Source: an uncultured delta proteobacterium
Lineage (GTDB): Bacteria > Desulfobacterota > Desulfobacteria > Desulfobacterales > UBA2156
Direction of reading: 5' to 3'
Length of the DNA stretch: 64,000 bases
NCBI GenBank assembly: GCA_963736855.1
Contig: CAVTQK010000015.1
Location: forward strand, 480,001-544,000
Each line of letters starts with the position of its first letter. Position 1 is the stretch's first letter. Made by a program: the position numbers and the translations under genes. The notes under the pieces are model-generated. The model did no database searches, was not told the origin of the DNA, and saw only the letters and a program-made list of their open reading frames with translations. This document shows positions 1 through 64,000 of the stretch, piece by piece.

Positions 1-41
1 AACAAAACAAACGCTTTTACGTTCAACCGGGGAAAAATAAA

Positions 42-656
42 ATGGAGTTCATTCCGTTACAATATCACAATCCCGATCAGTGGATCGGCGGCATTTTGGG
101 GATCATCGCCGGTTTCATTGTTCAGGGCGAAATGCAGATATATTTCGTTCTTCTTTTTCAGAACTTCGCGGAACGGGAAAAAGTGACCTATGATCTAAAT
201 CCCTTTCATCATATCGATCCAACCTCTCTTCCGGTCATTCTTTTCACGGGATGGGGATGGGGGAAGAAACGGGTTGAGGCTCCACCGTATTTTCCCCAGA
301 AACGGATAGCCCTATGTATGATCCACATGATGGCTCCCATGGCCAATCTGATGCTTGTGGGCACACTGGGGAGTATTTACCTGTTTCTACATAGTTCAAT
401 TCTAAAATTCGCTATTGAAATCAACGCATTGATCGCAATGGCGAATTTTTTTATCCCCATCCCTCCGATGGCTTTGGGAAGAGCCGTTTCTATCCTCTTC
501 CCTGCATTGGAGGGCCGTCGTGCCACTCTCGAGCGATCTGGGGCGTTGCTATTGACCGTCTTGGTGATTTTGGACTATGGGGCCAAGACGGGCTTTTTTC
601 AATCGATCCTCATGCCGGCGACGCGATTCATCTCCCATTTGATTTTGGCGGTATAG
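42..656 (+). CDS. Membrane protein resembling site-2 protease (M50) family, catalytic motifs degenerate
   Basis: DLNPFHHIDP...GWG, APMANL and NFFIPIPPM motifs echo M50/S2P proteins, but HExxH and LDG are absent. Confidence 0.6.
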   Translation: MEFIPLQYHNPDQWIGGILGIIAGFIVQGEMQIYFVLLFQNFAEREKVTYDLNPFHHIDPTSLPVILFTGWGWGKKRVEAPPYFPQKRIALCMIHMMAPMANLMLVGTLGSIYLFLHSSILKFAIEINALIAMANFFIPIPPMALGRAVSILFPALEGRRATLERSGALLLTVLVILDYGAKTGFFQSILMPATRFISHLILAV

Positions 657-949
657 CCGGTTTGCCTGGCAGGTTCCTTGCTTGTGAGGTGACGGTATCA
701 TCGTAAGTTCAATTTAGCCGAAAACTCGATGCCAAGGCAATTCCGATCCAGACTTCACTTCCAAAGATTCGCCCTCCGGCGCAAATCGTTCGCCGCTTCG
801 CTGTGCTCGGCGGCTATCCACATCCGGCGGCGCACCGTGTCCGGCTTGACCTCTACAACTTCTGCGGCTCTCCCCGGCCCTGCGCTGGCAGCTGAAGCTT
901 TTCTGGGTCCTTTCGGGCACCCCTCACGGCCTGGTTGATATGGCCGCCA

Positions 950-1997
950 TCACGGCTTGGTCGTACCCTGCCCGGCCAGGGCCTTGATGCCCATGGTCTC
1001 GATCAGGCGGTTGATGTCGGTGGTCTTCAGGTTCATGCCCCCCTCGGAGACCGGCAGCAGCATGATTCGCTTGCCCTGCAAGGCTTCGGCGATGCGCAGC
1101 TTGACCATGGCCTCGCCGCCCGAGCCGGCCAGGGCGTTGTTCATCTCCTGGATGCCCTTGGCCTCGGCGATGCCCTCGGCCTTGATGGCCTCGGCCAGGA
1201 GCTTCTGCTGCTCGTAGTAGACATCGGCCTCGATCTTGGCCTTGCGGTAGGCGCCGTCGGCGTCGGCCACCATCTTGTTGACTTCGCCCTTGGCCTCTTC
1301 CAGCTTGCGCTTGTACTCCTCCACGGCGGCGTGCTGGGCCGACTTGTTTTTCTCGACCTGCTGGTCGGCCACCTTCTTGTCCTCGATGGCTTTCTGATAT
1401 TCGCGGTTGAAGCGGTAGTCCTTGGTCAGCACCTTTTCCACGATGATGCCCATGGGTCCCAGCATCTCCTGGAGGACCTCCTTGGCGCGCTGGGCCTTCA
1501 ACTCGCGCTTTTCGGCCACGTAGAAATCTTCGGTCTTCAGCTCGCCGAAGATGTCGCGCGGCTTGCTGCGGGCGACGGTGCGCACGATTGTTTCGCGCAG
1601 GGTCGGTCGTTGCTGTCGGCCACATACTGCAGGATATAGGGCGCCTTGTGCGGCATCGATGCGATAGGCGATGATCACATCGAGGCTGATGTCGTTGCCG
1701 TCGATGGTCTTGAAGAGCAGGTCGTCGCGCAGTTCGGCGGTCACCGCGGCCCTGATCGAAAACCATCTCCAGGTTCTGCAGCTTGGTGTCAAAGGTATGC
1801 CAGTCGTTGATCAAGGGCAGGAAGAAGTAGGTGGAACCGGGAGCATAGACCTTGTCCTCCACGCCCTTGGCGCCCGATAGAATGCCAATTTTTTAGTGCG
1901 CACCCCCACCTCGGTCTCGCCGGTGGTGTGGGAAACGCAGCCGCTCAGGCTGCCGAGCCACGAGGCCGCCAAGACGCAGAGCGATCAAGCGTTTCAT
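950..1997 (-). pseudogene. SPFH/band-7 (prohibitin-like) lipoprotein, frameshifted
   Basis: Pieces in several frames: MKRLIA..LSGC lipobox, GETEVGVR, VEDKVYAPG, FKTIDGNDISLDV, C-terminal coiled coil; ATGA overlap with upstream SPFH gene; indels may be sequencing errors. Confidence 0.8.
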
Positions 1998-3090
1998 TGG
2001 GCACCTCCTTTGCGAACGTCGAACAGTTTCAGCGCGTTGTTCAGATCCAGCGGGTTGACCCCGCCCGCGCCGTCGCTGGGCAGGATGATCAGGTCCAGCC
2101 CCTTGTAGACGTCGGCCATTTTCAGGCCCACCATGCGCTCGGAGCCGATCCCCTTCAGGGCGTCGTTTTTCAGGCGCACCCGTTCGGCCTCGGCCAGTTT
2201 GACCAGCAGGTCGGCCTCGGCCTTTTTGGCCCGCACATAGAGGTCCTTTTCGGCGATCTTGCGCGTGACATAGGCGCTGGCCCTGCTCCATCTCGACCTC
2301 CACGATCACCTTCCCCTCCTGGATGATCTTCTTCAGCTCGGCTTCTTCCCGTGGCCGCCCGCGCTGCGGCCTGGTTGGTGAAGACCAGCTGGTCCTGGAG
2401 TTTCTTCTCCTCGATATTCTTCTGGATCTCCTGGCTGTAGACTGAAGTAGCGCACCAGCACCTGCTCGACCTTGATACCCTTGGCATTCAGTTCTTTGTT
2501 GAGCAGCTCGTGGCCTCGCGGGCCTTTTGTGCTCGCAGCGGGCTGTTGTAAAATTCTTCGGTGGTCAGCTTGCCCAAGGTCTCTTTCAGGGCCGGCTCGG
2601 CCTTGGGGATGATGCCGTTGTCCTCGAAGAGCGTTCCCGGACCGATGCTGGTAAAGACCAGGTAGGGGTCGGCGATGTGGTAGAGGATCGAAACATCCAC
2701 ATCGACGAAAAAACCGTCCGAGGTCTGGATGTGCGCGGCGCGGTCCTTGCGCGCCGTAGTAGCCGCCGTGGTCGGCGACCCGGTCAACTCCAGCACCTGC
2801 ATATCACGCGGCAGGCGGTGCATCTCCAGCAGACCCGGGAAAACCCAGTGTAGACCTGCGGTATAGGCCTCCTTTCGCACGCCGCGGTTGATGCCGATGC
2901 GCACCACCTTGATACCGAACTCGTTGGGTTGCACATAGACGAACAGCGTATTGAAGACCACTAGCAGGATGATCAGCGCCATGATGCCGATGCGGATGCC
3001 GCGCGCAATCTTGGGCTGCAGCTTGGGCATTTTAAAGGACTGCCGGGCCTTTTTCACGGCCTGTAGAATATCCTCGGACTGCTCAACCAT
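1994..3090 (-). pseudogene. SPFH/band-7 protein with N-terminal TM, frameshifted
   Basis: QTSDGFFVDVDVSILY SPFH core; continuation only by frame switches near 2512, 2445, 2350 and 2280; AGGAG RBS before ATG 3090. Confidence 0.8.
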
Positions 3091-3716
3091 GGATGTACTC
3101 TCCTTTCGAGAAAAAGTTGTCGACGCATTAAGCGTCCATCGCCCCTTTGACTCCTATGTGGGCCGCGGTGATGGCGTTGGTCATGGGGCGATAGCGCAGC
3201 TGCTCGAAACCGATTCTCGCCAGCACTGCGGTCAGTTCCACCTAACGGATAGCTGGGGCCATCGGCCATTGTTTATAACCTGATGGAAAAAATCTCTAGA
3301 CTGGAGCACAACAAACATCATTTATCATGCAGCACTTTCAGCGAGAGCCGCTGTTCATCAACTGATAAGAAGTTGCTTTTTTGTTGGCGGATTAAGTGCG
3401 GGACTGAATTGTGTTTTTCCATCATCTGCGACCCAAGATATGGGAACCTGCAGTTGACAAGGCTTATGAATTTTCAACTATCCGAAGGTGAATGCGCTGT
3501 CAACTGGAATTTTATCGGCTGTCCCCACAAGTATGTTGTAAAAACATCTGCATAGTGGTAAATTTCATAATTTAAATATTATCATGCCATTCCTTGAATC
3601 CAGAAGGTGGATGCATTAAATTCTTACAAGATGAAGGGTTTCTTTCAATGTGCACTCAACCGATAACTGTTGTATCCCCAAACCATATCCGGCACCAAGA
3701 GGAAGCCGTTTTACGG

Positions 3717-4514
3717 ATGCGACGCAAAAGGGCCGCACTTCTTCTTGCCTCTCTTTTTCTGCTGGCAATTTTATCGCCCCAGGCTGGTTTTTCCGCCATG
3801 CCGGAACTGAACACGGCTCCTTTTTCGCCCGGCGAGAGACTGACGTTTCACCTGAGGTGGGGTATCATTCCGGTGGGAGAAGCCACCTTGGAAGTGAAAC
3901 CTTTGACGACCCGGGATGGGGTTCAGGCCTATCATTTCTCCGTCCGCGCCAAAAGCAATGCCTTCGTGGACGTGTTTTATAAGGTTCGGGATCAAATCGA
4001 TGCTTACGCAGAAACCGGGATGACCCGGTCCTTGCATTATCGGCAAGAACAGCAGGAAGGGTCCACCCGGCGGGACATCACCGTTTATTTCGACTGGAAA
4101 AAAAATGAGGCACAGCATGTCAACTATGGGGAAAAACGCCCACCGATTCCGATTCAACCCGGCACATTTGACCCGCTTTCCGTCTTTTATTTTGCCAGGT
4201 TTAAGGAAATGGCCCCGGGGGCGGTGATTAAGCAGTGGGTCACCGACGGCAAGCGATGCGTCATCGGGAAAGGGATCGTGGTCCGGCGTGAAAAGGTCCG
4301 TATGGGGAATAAGATGGTGGATTCAATTCTGTTCGAACCGGAATGCAAAGAAGTGCGGGGCGTTTTCGAGCAGAGCCCTGGCGCCAGAATCGAGGTTTGG
4401 CTTACAGATGATTCAAATCGGATTCCCGTCAAGATCCGGAGCAAGGTCATCGTGGGAAGCTTCATCGGGGAATTGGTGTCTGTCGAAGGCGTCAAAGGTT
4501 TCAAATTCAATTGA
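3717..4514 (+). CDS. DUF3108 family exported protein
   Basis: Signal peptide; PFSPGERLTF..WGIIPVG, FDPLS, WLTDD..IPVKI motifs; start chosen after GAGG. Confidence 0.8.
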   Translation: MRRKRAALLLASLFLLAILSPQAGFSAMPELNTAPFSPGERLTFHLRWGIIPVGEATLEVKPLTTRDGVQAYHFSVRAKSNAFVDVFYKVRDQIDAYAETGMTRSLHYRQEQQEGSTRRDITVYFDWKKNEAQHVNYGEKRPPIPIQPGTFDPLSVFYFARFKEMAPGAVIKQWVTDGKRCVIGKGIVVRREKVRMGNKMVDSILFEPECKEVRGVFEQSPGARIEVWLTDDSNRIPVKIRSKVIVGSFIGELVSVEGVKGFKFN

Positions 4515-4642
4515 GCGCGGAGCCTTTTCCCGATGCATTCATGCCCAAAACATTTTGGAAATGCCTGGAGGCTCTATAATCCCACGAGGGGAAATCACAG
4601 GCAAGAAATAACCGTTTGTCTCCAGTTGCTCAGGTCCGAACG

Positions 4643-5398
4643 TCACCGCCTTCTATGCATCTGGATGCTTTGCCGGACTGCTGTGGGTTGAACCCAACGA
4701 TCGGTCTCTCCGTCGTAAAACCACTTGTCCGGGAATCCGCGGCGGCTGGTGAATGTGGGGTTATCCGACCATTCGACGAGATCTATGTAGGCCTGGTGGA
4801 TTTTTCGGAATAGGGCGGCGTAGCCACCGCTGTCGGGGTGGTGCTTTTTTGCTTGACGGCGGTACGCGACTTTGATTTTTTGCCTGAAATCCGGATCACT
4901 GAGTTCCGAAGGCTTCATCCGGAGATAGGTGACGGATTTGTTGATATGCGTCGGATGCCGGGTCGTAAACGGCTTGACTGTATCACAGGGCACATGGTTT
5001 TTTTTGGCGATCTCCAAAAGGTGTCTCGATGCCAGATATCGTTTTTGGGTTCGCCGTTTTTCCGCCCACCAGGTATTTCCCAAGGCATTGGTCATGTGAC
5101 AGAAATCCTCGGCCGGCTTGTTATCCCCGTTGCGCGGATAGAAAAAGCTGAACAGCGTGTCGGAATGGTGGGTCAGGATATCCAATATCAGCGTGGAATC
5201 TGTAAAATAGAAGGTGGCATAGCGGGTGTTCAAAGCCCGGAGAAGTCCGGTCCGCATGGTGAGCATCTGCTTTAACCGCTGCCGGCAATGCAAAGAACAG
5301 TATTTTCGCCGCCCCATATTTTCCACGGTTCCACAGGAAAGGCACCGGTTTTTGAGTCTCTCGGATCGAAATTGGGGTTGGACTGCCAGGCTGATCAT
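4643..5398 (-). CDS. J-domain protein with N-terminal Cys (zinc-finger-like) motif
   Basis: CLSC..KYCSLHC at N-terminus; IKVAYRRQAKKHHPDSGG near C-terminus. Confidence 0.8.
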   Translation of the reverse strand: MISLAVQPQFRSERLKNRCLSCGTVENMGRRKYCSLHCRQRLKQMLTMRTGLLRALNTRYATFYFTDSTLILDILTHHSDTLFSFFYPRNGDNKPAEDFCHMTNALGNTWWAEKRRTQKRYLASRHLLEIAKKNHVPCDTVKPFTTRHPTHINKSVTYLRMKPSELSDPDFRQKIKVAYRRQAKKHHPDSGGYAALFRKIHQAYIDLVEWSDNPTFTSRRGFPDKWFYDGETDRWVQPTAVRQSIQMHRRR

Positions 5399-5462
5399 GG
5401 TTTTAAAATCACCTTAAAACGCAGGGTGCGGTGCGATACTCATTGAACTCCACCTTGCCGTA

Positions 5463-6215
5463 TTAAAACTTTTTAGCCGCTTCTTCCAAAAGGGTTTGCA
5501 CTCCAGGGCTGAACCACAGCTTAAGGAGTTGTTCGATTTTGTCTTTTGAATACTTTTCAAAACGTTCACACACCACCTCTACACTGTTGCGTTTGATGGC
5601 CGCAAACGCTTCTTTGGGATTATGGCTCAGTTGAGAAATTTTTTCCAACGCAATTTTTTCCACGTCGGTCTTCGGGAATACCCCGTCGATGACCCCCATC
5701 GAGTAAGCCGTTTCCGACTCCACAAGCTCTCCGAAATAGAGGAGTTTTGTTGCGGCGCGATTCCCGGCTGCATACCTGAGCATGAGATCGGCCAGGTAAG
5801 GGACCGGAAGGCCTAACCTGACCTCGTTTAACCCGACAAAGACTCTTTCGGAACAAGCGAACCGAAAGTCGCAGGCCAGGGCGAGGATAGTGCCGCCGGC
5901 CACGGCATGTCCGCAGATGGCGCAGGCCGTTGGAAGCGGCAGAGTAAAAAGATCCAGGACGACGCGATCAAAAGCATACCAGAAATCTCGCAGCTGGGCT
6001 TGGTTTAGGGGGAGCAAGTTCGGGATGTCCAACCCGATGGAGAAAAATTTGCTTCCTCCCGCAAGTACCATTCCCCCATAGGATTTTTTGATGTAGCCTA
6101 AGGTCTGCGAAAGCGCTTCCACCACCTCAGGGCCGATGGCGTTGGTCACGCCGTTTGAAAGGCGCAAAACAGCCACCGCACCCAAGTCCTCGATAGTTAC
6201 TTTTTTCGTTTCCAT
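5463..6215 (-). CDS. Enoyl-CoA hydratase/isomerase (crotonase) family
   Basis: FFSIGLD, GHAVAGG, GLNEVRLG motifs; start METKK. Confidence 0.9.
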   Translation of the reverse strand: METKKVTIEDLGAVAVLRLSNGVTNAIGPEVVEALSQTLGYIKKSYGGMVLAGGSKFFSIGLDIPNLLPLNQAQLRDFWYAFDRVVLDLFTLPLPTACAICGHAVAGGTILALACDFRFACSERVFVGLNEVRLGLPVPYLADLMLRYAAGNRAATKLLYFGELVESETAYSMGVIDGVFPKTDVEKIALEKISQLSHNPKEAFAAIKRNSVEVVCERFEKYSKDKIEQLLKLWFSPGVQTLLEEAAKKF

Positions 6216-6458
6216 GAAACAGCTCTTTTCATCGAGTTGTCCTGCGGTGTACATTTGCCTTGGGCATAAAACATAAAAAGAAGTATAATTAAATACGATC
6301 GGGACCGGATATGTCAAGAAAAAACACCGGGGATCCCCTGCGGAAAAGTCATCTGACCCGACGATCCGCATCAATGACGGATTATTAAAAAATCACCTGA
6401 GGGTTGCAGATGACGGTGCCTCAAGTTATATTTAAGACCTTTGAAAGGAAAGAAACCC

Positions 6459-7328
6459 ATGCATTATGAAGGCAATATCATCCGGCCTCCCAGCGAGGCC
6501 AATAGTATTCTGCTACAGGTGACCGTGGGATGTTCCCGCAATAAATGTACCTTTTGCGGGACGTACCGGGGTGAGCGTTTCAAGATCAAGGACGATGCGA
6601 TCATCATGGAGGATATCGCTTTTGCCGCGCGATACTGCCTGCGTCAGCGCCGGGTCTTTTTGTGCGACGGCGACGCCCTCATTATCCCGCAGAAACGCCT
6701 GAGACGCATTTTACAGGAAATTCGCCGCCAATTGCCCTGGGTGACACGTGTGGGGGCCTATGCCAACGCCAAGGGTATTGGCATGAAAACCCTGGAGGAG
6801 CTTGTCGCATTGCGGACAGAGGGTCTCGGAATTTTATATATGGGCTTGGAAACAGGGGATGACGTGACCCTCCAAAGGATCAACAAGGGAGCAGATGCCC
6901 AACGGATGATCGAAATGGGAAGAAAGGTTAAAGCTGCGGGAATCAAACTGTCCGTCACGGTTCTCCTCGGGATTGCAGGCAGAGAGCGCTCCGCTGTTCA
7001 TGCCGAGGCGACCGGCAAGGTGCTATCGACTATGGATCCGGATTATGTGGGGGCCTTGAGCCTGATGCTTATCCCGGGAACTCCCTTGTATGAAGACTAT
7101 GTCTCGGGCCGGTTTGATTTATTATCCCCCCTGGAAATACTCGGAGAACTCAGAGTGCTTTTAGCTCACACCGATCTTTCAAGGGGGCTGTTTCATGCCA
7201 ATCATGCCTCCAATTATCTTCCCATCAAGGCTCGGCTGCCCAGAGACAAGGCAGCGACACTTGCTCTCATCGACCAGGCGCTCGAAGGCGCTGTTCCCTT
7301 GAAACCGGAATGGCTGCGCGCTCTTTAA
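6459..7328 (+). CDS. Radical SAM protein
   Basis: RPPSEA, GCSRNKCTFC Cys triad, YMGLETG, NHASNY. Confidence 0.9.
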   Translation: MHYEGNIIRPPSEANSILLQVTVGCSRNKCTFCGTYRGERFKIKDDAIIMEDIAFAARYCLRQRRVFLCDGDALIIPQKRLRRILQEIRRQLPWVTRVGAYANAKGIGMKTLEELVALRTEGLGILYMGLETGDDVTLQRINKGADAQRMIEMGRKVKAAGIKLSVTVLLGIAGRERSAVHAEATGKVLSTMDPDYVGALSLMLIPGTPLYEDYVSGRFDLLSPLEILGELRVLLAHTDLSRGLFHANHASNYLPIKARLPRDKAATLALIDQALEGAVPLKPEWLRAL

Positions 7329-7360
7329 CGGATCGACCTCAGAATAAACAGGAGGACTCA

Positions 7361-7654
7361 ATGGATTTTAAATTGATGATGACCACCTTCATCATGATAT
7401 TCCTGGCAGAGCTTGGAGATAAGACCCAGGTGGCCACATTTTGCCTTTCCGCCGACTGCGAGTCTTCGAGGCTATCGGTTTTCCTTGGATCCGCCGTCGC
7501 CCTGGTGATCAGTGCGCTTATCGCCACGGCACTAGGGGACGTGGTCACTCGATTCATTTCTCAAAGTCATATCAAACTGATAGCGGGCGCCGTTTTCATC
7601 ATCTTCGGAGTCTTCACATCGTATGCAGCCATTCGTTCGATATTCTTTTCTTAA
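7361..7654 (+). CDS. TMEM165/GDT1 (UPF0016) family, single-repeat protein
   Basis: FLAELGDKTQ signature; AGGAGG RBS. Confidence 0.9.
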   Translation: MDFKLMMTTFIMIFLAELGDKTQVATFCLSADCESSRLSVFLGSAVALVISALIATALGDVVTRFISQSHIKLIAGAVFIIFGVFTSYAAIRSIFFS

Positions 7655-7730
7655 ACGAGGCAGAGGGTAATAGACGTAAAATCGCTAATTGAAAAAGGTG
7701 ACGTATTTTAAGGTGCAGTCAATCAATGTT

Positions 7731-7923
7731 GACGAAATCGTAAAAAAAAAGCTATTTTTGCTCGCTTCGTGACCATTTTCGGGAGATGCTCACGGCTTCT
7801 CTAAATTTCAAGAACTCGGCGCAAGCGCCTCAAACAGCTTGAAATTACTAACGCTCAGCCATTCGCATCTCTTTTTCCGAAAATGCTCAAATCTCGCTTG
7901 CAAAAGCTTTTTACGAATACCTC
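7731..7923. mobile_element. Non-autonomous MITE-like element, type A
   Basis: Ends GACGAAATCGTAAAAA / TTTTTACGAATACCTC; AATGTT on both sides (7725-7730, 7924-7929); near-identical copy at 34640-34829. Confidence 0.85.
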
Positions 7924-7929
7924 AATGTT

Positions 7930-8082
7930 GATGGCTTCGTAAAAAGTCCATCTGCTGCGTTGCACTGCATCCTTCGTCATTGCGGCGTACCCATATGTAC
8001 GCCTCATTCCTCAGGATTTGCGCGCCTTGCATCTGAAGCTTTTTACTTTGCCATCCTAATTTTGAGTTTTTACGATTTCATC
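7930..8082. mobile_element. Non-autonomous MITE-like element, type B, in tandem with type A
   Basis: Ends GATGGCTTCGTAAAAAG / TTTTTACGATTTCATC; flanks AATGTT and AACGTT; inverted copy at 26685-26837. Confidence 0.85.
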
Positions 8083-8138
8083 AACGTTGCGATTTGTAGC
8101 TTCCCGTTGTTCAGTTTCTGGATAAGTGAATGACCTGA

Positions 8139-8705
8139 TTAGGGCAGGGCCTCCAGGATGGACTTGGACATGTATTCGGCGGTGTCGGCCAAGGCATCGA
8201 TAGGGGCGAAGGAGAGGGCATTATTGGAAAAAAGGCATGTGGCCGAGGCCGGGAAATCCTCATCGGCACGGTAGAAGATGTAGCACAAGGCAATTTTGGG
8301 GAAAGGTTGCACGACAAATGAGAAATCACCTCCGACGCTGGGAGGACCGGGGGATCCGCTGAGGCGTCTCAGGAAGGATTCCCGGGTCATTCGGATAGCC
8401 TCCACATGCGGGACCAATACCTGCTGAGTCCGGGCAGCAAAGGCGGCCACATAGGGTGCACTGTTGGGAAGGTCTTTGAATGCTTTGAAGGGTTCTAGGA
8501 TCATTTCTTCACTTCCGGCATGGAGGGCATAAAGGGAAATGAGAATTCCCAAGACCCCCTCTTCCTTTTTTCCTTTGAGAAATATGCCTTCCGGATGGAT
8601 GACGCAATTCATCCCAAGAGTCTGAAATTCAAGACTTTTTATTTTAGGATTCTTAAAAAGCATCCTGATGTTTTCTTGTACGATCTTCGAGTAATTGCCG
8701 GTCAT
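8139..8705 (-). CDS. DUF3786 domain protein
   Basis: GDFSF..PFPKI..YIFYRADEDFPASATCLF motif. Confidence 0.8.
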   Translation of the reverse strand: MTGNYSKIVQENIRMLFKNPKIKSLEFQTLGMNCVIHPEGIFLKGKKEEGVLGILISLYALHAGSEEMILEPFKAFKDLPNSAPYVAAFAARTQQVLVPHVEAIRMTRESFLRRLSGSPGPPSVGGDFSFVVQPFPKIALCYIFYRADEDFPASATCLFSNNALSFAPIDALADTAEYMSKSILEALP

Positions 8706-8716
8706 CAGGAATCCTT

Positions 8717-9268
8717 TTAAGTACCGAGAAACCTCTTGACTCGGGTCATGAAGTCACGTTCCCCGATCCTCGACAAAGTCTCTTGGATGGATTCAAGACA
8801 CCCACGGAGCACCGCGGTCTTGGGTTTTGGGGAAGTCAGCTGGGCATCGATGCTTTTAATATCGGCCATTAACTCGCTTAACCCTTCGAAATTAAGACCA
8901 AAGTCTGGAATGTGGCTTTTAAGGGTGCATAGAAGAATGTCCAGCGCCTTGAGGATCGGTTCATCCGGAATTCCTTTGTCACCGAGGACGAAGGCGCCCG
9001 AGACCAGGTGATCGCCAGGGCCCTGAAACGATTGGGCGGCATCAATGCCGTCGGAGGTGATGCCGATGGCGCCGGAAAGGGTCCGAATTTCCACCAGACC
9101 CAATCCAATGAGCGTTTCGGCCGCATGCTTGGCGGCGGGACGATCCAGGTTCAGTTGTTCACCGACTTCATACATGGAGACTTTGGCGTCTGGATCCCCA
9201 CTGGTTTGAATGACAAGCTGTTCCAGGAACCGGCGTTCGGATTCCTGAAGATCATCGAATAGGGTCAT
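8717..9268 (-). CDS. Hypothetical protein, winged-helix-like N-terminus
   Basis: 183-aa ORF with GAGG RBS; SMYEVGEQLNLDR..LIGLGLVEIRTLSG. Confidence 0.7.
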   Translation of the reverse strand: MTLFDDLQESERRFLEQLVIQTSGDPDAKVSMYEVGEQLNLDRPAAKHAAETLIGLGLVEIRTLSGAIGITSDGIDAAQSFQGPGDHLVSGAFVLGDKGIPDEPILKALDILLCTLKSHIPDFGLNFEGLSELMADIKSIDAQLTSPKPKTAVLRGCLESIQETLSRIGERDFMTRVKRFLGT

Positions 9269-9575
9269 CCTCTATTATCCTTTCATTTTCAAGCTCAAGG
9301 CCCAACCCATTGAATCTGGACCGGATGTGATTGGGCTTTTATATGTTATGTTTTCACCAATCTAAGCCAGGTATGATCGATTTGCAAGGCGTTTGAAGAT
9401 TGAAAACCCGGTTATAAAATCGTCCGACAGGTGCACCGGCAAAGCCCCTTGGATATAGTTCATGATTGACATTCCGACACAATAAAAGGTAAAAGAATAG
9501 ATATAAAAAAGATCGTTTTTCCCCCTGAAACAGAACGAACGGGAGACGATTTCGATATCGACGGGAGGAAGATTC

Positions 9576-10862
9576 ATGCGAGACGTGGTTATTGTCAGCG
9601 GATGCCGGACGGCCATCGGCGCTTTTGGCGGAAGTTTGAAGGAGGTATCTGCAGTGGAGCTGGGCGCCTTGGTGATCCGTGATGTTTTGAAGCGGGCAGG
9701 GCTCAAACCGGTTGCCGACAGCCGGGTATTGGATCTGGCACCCCGGAAACTGAAACAAGAGGCGCTAACCGAGATGGAAAAGAAATATGGCGGATGGGAC
9801 GAGGGTTTGAGGCCCGTGGTCGTGGACGAGGTCATCATGGGCAACGTCCTCCAGGCCGGGATGGGGCAAAATCCAGCCCGGCAAGCCATGATTCATGCAG
9901 GCCTTCCGAAAGAAATTCCGGCGGTTACCATAAATAAGGTTTGCGGCAGCGGCCTCAAATCCATCGCATTGGGGGCCTCGGCCATCCTGACCGGGCAGGC
10001 CGATGTGGTGGTCTCCGGGGGTCAGGAGAATATGAGTGCGGTTCCTATGGCGCTTCCCAAAGCACGATGGGGGCATCGTATGGAGTTGACCGGTGTCGGG
10101 GAGATCCTCGACCTGATGGTTTTCGACGGCCTTTATGAAATTTTTTACGGCTATCACATGGGAATGACGGCAGAGAATATTGCCAGAACCTACGGCATCA
10201 GCAGAACCGAGCAGGATGAGCTGGGGGTACTCAGCCATCGCAGGGCCATCCAGGCGATCAAAGGAGGTCTTTTCGCCCAAGAGATTGTTCCTGTGGTCGT
10301 TAAAGACCGGAAAAAAGATATTGTTTTTGATACTGATGAGCGACCTATGGAGACGGATATGGAAAAGATGGCCAAACTTCGGCCGGCTTTTTCCAAAGAC
10401 GGCACGGTAACTGCCGGTAACGCTTCCGGGATCAACGATGCCGCGGCAGCCGTACTGCTGATGAGCGGCGAGCGGGCCAGGGAACTCGAACTGGAACCTG
10501 TGGTCCGAATCAAGTCCTTTGCCTCAGGAGGAGTGGATCCGGCTTACATGGGACTCGGTCCGGTTCCTGCCGTAAAAAAAGCCTTGAAGGCTGCCGATAT
10601 GGCCATTTCCGACTTGGATCTGATCGAGCTCAATGAAGCCTTTGCATCCCAAGCCATCGGGTGCATGCGGGAATTGGGGATTCAGACCGAAAAACCCAAT
10701 GAACTGGGAAGCGGTATTTCCCTGGGACACCCCATCGGCGCCACGGGTGCGAGGCAGATGGTCACCGGTATGAACCATATGATCCGCAAAGGGTACTCCA
10801 CCGGGCTGGTGACCATGTGTATCGGCGGTGGCATGGGGATGGCCATGGTCCTGGAGCGCTGA
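9576..10862 (+). CDS. Acetyl-CoA C-acyltransferase (thiolase)
   Basis: NKVCGSG, NEAFA, GHPIGATG, CIGGG motifs. Confidence 0.95.
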   Translation: MRDVVIVSGCRTAIGAFGGSLKEVSAVELGALVIRDVLKRAGLKPVADSRVLDLAPRKLKQEALTEMEKKYGGWDEGLRPVVVDEVIMGNVLQAGMGQNPARQAMIHAGLPKEIPAVTINKVCGSGLKSIALGASAILTGQADVVVSGGQENMSAVPMALPKARWGHRMELTGVGEILDLMVFDGLYEIFYGYHMGMTAENIARTYGISRTEQDELGVLSHRRAIQAIKGGLFAQEIVPVVVKDRKKDIVFDTDERPMETDMEKMAKLRPAFSKDGTVTAGNASGINDAAAAVLLMSGERARELELEPVVRIKSFASGGVDPAYMGLGPVPAVKKALKAADMAISDLDLIELNEAFASQAIGCMRELGIQTEKPNELGSGISLGHPIGATGARQMVTGMNHMIRKGYSTGLVTMCIGGGMGMAMVLER

Positions 10863-10939
10863 GATCCAATCGTATAATGGGATCGACTTTTTCTTTGCTA
10901 TGCGGTTTGAAATTTGATAAAAAGGATAATGCGGATAAC

Positions 10940-11113
10940 GGCGGCTTCTCAAATAGACTGCTCGCCTCTCGGGGGGATTGTACGGTATCTAACCTGAGGG
11001 CGGCATATTTGTTAACTACACCTCATCATTAGGGATTTTCGTGTATTATCCCGTGAAACGCGGGAGAGTTTTTGTTTTCGCCGTCGATCTTGATGAGTTT
11101 TTACGGGTTCATC
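10940..11113. mobile_element. Degenerate relative of type B element
   Basis: GCGGC..TACACCTCAT..AGGGATTT core and GAGTTTTTACG..TTCATC right end align by eye with element B; left end decayed; no intact target duplication. Confidence 0.55.
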
Positions 11114-11227
11114 AGGCTTAAACGCATTGAATAGAAAGGGACGCTGAGGCCCTTTGTTAATTACCCCATCAGTGGAGTAAGTTCCGGGAAAGCAACTGCT
11201 TCCCTTAACAGCAGGAGGTTCAGGCAA

Positions 11228-11383
11228 ATGAATGTGAGCAGGAAGCTGGGCATCTTGGTTTTTTGTGCCGTTCCCGCCATTGTTGGCGGGGGCATCGTCT
11301 ATGCGCTGTTCAACAGCTATCCGACGGTGCTTGTGTATGAAATCCTTCTTCTGCTGACTGCCGGCGCATTCTTTAGTAGGTAG
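11228..11383 (+). CDS. Small 51-aa two-TM membrane protein (not in ORF track)
   Basis: AGGAGG RBS; MNVSRKLGILVFCAVPAIVGGGIVYALFNSYPTVLVYEILLLLTAGAFFSR. Confidence 0.7.
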   Translation: MNVSRKLGILVFCAVPAIVGGGIVYALFNSYPTVLVYEILLLLTAGAFFSR

Positions 11384-11651
11384 CGGTGACGCACGGCCGG
11401 TCGACCTTCAGCAAATTCCATCCTTGAGGCGATCCCACAATCTATCCAACCCCATGGCATGGAAGGGGCAAGTGGGATGGCAGTGATACCCATTTCCGCT
11501 TTCTGCAGACGGAGAGGTTCGGGAAGCCGGTAGTTGATGAAACCCCGAATCCTAGCACCCATGAACCCGGAAAGATGAAGATGGGGAATTGTCTCAACCC
11601 GCTGAAAGGATCCATATTCCCGATGCAACGACTTGGAAGGCAGGAAAATTG

Positions 11652-12728
11652 ATGGATCACCGGAGAAACAAGGACATAATCTTGTGGTTTTTTTTGGCGC
11701 TGTTTTTAGTTTCTATCTTCATGCTCGGCTGGCTGATCTGGCCTTTCATCTCCATCATCATTTTGGCGGCTGTCCTGACAGGGGTTTTCAACCCGGTTTA
11801 TGCCCTCTTCAAAAAGAAAATGAGGGCCTCCCTGGCTTCCGTTCTGATTTGTTTCATGGTGTTCGTTGTTATTTTTATTCCCATTGTCCTGTTTGTGGGG
11901 ATTCTGTCCAAGGAAGCCTATGACCTGTATACCATGGCAAAAAACGCGGTGCTCAAGGAAGAGATCCGCGCGCTTTTCGAGAAGAGCCGGATCTTGGAGC
12001 AGATCAATCTCCTGCTTGCCCGTTTTGATTATACGGTATCGGGCGAGGAACTCAATAAGGCCATATCCGAAATCGGAAAGTCCGTGGGCCTTTTTCTTTA
12101 CGAACAGGCAAGCGCCGTCGCCTCCAATATCTTCAGGTTTGTATTAAATTTCTTTCTCATGTTGCTCATCATGTATTTCCTCCTGGTAGACGGAGATCGG
12201 ATGATTTCTTTTATCGGCGACTTATCACCGCTACCCGCCGAACAGGACCAAAAGATCATCCAGAAATTTAAAGACGTGGCCGGGGCCATCCTCGTTATCA
12301 ACATCCTGAGCGGCATTGTCCAGGGATTCTTCGGCGGTATTATCTTTGCCCTTTTTGGACTCAAATCGCCCTTCCTGTGGGGATTGATCATGGCAATTGT
12401 GGCCTTTTTGCCCATTCTGGGGATCGGGCTTGTTTTCATCCCGACTTCCATCTATCTTTTTTTGAACGGTAGGATCCCCGCAGCCGTTTTTTTCATTATC
12501 GCGTATCTCATTTTATCGTTGGGGATAGAAAATGTCCTGAAACCCAAACTGGTGGGTCAAAGGGTGCAAATGCACATCCTTTTGGTTTTTCTTTCCATCA
12601 TGGGCGGGCTGAAGCTTTTCGGAATCTTAGGGATCATATACGGTCCCCTGGTCGTCACCGCATTTATTACGCTGACCGATATTTACCATACCAGCTACCA
12701 GCAACAGGTAGAAATTTCGGAAAAATAG
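11652..12728 (+). CDS. AI-2E family transporter
   Basis: Multi-TM; ENVLKPKLVG, GGLKLFGILGIIYGP motifs. Confidence 0.9.
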   Translation: MDHRRNKDIILWFFLALFLVSIFMLGWLIWPFISIIILAAVLTGVFNPVYALFKKKMRASLASVLICFMVFVVIFIPIVLFVGILSKEAYDLYTMAKNAVLKEEIRALFEKSRILEQINLLLARFDYTVSGEELNKAISEIGKSVGLFLYEQASAVASNIFRFVLNFFLMLLIMYFLLVDGDRMISFIGDLSPLPAEQDQKIIQKFKDVAGAILVINILSGIVQGFFGGIIFALFGLKSPFLWGLIMAIVAFLPILGIGLVFIPTSIYLFLNGRIPAAVFFIIAYLILSLGIENVLKPKLVGQRVQMHILLVFLSIMGGLKLFGILGIIYGPLVVTAFITLTDIYHTSYQQQVEISEK

Positions 12729-13051
12729 ACTGGCGATATTTCCCGGTCGGTCTCACATGGCCGTATTAGCCCTGCAGTTGCATAAAAACATGACAAGGAA
12801 TAGAAAAAAGAATGATAACAGGGCATTTGAGTTCGTTTAGGCATGGTTCGCGAATAAACTTTTAGTGACTTCTAAAACTAAAATTTGTCATGTTTTTTTA
12901 CCCGGAGGAAAATCGAAAATGCCCCATCTCCTTCGTTGCCAAAGGCTTGCAGTAAAATACTACGGTTTCGCCCTTGGACGCCTTGGATCTATGGCATCCC
13001 CGGCTTTAGCATCAGCAGGGTTAATCTTCGGATGAAGAAAAGGTAATACCT

Positions 13052-15491
13052 ATGGATTTGCTTCAAAAAGAGAGGTCGCCTGAAGTCAGTATTGAGAGCG
13101 AGATGAAGAAATCGTATCTCGATTATGCCATGAGCGTGATTATCGGCAGGGCGCTGCCGGACGTTCGGGACGGGTTTAAGCCGGTGCATCGCCGGATCTT
13201 GTTTGCCATGAGCGAGCTGGGAAATGACTGGAACAAGCCGTATAAAAAATCCGCGCGGATCGTCGGAGATGTCATCGGCAAGTACCACCCTCACGGGGAT
13301 GTGGCGGTTTACGATACCATGGTCAGGATGGCGCAGAATTTTTCCATGCGCTATCCGCTCATCGATGGACAGGGGAATTTCGGTTCCATCGACGGGGATC
13401 CGCCTGCCGCCATGCGGTACACGGAGGTCCGAATGGCCCGCCTGTCTCACCAGATGCTGGCCGATTTGGAGAAAGAGACGGTGGATTTTGTTCCCAACTA
13501 CGACGAATCCCTGAAGGAACCCTCGGTGCTTCCCGCCGTCATACCCTCTCTTCTGGTCAACGGATCCTCCGGCATTGCCGTGGGGATGGCCACCAATATC
13601 CCGCCCCATAACCTGACGGAGGTCATCGATGCCCTTTGTGTCGTGATCGACAGGCCCGATACCGGCGCGGAGGAACTCCTGAAGATCATTCCGGGGCCGG
13701 ATTTTCCCACCGCCGCCATGATTTACGGGACCTCCGGAATTAAGGAAGCCTACCTGACCGGAAGAGGGATCATCCGGATGCGGGCCAGGGCCGTTGTTGA
13801 AAAAGATAAGCGGACCCAGAGCGAAACTATCGTCATCACCGAACTTCCCTATCAGATCAACAAATCCAGGCTCATCGAAAAGATCGCCCAGCTGATGAAG
13901 AGCAAGCATCTCGAAGGCATCCGCTATATCCGGGATGAATCGGATCGGGAAGGGATGCGGATCGCCATTGGGCTTAAAAAGGAACAGACCTCCGAGGTGG
14001 TGGTCAATCAGCTCTACAAACAAACCCAGATGGAAGCCAGCTTCGGGATCATTTTTCTGGCCATCGTCGATAATCAGCCGGTGCTGTTGACCTTAAAGGC
14101 GCTCCTGGAGCATTTCATTCGGCACCGTAAAACGGTGATTATCCGTCGCACTCGATATGATCTGGCAAAGGCGACAGAGAAGGCCCATATCCTCGAAGGG
14201 CTCAAGATTGCCCTTGGATAACCTGGACGCGGTGGTGATCCTCATCCGGAACTCCACGTCTCCCAAAGAGGCCAAGGATGGGCTCATGGAGCGCTTCTCA
14301 CTTTCGGCCATCCAGGCCCAGGCGATCTTAGATATGCGCCTCCAGCGGTTGACCGGACTCGAGAGGGAAAAAATCCTCCTGGACTATGAGGCGACGCTCA
14401 AAGACATCGCGCGGTTCAAGGAGATCCTGGGGAGCGAACGGATCGTCCTGGATATCATCAAAGAGGAACTTCTCAGGATTCGGGAAGAGTTCGGAGACGC
14501 CCGCCGGACCGAGATCGTGGAGGAAACCAGGGAGATCAGCATCGAAGACACGATTGTGGAAGAGGATATGGTGGTGACCGTCTCCAACACCGGTTACATC
14601 AAGAGAAACCCGGTTTCCCTTTACGCCAGTCAGCAGCGCGGCGGGAAAGGGAAGACCGCCATGGGCACCAAGGAAGAGGATTTCGTCTCCCTTCTGTTCG
14701 TGGCGTCCACACATCATACCTTCCTCTTTTTCACCAATCTGGGAAAGGCTTACTGGCTCAAGGTCTACGAAATCCCTCAGGCCGGTCGGATGAGCCGGGG
14801 AAAGGCCATCGTCAACCTTTTGAATCTGGGTAAAGAGGAAAGGTTGAGCACCATACTCTCGGTGCCTTCCTTCAAGGAAGGGGGCTATGTGATCATGGCC
14901 ACCGAAAAGGGAACGATCAAGAAGACCGATCTGATGGCCTTCAGCCGACCCCGTTCCGGCGGCATCATCGCCATGACTCTCGACGAAGGGGATGCCCTCA
15001 TTTCCGCGCGGATTACCGACGGCACTTATAATGTCTTTCTGGGATCGGCCAAGGGAAAATCGATCCGATTTCACGAATCGGATGTCCGGCCCACAGGCCG
15101 CAATTCCATGGGGGTGCGCGGCATGGGACTGGAACAAGACGATCGACTGGTGGGGATGGAGGTTCTCAGTCATGGGCAGACCCTCTTTACAGCCACGGAA
15201 AACGGATTCGGAAAACGGACTTCCATCGACGAGTATCCGGTCCACCGGCGCGGCGGAAAAGGGGTGATAACGATCAAGACCAGTACCAGAAACGGAAAGG
15301 TGGTCTCAATCCTCTTGGTGAGCGATTCGGATGAAGTCATGCTCATTACCAATACCGGGAGATTAATACGGACCCCTATCAACGGTGTTTCGGTTATCAG
15401 CCGTAATACTCAGGGGGTCAAATTGATGGGCATGGAGCTTAGCGAGCGGTTGACCGCAGCGGTTCGAATCTCCGAAGCCCTGGAGAAATAA
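13052..15491 (+). CDS. gyrA: DNA gyrase subunit A, with a +1 frameshift near 14215 (probably an assembly error)
   Basis: YHPHGD, AAMRYTE, GyrA box QQRGGKG; GCCCTTGGATAAC reads A-L-D-N if one base is removed. Confidence 0.95.
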
Positions 15492-15506
15492 CCCGGAGAG
15501 AAAGCC

Positions 15507-16535
15507 ATGCATCTGCCGATTGTCGATATTCATGTGGGTGTTGTGGGGGGTGGAAGCTGGGGAACCGCCATCGCGAATCTTTTGGCACTCAAAGGGTTTC
15601 GGATCGATTGGTGGATCTACGAAGCTGAAGTGCGGGAACAGATACGGCAATTCCGGGAAAATCGGGTTTTCCTTCCCGGGGTCCTGTTGTCTCGGAATGC
15701 GTTGCCGACCCATGACTTGGGTCAGGCAATACAGGGAAAGGATGTGGTGATCGTCGTGGTGCCTTCCCATTTTCTCAGGGATGTGGCATGCCGGATGACG
15801 GATTTCGTTGAGGAAAAAACCCTTTTCGTTTCAGCTTCCAAGGGGATTGAAAATGAAACCCATTTCACCATGTCTGCCGTCCTGCAGGCATCCCTGAATC
15901 ATCTGCCGAAGGATCGTATCGCCGCCCTTTCGGGCCCCACGTTTGCAGTCGAGGTGGCGCGGCAGGTCCCTTCGGTAGCCACCGTTGCCTCCACGGATCC
16001 AAAAACAGCCTTTTTCGTGCAGCATGTTCTGGCCACCCCCTTTTTTCGAGTCTACACCTCCAATGACGTCATCGGGGTCGAGCTGTGCGGGGCATTGAAA
16101 AATGTCATCGCCATCGCAAGCGGCATCGTGGATGGATTGAATCTCGGATTGAATACCCGTGCGGCCCTGATTACCCGGGGGCTTGCCGAAATGAAACGAC
16201 TTGGACGCGCCCTCGGAGCGGATCCGGACACGTTCACCGGGCTTGCGGGGGTCGGGGATCTGATTCTGACCTGCACGGGAGATCTGAGCCGTAATCACAC
16301 CGTCGGGAAAAAGATCGGTGAGGGGATGAAACTTTCGGAGATCCTCACCGGGATGCGGATGGTTGCTGAAGGGGTAAAAACCGCGAATTCGGTCTATAGA
16401 CTTTCCGATAGACTGGGTGTGGAAATGCCCATTTGTGGTGAGGTGTATCGTATCCTCTATGAAGATGCATCGCCTTCCGAGGCGTTGCATCGCCTCATGA
16501 CCCGAGAACTCAAGCAGGAAAAGGATGAAGCGTAA
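15507..16535 (+). CDS. gpsA: NAD(P)H-dependent glycerol-3-phosphate dehydrogenase
   Basis: GGGSWGTA, SKGIE, GALKNVIAI, GDLILTC..SRN. Confidence 0.95.
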   Translation: MHLPIVDIHVGVVGGGSWGTAIANLLALKGFRIDWWIYEAEVREQIRQFRENRVFLPGVLLSRNALPTHDLGQAIQGKDVVIVVVPSHFLRDVACRMTDFVEEKTLFVSASKGIENETHFTMSAVLQASLNHLPKDRIAALSGPTFAVEVARQVPSVATVASTDPKTAFFVQHVLATPFFRVYTSNDVIGVELCGALKNVIAIASGIVDGLNLGLNTRAALITRGLAEMKRLGRALGADPDTFTGLAGVGDLILTCTGDLSRNHTVGKKIGEGMKLSEILTGMRMVAEGVKTANSVYRLSDRLGVEMPICGEVYRILYEDASPSEALHRLMTRELKQEKDEA

Positions 16536-17274
16536 TCGAGCTGAAAGCACGGATGACCCCGCTTCCATGGCGGAAGGGCATCGCGAAAGGCTGCGAGAAA
16601 AGTTTTTAAGATCCGGACTTTCCGGATTCCATGACTATGAAGTCATCGAACTGCTCTTGACGCTGGCAACGCCCCGAAGAGATTGCAAAGGTCCGGCCAA
16701 AGCCGCTTTGCAACATTTCAAAACCCTGCAAGGGGTGCTGGAAGCACATCCCGCTGAGCTTTCCGCAATTCCCGGAATCGGTCCGAAAAATCTTTTCGGG
16801 ATCAAACTCATCAAGGCGGTGGCGGACCGGTACCTATTAAAGGCGATTATCCATAAAGATCCCATTTCAAATTCCCGATCCCTTTTTGAATATCTCTATC
16901 ATACCCTTCGAGATAAGAGCCGGGAATCCTTTAAGGTCTTTTTTTTGGATGCAAAAAACCGGGTCATTTCGGCTGAGACCCTTTTCGAAGGAACATTGAC
17001 CGCAAGCCAGGTCTACCCGAGGGAAGTGGTCGCTTCGGCGTTGAATCAACGGGCGGCTGCGCTCATTTTTGCACACAATCATCCTTCCGGCGACCCGGCG
17101 CCATCGGCGGAGGACTTTGCCGTCACCCGACAACTCGTATTCGCCTGCCGGGTCATGGGGATCGCGGTTCATGATCACATCATCATTGGGGACAATCGCT
17201 ATTTCAGTTTTGCGGATGAGGGACATATTGAGAAGATGCGAAGGGAATATGAGCAACAGGTTTGTTCCCGTTAA
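16525..17274 (+). CDS. radC: RadC / JAB-domain protein
   Basis: GHRERLR, HNHPSGDPAPSAED, DHIIIG. Confidence 0.95.
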   Translation: MKRNRAESTDDPASMAEGHRERLREKFLRSGLSGFHDYEVIELLLTLATPRRDCKGPAKAALQHFKTLQGVLEAHPAELSAIPGIGPKNLFGIKLIKAVADRYLLKAIIHKDPISNSRSLFEYLYHTLRDKSRESFKVFFLDAKNRVISAETLFEGTLTASQVYPREVVASALNQRAAALIFAHNHPSGDPAPSAEDFAVTRQLVFACRVMGIAVHDHIIIGDNRYFSFADEGHIEKMRREYEQQVCSR

Positions 17275-17304
17275 CCGGGAAATGGTTCGGGAGAGAAGAA
17301 AGCC

Positions 17305-17595
17305 ATGACCGATCGCAAAGGCGCGCGACCCTTTTGCTTCGGTAAACTCGAATGCGTCTTTCCCATGGGATCCCAGGGCTTTCGGGAAACTCCCGAGTCC
17401 TGCTTTCCATGCATCTTCCGGGTTGAGTGTCTGAAGTCCGCCATGGATCAAGTGGAAGGCCTGACGGTTCGGGAAGAAACGGTGGACCGGGCTTATTCAT
17501 GCGGAGTGATCGGTTTCTGGGCGCGTTGGTCGAAGAAGAAATCTCTCCGGCAGGAGATGGAAAAGCGACATCGGGAGAAAAAGTCAAAATCATAA
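17305..17595 (+). CDS. Cys-rich hypothetical protein
   Basis: In operon; CFGKLE..C..C....C; basic C-terminus. Confidence 0.7.
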   Translation: MTDRKGARPFCFGKLECVFPMGSQGFRETPESCFPCIFRVECLKSAMDQVEGLTVREETVDRAYSCGVIGFWARWSKKKSLRQEMEKRHREKKSKS

Positions 17596-17612
17596 CAAAA
17601 AGGAGAAGCAAT

Positions 17613-18806
17613 ATGAAATCCATTGATCAGATCGATGTGAAGGGAAAGAGGGTCCTGGTCCGGGTGGATTTCAATGTGCCGCTTAACGAACAATCTCAAG
17701 TAAGGGATGATCTGCGAATCCGTGAAGTCCTCCCCACACTCCGGTATCTTATGGAAAAGAAAGCCAGGGTGATTCTGGCCTCTCATCTGGGAAGACCCAA
17801 GGGTAAAAAGGCCCCTGAATTTTCCCTGCGGCCCGTGGCAGTGCATTTAAGCAGAATTCTTGGCCAGGAAGTGCAAATGGCGCCGGACTGCATCGGTTAT
17901 GAGGTGGAAACACAAGTTGCCCGCCTCAAAACAGGGCAGGTCCTCCTCCTGGAGAACCTGAGGTTTCACGCCGAGGAGGAAAAGGATGACGATGCGTTTG
18001 CCGTGTCCCTTGCCGCCCTGTGCGATATTTATGTCAATGACGCCTTTGCGGTATCCCATCGGGCTAATGCTTCGGTTTCCGCCATCACCCGCCATGCGCC
18101 GGTGTCCGTAGCGGGCTTCCTCTTGAAACGAGAGATTACCTATGCCGATCAGGCTTTAAAGAACCCCAAACGGCCTTTTGTGGCGGTGGTGGGTGGGGCA
18201 AAGGTCTCCACCAAGCTCAAGGCCTTAGAAAATATTCTTGAACGGGTGGACAAGCTCATTATCGGCGGGGCGATGGCTAACACCTTCCTGGCGGCAAGCG
18301 GAAAAGATGTGGGACGGTCAAAGGTGGAAGCGGAAATGCTGACGGTGGCCGCCGATATCATTCGCCGATCCACCGAAAAAAGGATTCCTTTTTATTTGCC
18401 TGTCGATGCGGTTGTGGCTGATCAAGCGACCGCCGATGCGACGATCCGCATGGTTCCTGTCCAGGAGGTCCCGGCCGAGTGGATGATCCTGGACATCGGC
18501 CCGGCATCGCTCTCCCTGTACTCCCAGGCTCTTTATGATGCCAAGACCATCGTCTGGAACGGCCCCATGGGCGTTTTTGAACTGGATGCGTTCAGCAGAG
18601 GAACCCTCGGCATGGTGCATTGCCTGGCGGAATGCCATGCCCTGACTGTTGTCGGCGGGGGGGAAACCGGAGAGGCGGTTCAAAAAAGCGGTCTTGCCCA
18701 AAGGATTTCATACATTTCTACGGGAGGCGGGGCCTTTTTAGAGCTGATGGAGGGAAAGGAATTGCCGGGGATCGCTGCGCTTAATAGATCTGAAGGCAGG
18801 GTTTAG
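17613..18806 (+). CDS. pgk: Phosphoglycerate kinase
   Basis: RVDFNVP, SHLGRP, LLENLRF, WNGPMG, STGGGA; AGGAG RBS. Confidence 0.97.
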   Translation: MKSIDQIDVKGKRVLVRVDFNVPLNEQSQVRDDLRIREVLPTLRYLMEKKARVILASHLGRPKGKKAPEFSLRPVAVHLSRILGQEVQMAPDCIGYEVETQVARLKTGQVLLLENLRFHAEEEKDDDAFAVSLAALCDIYVNDAFAVSHRANASVSAITRHAPVSVAGFLLKREITYADQALKNPKRPFVAVVGGAKVSTKLKALENILERVDKLIIGGAMANTFLAASGKDVGRSKVEAEMLTVAADIIRRSTEKRIPFYLPVDAVVADQATADATIRMVPVQEVPAEWMILDIGPASLSLYSQALYDAKTIVWNGPMGVFELDAFSRGTLGMVHCLAECHALTVVGGGETGEAVQKSGLAQRISYISTGGGAFLELMEGKELPGIAALNRSEGRV

Positions 18807-18849
18807 GAATTCCATCGCCAACTGAAACCGGAGCGGGGGAAGAAGCGCT

Positions 18850-19539
18850 TTGAAACGGTTCGTCATATTCATTCTGGCCGCCGCTTTTCTTCTCGCCCTG
18901 GTCTATATATACCGGGAATACGTGTTGGATCAACTGATGGTCCTGTATCGGATTTTGGCGGACCGGGAAGAGATCAAACGCGTTGTAATCGGTTTCGGTC
19001 CCATGGGGCCTGCCGTATTTATCCTGATTCAGATTCTGCAAGTCCTCCTCGCGCCGGTCCCGGGAGAGGCGACCGGGTTCATCGGGGGATTTCTTTTCGG
19101 GTCGCTGAAAGGGTTTATTTATTCCAGCATCGGCTTGACACTGGGGTCATGCCTGAACTTTGGCGTCGGACGGCTATTGGGAAAGCGATACGTCCGAAAG
19201 GTGATTCCAGAAAGGAAGTTGAATTGGTTCGATGCCTTCGTCAGACACCAGGGCGCCATCGTCGTGTTCATCTGCTTTTTGATTCCCGGTTTTCCCAAGG
19301 ATCTGCTCAGCCTCTTTCTCGGGGTCACGTCCATTCCTTTTAAGATATTTATTGCCATGGCGGGCATCGGACGCATTCCCGGCACCCTGATGTTAAGCAT
19401 TCAGGGGGCGTTTTTGTTCGAAAAGCAATATGGCCTCCTCCTGGGAATGCTGTGCGTCAGCGCCCTTTTGGTGATTGCCGCCTACCGTTATCGGGAAAGA
19501 CTTTATCGCTGGATCGAAAGACTCAACAACGACTCCTGA
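18850..19539 (+). CDS. TVP38/TMEM64 (VTT/DedA-like) membrane protein
   Basis: QVLLAPVPGE, FLIPGFPKD, GRIPG. Confidence 0.9.
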   Translation: MKRFVIFILAAAFLLALVYIYREYVLDQLMVLYRILADREEIKRVVIGFGPMGPAVFILIQILQVLLAPVPGEATGFIGGFLFGSLKGFIYSSIGLTLGSCLNFGVGRLLGKRYVRKVIPERKLNWFDAFVRHQGAIVVFICFLIPGFPKDLLSLFLGVTSIPFKIFIAMAGIGRIPGTLMLSIQGAFLFEKQYGLLLGMLCVSALLVIAAYRYRERLYRWIERLNNDS

Positions 19540-19637
19540 AGATTCATTATTGACGAATAGGTAAAGTGAGGGTATTTGATATAAGGGTTGGACAGACGCA
19601 ACTGGTATTTTGACTAAAGACATCCGGGGAGGGCACC

Positions 19638-20741
19638 TTGACGCACTGGCTCTATCGGGAAGAACTCAGCAAGGCCGATCGTTTAAGACGTTCTTATTAC
19701 GAACTTCTCAGGGACGACCTCGATGCATACATACTCCAATTTGCACTCATCGACTCCTACCAAAATTTTTCCGTAAGACAGATTCCTTATCCCTTTGTTG
19801 AAAAACGTGAACTCAAGCCAAGGGGGCGGATTCCGGATGTGGAATGGGACTGCCAGAACGCGTTTTTGGTGATATTTCTGGAAAATGGTATTCCGGTCGC
19901 GCATAAAAAGTACATCCGGTTTTTTGAAGAAAACAAGACCACTAAAACCAACCTGCTGCGATCTGAAGCCCTCATCCTTTCCGATCAGTTCGATCGAACC
20001 CAGAAGTATCTGGAGTCAGCCCGCTTCATCGAATTTTTTAAAGATCTCCTTTCCGTGGACTATGCTCTGTTGATCCAAAGAAATTCTTACCGGAAAGCCC
20101 ACAATCAGTACATCCTCTCCCATTTCCATGTCAGGATCGATTGGCCCATCGTCGAAGCCGCCGAGGATCTGGCCCGGGTGTTGCGTTATATCTCCAAGGA
20201 TATTTACGAAAAGGGAGATAAATACGCCGAGGACATTCAGAAAAAATTTTTTGAATATTATGCTCTCCCGGCCATGGTGGGAGGAAGAAGGACGGCCGCC
20301 ATTGTGGCAGCCCAATATCTTAGGAAGATCCCCTGCATCAAGACGATTTATGTGGGAAGTTGCGAATCCCGGGCGTTGTATCGAATTTCCGAAAGGGGGG
20401 TTTCAAAGGCCGTTCTGATTAAAATTTCCGATAAGGAGGTGGAGCAGATCTGTCAGGAAAATAGGATTCCTATTCGAAGATTTCGACAAAACTATGCTCT
20501 GGCATCGGAAAAAGATGGCGATGTCTGCATTTTTCAGACCGCTTATGTCCATACCAGCCATGCTCGCCCCCCCGATGATGGGAAGCTACGCGAGATCAAA
20601 CCGGATTTGAACTGGATCCGGGTGGATACCCAGCACTTGCTTCCTAAGCCGCGCGATTGGAAACACCCGCCGATTCCCCTCAATGTGATCTACTCGAAGA
20701 TCATGGGGCCCAGCGAAGACGATGGGATTTTTTCAGTTTAA
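19638..20741 (+). CDS. Hypothetical protein
   Basis: 367-aa ORF, TTG start after GGGGAGG; no family recognised. Confidence 0.75.
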   Translation: MTHWLYREELSKADRLRRSYYELLRDDLDAYILQFALIDSYQNFSVRQIPYPFVEKRELKPRGRIPDVEWDCQNAFLVIFLENGIPVAHKKYIRFFEENKTTKTNLLRSEALILSDQFDRTQKYLESARFIEFFKDLLSVDYALLIQRNSYRKAHNQYILSHFHVRIDWPIVEAAEDLARVLRYISKDIYEKGDKYAEDIQKKFFEYYALPAMVGGRRTAAIVAAQYLRKIPCIKTIYVGSCESRALYRISERGVSKAVLIKISDKEVEQICQENRIPIRRFRQNYALASEKDGDVCIFQTAYVHTSHARPPDDGKLREIKPDLNWIRVDTQHLLPKPRDWKHPPIPLNVIYSKIMGPSEDDGIFSV

Positions 20742-20752
20742 AGGATAGAGGA

Positions 20753-21244
20753 TCACTGCCCGATCCGATAGATCATGGCGATCTCGTCGCAGTCTGGAAA
20801 TTTTACGCACATGATGCAATCGGCCCATATCTTGTAAGGAAGCTCGGAGCGGTCGATTTGAATGAAACCCAGGCGTGAAAAAAAACCTGGTCGGTAGGTG
20901 AGGGCGAATATTTTCCGGATGTTGAAGGATTTCGCATCTTCGATGGCGGTCAGCGCCAACCGGGTCCCGGTACCCTGTTTCATGAATTCCGGATAAACAG
21001 CAAGGGATCGAATCTCCGCCAGGTCTTCCCAGCAAAATTGGAGGGCGCAACATCCGACAACCCGCCCGGTTTTGCTTTCCTCGGCAACAAAAAAATCGCG
21101 AATATGGTCATAGAGATTGCTCAGGGGCCTGGGGAGGAGCTCTCCCTTTTGGCTGTAATCCTGCAGGAGACGATGAATGGCCGGAATATCGGCGAGTGTT
21201 GCTTTTCGAATCAACGGCTGTGAATGACAGGCGTTGGTTTCCAT
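20753..21244 (-). CDS. GNAT N-acetyltransferase (short ArgA-like)
   Basis: LLPRPL, WEDLAEIRSLAV, FALTY, KIWADC..C. Confidence 0.85.
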   Translation of the reverse strand: METNACHSQPLIRKATLADIPAIHRLLQDYSQKGELLPRPLSNLYDHIRDFFVAEESKTGRVVGCCALQFCWEDLAEIRSLAVYPEFMKQGTGTRLALTAIEDAKSFNIRKIFALTYRPGFFSRLGFIQIDRSELPYKIWADCIMCVKFPDCDEIAMIYRIGQ

Positions 21245-21321
21245 CGTCTTTAACTAAGTCCTTTCTGATGAATTGAGAACTCACTTATATCACGTTGATG
21301 TATCAAAGCAAGGCTTCTCCA

Positions 21322-23289
21322 TTAATCCGGGGGGATCTCAATCGTATTTGGGAAAAGCGCTTTTACGGATCCCTCGAAAGGTTCCTTAGCAAGACGCCCG
21401 GTGTTCGAATCCAAAAATAAATAGACCCCGTCGTCGGGAACATCGAAATAAGAGTAGGGAGAATCGGCAAGAGCCGCTTTCATGAAATCGATCCAAATGG
21501 GGAGAGCGGCTTTTGAGCCGGTCTCCCCATTTCCCAGGCTTTTATGGATGTCTTGCCCTACCCAGACGCCTGAGACGAGGGAGGGGGAGTATCCGATGAA
21601 CAGGGCGTCCTTGAACTCATTGGTAGTACCGGTCTTTCCGGCCAGGGGGCGACCGAGTTGGAGGGCCTGTTTTCCGGTTCCCTCTTCGATGACGGCTCGA
21701 AGCATATCGGTTAGGATGGCGGCACCCGTTCGGGTCATGACAATCCGTTTTTCCGGAATCGTTTCCCATATGATGAGACCCTCGGCGTTGCGAACTTCCG
21801 TCACACATTCCGGCTTGATCCATTCTCCTTTATTGGCGAAGACCGCGTAGCCGGCCGTAAGTTCCAGGAGCGTGACATCGGAAGTTCCGAGGGCAAGGGA
21901 AAGATCCAGGGAAAGGGGCGAATCAATCCCTGCCTTTATTGCAAAGCGAACCACGGATGCCGGTCCTACCTTTTCAATGAGACGGACCGTTGGAATGTTT
22001 TCCGAGATCGCCAACGCCTTCCTCATCGTGATTTCACCCAGATACTCGCCTGAAAAGTTGTCTGGTCTCCACTCCTCTCCGAAACGCCCTCCACGAAAGA
22101 CCGCCGGTGTGTCGAGAAGCATCTGGTTTTGGGAAAAGCCGTTTTCAATGGCGCTCGCGTACACGAAGGGCTTGAACGCGGATCCCGGTTGTCTTTTTGC
22201 CGATGTCGCCCGATTATAAGGACTTTTGACAAAATCTTTTCCACCTACCATGGCCAGGATGCCCCCCGACAAAACATCCAGAGCGATCAGGGCTCCCTGG
22301 GGGTCCGGGGCCTTGATCCTAGCCTGGACCATGCGCTTTTTGACCGCGGAAAGTCCTGTTTCAACGGCTGCTTCAGCCTCCTTTTGGAGTTTCGATGAAA
22401 GAGTGGTTTTCACGGTCAGACCTCCCTTATAAAGAAGGGACGCACCGATTTCTCGTTCGAGAAATTTCTTTGTATAATCAATAAAATAAGAGGCGTGCGG
22501 TGTATCCTGAGCGGTTTCTTCCGGAATGATCGGTTCTTTGGCTGCCTGCTGAAAGCCCTTTTGGGTAATGATGCCCAGCTCCAACATCTGCTTGAGAACT
22601 ACGTTGCGTCTTTTTTCCGCTGCTTCACGATTGACAAGGGGCGAAAATCGTGACGGGGCTTTAGGTAGGCCTGCGATCAGAGCGCATTGGGCAAGGTCGA
22701 GGGACTCAGTCGGTTTACCAAAGTAAATCCGGGCGGCGGATTCCACACCGTAAGCTCCGCTTCCGAGGTAAATCTGGTTCAAATAAAGTCCCAGGATTTC
22801 ATCTTTGGCAAACCGGCGTTCGATCTGGATGGCAAGAATCGCTTCCTTGATTTTCCTGGAGAGGCTTTTTTCCGGGGTGAGAAAAAGGGTTTTTGCCAGC
22901 TGCTGCGTAATGGTACTGGCACCTTCTGCAAATTCACCGGCAAAGATGTTCTTGATGATCGCCCTGGCAATACCTTTCAGGTCTACGCCGATATGGTTAT
23001 AAAAGTTTCTGTCCTCTGTGGCCAGTACAGCCGATTTCAGCAGGGTCGGGATACGGTCCAGGGGGACCGGATTTCTCTTTTCATCAAACAACTCAGCTAG
23101 TAAGATGTCGTCCGAGGAATAGATTCGTGTGACGGCAGAGGGCTTATATTCCTGAAGGGAGCGAATTTGGGGCAGATCCGACGTTAGCGCGAAAAATGCA
23201 CCGGAAGAAGCGCCGAAAAGGCATGCAGCCAGGATAAAACACACAACCGGTATCATCCTGGCAGGTTTCTTATTTTTGAATTCCCTCAT
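21322..23289 (-). CDS. Class A penicillin-binding protein (PBP1A family)
   Basis: EDRNFY, GASTITQQ, SAFK, SEN, KTG motifs. Confidence 0.95.
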   Translation of the reverse strand: MREFKNKKPARMIPVVCFILAACLFGASSGAFFALTSDLPQIRSLQEYKPSAVTRIYSSDDILLAELFDEKRNPVPLDRIPTLLKSAVLATEDRNFYNHIGVDLKGIARAIIKNIFAGEFAEGASTITQQLAKTLFLTPEKSLSRKIKEAILAIQIERRFAKDEILGLYLNQIYLGSGAYGVESAARIYFGKPTESLDLAQCALIAGLPKAPSRFSPLVNREAAEKRRNVVLKQMLELGIITQKGFQQAAKEPIIPEETAQDTPHASYFIDYTKKFLEREIGASLLYKGGLTVKTTLSSKLQKEAEAAVETGLSAVKKRMVQARIKAPDPQGALIALDVLSGGILAMVGGKDFVKSPYNRATSAKRQPGSAFKPFVYASAIENGFSQNQMLLDTPAVFRGGRFGEEWRPDNFSGEYLGEITMRKALAISENIPTVRLIEKVGPASVVRFAIKAGIDSPLSLDLSLALGTSDVTLLELTAGYAVFANKGEWIKPECVTEVRNAEGLIIWETIPEKRIVMTRTGAAILTDMLRAVIEEGTGKQALQLGRPLAGKTGTTNEFKDALFIGYSPSLVSGVWVGQDIHKSLGNGETGSKAALPIWIDFMKAALADSPYSYFDVPDDGVYLFLDSNTGRLAKEPFEGSVKALFPNTIEIPPD

Positions 23290-23352
23290 CGCACTTGACC
23301 AAAAAAACATTGTTGTTATAAAAATACTTTTAATCAAAAAAGGAGGTTTGTC

Positions 23353-23607
23353 ATGAATCATGATCATAACCAAGAGCATCATACGTCAAATGCCCAGACA
23401 TTTGAAGAGAAATTGATCCGCCTTCTCGAGCACTGGATCAGGCACAATGAAGATCATGTCAGAACTTACCGGGAGTGGGCCGATCAGGCCAGAAACCATC
23501 ATCTAAAGGAAGCGGCAAGCCGGATCGAGGAAGTGGCGGTCATGACCGAAGCCGTCACCAAAAAATTGGAACAAGCCCTATCTTCAGCCAAGCGTTTTAA
23601 CGAATAA
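23353..23607 (+). CDS. Small His-rich helical protein, possible metal binder
   Basis: AGGAGG RBS; MNHDHNQEHH, LLEHWIRHNEDH. Confidence 0.75.
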   Translation: MNHDHNQEHHTSNAQTFEEKLIRLLEHWIRHNEDHVRTYREWADQARNHHLKEAASRIEEVAVMTEAVTKKLEQALSSAKRFNE

Positions 23608-23980
23608 AATGCAGGATATTTCCTGGTTTTGACACCGGATTTAAAACCTGCTATAAGAAAACCATTGGGGGCTGAAGATAGATATTTAGACTGGAAAGAA
23701 TACTTAAGGTCGGTGCGGCAACTGCTACACTTCATGGAACGGTTGAGCGTTTCCAATCGGGTTCTGAGATTTTTCCTGCAATTCGAAGCCTCTCATTATT
23801 TATGGCCGCATCTTGTATGGCCCTTGCAGCCGGCTTCCGTTGCTTTTTGGTTTCAAAGCAAGATCAGTCTCACATCTAGAGATTCATTTCAGGTACCTGC
23901 GACAGGTGACTCCAGGAAAGACGATGATCACCTATCGTGGGTTTCCGAAGCATGCAACTCGTCAGGCAAGGAGGGGAAAA

Positions 23981-24532
23981 ATGCGAAATCTTCGGCTCAA
24001 TTACGATACTCTGGTTAAGGTTTCACGATTTTTATTAAAATCCAAAGATCCGGAAAAGATCATCAAAATGATGGTGGAAAGCATCCAATCCACACTGAAG
24101 AGCAAAGGATGCGCCCTTTTTTTGATCAATCTCCAAACCAAACAATTAGAGATCGCGTCTTCGGTAGGGTTGAGCGCGAACTACCTAAAAAAGGGACCGG
24201 TAAGTACGTTGCGCTCCATAGCCGATTCTTTAAAGGAAGGACCGGTTGCAATCTACGATGTAAGTGACGATCCCCGTATCCAATACCCCGAAGAAGCGGT
24301 TAAAGAGGGCATCGCTTCCATCCTCTCGGTGCCAATCATGATGGGTGATCAGGTCATCGGTGCTGTTCGGGTTTATATGGCGGAGAAATGCGAATGGACG
24401 CTGGATGATGTCAACTTCGTACAAGCCCTCGCCCAGATTGCAGGGATTCTTATCGAGATGACGCGGTTGTATCAGGGACAGAAAGAATATATCGAGGTAT
24501 TATCCACCCTTATAGAATCTCCTGACCTGTAA
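23981..24532 (+). CDS. Stand-alone GAF domain protein
   Basis: DDPRIQYPEE..EGIASILSVP..VIGAVRVY; AGGAGG RBS. Confidence 0.85.
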   Translation: MRNLRLNYDTLVKVSRFLLKSKDPEKIIKMMVESIQSTLKSKGCALFLINLQTKQLEIASSVGLSANYLKKGPVSTLRSIADSLKEGPVAIYDVSDDPRIQYPEEAVKEGIASILSVPIMMGDQVIGAVRVYMAEKCEWTLDDVNFVQALAQIAGILIEMTRLYQGQKEYIEVLSTLIESPDL

Positions 24533-24621
24533 TCTCTTTTTCAATCTATTTATACCGGCTCTTTATGCGTTTGGCCATGGAGAGAGGGATTGAAGGAAGG
24601 GATGTCGTTTCCACCCGCCAT

Positions 24622-24659
24622 GGAAGGGCCGGAGCCTAGTAAGGCCGAACGGCCCTTCC
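24622..24659. terminator. GC-rich hairpin between convergent genes
   Basis: GGAAGGGCCG / CGGCCCTTCC 10-bp stem; no clear U-tract. Confidence 0.45.
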
Positions 24660-24762
24660 GTATTCGCACGAGAGGGTTTCATCCCTGCTCTTGGCATCAG
24701 TATAGAAGCGGAATCAGGGCATATGCCGTTTCGTCCGCTTCCGGCAGTTTTATTTTGCGGGG

Positions 24763-25077
24763 TTAGTAACGCCGACCGCCGCTTCGTCCGCCGCCGGACC
24801 TGGGGCCTTTTCCAAAGCCCTGCCCGCCACCCTCGGGCTTCGGTCGGGCTTCATTCACGTTAAGGGTCCTGCCCTTCATTTCTTTTCCGTTCATTCCACT
24901 GATGGCAGCCTGACCTTCTTCCGCGGAAGGCATCTCGACGAAGCCGAATCCCTTGGATTGCCCGCTGAAGCGGTCCTTGATGATTTTCACCGACTCGATT
25001 TGTCCGAAAGATTCGAAAGCCGATCGCAGATCCTCTTCGCTGACTTCATAAGATAGGTTGCCCACATAGATGTTCAT
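24763..25077 (-). CDS. RRM RNA-binding protein with Gly-rich tail
   Basis: IYVGNL (RNP2), KGFGFVEM (RNP1). Confidence 0.95.
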   Translation of the reverse strand: MNIYVGNLSYEVSEEDLRSAFESFGQIESVKIIKDRFSGQSKGFGFVEMPSAEEGQAAISGMNGKEMKGRTLNVNEARPKPEGGGQGFGKGPRSGGGRSGGRRY

Positions 25078-25370
25078 TCCAGTCTCCTTTTTTTGGTTAT
25101 ATTTCTCTGCCTCTTATCCATGGAAGCAGACGTTCAATGCGCTTTTTCTCCGATTTGCAAGGGGTGTGCAGATTCTCAGGGGATCATTTCAAGGGAAGGT
25201 CTAATTGGGCGGCAATCTTAGACTTGTCCTAATATAGAAGATCCGGTAATGCGCACCTGTCATCAGAGCATGTTTCATCGTCTATTCCACTATCGCAATT
25301 TTTGAGGGTTGTCAACGTGTCGTTTATGCGGTGCTGTTTGACTGAGGTTCGAGGGTGCCGGACGCCAAAC

Positions 25371-26615
25371 CTATGGGATCAACATGCCCACTACCGCCCC
25401 GGTCATGCAGGTAGCCAGGGTGCCCGCTATGATGGACCGGATACCCAGAGAGACAATTTCATCTCTTCGCGAAGGCGCCATGGTTCCCATTCCACCGATC
25501 ATGATTCCCAGGCTCCCCGGATTGGCGAAGCCGCACATGGCATAGGTCATTATGATCCGGCTTCGCGGAGATAGGGCGTTTTCCGGAAGACTTCCCAGAT
25601 TCAGATAAGCTAAAAATTCATTCAAAACGGTTTTAACACCCATGAGTTTCCCGGCATCCCAAGCTTCTGCCCATGGTATTCCCATAATCCATACCACCGG
25701 TGCCATGATATATCCCATCAGTCGTTCCAGGGTGATGGGTTGGCCGCCGACATTCGGAAAAAGGGCCAGAAGCAGATTGGCCAGATGGACCAGGGCTACC
25801 AGGACGATGAGCATGGCGACGATGTTGATGAGTAGTTCCACTCCCTGGATCGTCCCTTTAGTGATGGCATCCATGGCGCTGGAAGCTTCTTCCGGTGCCT
25901 GGATGGAGCCCATGGTAAGGAATTCGGTTTCCGGGATCATGATTTTGGCCACGGTGATGGATGCCGGTGCGCTGATGATGGAGGCGGTTAAGATGTGGCC
26001 CATGGAGTCTGGGATGACGGGGGTAAGGATGCTCGAATAAAGGACCATGACCGTTCCGGCTATGGTGGCCATCCCGCAGGTCATCAGGCTGAACATCTCG
26101 CTGCGGGTCATGTCTTTGAGATAGGGACGTATGAACAGCGGAGATTCCACCATTCCGACGAAGATGTTGGCGGAAACCCCCAACCCCTCCGCACCTCCGA
26201 TGCCCATGGTTTTTTGAAGGGCCCATGAAAAGGCCCGCACAACAGCCGGCAGGATCTTCCAGTAAAACAGAAGGGCAGACAGGGCACTTGTCAATAAAAC
26301 CAGAGGCAAGGCCCGAAACGCGAAGATAAATGTGGCGTCGGGAAATTCGGCTTCAAAAGGAAGCCGACCGCCCCCCAAGTAGCCGAAGACAAAGGAGGTG
26401 CCGGCGGCAGTCGACTTTTCAAGGGACAGGACGAGCTGATTTAAAGCGAGAAAAACTTGCCGGAAAATGGGAAGTTTTAATAAAAGGGCACAGACGACGA
26501 TCTGAAGGCCGATACCCGTGAGGACGATGCGGACGGAAACTCTCTTCCGGTTTTCGCTGAAAATCCAGGCAACGGCCGCAAAGGCCACCAGACCTAAGAC
26601 CCCTCGAAGGATCAT
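25371..26615 (-). CDS. Concentrative nucleoside transporter (NupC/CNT family)
   Basis: NIFVGMVESPL, GMATIAG, KTVLNEF, CGFAN. Confidence 0.93.
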   Translation of the reverse strand: MILRGVLGLVAFAAVAWIFSENRKRVSVRIVLTGIGLQIVVCALLLKLPIFRQVFLALNQLVLSLEKSTAAGTSFVFGYLGGGRLPFEAEFPDATFIFAFRALPLVLLTSALSALLFYWKILPAVVRAFSWALQKTMGIGGAEGLGVSANIFVGMVESPLFIRPYLKDMTRSEMFSLMTCGMATIAGTVMVLYSSILTPVIPDSMGHILTASIISAPASITVAKIMIPETEFLTMGSIQAPEEASSAMDAITKGTIQGVELLINIVAMLIVLVALVHLANLLLALFPNVGGQPITLERLMGYIMAPVVWIMGIPWAEAWDAGKLMGVKTVLNEFLAYLNLGSLPENALSPRSRIIMTYAMCGFANPGSLGIMIGGMGTMAPSRRDEIVSLGIRSIIAGTLATCMTGAVVGMLIP

Positions 26616-26684
26616 AACCCTTCTCTCTCCTTGGATGTAATTTCGTTTTTTGTCCTATCAAACGGCTTTTGTCACGTCAATTTT

Positions 26685-26837
26685 GATGGCATCGTAGAAA
26701 CTCAAAATTAGGATGGCAAAGTAAAAAGTTTCAGATGCAAGGCGCGCAAATCCTGAGGAATAAGGCGTACATAAGGGTACGCCGCAATGACGAAGGATGC
26801 AGTGCAACGCAGCAGATGGACTTTTTACGAAGCCATC
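26685..26837. mobile_element. MITE-like element type B, inverted copy
   Basis: 153 bp, about 6 differences from 7930-8082; AATTTT on both sides (26679-26684, 26838-26843). Confidence 0.9.
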
Positions 26838-26938
26838 AATTTTGCTCGAATCGGGGGCTTCCATATGCAAGGCATTCAGGCTTAAGCCATAGTGCACCAT
26901 TGTGAGTCTTTTGTACATCACCTGTTTCTCATCCACTT

Positions 26939-27904
26939 TCAGGCAAGATTCAGCCTTCCAATCACTAAAAGCGCGGCAAGGGTGGTCATGAAAAGCGCCC
27001 ACAAAAGAGCTGACAGGAGCATGAGGTCACAGGCTTGTTTTATATGGCAGGGCAACACCGGCCCAACACCGGAGCCGATTTCGGGTTTATGAAAAAGGAC
27101 TCCCTGGTAATAGCTGGGCCCGCCTAACGTAAGGCCCAAAGCGCCCGCAAAAGCGGCTTCGGGGTATCCCGAGTTGGGACTGGTATGACTGTGCCCCTCT
27201 CGAAATGCGGTTTTCAGGGCCGTCATCCCTTTTTTGGCGAGAATTTGAGCCGCAAACGCAATAAAGGGAACGGAAAGTCGGGATGGAATGAAATTGGCGA
27301 CATCGTCGATTCGGGCCGAGGCCTTGCCGAACAATAAATAAGTTTGGTTTTTATAGCCGATCATAGAGTCGAGGGTGTTCACCATTTTAAAGGCCATGGC
27401 CAACGGCGCCCCGCCGATGGCAGCATAAAAGAGAGGGGAGACGAAACCGTCCACCAGGTTCTCGGCAACCGACTCAATGGCGGCCTTTGAGATCTTTTCG
27501 CTGTCGAGGGTTTCCGTATCCCTGCCCACGATCAGGGCCGCTTTTTTCCGGGCTTCCCTCAACCTATTGTTTTGAAGTGGTTTGAAGACCTCCATGGCGG
27601 AATCAGCCAGAGAACGGGCGGAAAGAGAATAATATATCAACACCGTCTCCAGTATATCCGCAAAGATTGGATTAAAAAAGTCAGAAACAGCAAGGAGCGC
27701 CCAGCAAAAACCCCATGTCCCCGCGATCAGGACTCCGGAGAAAAGGATGCCGGATGACACGAAGTTCAACGGCAGGCTTCGGAATGGTCTCTCGAGGGCG
27801 GATATACCTTTCCCCATCCATCGTATCGGGTGGGGAAAAAACCGGGGATCCCCAAGAATAAGATCCAGAATAAACGCAATTGCAAGTATTTCCCAGGATT
27901 CCAT
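26939..27904 (-). CDS. cbiB: Adenosylcobinamide-phosphate synthase
   Basis: GDP..HP, IVGRDT, ESVAEN..DG, NTLDSMIGY, SPNSGYPEA; start uncertain. Confidence 0.93.
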   Translation of the reverse strand: MESWEILAIAFILDLILGDPRFFPHPIRWMGKGISALERPFRSLPLNFVSSGILFSGVLIAGTWGFCWALLAVSDFFNPIFADILETVLIYYSLSARSLADSAMEVFKPLQNNRLREARKKAALIVGRDTETLDSEKISKAAIESVAENLVDGFVSPLFYAAIGGAPLAMAFKMVNTLDSMIGYKNQTYLLFGKASARIDDVANFIPSRLSVPFIAFAAQILAKKGMTALKTAFREGHSHTSPNSGYPEAAFAGALGLTLGGPSYYQGVLFHKPEIGSGVGPVLPCHIKQACDLMLLSALLWALFMTTLAALLVIGRLNLA

Positions 27905-28232
27905 CTGTATTTTCATTTTCCAAAAGCATGAGAGGCAATGCAAAAATCAATGATATGTCCCTTGTCATCCGGAACAATTTCTTTTAAGTGGATTGCCTAT
28001 CAAATCACCCATAGAGGATCAAGCTTTGAAAAGGAATAGAAGAAATGGAAATGAGACCCGAAAAGAAAGACAACAGTGTTTGATCATGTCTTTCAGCTAT
28101 CGACATCCTCACCCGCCGGCTTGTCCGGAGCGTTATCTTTGTTTCATAAAGCCCGAAGAACAACAATCGGTCTGGAATTTTCCGGCAGGCAGTCCCGTCT
28201 CAGGGTGATTGGGACCGTCCTCGTGAAGGTGT

Positions 28233-29171
28233 TTAATTTCCGGAAGACTCCCCCGTCTTAAGGGTGTCTCGGTATTTCTGGGCTATCTGACACCCTTTTT
28301 GGTATCCCAACTGACAGGCTTTTTCGGCGTCTTTCAAGGCCATCTCCAGGTCTCCTGTTTTTTCGTGTAGGAAGCTACGGTTGAAGAAGGCCCATGCATT
28401 GTCGGGCTTGAGTTCTATGGATCGATTCAGATAGGAAAGGGCTTGGGGGTATTCCCCTCGCTTTATGTGCAGCCAGCCGATATTGTCTAAAGCTTCCCAA
28501 TAGTCATGTCGAAGGATCAGCGCATGTTTAAATGCATCCATAGCCGGTGTATCCTGATCCTTTCTTACTAACGTGCGACCTTTCCAGTAATATGCTTCAG
28601 AATTTTTCGGATCGATGTCAATGGCCTGATTAAAGGCTTCCAGGGCCGGATCGAGGCGCTCTTTCTGGTATAATTCATACCCCTTTCGAATGAGACTTCG
28701 GGCGGAAACGGTTTCTTGTCTGATGGACGGCAAAGGCTTTTTCCCGGCAAACTCACCAACGATTCGTGGAAGAGAAAAGTTGTTTTTGAATTCGGCAAGG
28801 GATTGGATCCATTCTTTGAAGGTTTGCATATCCAAGGTCTTAAAGGCATAGCACCCGGCACCGATTACCATCGAGAGGATCAGGACCAGGAAGACGGCGG
28901 CTGTAAAGTCTATTCCCTTTTTTGCCCCTTTGGACATGGAAAGAACCGTCGGAAATTCCTCTCTGAGTTTTCTTTGCGGCAGAGATGGCGGGGTTTTCGT
29001 ACTCTTAAAAGAGGAAGGGTCTTCTTGCACCCTGCCGTTTTTCATGTCGATAAGAATCCTTACCCCGCATGCCTTGCACCGGGTGCGCACGCCATTCGGA
29101 GTTCCGGCCTTAAGAAGCCTTTCATCCGGGACGTTATAAGGGGTACGGCACGACGGACAGCGAAACCGCAT
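28233..29171 (-). CDS. Zinc-ribbon (MJ0042-like) + TM + TPR protein
   Basis: CPSC..RCKAC, single TM, several TPRs. Confidence 0.85.
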   Translation of the reverse strand: MRFRCPSCRTPYNVPDERLLKAGTPNGVRTRCKACGVRILIDMKNGRVQEDPSSFKSTKTPPSLPQRKLREEFPTVLSMSKGAKKGIDFTAAVFLVLILSMVIGAGCYAFKTLDMQTFKEWIQSLAEFKNNFSLPRIVGEFAGKKPLPSIRQETVSARSLIRKGYELYQKERLDPALEAFNQAIDIDPKNSEAYYWKGRTLVRKDQDTPAMDAFKHALILRHDYWEALDNIGWLHIKRGEYPQALSYLNRSIELKPDNAWAFFNRSFLHEKTGDLEMALKDAEKACQLGYQKGCQIAQKYRDTLKTGESSGN

Positions 29172-29213
29172 AGCCGCTTCAATCCTTGATGAAATAAGCG
29201 TTCATTAGAGGTT

Positions 29214-29633
29214 TCACCGCATCGCAGCGGCGATTTTTTCTCCGGTTTTTCGAATCAAGGTCATATCTCCGGGAACAAGATCCCACTGGGTCATGGAGAT
29301 TTCAGGGCTATTGGCCGTTCGCGGAATAAGATGGAGGTGGTAGTGCATCACCAGTTGGTTGACTCCCCGTCCGTTGAGCTGAAGGACGGCCACACCGGTT
29401 GGGTCCAAAGCGTTACGGATAGCCCGGGCAATTTTTTTCGAGGCCACATGAATAGCGGCAAGATCTTCTTCCGATATTTCCCAGATGTTTTCAGCGTGGG
29501 TCTTTGGGATGATCAGTGTGTGGCCGGCTGAAATGGGGTTGATGTCCTCGAAGGCTAAGACGCGAGCGTCTTCGTATACCTTCACGGATGGAATTTCACC
29601 CTGCACGATTTTACAGAAAATGCAGTCCGGCAT
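29214..29633 (-). CDS. HIT family protein
   Basis: DCIFCKI, HYHLHLIPR. Confidence 0.95.
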   Translation of the reverse strand: MPDCIFCKIVQGEIPSVKVYEDARVLAFEDINPISAGHTLIIPKTHAENIWEISEEDLAAIHVASKKIARAIRNALDPTGVAVLQLNGRGVNQLVMHYHLHLIPRTANSPEISMTQWDLVPGDMTLIRKTGEKIAAAMR

Positions 29634-29652
29634 AAAAAGCCTCCTTTCATTT

Positions 29653-30450
29653 TTACTTTTTGTCGATGCTGTCCTTGATCCGTTGAATCCAAGATTTTTT
29701 AATTTTGACTTTCAGTATAGCATCGCCGGATTCACCTCCATGCTTTCCTGGTTTTCCCATTTTTGCAAGCCGGATCAGCTGGCCGTCTTTTATCCCTTTA
29801 GGGATTTTTACGATCAGCTTTTTGTTTTTTTGGCGAAGAAAATAAGCATACGGTCCTCCTTCTTGGGCATGCGAGGGATCCAAGACGATCCTGTCGTGGA
29901 TATCGGTGCCTTTTTCCGGCCTGCCTCCGGGAATTAGTTTTTTAAACAGATATTTTCCAATGCGGACTAGTGGTTGCGGTAAGGCTTGTCCGGGATTCCC
30001 CTCGACTTTCTTTCCGGTTGACCCGAAAAAGACGAAGCCTTTGGCGAAAAGACCCGGGCGATGCACCTGAAAAGTTCGGTAATTTGGGCCATGGGTTTCC
30101 TTAAAAATTGCGTCGAACCCCCGCAGGCCGAAGGCTTTCGCCATCTCTTCGAATACAGCCTGGATATCGGATCCGGAGAATATGTCCTGATCCGCGTAGG
30201 TTGTGCGGAAATGCTGGTGGGCATTTTGTCCGAAACGGTTTCGATAGGCATCGTATTCCTGTCGTTTGGTTGCATTCGACAAGACCGCATAGGCTTCGTT
30301 GATCCGCTTCATCCGGTCTGCGGCATGCGGATCGTTGGCGTTGCGGTCCGGATGGTACTGGAAGGCCAGTCGTCGATAGGCCTCTTTAATTTCCTGCACT
30401 GAGGCAGTCGGTCGGATTTCTAAGGTTTGGTAGTAATCCTGAGTTGCCAT
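29653..30450 (-). CDS. DnaJ-class chaperone (J-domain + C-terminal domain)
   Basis: DYYQTL, YHPDRN, INEAYAVL; VKIPKGIKDGQLIRL. Confidence 0.9.
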   Translation of the reverse strand: MATQDYYQTLEIRPTASVQEIKEAYRRLAFQYHPDRNANDPHAADRMKRINEAYAVLSNATKRQEYDAYRNRFGQNAHQHFRTTYADQDIFSGSDIQAVFEEMAKAFGLRGFDAIFKETHGPNYRTFQVHRPGLFAKGFVFFGSTGKKVEGNPGQALPQPLVRIGKYLFKKLIPGGRPEKGTDIHDRIVLDPSHAQEGGPYAYFLRQKNKKLIVKIPKGIKDGQLIRLAKMGKPGKHGGESGDAILKVKIKKSWIQRIKDSIDKK

Positions 30451-30727
30451 TTCGGGGCTTGGCCTCCTGGCGGTGGTGTTTTGGCTGTTATGAGGCCAAA
30501 GGAATTCTTCACGGTGGTTCCGGTCCCTTTCCAACGCTTGGTGTTTTCTATTTAAATGCCGTCGCGGAAAAATGTCAATGGAATAACATGGAATAACATC
30601 CCCGTTGAGGCCGGGAATCGGACCATCCTGTTGTGTTTTCATATGCGTGGGTTTATAATATAACCGGTTAAAGTGCTTGAAAAAAGAGCCGACGATATCG
30701 GATCCAAACGCCGAATGAGAGGCCGCG

Positions 30728-32125
30728 GTGAAGAACTTTGATGCAATTATCGTAGGGGCTGGTCCGGCCGGCCTCTTTGCCGCTTATTATCTGGCCGAAC
30801 AATCCGATGCCAAGATCCTGGTGATCGAAAAAGGGAAAGCGGTCTCTGCGAGAAAATGCCCGATAAACGAAACCGGTGCATGCACCCGGTGTAAACCATG
30901 CCATATTCTTTCCGGCGTCGGTGGCGCCGGCCTTTTTTCGGACGGGAAGCTGAATTTCATTTCCAAACTGGGAAAAACGGACCTGACTCAGTTCATGGAC
31001 GTGGCCGCGGCCCAGACCCTCATCGACGAAACCGAATCGATATTCAACCGGTTTGGCATGAACGGCCCAAGCTTCCCCACGGATATGCATGCGGCCCGGC
31101 GCCTGCGAAAGCAGGCCAAGATACACGGTGTGGATCTGATGATTATCCGACAAAAACACCTCGGTAGCGATTGCCTTCCCGCCCATATTTTAGAGCTGAG
31201 TGAGTATATCCGGCAACGCGGCGTTTCCATTCACACCTCAGAAGAAGTCACTGATGTAAGGGTGGAAAACGGTCGAGTGAAGGGCATTGAAACGGATCGG
31301 AAATTTTATCCCGCCAGAAACGTGATTCTGGCTCCGGGCAGGGTGGGTGCGAGATGGATGAGCGCCATTGCAGCAAAGCATCACATCGGATTGACACAGA
31401 GGGGAATCGAGGTAGGGGTTCGGGTGGAGGTGCACAATGAGATTTTCCAGGACCTGTGCGGGGTCATCTACGATCCGGTCTTCTTTGTTCAGACCGAGAA
31501 GTACGATGATCAAGCCCGAACGTTTTGCACCAATTGGGGCGGGTTCGTCTCACAGGAAAATTACAGCGATTTTGTCTGCGTCAACGGTCATGCTCTCAGG
31601 CACATCAAATCCGAAAACACGAACTTTGCCTTTTTATCCAAGGTGGTGCTGACCGAACCGGTGACCGACAATCAGGCCTATGGGGAGTCCATCGGGAGTC
31701 TTGCCACGCTGATTGGGGGGGGAAAACCCATATTACAGCGGTTCGGCGATCTCAAGCGGGGCCGACGAAGTACTTGGCGACGAATCCGTAACAGTACAAT
31801 AAGTCCTACCTTGACGGATGTGGTTTGCGGGGATATCGCCATGGCTCTTCCCGAGAGAATCCTTGCCAATATTCTGGAAGGCCTGGAAAAACTCAATTAC
31901 GTGGTGCCCGGTGTCGCCAACGCGGAAACCCTTTTATATGCGCCAGAGATCAAATTTTTTGCGACCCAGGTACAAACGGATTCCAATCTCGAGACTCCGA
32001 TTCGAGGGATGTATGTGGCCGGGGACGGGCCCGGGGTTGCCGGCAACATCGTATCCTCGGCGGCTACGGGTTTGCTTTCGGCAAAAGCCGTCGTTGCTAA
32101 GTTGCATCGAATCAAAGACAGGTAA
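30728..32125 (+). CDS. FAD-dependent oxidoreductase with N-terminal Cys cluster
   Basis: GAGPAG, CTRCKPC, GGAGLFSDGK, AGDGPG. Confidence 0.9.
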   Translation: MKNFDAIIVGAGPAGLFAAYYLAEQSDAKILVIEKGKAVSARKCPINETGACTRCKPCHILSGVGGAGLFSDGKLNFISKLGKTDLTQFMDVAAAQTLIDETESIFNRFGMNGPSFPTDMHAARRLRKQAKIHGVDLMIIRQKHLGSDCLPAHILELSEYIRQRGVSIHTSEEVTDVRVENGRVKGIETDRKFYPARNVILAPGRVGARWMSAIAAKHHIGLTQRGIEVGVRVEVHNEIFQDLCGVIYDPVFFVQTEKYDDQARTFCTNWGGFVSQENYSDFVCVNGHALRHIKSENTNFAFLSKVVLTEPVTDNQAYGESIGSLATLIGGGKPILQRFGDLKRGRRSTWRRIRNSTISPTLTDVVCGDIAMALPERILANILEGLEKLNYVVPGVANAETLLYAPEIKFFATQVQTDSNLETPIRGMYVAGDGPGVAGNIVSSAATGLLSAKAVVAKLHRIKDR

Positions 32126-32141
32126 AACAAAAGGATGAAGC

Positions 32142-32318
32142 ATGGAAAAGGAAGTGCTCAACGCGATGAAAAAAGCTGGAAAACCGGTCCGTCCGGGTGA
32201 CATTGCTAAAATGATTGGGGCCGACAGCAAGATAGTTTCCGAGGTAATCGCCGAATTGAAAAAGAAGGGAAAAATTGTTTCTCCCAAGCGTTGCTACTAC
32301 AGCCTCGGAGAAGAGTAA
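32142..32318 (+). CDS. 58-aa winged-helix protein (not in ORF track)
   Basis: MEKEVLNAMKKAGKPVRPGDIAKMIGADSKIVSEVIAELKKKGKIVSPKRCYYSLGEE; AAGGA RBS. Confidence 0.8.
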   Translation: MEKEVLNAMKKAGKPVRPGDIAKMIGADSKIVSEVIAELKKKGKIVSPKRCYYSLGEE

Positions 32319-32319
32319 T

Positions 32320-33462
32320 CTATCTCCGGCTTAAATTTTTAACGGCTCTGACGACTACCTTAAATGCGTGATCGATCTCTTCCGGGGTGGTCATTTTACC
32401 GGTGGAAAAGCGAAGAGTCCCTTTGGCAAAATCGAGGGGGAGTCCCATGGCCTCAAGGACATGGGACACGGTGATTCGGTCCGAGTGACAGGCGGCACCT
32501 GCTGAAGCCGCCACTTCCAATCCGATTTCCTCCAGCACGCGGTTGGCTTCGACTCCACGAAATGAAATGCTGAGCGTATTCGGGAGGCATTTCTCGGGGT
32601 GCCCGTTCAGGCGGACTTCTTCCAACCCGTTTGTCACGCCTGTGTAAAATCGATCCCGCATGGCCTGCATATGGGATCGATTGGCATCCAGGTCACGGAG
32701 AGCGACCTCGCATGCTTTTCCGAGACCAACGATTCCCAGGACGTTTTCCGTTCCTGGCCGCATTCCGGCTTCCTGACCGGCTCCGAGCATCAAGGGGTCC
32801 AGAAAAAGTCCTTCTCGGATATAAAGAGCTCCCACCCCTTTGGGAGCATAGATTTTATGCCCGGCCACCGATAGCATATCGACCCCCAGCTCATGAACGT
32901 CGACCCGGATCTTACCGATTGACTGGGCGGCATCGGTATGCATGAGAATTCCGTGTTCCCGTGCCAGTGCTGCAATTTCCTGTATGGGCTGGAGAGTTCC
33001 CACCTCGTTGTTGGCATGCATGATGGAGATCAACACCGTTTCCCGAGAAATGGTTTTTCGGACGGTATCCACCGAAACACAACCGAAATCGTCCACAGGA
33101 AGATAACTGGCCGTAAACCCTGAGCGTTCCAAAAAGGCAAAAACCGATAAGACCGCAGGGTGCTCGATTTGCGTAGTGATGATGTGACGGCCCTTTTGGG
33201 CTGCGGCTGTGGCGGCGCATCTTATGGCATGATTATTGGCTTCGGTACCTCCGCTGGTGAAAAGAATCTCCCCAATCCTCGCGCCCAAAATTCGGGCTAC
33301 TTGTTCCCGGGCCCGGATCACCGCCTTCTTGGGAGCAATGCCGTACCAGTGGGTACTGGAGGGATTGCCGAATTCTTTTTCTAGAAAAGGCCGCATAGCC
33401 TCGATGACTTCGGGATCGTGTGGCGTTGTCGCGTTGTAGTCGAGATAGATAGGATTTTTCAT
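32320..33462 (-). CDS. Group I cysteine desulfurase (NifS/IscS-like)
   Basis: YLDYNATTP, HTDAAQ, AGHK, RPGTEN, SAGAACHS. Confidence 0.93.
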   Translation of the reverse strand: MKNPIYLDYNATTPHDPEVIEAMRPFLEKEFGNPSSTHWYGIAPKKAVIRAREQVARILGARIGEILFTSGGTEANNHAIRCAATAAAQKGRHIITTQIEHPAVLSVFAFLERSGFTASYLPVDDFGCVSVDTVRKTISRETVLISIMHANNEVGTLQPIQEIAALAREHGILMHTDAAQSIGKIRVDVHELGVDMLSVAGHKIYAPKGVGALYIREGLFLDPLMLGAGQEAGMRPGTENVLGIVGLGKACEVALRDLDANRSHMQAMRDRFYTGVTNGLEEVRLNGHPEKCLPNTLSISFRGVEANRVLEEIGLEVAASAGAACHSDRITVSHVLEAMGLPLDFAKGTLRFSTGKMTTPEEIDHAFKVVVRAVKNLSRR

Positions 33463-34610
33463 ATCAGAGGAATCCATTCGGAAAACGGATGGTCAGAAAG
33501 ATCGGTCTCGGAGACAAAGGCTGAGAATTGAGCGAGGACGGTTTCCAGAATCCGTTTCGATTGATGCCCGGAAATAATGGAGGAGATAGACATGAAAATA
33601 AGTTTAGGCCCTGATCTAGAACCCGTCCAGGGTGTTCGTTGAGCGTATCGGGCACAGGATCTGTAGTAGCGTTCTGTAAAAAGAAGCATTAAAATCATTG
33701 ACCCACGACATAAGCTCAACCGGGGAAAATCCATCAGTTCCGCCATCCTGAGGTAAGCCGGAGCCAAAGAAAGGGCGCGCACCAGCAGGATTTCTCGAAC
33801 CGAGGCTATCCGTCGGGAAAGCTCGGGCTCATCAAAGTCCCGACGTCCCAAATCACCCTTCAAGGAAGGGTGGTAGGCGATTCCGCGCTTAAGATCGCTT
33901 TCGATATCCCGAGTGATGTTGGCCAGTTGGATAAACTCACCCGCCTGAAGTGCGTTTCGATAAAGCTCCCTGGGCAGATCGGCGTTCTTGTGATGGAAAA
34001 GGTTCATGAGTCGGACGGCAAAAATCGTGGGATTGCCCAGGACGTTGTGACAATACCGGGAAAGCTGCTCGGTGGTCGCTAACACGCCTCCCTGACTTTC
34101 GAAGATCTGGGATGACCAGATCATGCCCCCGGCCATTTTACGAACAAGCTCAACGATGATGCTCTGAAACGGTAATTTAAGCTTGGCAAATACCGCGTCG
34201 ATGAGACGACAACGGTTGACCAGGAGCGTGTAGATGCGGTCGCTGGCGCTTCGAGCCAGTTTGTCGTCGATGAAGGGTGCCGGATCGGTGGAATATCCTT
34301 TTGGATCGAATTTAAATCGATGAACGAAGCTTTTCAGCATGGCCTCCCGCTGGGCGGGATACAGGACCAGATCTTCATAGGTGTCGAGAATCCGGCAATA
34401 AAGGTAGGCGACGGCCGCGCTGATCGCCAGTTGGGAGGGCAGAAAGAGGATACAGGCTGAAAAAGTTCGTGCCGCATGGGATAGGATTCTCCATACAAAG
34501 GATTCCGGTGAACGGGTCTTTTCCAGTCTGGAAATATCCGGAGCCGATCGATCCAGAACCAAGCCCTGAACTATGCGATGGGGTCTCAATAAAAAAAAAG
34601 CGATATCCAT
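33459..34610 (-). CDS. Squalene/phytoene synthase family prenyltransferase
   Basis: ARTF, YLYCRILDTYED and QLANITRDIESD Asp-rich motifs. Confidence 0.85.
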   Translation of the reverse strand: MDIAFFLLRPHRIVQGLVLDRSAPDISRLEKTRSPESFVWRILSHAARTFSACILFLPSQLAISAAVAYLYCRILDTYEDLVLYPAQREAMLKSFVHRFKFDPKGYSTDPAPFIDDKLARSASDRIYTLLVNRCRLIDAVFAKLKLPFQSIIVELVRKMAGGMIWSSQIFESQGGVLATTEQLSRYCHNVLGNPTIFAVRLMNLFHHKNADLPRELYRNALQAGEFIQLANITRDIESDLKRGIAYHPSLKGDLGRRDFDEPELSRRIASVREILLVRALSLAPAYLRMAELMDFPRLSLCRGSMILMLLFTERYYRSCARYAQRTPWTGSRSGPKLIFMSISSIISGHQSKRILETVLAQFSAFVSETDLSDHPFSEWIPLI

Positions 34611-34639
34611 ACAGGTATGCGCTGGAAAATGTCAATTAT

Positions 34640-34829
34640 GATGAAATCGTAAAAAAGCTATTTTTGCTCGCTTCGTGATCATTTTCGGGAGATGCTCACG
34701 GCTTCTCTAAATTTCAAGAACTCGGCGCAAGCGCCTCAAACAGCTTGAAATTATTAACGCTCAGCCGTTCGCATCTCTTTTTCCGAAAATGCTCCAATCT
34801 CGCTTGCAAAAGCTTTTTACAAAGCCATC
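34640..34829. mobile_element. MITE-like element type A, second copy
   Basis: Interior nearly identical to 7731-7923; AATTAT on both sides (34634-34639, 34830-34835). Confidence 0.9.
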
Positions 34830-34916
34830 AATTATGGAATTTGGGCAATATCGGAATTCATCCATAGTGAAAGCCGAAGATAAAGTCAATTCATCAACAG
34901 AATTTCACATGGAAGA

Positions 34917-36323
34917 TCAATCTGTTTTCCTCAAATGCCCCCTGAAGTAGGAGAAAAAAATACCGACTGTACACATTGCTGCGAAAAGAACAAAGCATAT
35001 CCGCATCGCCTTTAAAAAAAAAGGGTACTGATCCGGGGTTAATTTCTCGTTTCCGATGAAGATGGAAAAGACGACCATGACGATGGACATGCTGACCATT
35101 TGCCCCAAGAGGCGCATGGTGGCCACGGCGCCTGAGGCAATCCCGAAGAGCCGATTTTCAACCGCGCCCATAATGGCGCTCATATTGGGTGAAGAAAACA
35201 AGGCGAATCCGAAGCCGATGCAGGCGAGTGTCCCGGCGATATAAAATTTTTCCGTCTGTGGTCCGATGAATGAGAAAATGAAAAGTCCTGTTGCGGTAAT
35301 GGCCATCCCGATGGATGCCAGTATCCTCGGTTCCACCCGATCGGATGTCTTCCCGGCAAAGGGAGAAAAGATCGTCATGATTACCGGTTGGGCCACGAGC
35401 AACGTTCCGGCAGCTTGCGGGGTGAGGCCTTTGATATATTGCAGATACAGGCTGAGCAAGAATGTGATCCCGAAGGTGGCTGAATAATGGATCAGCGCAG
35501 CCAGACTGGAAAATGCAAAGACCTTGTTTTGAACAAACAGACGGACCTCGAAAATCGGATAACGGACGCGGAGCTCATAACGAATGAAAACCAAAAGCAG
35601 AATCATCCCGACGAAGATAAGGCCTACGGCCCAAAACTTTGGCAAAGCGGTGGTGCCGTAAACCAATGCCAGAATAGAGAATCCATAAAGGAAGCTGCCG
35701 AGAAGATCCAGCCTTTCCCCCCGGGCATCGGCCCACTCTCCTTTTAAGAGGGTTAATGTGATGTAAACCGATGCTCCCCCGAGAGGGACCCCCGCGATGA
35801 ACAGGCTCCTCCATCCCAATTGTTGGGTCAAGAATCCTCCCACAAAAGGGCCCGTGGACAAGCCTGCATAAACCGCCGCGACATAGATTCCAATGGCCTT
35901 TCCTCGTCTTTGTGGCGGGAAAATAGACGTGATGATGGCCATTCCGGTTGTGACGAAAAGGGCTGCGCCGATGCCTTGAAACACACGAAAGAGGATGAGG
36001 ATGCTCACCGAAGTCGAAAACGCCGCAAAAAGAGAGGAAAAGGTAAAAAGGGCGAGGCCCGATGTAAAGACCTTTTTTCTTCCGTAAAGGTCGGCGATTT
36101 TTCCGGCCGGCACCAGTACAACGGCAACGGCCAGGAGAAAAGCGTGGGCGATCCAGCCCAGTTCAACGGCATTCACGCCGAATTCTTTCTGGATCGCCGG
36201 GAGAGCCACGTTGACGGAGGAGATCATAAAGGGTCCCACGAAGGATGAAACCGTGGTCACCCACAAGGCGGTCTTTTCTTGAGTAGCCGGATCCGGAGGT
36301 TGGATTGGATGCATCGGGTTCAT
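34917..36323 (-). CDS. MFS transporter, 14-TM DHA2-like
   Basis: VNVALPAI, GKIADLYGRK, GPFVGG..LGWR. Confidence 0.93.
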   Translation of the reverse strand: MNPMHPIQPPDPATQEKTALWVTTVSSFVGPFMISSVNVALPAIQKEFGVNAVELGWIAHAFLLAVAVVLVPAGKIADLYGRKKVFTSGLALFTFSSLFAAFSTSVSILILFRVFQGIGAALFVTTGMAIITSIFPPQRRGKAIGIYVAAVYAGLSTGPFVGGFLTQQLGWRSLFIAGVPLGGASVYITLTLLKGEWADARGERLDLLGSFLYGFSILALVYGTTALPKFWAVGLIFVGMILLLVFIRYELRVRYPIFEVRLFVQNKVFAFSSLAALIHYSATFGITFLLSLYLQYIKGLTPQAAGTLLVAQPVIMTIFSPFAGKTSDRVEPRILASIGMAITATGLFIFSFIGPQTEKFYIAGTLACIGFGFALFSSPNMSAIMGAVENRLFGIASGAVATMRLLGQMVSMSIVMVVFSIFIGNEKLTPDQYPFFLKAMRICFVLFAAMCTVGIFFSYFRGHLRKTD

Positions 36324-36796
36324 CTTGCGGTACGGGCGATATTAGGGAAAATGTCTTTGAGCTTTTCGATGTGGGTGTTTTCTTCGTGGATAATGCGGTC
36401 CAGTGTTTCAGAGGTTTTTTCCTCCGATATGAAGGGCGCCAGCATCTTGTAGAATAGGATGCTGTCTTTTTCAAAACCAATGGCGGTCTCAATCAGTTCC
36501 TCAATCGTCCGGATCGTTGACAAATCGACATCTTTGAGGGAAAAAACCTGGTCTGCGAAAAAATCATCGGATAAAGACCGGCTCATTTCTCCGAGAATAT
36601 GGTGGTCATCGTCTCTTCCGAGGGTTTCTTTTAAATCGGAAAACCATCGGGCATGACTGTTTTCCTCGTCCGCGAGCAATTCCAAAAGTTCTCGAATCTC
36701 CGGATCATCGGCGGCTTTGGCGGCTTTCTGATAAACCCTCTGGCCGTTTTCCTCGAGCCTTACGGCCAATGCGATGATGTCATGGATCGTAAACAT
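36320..36796 (-). CDS. Ferritin-like / rubrerythrin-family diiron protein
   Basis: E..Y, EENSH, FEKDS..FY, EENTH. Confidence 0.85.
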   Translation of the reverse strand: MFTIHDIIALAVRLEENGQRVYQKAAKAADDPEIRELLELLADEENSHARWFSDLKETLGRDDDHHILGEMSRSLSDDFFADQVFSLKDVDLSTIRTIEELIETAIGFEKDSILFYKMLAPFISEEKTSETLDRIIHEENTHIEKLKDIFPNIARTAR

Positions 36797-36884
36797 GGTG
36801 AAATCCAATTGAAATCATAAAAATCTTGAGATCCGGTCGGATTCTTCCGGATGAAATACCCTGCAGAAGGCTGTGTGTTTATCT

Positions 36885-37073
36885 CTATATTTTGCGGTTC
36901 AAGTTGTATTGCCGAATCAGAACCTTTTTTTCATCATCGGGCAATGATTTCATGTAAGCACTCCATCCCGGGCACCAGTTGGTATGCCATCTCCACAATC
37001 GTCCTAAAATCGATTTCGGGTTGGCGTCGTATTTTGCCCTGAACGCGCAGGTGGAGCATTTAAGTTTTGCCAT
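36885..37073 (-). CDS. Small Cys/His/Trp protein
   Basis: CSTC..WRWHTNWCPGW; starts 1 nt after the multiheme gene stop; GGAGG RBS. Confidence 0.75.
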   Translation of the reverse strand: MAKLKCSTCAFRAKYDANPKSILGRLWRWHTNWCPGWSAYMKSLPDDEKKVLIRQYNLNRKI

Positions 37074-37074
37074 A

Positions 37075-39165
37075 TCAGTGTGCCTCCATGAGTGCAACAA
37101 AGCGTTTTTTCAATTCATACAGACCGTGCCACCACCTATAATCCGGAGCCATCATGGCAGCTCCCATTTTCGCGGCGCGTCCTTCCCGGTGCCCCATTTC
37201 GATCCAGGCGATCTCCAGTTGTTCGTCCGTCAGTCGTGTTTTATCCAGGATGTTTTCCCGATAAAGCCTTTCCATGTAACGACGTACGGGTCCTCCATAG
37301 ACTTCATTGTATTCATGAACGGCGCGGTCCAATTGATCGAAATGGTTACGGGTCCACAACAGGCTATGACATTGAAGACAGACGGTTTCCATTCGACCCC
37401 GGGCCTCTTTCCAATCGATCCCTTCAGGTCGGCCGGTAGGGGAGGCTTGGAGTTCCCAACTCAGCCGATGGCCCACATCATGGGAAGGCGGGGTATTTCC
37501 GGCGCCGGAAATATGGCATGCCGCGCAGGTGGGTGATCGATAGTCCACGCCGGCGGTCCAGGTGGAGGCGGCGGGTTCCCAGCGCCATGCGTCGCCAAAA
37601 ACCTGATAGAGGGTGCCGTGTTTGGATTCCCGGTAGATTTCCATTTGGGGATGTTCTGGGCCCACATGACACTTCCCACAGGCCTCGGCACGCCTCGCCT
37701 GGGATACGGCGAAACTGTGCGGTCCATGACAGGCGCCGCAATTTCCAAAGGATCGATCTGAGTTCATGCGGCCGATTCCCCGAGGCAGACCGCGTAGCTG
37801 TTCAAGCCGGGCTGATCCATCGGAGATGCCGACTCCATGGCAGCCTTCGCATCCGGTCACGATTTCTACATCTGAAAGGCGGTTTTCACGGATGAAGGGA
37901 TCCGTGGAAAGAACGATGGCAACGGTTTTGGCATGCTTGGATCGCTGGAATTCCTGATTTCGATCCAGATGGCATCTGGAACAATCTTTGGGTGTCACAA
38001 CCGGCGAGACCCACGCTTTTCCATGTTTTTTGTGAAAATTGGAAATATCCGGGTCCGACTTGGAAGCCAGATGGCAATGCATACAGGAAACTCCGTTTTT
38101 GGCATGGGCGGATTCGGACCAATCAGCCAGCACGGCGGGGGTCTCGAGATTATGGCACTTCAGACACGCATTCGCTTTCCCCCGGGTCCATTTTGGAAAC
38201 GGATCCACCAAAGGAGGTCCCCATCTCCACCAGACGATGCACGTCAGGACTACCAGGACGCACACTAAAATAAAATATGCCAGAAATACGAATAGATTTA
38301 AAACGTTTTTGCCCCGGTCCTTCTCGTCGGCCGCGGGGGCGGTCCCGAGATCCTTCACGCGCTCGAACACTTCCAGACTGTGGGGTGCTTTTTCCAGGGC
38401 ATCGGTTAAATCGGTTCCGGCAAAATGCCGTGCCATATGAACACCGTTCTTCCAGAACTTCGAACCAGTGACATCGTAGAGACGCCCGCTATGTATAATA
38501 TGGGCCGGACGCCCCTCTTTCCCATCGGGTTTCAGTGCACCGTCTCGCCCGGCCGCTTCCCGGAGCTTGCGATCGATGTAAGTGGTGGCAACAGCTGCCA
38601 CAACGACCATGAGAAAGTAGGTGCCCACTTTGACGATCCAGATGATTCCGAAGGTGGTGCTCCACAGTTCCCGCACTTCCTGGATCTTCAACAGGGTTAA
38701 TCCGATACCGGTCAACCCGACGACCCCGATACATAGACGCCCTAAAAACTTTTCGGATTTGGGCATCCCCGCCACCAGCGACCGGGGCTTGATGACCAGA
38801 TGTACGTAAATGATGGACCCGAACCAGATCACGCCGAAAAGGATGTGTAAAAAGCCCAGGACGGTCCTGGCTAGACGCTTGACCCAAAGGTGTCTTCCTT
38901 CGTCGGGAAGCAGGGTATATCCATCGGCCTTGAAGCGTTCACCCCTGAAGGTCAAGGCGCTGCCGCCGTCCGGATGAATATGGCATGCGGAACAGGCCAG
39001 TTTGCTCTGCCCGGAAAATTCAGGGGAAGCTATCGCTTGATGGTTCCATGCAGCCAATATAAACGGAATGGACATGATGAAAAAAAAGGTCATTTTCACG
39101 TGGGGCAATCGTCTTCGCGACGTTTCCGTTTCCCTGGGATTCCTTGTAAATGCCTCAATTGTCAT
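37075..39165 (-). CDS. Multidomain cytochrome: monoheme c + CopD-like TM + cytochrome b5-like + octaheme HAO-family
   Basis: 9 CxxCH motifs; YDVT..W..G.H..H.AG.DLT..APH b5-like motif; GPEHPQMEIY.ESKHG and APDY.WWHG motifs; true start may be 39093. Confidence 0.9.
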   Translation of the reverse strand: MTIEAFTRNPRETETSRRRLPHVKMTFFFIMSIPFILAAWNHQAIASPEFSGQSKLACSACHIHPDGGSALTFRGERFKADGYTLLPDEGRHLWVKRLARTVLGFLHILFGVIWFGSIIYVHLVIKPRSLVAGMPKSEKFLGRLCIGVVGLTGIGLTLLKIQEVRELWSTTFGIIWIVKVGTYFLMVVVAAVATTYIDRKLREAAGRDGALKPDGKEGRPAHIIHSGRLYDVTGSKFWKNGVHMARHFAGTDLTDALEKAPHSLEVFERVKDLGTAPAADEKDRGKNVLNLFVFLAYFILVCVLVVLTCIVWWRWGPPLVDPFPKWTRGKANACLKCHNLETPAVLADWSESAHAKNGVSCMHCHLASKSDPDISNFHKKHGKAWVSPVVTPKDCSRCHLDRNQEFQRSKHAKTVAIVLSTDPFIRENRLSDVEIVTGCEGCHGVGISDGSARLEQLRGLPRGIGRMNSDRSFGNCGACHGPHSFAVSQARRAEACGKCHVGPEHPQMEIYRESKHGTLYQVFGDAWRWEPAASTWTAGVDYRSPTCAACHISGAGNTPPSHDVGHRLSWELQASPTGRPEGIDWKEARGRMETVCLQCHSLLWTRNHFDQLDRAVHEYNEVYGGPVRRYMERLYRENILDKTRLTDEQLEIAWIEMGHREGRAAKMGAAMMAPDYRWWHGLYELKKRFVALMEAH

Positions 39166-39207
39166 CGGATGTCGGGAAGTTTTTACACGGGGTGGTTTCT
39201 CAACGAT

Positions 39208-39648
39208 TCATGAAATCGGAACCGTTACGACGGGGACCGGCGAGCATCTCAGCACCCGATCCGCAACGCTTCCGAAATCAAACCGACCGGTGCTTCCTTT
39301 TGTGGTGAGGACAACCATGTCGATGCCTTCCGCCTCGATCAGCTTGAGAATTTCTTCAGCCGCATCCCCCACCGCGATATGTTTGACAAATAAAACGCAC
39401 TGATCTAGAAACTTGGAACAGATTTCATCAAGTCGCTTTTCAGCCATTTCTTTTTCCCATCGGCTCATTTTTTCGAAATCCGCGGGGTCGTACTCACCAT
39501 AGGAGGCGCCCCATTCGCCATAGGACTTGAGGACATGCAGGACATGGATCTCAGCCTGATACTTTTCAGACAAAGACGTCAGGTGCGGGAGGGCCGCAGC
39601 CGCGTTTTTCGAAAGATCGGTCGGATAAAGGATTTTTTGGATCCGCAT
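39208..39648 (-). CDS. Universal stress protein
   Basis: KILYPTDLS, FGSVADRVLR.SPVPV. Confidence 0.95.
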   Translation of the reverse strand: MRIQKILYPTDLSKNAAAALPHLTSLSEKYQAEIHVLHVLKSYGEWGASYGEYDPADFEKMSRWEKEMAEKRLDEICSKFLDQCVLFVKHIAVGDAAEEILKLIEAEGIDMVVLTTKGSTGRFDFGSVADRVLRCSPVPVVTVPIS

Positions 39649-39707
39649 TTATTTATTCCTCCTTCAATCATCTATTGATAAAAGCAAGGCTTTCCGGGAG
39701 GATCTCT

Positions 39708-41969
39708 TCATTTCCGCGTGGCCACGTACACACCATCCCAGTCCTCCGGCGGCGTATTTTCCAAGTAAAGACGACAACGGTTGGACATGACCCTGCATGA
39801 AGAGTCTCCTTCTAGGATGCCGCCACACTCTTCGAAAAGCGTCAATGCCCGATCCCAAGATCGGCGGCGGTATGTTTCCAGGGCTTCGGCATAGACGTCG
39901 AGGAAACGACGCTTTTGTTCCGGGAGCCGGTCTTCCAGGCGGCCCACCAGCTCGAAGATTTTTGCGGCCTGCTTTTTGCCAACCACTCGTACCGAGTCGA
40001 GTTCCCTTACTAGCAATGTTTTTTCCACCATTTTGGCTGTATTTTCTCCGATTAAAATGTCTGTGCCGTAAAGCTTGTTGAGGCCTTCCAACCTGGATGC
40101 GAGGTTCACATGATCCCCCAGGACACCGTAGGTGAAGCGCTGGTCGGATCCCAGGTTTCCCACCAGCATGGGCCCGGAATTGATACCGATCCGGGCGGTC
40201 AGCATGGGACGGTTCATGGCAGACCACTCGAGTTGAAGGGAAAGAAGCCTTTTACGCATGGCCAAGGCCGAAAGGCACGCCTGTTCGGCATGGACAGGGC
40301 TTTCAACAGGCGCCCCGAAGACCGCCATGAGGGCATCACCGATATACATCAGGAGCGTGCCATGAGAGTCGAAAATTTCCTCGGTCATCTTGGTGAAATA
40401 GCTGCTCAGAATGCTCACCAGCTCTTCAGGGGAATAGATTTCTGAATAGGTGGTGAAACCCCTTAAGTCGGAAAAGAGAACCGTGAGCGTTTTGACCTCG
40501 CCCCCCAGTTTGAGCTGCTCGGGATTCTCGAGCATTTCCTCGATGACATCGGAGGCGACGTACTGGGTGAAGACTTTTTTAACTTGGCGCCGTTTCCGTT
40601 CTTCAGTGAAATAGCTCAAGACCGTAATCCCGATGTAAGTCAGCAGCAGCCCTAAGAGCGGGTAAACCATGTTGAGGAGGGTACCGGACCGGACGAAAAG
40701 CTGTTGGACGAAAAGGATATACCCCCCAAAAAGGAAAAGGGCGAAGAACAACCCTTTCAAAGGATTCAGGCGGGATAGACCGAAGCTGATAAGGAGGCAT
40801 AGGATTACGACAGCCAAAATATCAAAGACCCGGATCCAGGGGGGCTGGGCCAGGAAGTGTTCCGTCAGAATGTTGTCGGATACAACGGCATGTAACGCCA
40901 GGCCGGGCGTGGAGGCGCTGAAAGGGGTAATAATGTAGTCGGCGATGCCCATGGCGGCCCCCCCCACGAACACGATCTTGTCCTTGAAGGTCTCCGGTGG
41001 GACCTGTCCCTTGAGAATATCCGTGATGGAGTATTGGGGAACCATCGCCTGGGGGCCGAGGTGGTTGACCGCCATCCTACCGAACTCGTCCGTGGGAATG
41101 AAGATCTTTCCCAGTTGGACGCCCCGGACACCATAAGAGCTGAGCATCACCTCCAAGGGCGGACGATTCAGGAAATGCCATACTGCCTTGACAGCCAGGG
41201 AGGCATACATATCAGCGCCGCAGCGCACCAACAGGGGCGCCCAACGGACGACGCCATCCATATCCTGGGTTTTGTTGAAAAAACCGGAAGAATGGGCTGC
41301 CCTGGAAAGGAGGTCAAGGTTTCCTTGCGGGGCGAACGCTGTGATCATGGGAGGCGGTTCGGTGGCACCGTTGACAAAGCGCATTTTTGGATAGCGGGAA
41401 TTGGCGATCCCTTCCAGGCGGCGCTCGATCTCCAGGGGGGTAATGTCATAGTTGAGATCCGTCCGGCGCATGTGGAAAAAATGGCCCAGCACCACGGCGG
41501 CCCGGGAGCGTTGGATCGCTTCCGCAAGGAGGCGGTCGTTATCTGCATTTTTCCGATAAATGTCAATGAAATCCACAAATCTTTTTTCATGGATGTCCAA
41601 GGAAACGGCTTTATTTTTGATAACATCGATGACTTTCAATGATGAGTTCTCATCCGGATCCAGGAACCCGATATCAAACCCGATGACCTTCGCCCCGCTT
41701 TCCGACAGAGCATCGACGAGCCGAGCCATTTTGAACCGGGGCCAGGGCCACCGGCCTTCAGCTTCCAGACTCTTTTCATCGATCAGCGCCATTATGGCAT
41801 TTCCTGAGGAAGGAATCGGACCTCGGGAAACAAAACGAAGATCGACGGTTTTCAGCTCCATCAATTCCAGGAAGGGGATTCCAATAATAAAAGCCACGAT
41901 CGTCAAGACGAGGATCAAAACGGTGACGGAAATGCGATGCAGTGAAAGGGATTTTAGCAACTGTATCAT
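39708..41969 (-). CDS. CHASE2-domain class III nucleotidyl cyclase
   Basis: GRWPWPR, DGVVR, 3 TM, FSDLRGFT, GDA, VNLASRLE; WDGV tail. Confidence 0.95.
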   Translation of the reverse strand: MIQLLKSLSLHRISVTVLILVLTIVAFIIGIPFLELMELKTVDLRFVSRGPIPSSGNAIMALIDEKSLEAEGRWPWPRFKMARLVDALSESGAKVIGFDIGFLDPDENSSLKVIDVIKNKAVSLDIHEKRFVDFIDIYRKNADNDRLLAEAIQRSRAAVVLGHFFHMRRTDLNYDITPLEIERRLEGIANSRYPKMRFVNGATEPPPMITAFAPQGNLDLLSRAAHSSGFFNKTQDMDGVVRWAPLLVRCGADMYASLAVKAVWHFLNRPPLEVMLSSYGVRGVQLGKIFIPTDEFGRMAVNHLGPQAMVPQYSITDILKGQVPPETFKDKIVFVGGAAMGIADYIITPFSASTPGLALHAVVSDNILTEHFLAQPPWIRVFDILAVVILCLLISFGLSRLNPLKGLFFALFLFGGYILFVQQLFVRSGTLLNMVYPLLGLLLTYIGITVLSYFTEERKRRQVKKVFTQYVASDVIEEMLENPEQLKLGGEVKTLTVLFSDLRGFTTYSEIYSPEELVSILSSYFTKMTEEIFDSHGTLLMYIGDALMAVFGAPVESPVHAEQACLSALAMRKRLLSLQLEWSAMNRPMLTARIGINSGPMLVGNLGSDQRFTYGVLGDHVNLASRLEGLNKLYGTDILIGENTAKMVEKTLLVRELDSVRVVGKKQAAKIFELVGRLEDRLPEQKRRFLDVYAEALETYRRRSWDRALTLFEECGGILEGDSSCRVMSNRCRLYLENTPPEDWDGVYVATRK

Positions 41970-42255
41970 AAAGGATTCCGATTCAAATTAGGTCGTTAAG
42001 TCGGCGTCACCCAAAACGATTAGGAGCCGGAACCGGTCAGAGCCCAAAAGGCACATAGGGCGCTATCTACCAAAGTCTTATCGACAACACAACGAAAAGT
42101 CGAAACCCCTTGACTCTCATGCCGCTATTTTTTAAAGTATTTATGATAAAAAATGATGGAACCGATTCTGAATCGGTCATCCGGATTCCGCTTTCCGGAA
42201 GCGCGTTGTGCCATTCGCTCTTGAACTATCCACCCACTGGAAAGAGATCGCCAAG

Positions 42256-45200
42256 ATGAAAAAAGCTGAATTTATTGAGCGCATTTGGATACCCACAGTC
42301 ACGCTCTTTTTTCTGGCCGCATGTACCACACCCCTTTCAACGCTTCCTTCTTCCCCTCCGGCACTGAACTCCCTGGATGCCCGGATCCGGTTCATAGGCG
42401 ACATCCCGGCGCCCCGGGTCGCGCGTCTGACGGTCGATGCGGAAAACCGACTGATTGCCGTAAAGCAGGACGGCGGAATGGAATTTTTCAGCCGGAAAAA
42501 GGACAAAGGGACTCCGCTCACTGCTATTGCCGGACAGGCGATGCCTGTCACCAAAAGACCTTTAGGAGCAACCACCGGTGACGGAAAGATCTATGTAACC
42601 GATGCCGGAAGCCACGAGGTGGTTCTCTTGGACCCAAAGGGATCGCGAATCGACAGTTTCGGCAGCCGGGGAAGCGGTCCAAAAGCCTTCAATGTCCCCC
42701 ACGGAATTACATTCATAGAAGACCGGGTCTATGTGGCAGATTCCGGTAACCGGCGCATCCAGATATTGGGTGTCAACGGCGAATATATTACATCCGTGGG
42801 CCCCATCCTGACGGTTAAAGACGAAAAAGCCAAAAAGGCCTTACTGGAAAAGCCTGCACCCAAAGATCCGAACAAAGAAGAACTCGAAAAAATCAAGCTC
42901 ATCTTACGAAAAAAAACCCCGGAAGATGAAAAACCCAAAACGGTATCCCTGATGAATCCCATCGATGTCGCTGTGGACCCCCGGGGATTGATTTATATTG
43001 TGGATGCCGGGGACGACTCTGTCAAGATCTGCGATGCTTCTGGGGAGTTCATCGATAAACTTACACAGGTCAAGTCTCCGCACATCATCGTTGCCGCAAA
43101 AGACGGCATCTATCTGGCAGACCGGGAGAAACTCAGCATCCAAAAATACAGCCATGACATGAAGTTCCTCTATGCCTTCGGGAGCCGAGGCACCGGTCCG
43201 GAGCAGTTCGGCGCCATCGACGACCTTGCCGTTGATGAGGAGGGGCACCTTTTTGTCGCTGACGGAAAGAGGGGGTTGATTCATGAGTTTCTTCCTGACC
43301 CGGAACCCCCCTTTCAGGTATGGACAAAGTCGCCGCCGCCTGCTTCCATCCGATGGGTGATGGATTTGCCCTTAAAAGCCGCCAGGATTGCATGGGATGG
43401 TCAAGAGACCCTGTACGCCGTGGACGGGTCACAGGTATACCGGATTCGAGATGGACGGATCGAACGGATATCCATCAATGAAAAAATGGAACCGGTGGCC
43501 GTGGCCGTGGATCCGGCTGGATTCCCGTGGGTGCTGGACGGTGCCGGCAAGCAGGCCGTGAAAATTGATGCGACAGGCGCGGTACTGGCAAGGCCTTTTC
43601 AGCTCAATGACAAGGCTTTGAACTGGCTTTCAAAAATCAAGGACATTGCCGTGAGTAGTAAAGGGGTGGTTTCCGTGGCCGATTCCGGCAATCGCTGGAT
43701 TTGGATGCAGGCTTTCAAACCTGATGGAACCAGGCTATCCACCGTGATTCGGAACGACAAGTCGGGGAGTATGCTGGAGAGTCCGGTAGCCCTTTCTTTT
43801 GATGAGGCCGACAATCTCTACGTTCTTGACGATCAAGCCAGGCGCATTCATATCTATAGTCCGACCGGTGAACCCGTGGGCTCATTCTCCATCCAGGGCA
43901 AATCAGAGTCCCCCGTCGATCTGTGCGTGATCCATGGCGAAATCTATGTAGCGGATCCCGGTAAAGACCGTATCCAGGTTTTCAGCACACAAGGCGCATT
44001 TCTGCGAGAGATCGGCATCAAGGGGAGTGGAAAAGGAGACTTCATCGACCCTGTCGGAATTGCGGTCAAGGAAGATCTCACCCTTTTTGTGGCTGATTCC
44101 GGAAACTCCAGGATCCAAGTGCTCCAGCAGGCTCTCAACCCCGGGATGCCTTCGGAAGTCAACATCATCCCGGGCATCCGAAGCGTGAACATCGAATGGA
44201 AAAAGAATCCGGAGTCATATCCATTGGACTATAAGATCTATCGTTCGGTTTCGATGGAGGAGCCTTTTAATTATATCGGATCCACAAGAGAAAATCGATT
44301 CTTCGACCAGGATGTCGCAGGAGGAAGGAAATATTTTTATCGGGTGTCCGCACAGGCGGCAAAAGGAAACGAAAGCCTTCCTACCCAGCCGATGGTTGCC
44401 GAACCTGCAGTTTACACCCCACAGGCACCAAAAAACCTCAAGGCCCTGAGCATGGAATGGTCTGTAGAAATTTCCTGGGAATCCGATGACCGGACCTTTG
44501 TCGCCGAGTATGTGATTTACAGGCAGGCCGGAAATCAGAAATTCGAAGTCGGCAGGACCAAAGAAACTGCCTACAAAGACGAATCTTTATCTCCGGATAC
44601 GGCATACACCTATCTCATTACGGCGATAAGCGCCGACGGTCAGGAAGGGCAGCCGGGCACGGTAACCACCAAAACCCGGGTAGCCACCCAGGATCCCATC
44701 GAGATCATGGTGGTCGAGATGCAGAATATCTTCTCCAACGCTTATAAGATCTACGAGGACGAAGGGGTCGGTCGCATCCGAATCCAGAATAATTCCGGGG
44801 ATTTCATCTCGAACCTCAAGATATCCTTCACCATCAAGGAATTCATGGATTTTCCGTCTCAAACCGAGATCCGGGACCTTGAGCCGGGGAAAACCCGCGA
44901 TATTTTACTCAAGGCAGTTTTTAATAACAAAATCCTTAATGTCACGGAAGACACCCCCACTCAGACTGAGATCCGGGCGTCTTACTTTTACAACAACCTG
45001 CCCCGAGAGTTCACCCGCACTTATACAGCCAACATTTATGAGAAGCATCGGATGATGTGGAACATACCCGAGCGTTTTGCGGTTTTCGTGACGCCGAAAG
45101 ACCCGGTGGTCATCGATTTCGTGCGTGCTTCTATCGCTTCAGTTGGAAAGACGGAAAGTGTCATCCAAAGGGCTGCCATCGTTTTCCATGCCCTCGGGGC

Positions 45201-46131
45201 CTTCGGGATCACCTATCTCCCGGACCCGAACAATCCCTATCAGATCACCTCGGAAAAGACCGATATTGTCGATTATCTTCAGTTTCCCAGAGAAACGCTG
45301 AATCGGAAATCCGGGGACTGCGACGATCTCGTAGCCCTTTATGCCACATGCTTAGAAAGCATGGGAATCAGTACCCAGGCCGTGGAGATTCCGGGACATA
45401 TGTTGATGATGTTTTCCACCGATATCGAGTCCGGAAAAAGCGCTGATACCATGAACGGTCTCTTTGTCATCCACCAGGGGCGTCTCTGGGTTCCGGTGGA
45501 GACCACCGTCGTAGGATCCTCCTTTACGAAGGCTTGGGAAAAAGGGAGCGCTTCCTATTACCAATGGGAAAAATTGAATTTGGATACCATCAACATTCAA
45601 TCTTCCTGGCGTCGATTCAAGCCCGCGAGCCTTCCCGAAACCGGCTGGCGGGCACGGGCTGTTTCCCAACAGATCATTGAAGGGCGATTCGGAGGAGAGC
45701 TTGTTGCCCTTAAAAACATTGAATTGAAATTGAAATCTCAAAAATACTATGATATTCTTGCCATAAAGCCCAACGATGCTTATGCTTTGATGCAAATCGG
45801 GATCATCTACGGAAAAGGAGGTTCCACCAAAGAGGCGGTCCGGGCCTTGGACGAAGTGCTGGCAAAGGACCCGAGAAATGCCGCGGCCCTCAACAACAAG
45901 GCCAACGCTTTTTTCATGGAGGGCCGATACGAAGAGGCGGTGCGGCTGTATGAAAAGGCAGGCGTCTTGGAACCGAAGGACCCCTTGATCTGGGTGAATC
46001 AGGCCCGGTGCTATCAGGAGATGAAAGACCTTATCAACGCCAAAAAGGCTTTCCGGAAGGCTTTTGAGCTCGACCGCAGTATAACCGTTAGGTATCGTAT
46101 GATGGCTCTCGAGCTTTTAAGCGGTTTTTAA
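42256..46131 (+). CDS. Large lipoprotein: NHL beta-propellers + FN3 + transglutaminase-like + TPR
   Basis: FLAAC lipobox; repeated YVADSGNxRIQ; FN3 W..Y.IYR..Y.Y.V.A; SGDCDD..PGH..PVET; C-terminal TPRs. Confidence 0.9.
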   Translation: MKKAEFIERIWIPTVTLFFLAACTTPLSTLPSSPPALNSLDARIRFIGDIPAPRVARLTVDAENRLIAVKQDGGMEFFSRKKDKGTPLTAIAGQAMPVTKRPLGATTGDGKIYVTDAGSHEVVLLDPKGSRIDSFGSRGSGPKAFNVPHGITFIEDRVYVADSGNRRIQILGVNGEYITSVGPILTVKDEKAKKALLEKPAPKDPNKEELEKIKLILRKKTPEDEKPKTVSLMNPIDVAVDPRGLIYIVDAGDDSVKICDASGEFIDKLTQVKSPHIIVAAKDGIYLADREKLSIQKYSHDMKFLYAFGSRGTGPEQFGAIDDLAVDEEGHLFVADGKRGLIHEFLPDPEPPFQVWTKSPPPASIRWVMDLPLKAARIAWDGQETLYAVDGSQVYRIRDGRIERISINEKMEPVAVAVDPAGFPWVLDGAGKQAVKIDATGAVLARPFQLNDKALNWLSKIKDIAVSSKGVVSVADSGNRWIWMQAFKPDGTRLSTVIRNDKSGSMLESPVALSFDEADNLYVLDDQARRIHIYSPTGEPVGSFSIQGKSESPVDLCVIHGEIYVADPGKDRIQVFSTQGAFLREIGIKGSGKGDFIDPVGIAVKEDLTLFVADSGNSRIQVLQQALNPGMPSEVNIIPGIRSVNIEWKKNPESYPLDYKIYRSVSMEEPFNYIGSTRENRFFDQDVAGGRKYFYRVSAQAAKGNESLPTQPMVAEPAVYTPQAPKNLKALSMEWSVEISWESDDRTFVAEYVIYRQAGNQKFEVGRTKETAYKDESLSPDTAYTYLITAISADGQEGQPGTVTTKTRVATQDPIEIMVVEMQNIFSNAYKIYEDEGVGRIRIQNNSGDFISNLKISFTIKEFMDFPSQTEIRDLEPGKTRDILLKAVFNNKILNVTEDTPTQTEIRASYFYNNLPREFTRTYTANIYEKHRMMWNIPERFAVFVTPKDPVVIDFVRASIASVGKTESVIQRAAIVFHALGAFGITYLPDPNNPYQITSEKTDIVDYLQFPRETLNRKSGDCDDLVALYATCLESMGISTQAVEIPGHMLMMFSTDIESGKSADTMNGLFVIHQGRLWVPVETTVVGSSFTKAWEKGSASYYQWEKLNLDTINIQSSWRRFKPASLPETGWRARAVSQQIIEGRFGGELVALKNIELKLKSQKYYDILAIKPNDAYALMQIGIIYGKGGSTKEAVRALDEVLAKDPRNAAALNNKANAFFMEGRYEEAVRLYEKAGVLEPKDPLIWVNQARCYQEMKDLINAKKAFRKAFELDRSITVRYRMMALELLSGF

Positions 46132-46157
46132 ACCTATAAGGAATGGGGGAGACAGCG

Positions 46158-46565
46158 ATGAAAAAGATTGCTTTCATAATCGCCATCGTATTTGTGACGA
46201 GCGTTTCGCTGTATGCGGGGGATGCACCCGAGGCTCAGGGGGGATTTTGGGACAAGATGCTCACCAAGGTGAACCAGATCATCCCGAAAAAGAAGGTCGA
46301 AGCTGAAACTTCTATTGCCGGCATCCGCGGTAAAAGCCAAGAGGAAGGGCAAGCCCTTTATTGGAAGGGAGAAGATGCCGTGGTTTCGGTGACCGAAGAA
46401 GAGCTGGAAACCTTCAAAGTCGCGGTGAGGAAAGCATTGGAGGGAGAAAGGGATCAGGCGCTCAAACTATTCCATAGATTCAACGAGTTGTATCCGAATA
46501 GCGCGTTGAAAATCGATGCCCAAAATGCCATCAGCGAACTAAAGGCTGGGGGGTCTAAGACTTAG
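46158..46565 (+). CDS. Secreted protein with C-terminal TPR-like helices
   Basis: Signal peptide; TSIAGIRG motif; F..LYPNSAL. Confidence 0.8.
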   Translation: MKKIAFIIAIVFVTSVSLYAGDAPEAQGGFWDKMLTKVNQIIPKKKVEAETSIAGIRGKSQEEGQALYWKGEDAVVSVTEEELETFKVAVRKALEGERDQALKLFHRFNELYPNSALKIDAQNAISELKAGGSKT

Positions 46566-46606
46566 GGCCCCCTTCTAATGGTTAATGATCAGGCCGAGCC
46601 AGATCA

Positions 46607-47593
46607 TTACGCATCCAGGCATGCGAGAATCCTGGATGCGGCGGTTGTCGGAGGAAGTTGCCCGCGTTCGACTTTTCGGATAAGGACCGGTAGAATGGCT
46701 TTGATTTTTGCATTATTGTAAAGCCGATCTTTCATCTCTTCCTCTACCAATGACCACATCCAGTCCAAAGATTGGCGCCTGCGCTTTACATCGAGTTCCC
46801 CCGTTGCCATCAACTTGTTTCGGTGATCCAGAACGACCTTCCATATCGCATCGAGTCCGGTCTGCTCCAGGGCGCTGCATGTCAAGACAGGGGGTCGCCA
46901 GGAGGGGAAAGCGGGTGCCAGGAGGCCTAACGCACTTTCATACTCCTTTTGGGCAAGTCTGGCCCGTTCGATGTTGTCTTCATCGGCCTTGTTGATGGCC
47001 AGCGCATCAGCCATTTCGAGGACCCCTTTCTTGATACCTTGAATTTCATCTCCGGCACCGGCCAGCATCAGCACCAGAAAAAAATCGACCATGGAAGCCA
47101 CCGTTGTTTCACTCTGTCCGACCCCCACCGTTTCGACGAGAATCACGTCAAACCCTGCAGCCTCGCAGATCAGCATCGTTTCACGGGTTTTGCGTGCAAC
47201 GCCTCCCAGGGTCCCTCCGGACGGAGAGGGCCGGATAAAGGCAAAGGAGTGGGTGGACAATTTTTCCATACGGGTTTTATCCGCCATCACGCTTCCGCCG
47301 CTCCGCCGACTGCTCGGATCGACGGCCAGGACTGCCAACCGGTGTCCTTTTTCCACGAGACGCATCCCGAAACTCTCAATGAAAGTGCTCTTCCCAACGC
47401 CGGGAACCCCCGTGATTCCTAGGCGAACGGCGTTGCCGGTGTGAGGAAGAAGTGCGTCAATGATTTGCTGTGCAAGGGCCTGATGGGATGCCAGTCGGCT
47501 TTCAACCAAGGTGATTGTCCTGGAAAGGATTCTGCGATTTTTGGCTAAAACACCCTTAATGAAGTATTCGGGGTCTTGAAGCGTCATTTTCAT
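46607..47593 (-). CDS. meaB: Methylmalonyl-CoA mutase-associated GTPase
   Basis: GVPGVGKST, VDPSS, DKTRM, ETVGVGQSE, NKAD. Confidence 0.95.
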   Translation of the reverse strand: MKMTLQDPEYFIKGVLAKNRRILSRTITLVESRLASHQALAQQIIDALLPHTGNAVRLGITGVPGVGKSTFIESFGMRLVEKGHRLAVLAVDPSSRRSGGSVMADKTRMEKLSTHSFAFIRPSPSGGTLGGVARKTRETMLICEAAGFDVILVETVGVGQSETTVASMVDFFLVLMLAGAGDEIQGIKKGVLEMADALAINKADEDNIERARLAQKEYESALGLLAPAFPSWRPPVLTCSALEQTGLDAIWKVVLDHRNKLMATGELDVKRRRQSLDWMWSLVEEEMKDRLYNNAKIKAILPVLIRKVERGQLPPTTAASRILACLDA

Positions 47594-47843
47594 TCCTCTT
47601 AAAACAAAATGCCGGATGTTGAACAGCAAAAAGGGACTTGTCGCAGGCCCATCGCGTCGAAGACATATCCAACCCATATATTTCTGTCAACCCGAAGCTT
47701 GGCGCCTTTTCGGGCGTTTCCGCAGCAGAACACCGACTTGCGATAAGGGTCGATAGCGTTTGACAAGCCGTTAGGGAATAGAATAAAAGAATACCTTAGC
47801 AGGAACATCAAAAACGGTTTTTCCTAAAATGTGGAGATGATCC

Positions 47844-48452
47844 ATGGATATTAAAAAACACCTCGAAACGGCGTGGAACATGACCCTGAAATTTATTGTT
47901 CCTCTCGTCATTCTAACCCTCGTAATGCTTGCCGTATCCATTGTCACATTGGGGATTCTGGCTCCTGTGGCGTTAGCCGGATATACCCAGTCTCTGCTGC
48001 TTTTGATGCGGACAGGAAGGGAACCCCGGGTCCAGGATATTTTTTCCCAGATGCGCCTGTTTTTGCCCTTGCTGTTTTTTGGAATCGTAACCTTCATTGC
48101 GGTACTCATCGGGTTCTTCCTGATGGTTCTCCCGGGTATTTTGGTGGCCTTGGCCGTTCTCTTCTGCTGTTTCTACATGATCCCACTCATGACGGACCGG
48201 GGGCTGGGTCTAATGGATGCGATCAAGGAAAGCTATGCCATGGCCATGTCCGGAAACAAACAGGACCATGCGGTAGCCGTCCTCATTTTCATCGCCATAA
48301 CAGCGGTCGGCGGATCCATCTTCATCGGGTCGTTATTTACCCAGCCCTTGGCCACACTCTTCTTTCTGTCTGTTTATGAAGAAAAGACCGCCGGGTTTGG
48401 CAAACGGAACCCTGAAGAAAAATCGAGTCCAATCCGGACGAGAGAATCCTGA
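47844..48452 (+). CDS. Integral membrane protein
   Basis: Several hydrophobic segments; GGAG RBS. Confidence 0.8.
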   Translation: MDIKKHLETAWNMTLKFIVPLVILTLVMLAVSIVTLGILAPVALAGYTQSLLLLMRTGREPRVQDIFSQMRLFLPLLFFGIVTFIAVLIGFFLMVLPGILVALAVLFCCFYMIPLMTDRGLGLMDAIKESYAMAMSGNKQDHAVAVLIFIAITAVGGSIFIGSLFTQPLATLFFLSVYEEKTAGFGKRNPEEKSSPIRTRES

Positions 48453-48585
48453 TCAGGGTTATCTGCAAGATCAACCCTTGTGCGCCCTGTCGTTACATGA
48501 ATGAAACAGCGAGGGTAGTATTCCCGAAATATGAGGATTTCATGAAGCCGATTTTGAAGATCCCGGCTCAAAAGGGAAGCATGTT

Positions 48586-49257
48586 GTGAATGTATGGGTC
48601 ATCGGTTGCGGAAAATTCGGATCCAAGGCCGTGACCCAGTTACTGCGGTCAGCACCGGATGTCTCCATCACAGTGGCGGATCCGAATCCTGAAAAGTTGG
48701 TTCCGTGGGATGGACGGATAGAAATCGTCATCGGTGACGGTATTGAATTTATGACCCGGCATCTTAAAGCCGGGCCGTGGCCCGAATGGATCATTCCTGC
48801 TGCCCCGGTCCATGTGGCCTATCGATGGATCTTGGAAAATGCCTCCGGTGTTCGGCTGGAGACGATTCCCGTGCCGGAGCCCTTTGTTTCAGCGTTTCCG
48901 AATCCGTTCCGTGGAAAAGCAGGCGAGCTTTTTTTAAGCTTTGCTGATTTTCTCTGTCCCGAGGATTGCCCGGAACCGGCAGATACGTGTACGGTAACCG
49001 GCCATCCCAGGAAGGAGAACCTGTACACACTTCTCGAAAACCTCAGCCGACCCGGTTGGCCTTCCGTTGTCATCAGGAGTCGTTTGCTTTTTCCAGGTGT
49101 CGGGGGTTATCCTCCGCGTGCCCTGTATGAAATGAAAAACCGCATTGAAAACATCGAAGGGACCTTTCTTTTGAGTACTGCCTGCCGGTGCCACGGCGTT
49201 CTTCATGCACTCAAAACGGTCCGGATCGCCTTTTCTGAATCCGAGTTACAAGTCTGA
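48586..49257 (+). CDS. Rossmann-fold protein with Cys-rich C-terminal part
   Basis: IGCGKFG; CPEDCPEP..C; TACRCHG. Confidence 0.75.
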   Translation: MNVWVIGCGKFGSKAVTQLLRSAPDVSITVADPNPEKLVPWDGRIEIVIGDGIEFMTRHLKAGPWPEWIIPAAPVHVAYRWILENASGVRLETIPVPEPFVSAFPNPFRGKAGELFLSFADFLCPEDCPEPADTCTVTGHPRKENLYTLLENLSRPGWPSVVIRSRLLFPGVGGYPPRALYEMKNRIENIEGTFLLSTACRCHGVLHALKTVRIAFSESELQV

Positions 49258-49297
49258 TGAGTTCAAGATGACTTCCAAGGAGCTCTTACCTGTGCAC

Positions 49298-50269
49298 ATG
49301 AATCGAAGAAGCAAGATATTGTACCGAATGGCCGCCCGGATTATTATTGGCTCTATATTTATGCCGCTTTTGGTCCAAGGAGTGTGCCGGGGATCTGATG
49401 AAGAGAGCAAGATTCCGGTCTTTGTGAGTATTTTGCCCCAGCGCTACTTTGTGATAAAGATCGGGGGTCCGAGGATCCATGTTTCGACCATGGTGCTGCC
49501 GGGGGCAAATCCGCATATCTTCGAGCCCAAGCCGAGCCAAATGGTCGAATTGATCAAGGCGAAGGTTTATTTCGCCGCCGGTGTTCCTTTTGAAACGACC
49601 TGGCTGGCCCGGATCGCATCGGCCAATCCCCGCATGGTCATCGTCCACACCGACGCCGGTATCGAGAAAAAAAACATGGATGTGCATCAATACCATGAGG
49701 CCGAATCCATTTCGGGGAGCCAACCTGCGGATCATGCTCGGCGTTTTCGGGAGAGCCGGACCGGGCATTTACATGAAGGCGAAAAAGATCCGCACACATG
49801 GCTTTCCCCTCCCTTGGCTAAAATCCATGCCCGAAACATACTCAATGCATTGGTGGATGTCGACCCGTCTTTCCAGGGATTGTATGAGGCCAATTATCAA
49901 AAACTGGAAATGGAAATTGATGCAGTGGATGCCCGGTTGAAGGCCGTTTTTTCCGGAGTCGGTCAGAGGACAGCGTTCATGGTATTTCACCCGGCATGGG
50001 GGTACTTTGCAGAAACTTACAATCTCAAGCAGGTTCCGGTGGAGATGGAAGGAAAAGAGCCGAAACCTGCAGATCTTCGGCATTTGATCCGCTGGGCGAA
50101 AAATAATAATATCAAGGCTATTTTTACACAGAAACAGTTTTCCGCCAAAAGCGCGGAAGTGATTGCGGGAGCCATCAACGCTCAGGTCATCTATGCCGAT
50201 CCGCTTGCAGAGGAGTGGTCGGAAAACCTGCTTCTTGTGGCTGAGAAATTCAGGGATGCCTTGAGGTAG
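49298..50269 (+). CDS. znuA: Zn/Mn ABC transporter substrate-binding protein
   Basis: NPHIFEP, His-rich loop, DPHTWLSP, HPAWGYF; start uncertain. Confidence 0.9.
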   Translation: MNRRSKILYRMAARIIIGSIFMPLLVQGVCRGSDEESKIPVFVSILPQRYFVIKIGGPRIHVSTMVLPGANPHIFEPKPSQMVELIKAKVYFAAGVPFETTWLARIASANPRMVIVHTDAGIEKKNMDVHQYHEAESISGSQPADHARRFRESRTGHLHEGEKDPHTWLSPPLAKIHARNILNALVDVDPSFQGLYEANYQKLEMEIDAVDARLKAVFSGVGQRTAFMVFHPAWGYFAETYNLKQVPVEMEGKEPKPADLRHLIRWAKNNNIKAIFTQKQFSAKSAEVIAGAINAQVIYADPLAEEWSENLLLVAEKFRDALR

Positions 50270-50275
50270 CCGGTC

Positions 50276-51031
50276 ATGATTCGGGAAGTCATACGGATCC
50301 GGGATCTGTGGTTTTCCTACAACGGGGACCCGGTCCTTAAAGAAATCAATCTGGTGATTAAGGAGAAAGAATTTTTGGCTCTTATCGGCCCCAACGGGGG
50401 TGGAAAAACCACCTTGTTGAAGCTGATGTTGGGTCTTCTGAAGCCGGATCGGGGGAGTATTCTAATATTCGATCGATCTCCTCATGAGGTCGCTCACCGC
50501 ATCGGATATGTACCTCAGAGTCTTCACACCAATAAAGGCGTTCCCGTGACGGCTCTTGAGGTTGTACTTATGGGACGCCGGATGCCGGGATCCGCGTGGC
50601 GCAGATATCAGAGCCGGGATAAGAATGCGGCCCGAAGGGCCATGGAACAGATGGGGATATGGAGCTTGCGCAACCGATGGGTTGGCGCGCTTTCCGGTGG
50701 ACAGCGGCAGCGCCTCCTGATCTCCCGGGCGTTGGCGGCAGAACCCGAGATGCTTTTCCTGGACGAGCCCGCGGCCAATATCGATGCAAAAGGACAGGGT
50801 GAATTGTACGACCTGCTGAAGGCGCTCAATAAGCACATGACCATCATTCTGGTCAGTCATGACCTCATGGTGGTATCCAGCTACAGTCACGCGGTGGCCT
50901 GCGTCAATGAGCGCTTGCATTACCACGATGAAGCCGAAATTACTGAGGAAATGATGGAAGCCTTCCAGTGCCCGGTGGACTTGATCGCTCACGGACAGCC
51001 CCATCGGGTCTTGAGACCCCACGAGAAATAG
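50276..51031 (+). CDS. znuC: Zn/Mn ABC transporter ATPase
   Basis: GPNGGGKT, LSGGQ, LDEP, SHD. Confidence 0.93.
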   Translation: MIREVIRIRDLWFSYNGDPVLKEINLVIKEKEFLALIGPNGGGKTTLLKLMLGLLKPDRGSILIFDRSPHEVAHRIGYVPQSLHTNKGVPVTALEVVLMGRRMPGSAWRRYQSRDKNAARRAMEQMGIWSLRNRWVGALSGGQRQRLLISRALAAEPEMLFLDEPAANIDAKGQGELYDLLKALNKHMTIILVSHDLMVVSSYSHAVACVNERLHYHDEAEITEEMMEAFQCPVDLIAHGQPHRVLRPHEK

Positions 51032-51042
51032 AAGAAGAAAAG

Positions 51043-51867
51043 ATGCTGGACGCTCTTCAACTCGATTTTTTCAGGCACGCCGTTGCCGTTGGTTTACTGG
51101 CCAGCCTCCTGTGCGGTCTCATCGGCACCCTTGTCGTAATCAACCGGCTGGTGTTTCTTTCCGGCGGGATCGCTCACGCCGCGTATGGAGGAATCGGATT
51201 ATCCGTTTTTTTGGGAATTCCCTTCCTTGCGGGGACCTTGGGGTTTGCGCTGATGTCTGCTTGGGTCATGGCGGCCATCACATTGAAAGCCAAACATCGC
51301 TCCGATACCGTCATCGGTGTTGTCTGGGCGGTGGGGATGGCTCTGGGTATCATCCTGATCGACCTGACGCCCGGATATCATGTGGACCTGATGAGTTACC
51401 TTTTCGGAAGCATTTTGACCGTAACCCGGGAAGACATATATATCCTGAGCGGGGCGGGGCTTTTCGTGATTCTGGTGGTTGGCTATTTTTATCATGACCT
51501 GTCATCCATGGCGTTCGACGAGGAGTTCGCAAGACTTCGAGGTGTTCCGGTCAAAGGGCTGTATTTTCTTTTGGTTTGCATGGTCGCCCTAAGCGTGGTT
51601 TTGATCATTCGGGTGGTGGGACTTATTCTCGTCATGGCTCTAATGACGATACCCCCTTACATCGCGGAAGGCTACACCGCATCGCTTCGCTCCATGATGC
51701 TTCTGTCGGTGTGTTTAAGCGTTCTTTTCATGACGGCAGGCCTGTATCTCTCGTTTTCCTTCAACCTGACTTCCGGTGCCGCCATCATTCTGACGGCTGC
51801 GGTCGGTTTTTTTATTTCCATGGGGCTCAAAAGCCTTTTAAAGGGTCGAAAAAAGACAGCCCGATGA
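51043..51867 (+). CDS. znuB: Zn/Mn ABC transporter permease
   Basis: GIAHAAYGG, SYLFGSIL, FDEEFA. Confidence 0.93.
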   Translation: MLDALQLDFFRHAVAVGLLASLLCGLIGTLVVINRLVFLSGGIAHAAYGGIGLSVFLGIPFLAGTLGFALMSAWVMAAITLKAKHRSDTVIGVVWAVGMALGIILIDLTPGYHVDLMSYLFGSILTVTREDIYILSGAGLFVILVVGYFYHDLSSMAFDEEFARLRGVPVKGLYFLLVCMVALSVVLIIRVVGLILVMALMTIPPYIAEGYTASLRSMMLLSVCLSVLFMTAGLYLSFSFNLTSGAAIILTAAVGFFISMGLKSLLKGRKKTAR

Positions 51868-52250
51868 GAACCGGTGTCCAACCCTTAGGCATGTTGCGGG
51901 TCATATTCTGTGCGATTTGTCTGTTTTTTTCCGGATGTGCCGCAGGAACATGGTCAGATATCGATGTGGGAAAGGATCCTTTGTCCGTTTTGGTTCGCCT
52001 TTACGAGGGCCCTCTCGATCATATGGACGCAGTGCGGGGCGGAGAATGCCCCATGTATCCGTCGTGTTCCGCTTATGCCAAGGCGGCGCTTGAAAAGCAT
52101 GGTTTTCTCGCCGGATGGATAATGGCATCGGATCGTCTCATGCGGTGCGGACGGGATGAGGTCAAACTCAGCCCCGGGATCTTCATCAACGGAAAATGGA
52201 GGATTTACGATCCGCTGAAAAAAAACGATCATTGGTGGTCCGAAAGATAG
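51864..52250 (+). CDS. YidD-like (haemolytic domain) protein with lipoprotein signal
   Basis: CPMYPSCSAY..HG...G....DRLMRC; FFSGC lipobox; ATGA overlap with znuB. Confidence 0.8.
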   Translation: MRTGVQPLGMLRVIFCAICLFFSGCAAGTWSDIDVGKDPLSVLVRLYEGPLDHMDAVRGGECPMYPSCSAYAKAALEKHGFLAGWIMASDRLMRCGRDEVKLSPGIFINGKWRIYDPLKKNDHWWSER

Positions 52251-52280
52251 ATCTTGATGCTTTAGAGCGATCCTGTTTTT

Positions 52281-52802
52281 TTAACCGGTCGGGTCCCGTA
52301 TGTCATATTGATGACGGCAGGTCTCCAAGCAGGATAGGCAATCGGCAGGATTTTTTGTATCCGTTGCGCAATAATTCAGAAATGCCTGTACCCAATCGCT
52401 TCCCGTGCGGGGGCAATTATCGATGAATTTAATGAATTTCAATAATTTATCTATGGTCTGGGCATCTATGGCATGTTCCATACGACAGGCCGCGGCCTCT
52501 GCCCGCTGTGCATCGACCTGGAGGACCCTTAAGAGAAAGTCTTTCAGTATGTCGTGGCGACGGGTGATTTCACGGGCGATCCGGGTCCCTTTTTCGGTGA
52601 GGGTGATGAACCGGTAAGGCGCGTAGTGAATGAGCCCTTTCTCCCCGAGGCTTTTGAGCGCTCCCGTGACGGCCGCCGGCTGTACCCCCATCCGTTCGGA
52701 GATATCCTTGACCCGGGCGACCTTATTGGTTTTTTCCAAGTCCAAAATGATTTCCAAGTAGTCCTCGAGACTTTCCGAAAGCGGTATCTCCTTGAGTTTC
52801 AT
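52281..52802 (-). CDS. DtxR/MntR family metalloregulator
   Basis: EDYLE, RRHDIL, ACRMEH; C-terminal C..C..C. Confidence 0.93.
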   Translation of the reverse strand: MKLKEIPLSESLEDYLEIILDLEKTNKVARVKDISERMGVQPAAVTGALKSLGEKGLIHYAPYRFITLTEKGTRIAREITRRHDILKDFLLRVLQVDAQRAEAAACRMEHAIDAQTIDKLLKFIKFIDNCPRTGSDWVQAFLNYCATDTKNPADCLSCLETCRHQYDIRDPTG

Positions 52803-52983
52803 ATTGCCTCCTTTTGAATCATGATTAACATAATGTATAATAATTTAAAGTCAACAAAAATATTTTATGAGATATTAAAAATATATTGACTTAATAATAA
52901 AGTTAAGTGTACTGAAAACATATCTTTTTAATATCGACTCCTAAAAATAAGGACAAGTTTTCGCGTCCTCCGGAGGTGAAACC

Positions 52984-53217
52984 ATGCGGCGCATCCTGAT
53001 GCGGCAAATGAAAGATAACCAAAGCGGCACGATTGCAGCCATTAAAGCTAACGGAGAACTCGGCCGGAGGATCCGGGATATGGGCTTGGTCCCCGGTATG
53101 CCCATCAAGGTCCAGGGGAGGGCTCCTCTGTATGATCCGGTCGCATTGAGGGTTTTAAATTTCACCGTGGCGCTCAGAAACAAAGAGGCCGACTTCATCG
53201 AGGTCGAGGTGGAATGA
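52984..53217 (+). CDS. feoA: Ferrous iron transport protein A
   Basis: RIRDMGLVPG, APLYDP, ALR; GGAGG RBS. Confidence 0.95.
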   Translation: MRRILMRQMKDNQSGTIAAIKANGELGRRIRDMGLVPGMPIKVQGRAPLYDPVALRVLNFTVALRNKEADFIEVEVE

Positions 53218-55373
53218 AAAAGGAATCCATTATTGCGCTGGCCGGAAACCCCAATTCCGGAAAGACCACCCTTTTCAATGCCCTCACCGGCGCCCGACAG
53301 CATGTGGGGAATTATCCAGGGGTGACCGTCGAAAAAAAAGAGGGGATATATACGACCGATGGAACTCGGATTCGGATCGTTGATCTTCCCGGAACATACT
53401 CATTGACCGCGTACTCTCTGGAAGAGGTGGTTACCCGCGATTTTTTGGTCAACGAGAAACCCGATCTCGTTATCGACATCGTGGATGCTTCCAACCTGGA
53501 AAGGAATCTTTACCTGACAATACAATTTCTCGAGTTGGGAATTCCCCTCTGTATTGCTTTGAACATGATGGATGTGGCAAAAGGCCGAGGCATCGAGATC
53601 GACGCTCAAAAACTCAGCCGACTCCTGAGAGTCCCTGTGGTTCCGACCGTGGCGCGTATAGGCCGGGGAAAAAGGGAATTGATGGAAACTGCGGAAAAGT
53701 CGTCATCGGCCGAGGGAGCGCCTCCCCTGAGGATCTCCTACGGCGATGACCTGGATCGCGCCATCGTGGAGATGGAAAAAGAGATACTTCAACACCAATT
53801 CCTGATCCAGATTTACCCGGCGCGCTGGATCGCCTTGAAATACCTCGAAAATGACGAACAGATCCTTATCAAAGGAAAGGGAGAGAACCCGGAAGTTTCG
53901 AAACGCATTCAGCAGGTGGTACAAAAAGTCTCCGATCACCTGATGGCCACCACAGGCAGCTATCCTGAGGCCATCATTGCCGACCAGCGGTACGGATACA
54001 TTTATTCCATCATCAAACAGGGCGTCCTCACCCAACGTCCGGATCAGCACCGCCTCTACCACTCCGATAAAATCGATAGGGTGCTCACTCACCGGGTCTT
54101 AGGGCCCCTCATCATGTTCATGATTATTTTCGGGCTTTACCATTTGACGTTCAACTACAGCAAAAGGCCGGTCATCTGGGTGGAATATCTCTTCGAATGG
54201 ATTAGGAACGCGGCCTCCGCATCGCTTCCCGATGGGATGCTCAAGTCCCTAATCGTTTCAGGCGTCATCGATGGAGTCGGCGGTGTCCTGACTTTTGTTC
54301 CCCTGATCCTGATGATGTTTTTCGGGATCGCCATTTTAGAGGATTCCGGATATCTGGCCAGAATGGCGTTCATGCTGGATCGCGTTTTCAGCCTGTTCGG
54401 ACTTCACGGGAGTTCAGTCATGGCCTATATCATCTCCGGAGGGATTGCCGGCGGATGTGCCGTTCCGGGGGTAATGGCCACGCGCACCCTGCGATCTCCA
54501 AAAGAGCGGCTGGCGACACTGTTGACGGCACCCTTTATGAATTGCGGTGCCAAACTCCCGATCTTTGCCCTTTTAATTGCGGCCTTTTTCAAGGAAAACG
54601 AAGCCGTTTTCATGTTCTCCCTCACTTTGGTTTCATGGATCGGGGCGCTTCTCGTGGCTAAATTGTTGCGCGTCACCGTTATACGGGGAGAGCCGACACC
54701 GTTTGTGATGGAGTTGCCTCCCTATCGGCTTCCCATATTCAAAGGCTTGTTGATCCATTCTTGGGAGCGCACGTGGCAATACATCAAGAAGGCTGGAACG
54801 GTAATTTTAGCAATTTCCATCCTTCTGTGGGCCATGATGAGTTTTCCCAGGCCCCCGGTGTCTGAAAAAAATGCCATCCGGAACGAATTGAAGCCGGCAG
54901 CGCTTTCCGGTGCGGTTCAGACGGAAAGCTCCCAGGCAATGGAAGAGAATGCAAATGCCGAAGTCGCGTTGCGCTATTCGGCGGCGGGGCGCATCGGCAC
55001 CGCCCTGGAAAGGATCAGCCGCCTGGCCGGATTTGATTGGCGTATCAACATTGCGTTGATCGGCGGCTTTGCCGCAAAGGAAGTTGTGGTATCGACTCTG
55101 GGAACCGCATATTCCTTGGGGGAAAAGATCGATGCGGAAAAAAGCGGCCCTTTGTCTGAAAAGCTTTCTAAATCCGCGGGGTGGCGTCCGTTGACGGCTC
55201 TGAGTCTCGTGATTTTTATAATGTTTTACGCGCCGTGTTTCATCACCGTCATATGCATCGCGCGGGAGGCCGGATCTTGGAAGTGGGGGGCCTTCTCCAT
55301 GTTTTTTAACACTGCCTTGGCTTTCATTCTCGCGGTGGCGCTTTTCCAGATCGGCTCATTGCTGGGATATTGA
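53214..55373 (+). CDS. feoB: Ferrous iron transport protein B
   Basis: GNPNSGKT, VGNYPGVTVE, DLPG, NMMD, LEDSGY, AKEVVV. Confidence 0.97.
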   Translation: MKKESIIALAGNPNSGKTTLFNALTGARQHVGNYPGVTVEKKEGIYTTDGTRIRIVDLPGTYSLTAYSLEEVVTRDFLVNEKPDLVIDIVDASNLERNLYLTIQFLELGIPLCIALNMMDVAKGRGIEIDAQKLSRLLRVPVVPTVARIGRGKRELMETAEKSSSAEGAPPLRISYGDDLDRAIVEMEKEILQHQFLIQIYPARWIALKYLENDEQILIKGKGENPEVSKRIQQVVQKVSDHLMATTGSYPEAIIADQRYGYIYSIIKQGVLTQRPDQHRLYHSDKIDRVLTHRVLGPLIMFMIIFGLYHLTFNYSKRPVIWVEYLFEWIRNAASASLPDGMLKSLIVSGVIDGVGGVLTFVPLILMMFFGIAILEDSGYLARMAFMLDRVFSLFGLHGSSVMAYIISGGIAGGCAVPGVMATRTLRSPKERLATLLTAPFMNCGAKLPIFALLIAAFFKENEAVFMFSLTLVSWIGALLVAKLLRVTVIRGEPTPFVMELPPYRLPIFKGLLIHSWERTWQYIKKAGTVILAISILLWAMMSFPRPPVSEKNAIRNELKPAALSGAVQTESSQAMEENANAEVALRYSAAGRIGTALERISRLAGFDWRINIALIGGFAAKEVVVSTLGTAYSLGEKIDAEKSGPLSEKLSKSAGWRPLTALSLVIFIMFYAPCFITVICIAREAGSWKWGAFSMFFNTALAFILAVALFQIGSLLGY

Positions 55374-55385
55374 AAGGGGGATTCG

Positions 55386-55634
55386 ATGGAATGGGTGATC
55401 GTAGCCATCATTGTCGGCCTGGCGGCATTTTTTGTTGGAAGAAAGTTTTATCGCATGTTCCAAACGAAGGGCGCGAACGGATGCGGCTGCGGATGCACAT
55501 CCTGCGGGATTCCAAGGGATATCTGTGATCAGCATTTTGTCTTTCAAGACCGGCCCGGTCATGACTCACCGGCTCAGGTGGGTTTGCCACAACTGCACTT
55601 TCCTAAAGTAAGAGGGGATTCCAAAGACGCCTGA
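55386..55634 (+). CDS. FeoB-associated Cys-rich membrane protein
   Basis: N-terminal TM then GCGCGCTSC; directly after feoB. Confidence 0.85.
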   Translation: MEWVIVAIIVGLAAFFVGRKFYRMFQTKGANGCGCGCTSCGIPRDICDQHFVFQDRPGHDSPAQVGLPQLHFPKVRGDSKDA

Positions 55635-56746
55635 CCATCGGGAGCGTTTGTTTCCGAAGCAGGCCTCTTTCCGGCATGCATTCGTGTTACGGAGAGAAAC
55701 TTTCGGATCAAAGGTTTAATGGAAAGCGCCCCCAGAAACAGAGCGCCCAGGATTTCTAAAAACTCAGGGACAATCTCTTTCGGGGATTGCAGCAAAGCTT
55801 TTGCGGACCAGGCGAAATACCCATAGATCCAGTCCAGAATCAGCCCACAGATCACTGAAGAGATCGCAATGGCGCCAACGTAAATGGCTGTGGATCGTTT
55901 GCCGAAAGTAGCCAAAAGGACCGTTATGGAGGTGATGTTGGTGGCCGGTCCTGCGAGCAAAAAGACCAATGCGGCACCGGGGCTGACTCCTTTCAGGATA
56001 AAAGCAGCGGCAATGGGCGTGGAGGCGGTGGCACAGATATAGAGGGGGATCCCCACTCCCAGCATAACGAGCATCGATGGAAGTCCGCCTCCTAAATAGC
56101 GACTCATCAGGTCTGCGGGGATAAAACCGGTGATCAGTCCAGCCAGGAACAATCCCAAAAAGAACCATCCGGCCATACCTTGCCAAAGACCTTTAAAAGC
56201 AAATCCGAAACCGGCTTTAGCTTTCTCGAAAACGGTGTGGTGGTTTTTATGTTTCTCAGGATCGCAGTTCACACCGTCGCAGCAGTTATCCACCGGGCAG
56301 CGGAGGTCGGGCCTCAGGGATTCAGGGTTTTTCCGCCTGTCTGCCAGGTTTTCGGCAATCCCTGCCGCGGCAGCGGTGATGAAAGCCGCTGTAGGCCGGG
56401 CAATGGTCATGATTGGATCCATGAGAGCGTAAGTCACGGCGATGGAGTCGATCCCGGATTCGGGAGTTGAGATTAAAAAGGCGCTCACAGCACCTTTGCT
56501 CGCCCCTTGCTTGCGCAGCGACACGGCTGCGGGTAACACCCCGCACGATCAAAGGGGAACGAGAATTCCAAGGAATGCGGCTTTGAAGACCGATCGGATC
56601 CTTCCGCCTCCCAGGTGGTTGGCGACGATGTCGGGATTGAGAAATGCGCGCAAAAGCCCACTGACGATCAAGCCGAAAATGACGTAAATGGATACTTCTT
56701 GTAAGAGCTTCCAGGCCTCTAAGAACGGGGTAAGGAAAAAATTCAT
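55574..56746 (-). CDS. SO_0444/DUF318 (ArsP-like) metal permease, probable selenoprotein (UGA at 56549-56551)
   Basis: ORFs 56549..56770 and 55574..56539 share a frame; read-through gives PL-U-SCGVLP in place of the family motif PLCSCG; also STPESG, PLYICATASTP, GPATN. Confidence 0.85.
56514..56531 (-). promoter_or_regulatory. Candidate bacterial SECIS hairpin
   Basis: mRNA CGCAGC-CGUGUC-GCUGCG; loop begins 23 nt after UGA with G at loop position 2. Confidence 0.55.
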
Positions 56747-56801
56747 ATTTGCAATCCCATGCTCAAGCATTATTTACCTTGGGCTTCAGACTTTAATTTT
56801 T

Positions 56802-57176
56802 TCATTCCCGGATATGATCGAGTCCGATGCGTAAAAAGTCCAATACGTGTTCGTCATCCAGAGAATAATAAAAAATCTGGCCTTCCCTCCGCTTTTTTAC
56901 CAGGTTCAGGTCTTTGAGCCGACGCAACTGATGAGAGATAGCCGATTCGCTCAGCTCTAAGTAGGCCGCCAAATCGCATACGCACATTTCTCCCCCTATC
57001 AGCGCCAGGGAAATCTTCAAACGCGTGGGATCCCCGAGGGCCTTGTAAACATAGGTGAGTCGGGTTAACTCCTTATCCGGGACCGCATCCAAAATAGCCC
57101 TTTCGATGCGTTCCCGATGGATGGTACGTACCGAACAGAGTAAACTATCCATTTTTTTCTCTATATTAGTAGTCAT
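56802..57176 (-). CDS. ArsR/SmtB family metalloregulator
   Basis: KALGDPTRL, MCVCDL, SAISHQL, DDEH..H..E. Confidence 0.95.
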   Translation of the reverse strand: MTTNIEKKMDSLLCSVRTIHRERIERAILDAVPDKELTRLTYVYKALGDPTRLKISLALIGGEMCVCDLAAYLELSESAISHQLRRLKDLNLVKKRREGQIFYYSLDDEHVLDFLRIGLDHIRE

Positions 57177-57181
57177 ATAGA

Positions 57182-57207
57182 AATATTTAAATAATTGATC
57201 ATATATT
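57182..57207. promoter_or_regulatory. Putative ArsR/SmtB 12-2-12 operator
   Basis: AATATTTAAATA-AT-TGATCATATATT imperfect inverted repeat just upstream of the arsR-family start. Confidence 0.6.
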
Positions 57208-57264
57208 CATATATTGGATTGCCCCTTGTCAATGGGTATCTACACTTGTATGGATAGAAGCCAA

Positions 57265-58257
57265 ATGGAAAAATACCCCCTTGAGCTTGAAATCGCATTA
57301 TCCGCAGTTAAAAAAGCTTTGCGGGTCTGCCGGCGTGTTCAAGATCGGTTTGTCGGTGTCCGTGGTTATTCCTTCGAAAAAGAGGACCGGTCCCCTGTGA
57401 CGATTGCCGACTTTGCCAGTCAAGCCGTCATCACGGCCGAACTTTTGAAGGCTTTTCCGGCGGATGCGATCGTGGGTGAAGAAGATGCCGGCCTTATCCG
57501 AAAAGATCACAGGATATGCGATGATGTCGTTTCCATTGTCGGGGAGGAATGGGAAGGCTTTAAGGATAATGAATTGTCTGATCTCATCGATCATGGAAAA
57601 CGGCCATTTGATCCGCTTCACCGCTTCTGGACTCTGGATCCGATTGACGGCACGAAAGGATATCTTGCCGGGCGCCAGTATGCCGTTGCCCTGGCATTGA
57701 TGGAGGAGGGAAACGTGAAGCTGGGCGTTTTGGCCTGCCCCGGCCTGGAAAAGACACCGCTGGAAGCTGGAGAAGGGGGTTGCATCCTTTTTGGTACCCG
57801 GCGAGAGGGCACCCGAGTCATGAACATAGACGGAGGCGATACCGAACCGATCACCCGAAAAAGCTTTGTCGCTCTTGAGCAGGCCCGGTTATGTGAATCG
57901 GTGGAGCCTTCCCACAGCGCCCATGAAATCCACGCCCGGATCCTGCAGGATCTGGGAATCTCCGTCCCGTCTTTACGCATGGACAGTCAAGCCAAATACG
58001 GCGCCGTAGCTTTAGGGACGGCCGATATTTACCTGAGGATTCCCAGGAAGAAAGACTATCGGGAAAAGATCTGGGATCATGCCGCCGGGACCCTGATCAT
58101 CGAAGAGGCTGGCGGAGAAGTCAGCGACATGCTGGGTCGACCGTTGGATTTTTCTAAAGGCGAAATCCTGGGCTCGAATACGGGTGTGGTGGCGACTGCG
58201 GGCGGCATCCATGCCCAGATTATTTCCGCAGTGAAAAGGGCGATCCGACCATTCTGA
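57265..58257 (+). CDS. 3'(2'),5'-bisphosphate nucleotidase (HAL2/CysQ-like)
   Basis: KEDRSPVTIAD, GEE, LDPIDGTKG, DSQAKY, EKIWDHAAG. Confidence 0.92.
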   Translation: MEKYPLELEIALSAVKKALRVCRRVQDRFVGVRGYSFEKEDRSPVTIADFASQAVITAELLKAFPADAIVGEEDAGLIRKDHRICDDVVSIVGEEWEGFKDNELSDLIDHGKRPFDPLHRFWTLDPIDGTKGYLAGRQYAVALALMEEGNVKLGVLACPGLEKTPLEAGEGGCILFGTRREGTRVMNIDGGDTEPITRKSFVALEQARLCESVEPSHSAHEIHARILQDLGISVPSLRMDSQAKYGAVALGTADIYLRIPRKKDYREKIWDHAAGTLIIEEAGGEVSDMLGRPLDFSKGEILGSNTGVVATAGGIHAQIISAVKRAIRPF

Positions 58258-59096
58258 CACATACCTTTGTCCATATTCCGGGAATCGGGCTGAAAACCGA
58301 AAAAAAGCTCTGGAGAGCGGGTGTATTTACCTGGCGCGACTGGGAATCCGGAAAGCATGACGTGATCGCCCGGGGAGATCCCGGGAGCCTTGATGTATAT
58401 CTCGAAGAATCCTGGAATTTTTTACAAAGAAGGGATCCCAGGTTTTTCTCCAAACGTATGTCAGCCGGTCTCCAGTGGCGCTTCTTCCCGGAATTCAGGG
58501 ATGAGACCGCCTATCTGGACATCGAAACCACAGGCTTGAGCAACTGGGAAAACGAGATTACCACCATCGCCCTATATGACGGAAGGAGTGTTTATTATTA
58601 CATCAACGGAGAAAACCTCGAACAGTTTCCTGAAGATATCCTCCGGTATTCGGTGGTGGTCACCTACAATGGGAGATCCTTTGATATTCCCTTCATCGAG
58701 CGGTATTTTCACATACACATACCCTGTGCTCATATCGACCTACGGTATATCCTGCACAGCCTCGGATTGAAAGGGGGGTTGAAAGGGTGTGAAAGGGCTC
58801 TGGGCCTTCACCGCGGGGACCTGGAAGGAGTCGACGGCTATTTTGCCGTGCTCCTCTGGCAGGAGTACCTGAGGCGACAAAATGTCAAAGCCCTCGAGAC
58901 GCTTCTGGCTTACAACATCGCTGATGTCCTGTCCCTGGAAACCCTCATGATCACCGCGTTTAACCTCAAGCTAAAAGAAACCCCCTTTGCCGGCCTGCTG
59001 GATATGGAAAAACCTCGTCTGCCTGAAAACCCCTTTGCGGCCGACAAGGATACCATTTTCAGGATCCGGAATTATTTGGCAAAGAGAGGGATCTAA
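58251..59096 (+). CDS. RNase H-like (YprB-type) exonuclease with N-terminal HhH; probable non-canonical start
   Basis: HTFVHIPGIG; YLDIETTG, TYNGRSFD, HIDL, YN..D; no in-frame ATG/GTG/TTG upstream of the HhH. Confidence 0.85.
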   Translation: MLTHTFVHIPGIGLKTEKKLWRAGVFTWRDWESGKHDVIARGDPGSLDVYLEESWNFLQRRDPRFFSKRMSAGLQWRFFPEFRDETAYLDIETTGLSNWENEITTIALYDGRSVYYYINGENLEQFPEDILRYSVVVTYNGRSFDIPFIERYFHIHIPCAHIDLRYILHSLGLKGGLKGCERALGLHRGDLEGVDGYFAVLLWQEYLRRQNVKALETLLAYNIADVLSLETLMITAFNLKLKETPFAGLLDMEKPRLPENPFAADKDTIFRIRNYLAKRGI

Positions 59097-59107
59097 AACC
59101 ATTCTTT

Positions 59108-59170
59108 GATGACTTCGTAAAAAGGTTTTGTGAGCGGCGCGAGAAAAATCAGCCTTTTTACGAAGTCATC
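59108..59170. mobile_element. Minimal MITE-like element type C
   Basis: Perfect 18-bp TIR GATGACTTCGTAAAAAGG; same end family as A and B; flanks TTCTTT / AAATTT match only partly. Confidence 0.75.
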
Positions 59171-59282
59171 AAATTTGGGTTAGAGTCCATCTACATGATG
59201 TAACTCCGTGGATGGCATAAAAAAAGAAGATGCCCGCATTGCAGTGGATTAGCAACCAAATTGAACAACAGAGGCGGTTATA

Positions 59283-61052
59283 CTATTTAATGCGAATCAC
59301 CCGAAATCCGATATGATTGGAACGACCCGATTCCAGGTATTTGCCACGACCTGATACTCTGCATCGATTCAACGTGCTGAGCCAGGATCCTCCCCGGTGG
59401 ACGCGGTAACCCTCTCCCACGATTATTTCAGGATCAAGAGAGGCATGCATGGAATAAGCGTTTTCCTGATAGAAATCGCGGCACCATTCCCAAACATTCC
59501 CGCACATGTCAAACAATCCCAGATGATTTGGCTTTTTTTTACCCACAGGTTGCGTGGATCCATTGGAATTGTCGATATACCAGGCCAATTCATCGACATG
59601 AATCCCTCCGGCATAGGGTTCCTGTTTTCCGCAACTGCCGGCCGCATACTCCCATTGCGCCTCAGAAGGCAGTGAAAACAGATTGGGATGATTATTTTTT
59701 TGTGAAAGCCGTTTCAGAAAGGCCGTGGCTTCCAACCAGGAAACCTGCTCCACAGGGTAGTCATTTCCGAGTTTAAAGCATGAGGGGTTCGTCCCCATGA
59801 TTTTTTTCCATTGTCCCTGTGTCACTGGGTATCTGCCCATCCAGAATCCGAAAATCCTCACTTTGTGTAATGGAAGCTCATTTTCAAATCCCTGCTCGCT
59901 CCGCTTTCCACATCCCATTTCGAAACGTCCATCCGGCACCCAGATAAAATCCATGCCGGTATAAGGTTCCGACCAATGATGGGGATCTGAGGGGGATAAA
60001 GCACGAGCGAGGGCATGGGTATCCATATGCACCCGATTTCCTTGAGTATTGAAGATAGAAGCGTCGATTTCCTTTTGATTGATGTCGGAAACGGCAACCT
60101 TTTTCTCATAGGCCGTCAATCCATTGGATGCATGCCGGTTATCGGTGAGATGCTGCAAAATATCCTGAAAATGAGTCGGCCTTCTGGTGGGCTCGAATTC
60201 AAGGCATTGCCGGATCAGAGCCTTGAATTCTCCAGGAATATCATGTCTGTTAAAATGGATTCCTTTATCTCTGATGGCGTGGAAACGCTTGACAAAGTCC
60301 ATATCTTCATAAGGGAGTTTACCTTCGAAAGCAAAATATAAAATAAGCCCGAATGAGAAAATGGTTGAGGAGATACCCGGTTTTACACTTCGCAAAATCA
60401 GCTCAGGGGCTGTCCAATTCGGAGTTAATTGCAGATGAGCGGTCGTCGATATACTTCCCAGTCGTTTGATTCCTCCCAGGTCTCCAATGTAAAGCTTGTT
60501 GTTATGATCAATGAGCAGATTGGATGGTTTCAGATCCGTAATCACGAAGGCATCCGGATTATTATGGTAAAGTCGGTCCATGACGCGGGCCAGATCCCGG
60601 ATGAGTTGTCTTATTGTAACCAGTGGAACAGGATAGCGATTCACAACGTAGTTGAGCAGGTTATCGGGATAATACGCCATAAGAATAACCAGGTACGCCC
60701 GGACGGTCTGATCCGAGATCTGTTTGCCGACCAGATGAAAATCAAGAACCTCTATGACACCTTCACCCTTTATAGATTCGTAGTATTTTCTTACGGCTTG
60801 AAAGTCGTGGGAGATTTTCGAATTCAGATCATGTCCGGTTGATAACGTGATTGATCGCTCGGCAGCGAGGGGAACGATTTTTACTGCCCGTGATTTGAAT
60901 TCATCCTGCAACTGGTATACAGCGCCATAAACTCCCTCGCCTATTTTTTTGACGATATTATAAGTAGGAAGGCATTGGTGAATCACCATCTCTATGGGGA
61001 AATTTCCATCGATCACGTTATTTGAAATATTTATATTTGATTGAAAGTTCAT
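59283..61052 (-). CDS. Ser/Thr protein kinase fused to FGE-sulfatase (SUMF1-like) domain
   Basis: IGEGVYG, AVK, DLKPSN, APE; F.MG, PVEQVSW, LPSEAQWEYA, GNVWEW, RGGSW, GFR. Confidence 0.92.
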   Translation of the reverse strand: MNFQSNINISNNVIDGNFPIEMVIHQCLPTYNIVKKIGEGVYGAVYQLQDEFKSRAVKIVPLAAERSITLSTGHDLNSKISHDFQAVRKYYESIKGEGVIEVLDFHLVGKQISDQTVRAYLVILMAYYPDNLLNYVVNRYPVPLVTIRQLIRDLARVMDRLYHNNPDAFVITDLKPSNLLIDHNNKLYIGDLGGIKRLGSISTTAHLQLTPNWTAPELILRSVKPGISSTIFSFGLILYFAFEGKLPYEDMDFVKRFHAIRDKGIHFNRHDIPGEFKALIRQCLEFEPTRRPTHFQDILQHLTDNRHASNGLTAYEKKVAVSDINQKEIDASIFNTQGNRVHMDTHALARALSPSDPHHWSEPYTGMDFIWVPDGRFEMGCGKRSEQGFENELPLHKVRIFGFWMGRYPVTQGQWKKIMGTNPSCFKLGNDYPVEQVSWLEATAFLKRLSQKNNHPNLFSLPSEAQWEYAAGSCGKQEPYAGGIHVDELAWYIDNSNGSTQPVGKKKPNHLGLFDMCGNVWEWCRDFYQENAYSMHASLDPEIIVGEGYRVHRGGSWLSTLNRCRVSGRGKYLESGRSNHIGFRVIRIK

Positions 61053-61366
61053 GTCCGATAGAAGATTAATTGATAAGAAAACGCTTATTTGGTCTGAGCC
61101 TTGCTGAATAATGGAATGGTGTTTAACCGCTATACATACCCCAAGATATGGGGATATTCAGTTCTTAAGGCTTATAAATTTTTTTTACCACGATGGAGCG
61201 TACGCTGTCAAGCCGGATTTTTCGGGCATTTTGTTGAAATTTTAGCAGCCTTGGAGAACACTTCACTAACAAACTGCCGGTTAGGAGGGGTTAATCATGA
61301 AGGCATCATTTTTTTATCCCTGCATCTCTTCCCCCAGCAGGGAACTGGGTCGGCGTTTGAACGACT

Positions 61367-62650
61367 TTAGCTCTTGACCGTGCATGTTTTTTTTTGGCGG
61401 ATGACACAAGCGACTATCATCAGGCCGATGCCGGTGATCCCGGCGGCCAGCGCAAAAGAGATGCGATAAGAAAGTGCTTCGGGGATACCCCGAGTCATGA
61501 GCAGATCCGCCGCCGGTCCGACGATAAGGGTCCCGGCCAGTCCCCAGCTTAAGAAAAATGTGGCGTTGAAGACGCCGAAGAAACGGGCTCGGGTTTGGGG
61601 TGAGATCAGCGCTGCGGCCAGGGCATACGATGAGGACATGATGATGACATCCGAGGCCCCTTTCAGGAAATTACTCAGGTAAATCAGCTTGAGGTTCAAG
61701 GTCGCCGAAAGGAGTATCAGGGAGGCGATGGCTAGAACCGTTCCGAGGATCAGGGCGGTTCGATTCTGGATTCGGCGCCCGATCCATCCGGTTGAAAACC
61801 CTGTCAGGATGATGGCTGCCGATTGCATATTGACGATATTGGAAAGCTCACGGCTTGAGACGCCGAAGGTGGAATCCATCACCAGGTATTGAGTCTGAAT
61901 AACCATGATGGAATTACGCCCGAAGTTGATGCATGCCATTGCCAAGATGAAAAAGAAGAAGACGAAGAGTTCTGAGTGGTCGAATTGCGCTTCGGTCCGT
62001 GTCGGGTCAGCAGATTCCCGGCTAATTCCTCCCTCGGGAACCCACCGCAAAGGAAGGATTGAAAGTAGCATGACCGCCGAAGCTATAAAGAAAAGCGATC
62101 CTTCATGAAATCCCCATCCATTGTACCGCAGTCCCAGCCCGTCGTAGAGCAGTCCTCCGATCCAGATCCCGACCATCCGGCCTAACCCGCCAAGGCTGGC
62201 CAGCCTTCCCTGGACGGCAATCCGCTCCTTTTGGGGATAGATGTCCGATATGAGTGCGCTCCATCCCACATTCGACATGGACCAGAAAATTTCCACGAGG
62301 GTCAACCCGAATATGACGGCGTATCCGGATCCCCGCATCGACTCGGGGAACCGGTGAGCATACCAGACCAGGGCTGTGCCTAAAGCCGCCAGGAATTCTC
62401 CCCATAAAATCAGGGAGCGCCGGACCTGAAAGCGATCCGAGACAGGTCCCCATACGAGAGTCTGGCATAACACATTGGCGATCATGGGAAGGGTCGCAAA
62501 GAGGGTCGTTTCCGTAACCGAAAGACCCAGGAAATGGCGCAGGTAAATGGATAGATACGAATAAAAAAGACCTCGCCGGAACATGGCCATCATCTCAAAT
62601 GAAGACAGGCCATAAAAAATTTTTCTGCCACCGGTCGGATATGCGCTCAT
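61367..62650 (-). CDS. MFS transporter
   Basis: About 12 TM; WGPVSDRF..RR loop motif. Confidence 0.88.
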   Translation of the reverse strand: MSAYPTGGRKIFYGLSSFEMMAMFRRGLFYSYLSIYLRHFLGLSVTETTLFATLPMIANVLCQTLVWGPVSDRFQVRRSLILWGEFLAALGTALVWYAHRFPESMRGSGYAVIFGLTLVEIFWSMSNVGWSALISDIYPQKERIAVQGRLASLGGLGRMVGIWIGGLLYDGLGLRYNGWGFHEGSLFFIASAVMLLSILPLRWVPEGGISRESADPTRTEAQFDHSELFVFFFFILAMACINFGRNSIMVIQTQYLVMDSTFGVSSRELSNIVNMQSAAIILTGFSTGWIGRRIQNRTALILGTVLAIASLILLSATLNLKLIYLSNFLKGASDVIIMSSSYALAAALISPQTRARFFGVFNATFFLSWGLAGTLIVGPAADLLMTRGIPEALSYRISFALAAGITGIGLMIVACVIRQKKTCTVKS

Positions 62651-62795
62651 AAATGATTTTTCTTCGGTTTTCTCGATTAAAGCCTCCGGGATAATGACCG
62701 AAATCTTGACTAAGGAGGTTGAAATTCATATACAATAGATGCGCTTTTCAAGAAAGGTTTTGCATCAAGAATTTAGATCCATGCGGGGTTATGGA

Positions 62796-62996
62796 ATGCA
62801 AAAAAACCTGATCATCGTCGGCCTGCTCATCCTTTTTGCCGGGATCCTTTGGCCATACCTGGAAAAAATTCCGCTGGGACGTCTGCAAGGAGATATCGTT
62901 ATCACCCGGCCGAATCTGAAGATCTACATTCCCGTTGCGACGATGATCGTTATCAGCATTATCGTTTCCATTGTTTTGTGGATTTTTCGGAGATGA
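62796..62996 (+). CDS. DUF2905 family small membrane protein
   Basis: LGRLQGDI....YIPVATMIVIS. Confidence 0.85.
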   Translation: MQKNLIIVGLLILFAGILWPYLEKIPLGRLQGDIVITRPNLKIYIPVATMIVISIIVSIVLWIFRR

Positions 62997-63143
62997 CTGA
63001 ATTATAAACCTTGCACTATGGCACTATCGTGGGAGGGCGGAAGGATGCCGATCGCTTCCAGAAGGCGCTTTCCGGAAAAGTGGATGTGATGATCCTGTAG
63101 TCGGGATTCCTTTCGCTTCCCGAACCGATAAACGGGCTGGGTG

Positions 63144-63866
63144 TCACTTCAGTTCGAAGCGGATGGGAACCCGAACCCACATGCCCACCGGACGATCTCC
63201 GATCATCCCCGGCTCGAAAACCCAGGCGCCCACGGCTTGAAGGGCCGCCCGGTCCAGCACCCCGTGACCGCTCGATTTAAAGATTTTGACCTGCTCGACT
63301 TTGCCATTTGAATCCACGAGGACCTCCAGGAGGACGCTTCCCTCGACTCCTCTTCTCCTTGCTGATCCCGGGTAAGGGGGCGGAGGGTTTTCCCGATAAG
63401 CCGGCCGTGCTTCCTTAATAGTTATCGGTTTAGCGGGCAATGCTGTCGCAAGTTCCTGAACCGACGATTCATGCAAGATGACCGGCGAGGCTTCGACCGC
63501 TTTTCCCGGTATGGTCGTTGTATGGCCATAAAGCGGCTTCACCGGCTCGGTCTGCAAGCGTTCAGGCTCCGGGGTGGACTCCGAAAGCAGGGTCTCTTGG
63601 ACCGCTTTTTGAGGAAGCGGTTCCGGTATTATGGGCCGGACCGGCTGCCGAACTTTGTGCGGCTCGGATTTATTGATGGGCTGTGCAAGGGGGTTCTCAG
63701 CGGACTCGGATAATGACTTCGGTGGGGAGGTGTAAGATAGGGTGACCGTGAGATGCCGGGGCAGCCGGAGATCCGTTTTTTGTCTTGCCGACAGATTCAG
63801 ATCTGAAAAAAGAAAAAGCCCATGGATGCCAAGGGAAACAAAAAAAGCTGCAGCGAGGCGTTTCAC
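63144..63866 (-). CDS. tonB: TonB energy transducer
   Basis: S...H TM motif, Pro-rich spacer, YP..ARRRGVEG, SSG...LD.AA. Confidence 0.93.
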   Translation of the reverse strand: MKRLAAAFFVSLGIHGLFLFSDLNLSARQKTDLRLPRHLTVTLSYTSPPKSLSESAENPLAQPINKSEPHKVRQPVRPIIPEPLPQKAVQETLLSESTPEPERLQTEPVKPLYGHTTTIPGKAVEASPVILHESSVQELATALPAKPITIKEARPAYRENPPPPYPGSARRRGVEGSVLLEVLVDSNGKVEQVKIFKSSGHGVLDRAALQAVGAWVFEPGMIGDRPVGMWVRVPIRFELK

Positions 63867-64000
63867 GGCCTTTTTTCCGCCTCTGCCTGCAAGGAGATTT
63901 TCTGGAGGCCCGCCATCCGGATCCGATCCAGCACTGAAAAGAGTTTTTGGTAAGGAAGCGTGTTTTCGGCAAACAGGAGCACTCCCGGATCCGGATTTTC
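63863..64000 (-). CDS. exbD: ExbD/TolR family protein, C-terminal part (cut by window end)
   Basis: VLLFAENTLPYQKLFSVLDRIRMAGLQKISL; GTGA overlap with tonB. Confidence 0.8.
   Translation of the reverse strand, partial: ENPDPGVLLFAENTLPYQKLFSVLDRIRMAGLQKISLQAEAEKRP

Follow-up and report, generated by a model that had tools for sequence, protein, structure and literature searches.

The locus poses a double question: how two short non-coding elements, A and B, that share their ends and differ inside came to abut with a single hexamer between them, and what moved them there. Both lie in the window (the whole 64,000-nucleotide stretch that was analysed), which belongs to a host assembly (G000) of 3.9 Mb in 25 contigs. 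A sequence-only reading had listed with them three further elements, B', A' and C, and all five proved to have the coordinates and the ends that it gave them (Table 1). Comparison with relatives makes it very probable that these are MITEs that match an insertion sequence (IS) of about 1.9 kb in ends, duplication and target – that they are likely moved in trans by its IS1182-related DDE transposase, and that they likely stack by way of rebuilt targets that are better than average. The elements are thus of a known kind, the MITE, with unusual habits: stacking, and swappable hairpin interiors.

Elements in the window and across the host genome

Table 1. Features of the window, with positions counted from its first letter
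Feature	Position	Strand	Evidence
Left target hexamer AATGTT	7725–7730		Sequence; single hexamer at the empty site in G005 and in run X4
Element A (F3 family, A class), a MITE of 193 bp; the interior is a long imperfect hairpin and the ends are slightly decayed	7731–7923	+	13 paired F3 copies; fold z −5.3; covariation in four diverged A-class sequences
Hexamer AATGTT common to A and B	7924–7929		With the abutting ends, a rebuilt TC-N6-GA target
Element B (F0 family, B class), a MITE of 153 bp; the interior is a hairpin	7930–8082	+	52 paired F0 copies; fold z −4.3
Second, degenerate end motif lying 27 bp inward from the right end of B	8039–8055	−	Sequence
Right hexamer AACGTT after B, 5/6 match to AATGTT	8083–8088		Sequence
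Lone end of a sixth, decayed element (10950–11113) absent from the earlier list; one good end at 11113	11097–11113	−	End motif
B', F0 copy in opposite orientation; exact AATTTT duplication	26685–26837	−	Sequence
A', F3 copy; exact AATTAT duplication	34640–34829	+	Sequence
C, 63 bp, derived from family F2 (A class) by internal deletion; flanking duplication absent	59108–59170	+	F4 (C type), 5 copies

The flanks had been read correctly: the duplications at A, A' and B' are exact and 6 bp long, and that at B agrees in five positions of six (AATGTT/AACGTT). C is bounded by TTCTTT and AAATTT, that is, by no duplication. What did not stand is the claim of three unrelated interiors in the window. C aligns end to end with both ends of F2, from which it differs by one internal deletion, and F2 is homologous to A (interior score 187, against a shuffled maximum of 56.5); the interiors of A and B are unrelated (score 18.5; shuffled mean 24). 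C therefore belongs to the A class, as one of its deletion products, and the window holds two interior classes and not three. The junction of A and B, which had been likened to a near-palindromic recombination site, is simply a right end, a hexamer and a left end. The spacer beside the inner end-motif copy of B contains a TC-AAAATT target into which other genomic copies have inserted (four nested, at a 25-bp offset).

Over positions 7600–8200 the Rfam covariance models gave no match at E ≤ 1, and searches of plasmid and phage DNA gave no match to the elements. Viral contigs yielded 120 stretches, and all 80 among the matches listed had a single match each. A promoter scan returned three weak sites where 0.8 were expected, and the accompanying terminator scan returned none. 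The window contains another short repeat, with 43-bp copies at 3432–3474 and 61140–61182 that are 81% alike.

Across the host genome a profile of the end motif matched 304 times, compared with seven times in a locally shuffled genome, and the simple paired elements number 122. Families F0 (B type), F1, F2, F3 (A type) and F4 (C type) hold 52, 25, 20, 13 and 5 of these, the rest being six singletons and one element too short to cluster. B is homologous to F1, and a search with the cores, which found 95 B-class and 42 A-class loci, brings the total to about 140 copies. A third interior class, a REP-type doublet (F6, F8), occurs in the host genome outside the window. Copies depart by 2–3% from the majority of their family, with which four of the 52 F0 copies are identical. 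The elements are short (63–193 bp), non-coding and bounded by terminal inverted repeats (17-bp ends in 122 paired copies); the ends, 17–19 bp in all, read GATG-N4-CGTAAAAAG-TC.

The genome-wide tabulation of flanks that the sequence-only reading had proposed bore out both the duplication and the target. An exact 6-bp duplication flanks 63 of the 122 paired elements (shuffled pairing: mean 3.6, maximum 9) and an exact 7-bp duplication 12 (mean 0.2, maximum 3), lengths of 2–5 and 8–10 bp show no excess over shuffled pairing, and 47 elements have neither exact form. The consensus from 77 solitary copies, T-c-AAnnTT-g-A, agrees with the TC-AAnnwT-G context first proposed and supports the site selectivity of the system. 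Within the genus the number of ends per genome varies about 50-fold, from 3 (G001) and 5 (G003) to 251 (G000) and 236 (G005). At position 238323 of host contig C15 stands a B-class copy with an end that contains the terminal repeat of the long transposase element of contig C19.

That the elements are insertions is seen from empty sites, which had been called for and which exist in the host assembly, in a congener and in two near-identical strains. Paralogous stretches of the host assembly are filled on contig C5 and empty on contig C14, where a single AAAATT stands between ATC and GAT. The congener G005, with flanks 91% alike, is without A and B and has one hexamer at the site; G004 has a B-like copy of its own elsewhere in the same intergenic gap. 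Contigs of runs X1 and X4 (two studies, about 99% alike) skip both A and B, the X1 joint omitting 358 bases – A, B and one hexamer. Host contigs C5, C10, C11 and C14 share several stretches of 4–8 kb that are 95–98% alike, by strain mixture or by duplication.

A probable partner insertion sequence in relatives

A search for IS1182 over 201 genomes of the order led to 30 loci that were examined, and six of these, all low-scoring, had MITE-type ends on both sides. With the alignment of the six as query, 80 of 523 retrieved stretches were kept, mostly titled Desulfobacterales or Deltaproteobacteria. Both ends are present at 60 of these 80 transposase-clade loci, as against one of 79 control windows. 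The median length of the clade IS is 1899 bp (about 1.9 kb). After boundary correction, the 54 copies with flanks comprise 24 with an exact 6-bp duplication, four with an exact 7-bp duplication and 26 with none, and in their logos the ends and flanks agree with those of the MITEs. Since a DDE IS in relatives has these same ends, this 6–7-bp duplication and this target logo, the elements are MITEs, and the earlier proposal of mobilisation in trans becomes probable. The long, transposase-bearing members that had been looked for are thus such insertion sequences of about 1.9 kb, found in relatives only. A match of the ends to a catalogued IS had been named as grounds for doubting novelty: the ends do match an IS, though one for which no catalogued name was found.

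The clade transposase (583 aa in L165) is a single ORF with the domains DUF772, DDE_Tnp_1 and DDE_Tnp_1_6; D152, D356 and Y473-R476-E480 are invariant in its alignment and are the presumed catalytic residues. Its best NCBIfam match is NF033551 (IS1182), at 170, 163 and 202 bits against a cut-off of 270, and in a midpoint-rooted FastTree of 42 proteins, in which deep placement is uncertain, it forms a clade of its own (support 0.94) outside IS1182. Judged by these scores and this tree, the partner is IS1182-related and appears to be a separate clade. With the predicted structure (mean pLDDT 67) Foldseek listed Tn5 transposase first (E 0.055) and integrases lower, none of its matches reaching E ≤ 0.001, and a sequence search of the PDB gave no match. 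The source records annotate the protein only as 'transposase' or 'hypothetical protein', and the homologue and cluster listings hold no name for the IS. A sister transposase within the same clade (L080) has different ends. A clade transposase also occurs on a Microvirga plasmid (L532:746–2529), with ends that have diverged and are still recognisable, so that the clade extends to the Alphaproteobacteria.

Other partners were considered and set aside. The ISNCY profile NF033593 scored 66–72 bits against a cut-off of 325, and MITE-type ends on both sides were found at none of 30 NF033593 loci, many of which start TAGTG. None of the canonical IS1182, IS4/IS5, IS1380, IS1634-like and Y1 transposases of the host genome is bounded by MITE ends (the labels, where they go beyond Pfam and NCBIfam matches, are our own reading); the host's own intact-looking IS1182 has different ends, GAGTCTGTAGAAAAAG. 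Movement by a RAYT, as for REPs and BIMEs, was likewise rejected, given the duplications present here and the Y1 transposase matches of the host that have no MITE ends. The ISDol1 subgroup of ISNCY, 1.6–1.9 kb long with a 6–7-bp duplication, would be a further candidate for comparison; two papers give no more than the name of the group.

Neither tblastn nor profile search found a trace of the clade transposase in the 25 contigs of the host assembly. It was not found in 11 other genomes of the family, and it is missing from four of the five stack-rich genomes searched, most of these assemblies being fragmented. At least 50 ends are present in 52 of 151 genomes of the order, of which 14 carry the clade transposase. 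Such end-rich genomes make up 14 of the 27 with the transposase against 38 of the 124 without (p = 0.045, in a sample that includes non-independent kin and mostly fragmented assemblies). This split counts four divergent matches (G120, G067, G078, G190) as negative, two of them for their score alone; if all 31 transposase matches are taken as positive, the figures become 17/31 and 35/120 (p = 0.011, kin again not independent). The simplest reading would be that the IS has been lost from the host genome or is present there transiently. Pieces about 80% alike to a relative's IS occur in run X1, one of four runs compared, and are not assignable to the host. One genome, G482, combines many interior types with nested hairpins (L371–L382), and no transposase was found in it.

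Interiors within one pair of ends

In the parts of PMC11602168 that bear on the matter, deletion of the interior from an IS is the usual origin of a MITE. The host interiors depart from this: against 61 IS interiors they match only by way of abutting MITEs (L108, L146), bar two short matches at E 0.03–0.05. From 199 loci of relatives and metagenomes we obtained 128 elements, 102 with an exact duplication and the others with one mismatch in it, and together with 11 host representatives these make 67 families. They contain 23 interior classes mutually unlinked by any 30-bp BLAST match, several of them hairpins of the Ssn/REP type. The proposal of different cargo within shared ends, which fails for A and C in the window, therefore holds across relatives.

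The A and B interiors of the window do not match the published SRM pattern; F6, F8 and the largest family found in relatives, a doublet, do. The same hairpins occur also without MITE ends, and without them flank GIY-YIG genes in the same genomes (L515, L522). An Ssn-like gene lay between two ends at none of 20 and none of 60 loci, and hairpins stood on both sides at 32 of the 60. At L581:1458–1835 a hairpin-flanked GIY-YIG gene has a single MITE end on its right and apparently interrupts a short ORF, and at positions 48805–49013 of host contig C17 (L516) a broken GIY-YIG gene lies between partial tRNA-like repeats. Long elements with apparent gene cargo in relatives turned out to hold a nested IS66 (L178), ISL3 (L165, L170, L172) or rve-type element (L171), or to be two separate MITEs; the IS66-type element (L178:373–1986) sits inside a 120-bp MITE with an 8-bp duplication.

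Among the A-class sequences, only four in number, both partners have changed in 23 of 49 pairs, a figure reached in none of 500 shuffles, and repair between the arms could be the source instead; in the B class the signal is weak, at 8 of 40 pairs and a covariation term of 0.07. An IHF-like motif occurs in 22 families of 64 (8.1 on average after shuffling, at most 18) and stands near the centre in 12, against 2.7 when shuffled; with one mismatch allowed, it was found in none of ten copies each of the window's own A and B families. Element lengths cluster near 101, 120, 133, 143 and 152 bp. Their periodicity near 10–11 bp has P of about 0.005 over families and 0.04 over super-classes, with the best family-level period at 11.4 bp and not 10.5.

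Stacking, rival explanations and known systems

An element that starts GA and ends TC leaves two good targets each time it inserts. This regeneration, proposed from the first, can be given numbers: rebuilt sites at element ends score a median of 7.4 bits in the target model, empty sites one of 5.7, and if target score alone counts, 12–14 stacked insertions are expected among 140. The host genome has nine abutting pairs (a tenth junction at 6–7 bp, C17:202740, was left out as spurious) and 4–5 nested insertions in the target inside the right end of B-class copies. The data thus support target regeneration alone as sufficient for stacking in the host genome. The building of arrays is supported as well, by the abutting stacks of the host and by the mixed arrays of MITEs and IS of G164, a relative that carries both. 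Stacks of n elements carry n + 1 identical hexamers, and the junction pattern recurs in 29 of 401 genomes of the phylum, up to 36 times per genome, compared with none in the control. In G164, one array (L165) runs MITE-IS-IS-IS-MITE, the third IS containing an ISL3, five members with six AACATT; another (L167) runs MITE-IS-MITE with four AAGATT, and a third (L176) is a 7-bp chain.

The mechanism we propose would begin with the clade transposase binding both ends of a MITE and making staggered cuts, 6 or 7 bp apart, at AAnnTT in the target, with TC and GA preferred outside. Whatever lies between the ends would be inserted, each member independently, and the TC-hexamer and hexamer-GA junctions left behind would surpass the average site as targets; later insertions at these rebuilt targets would give chains of n elements and n + 1 identical hexamers. 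The transposase would since have been lost from the host genome, or would visit it transiently. The interiors would be passenger hairpins from other repeat families and not remnants of the IS, and an IHF-type bend near the centre, with helical phasing of length, might – a weaker suggestion – help the ends of a short element to pair.

A more far-reaching version is one that we regard as possible and rather doubtful. Here the unnamed DDE clade would dock at its own resident ends, with MITEs serving as docking sites both for the full IS and for further MITEs, and the one pair of ends would be a chassis that captures hairpin tags of unrelated selfish nucleases under a length rule set by IHF bending and helical phase. 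It draws on the 23 interior classes, the central IHF-like motifs, the clusters of length and the IS of G164, the copies of which are 100% identical and adjoin another end at 8 of 11 loci (seven without one decayed neighbour). The abutting share expected there is 4–5%, a rough value from six MITEs in a 400-kb sample, and even at 25% P is still 0.001; in the 80-locus clade set only 8 of 50 are stacked. The G164 figures hint at end-directed docking, and selection for sites already tolerated could produce the same excess.

Stacks might instead grow by tandem duplication, or by recombination through circles, rather than by fresh insertion. A circle junction would indeed resemble ends abutted 6 bp apart, one run has a B-B tandem joint, and the three IS copies of L165 are identical and in one orientation, so that this IS-IS-IS run may have had such an origin. 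As a general account the reading is very improbable: all nine host stacks join members of different families, which speaks against tandem duplication, and seven join the A class with the B class; IS copies lie in either orientation between diverged MITEs; and the count of stacks fits the target-only model. Less probable still, with hardly any weight left to it, is an integron-like system in which a site-specific recombinase builds exchangeable arrays at a palindromic junction. Shared ends, varied interiors, arrays and the near-palindrome had suggested it, and a cassette-like recombinase was part of the sequence-only reading. The duplications already largely refute it, the hexamer varying from site to site and being duplicated on insertion; about 120 copies are solitary and scattered, the long members encode a DDE transposase, and the long cargo that encodes none is nested IS66, ISL3 or rve-type elements.

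The third rival grants that the ends come from the IS clade and has another enzyme effect their recent spread in this lineage, such as a hairpin-recognising Ssn or HUH nuclease acting on the interior, or the host's canonical IS1182. We consider it unlikely, if the strongest of the three. The cognate transposase was not found in host or family, yet strains about 99% alike differ at the A–B site; the interiors are conserved hairpins, some matching the motif that flanks Ssn genes; and the host has both an intact-looking IS1182 and Y1 transposase matches. What weighs more is that one duplication length and one target, set by the ends, run through all interior classes. The ends of the host IS1182 are different, neither query found an Ssn homologue in the host genome, and at the 20 and 60 loci above no Ssn gene stood between two ends.

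Preferring, then, movement in trans by the IS1182-related transposase, we can set the family beside those already described. As tabulated in PMC3852290 (Table 4), the ISMac2-derived MITEs of Methanosarcina acetivorans (160 and 169 bp, 7–14 copies, 4-bp or no duplication) are similarly short and non-coding, with terminal inverted repeats and an IS1182-type partner; the present family differs in its 6–7-bp duplication, its copy number of about 140, a partner that scores under the IS1182 cut-off, its stacks and its many interiors. The IS1182 family (NF033551) shares with the partner IS the DUF772 and DDE architecture and ends that start GA, whereas the partner scores 163–202 bits against 270, branches separately and has a different end sequence. 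IS30 inserts, by the account in the sections concerned of PMC9333248, at a consensus hot spot or beside its own inverted repeats and so gives abutted ends; its transposase is of a different family, and here the ends rebuild the consensus itself. One interior class is a doublet of the SRM pattern, as in the passages on CGTC-tagged REPs, dRS3 and SRM of PMC3733652 and PMC11893778, but here the doublet is enclosed in IS ends with target duplication. Correia elements, BIMEs and Chunjie of Geobacter resemble the family as hairpin-forming intergenic MITEs, the first two with an IHF site inside, and Chunjie has 21-bp ends and 9-bp duplications, unlike the elements here; in the relevant passages of PMC3184786 and PMC10969869 none of the three is described with one pair of ends around many unrelated interiors.

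Literature searches on MITEs of IS1182 and ISNCY, MITEs of Desulfo- and Deltaproteobacteria, abutted ends, REPs, Ssn, and MITEs with IHF gave no description of this family among the matches listed, within a scope that left aside ISfinder and most subscription papers. The end motifs searched as text gave no relevant paper among the matches listed, and the passages and supplements consulted of PMC8147514 hold no match to the family. The elements form a superfamily of MITEs that goes with an apparently unnamed clade of IS1182-related insertion sequences, and the catalogue of PMC11602168 may contain them. The family is abundant in the order, and the literature searches turned up no name for it or for its partner IS. 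It offers a clean natural case of ends that rebuild their own target and yield mixed arrays. REP/Ssn-type hairpins are said, in the relevant part of PMC3733652, to be without a dedicated transposase, and the doublets enclosed here suggest a route by which a DDE enzyme could spread them. Should end-directed docking be true, the transposase could place cargo of any kind at a defined site, repeatedly and in order; otherwise the elements would be an ordinary MITE family, though an unusually well documented one.

Two observations concern canonical IS1182. Copies of it are inserted in or beside REP-doublet MITEs of the family at L062 and L057. The host IS1182 itself (L075, C15:3773–5650) has an extra copy of its own end 3 bp past its right end, a second case of self-abutting.
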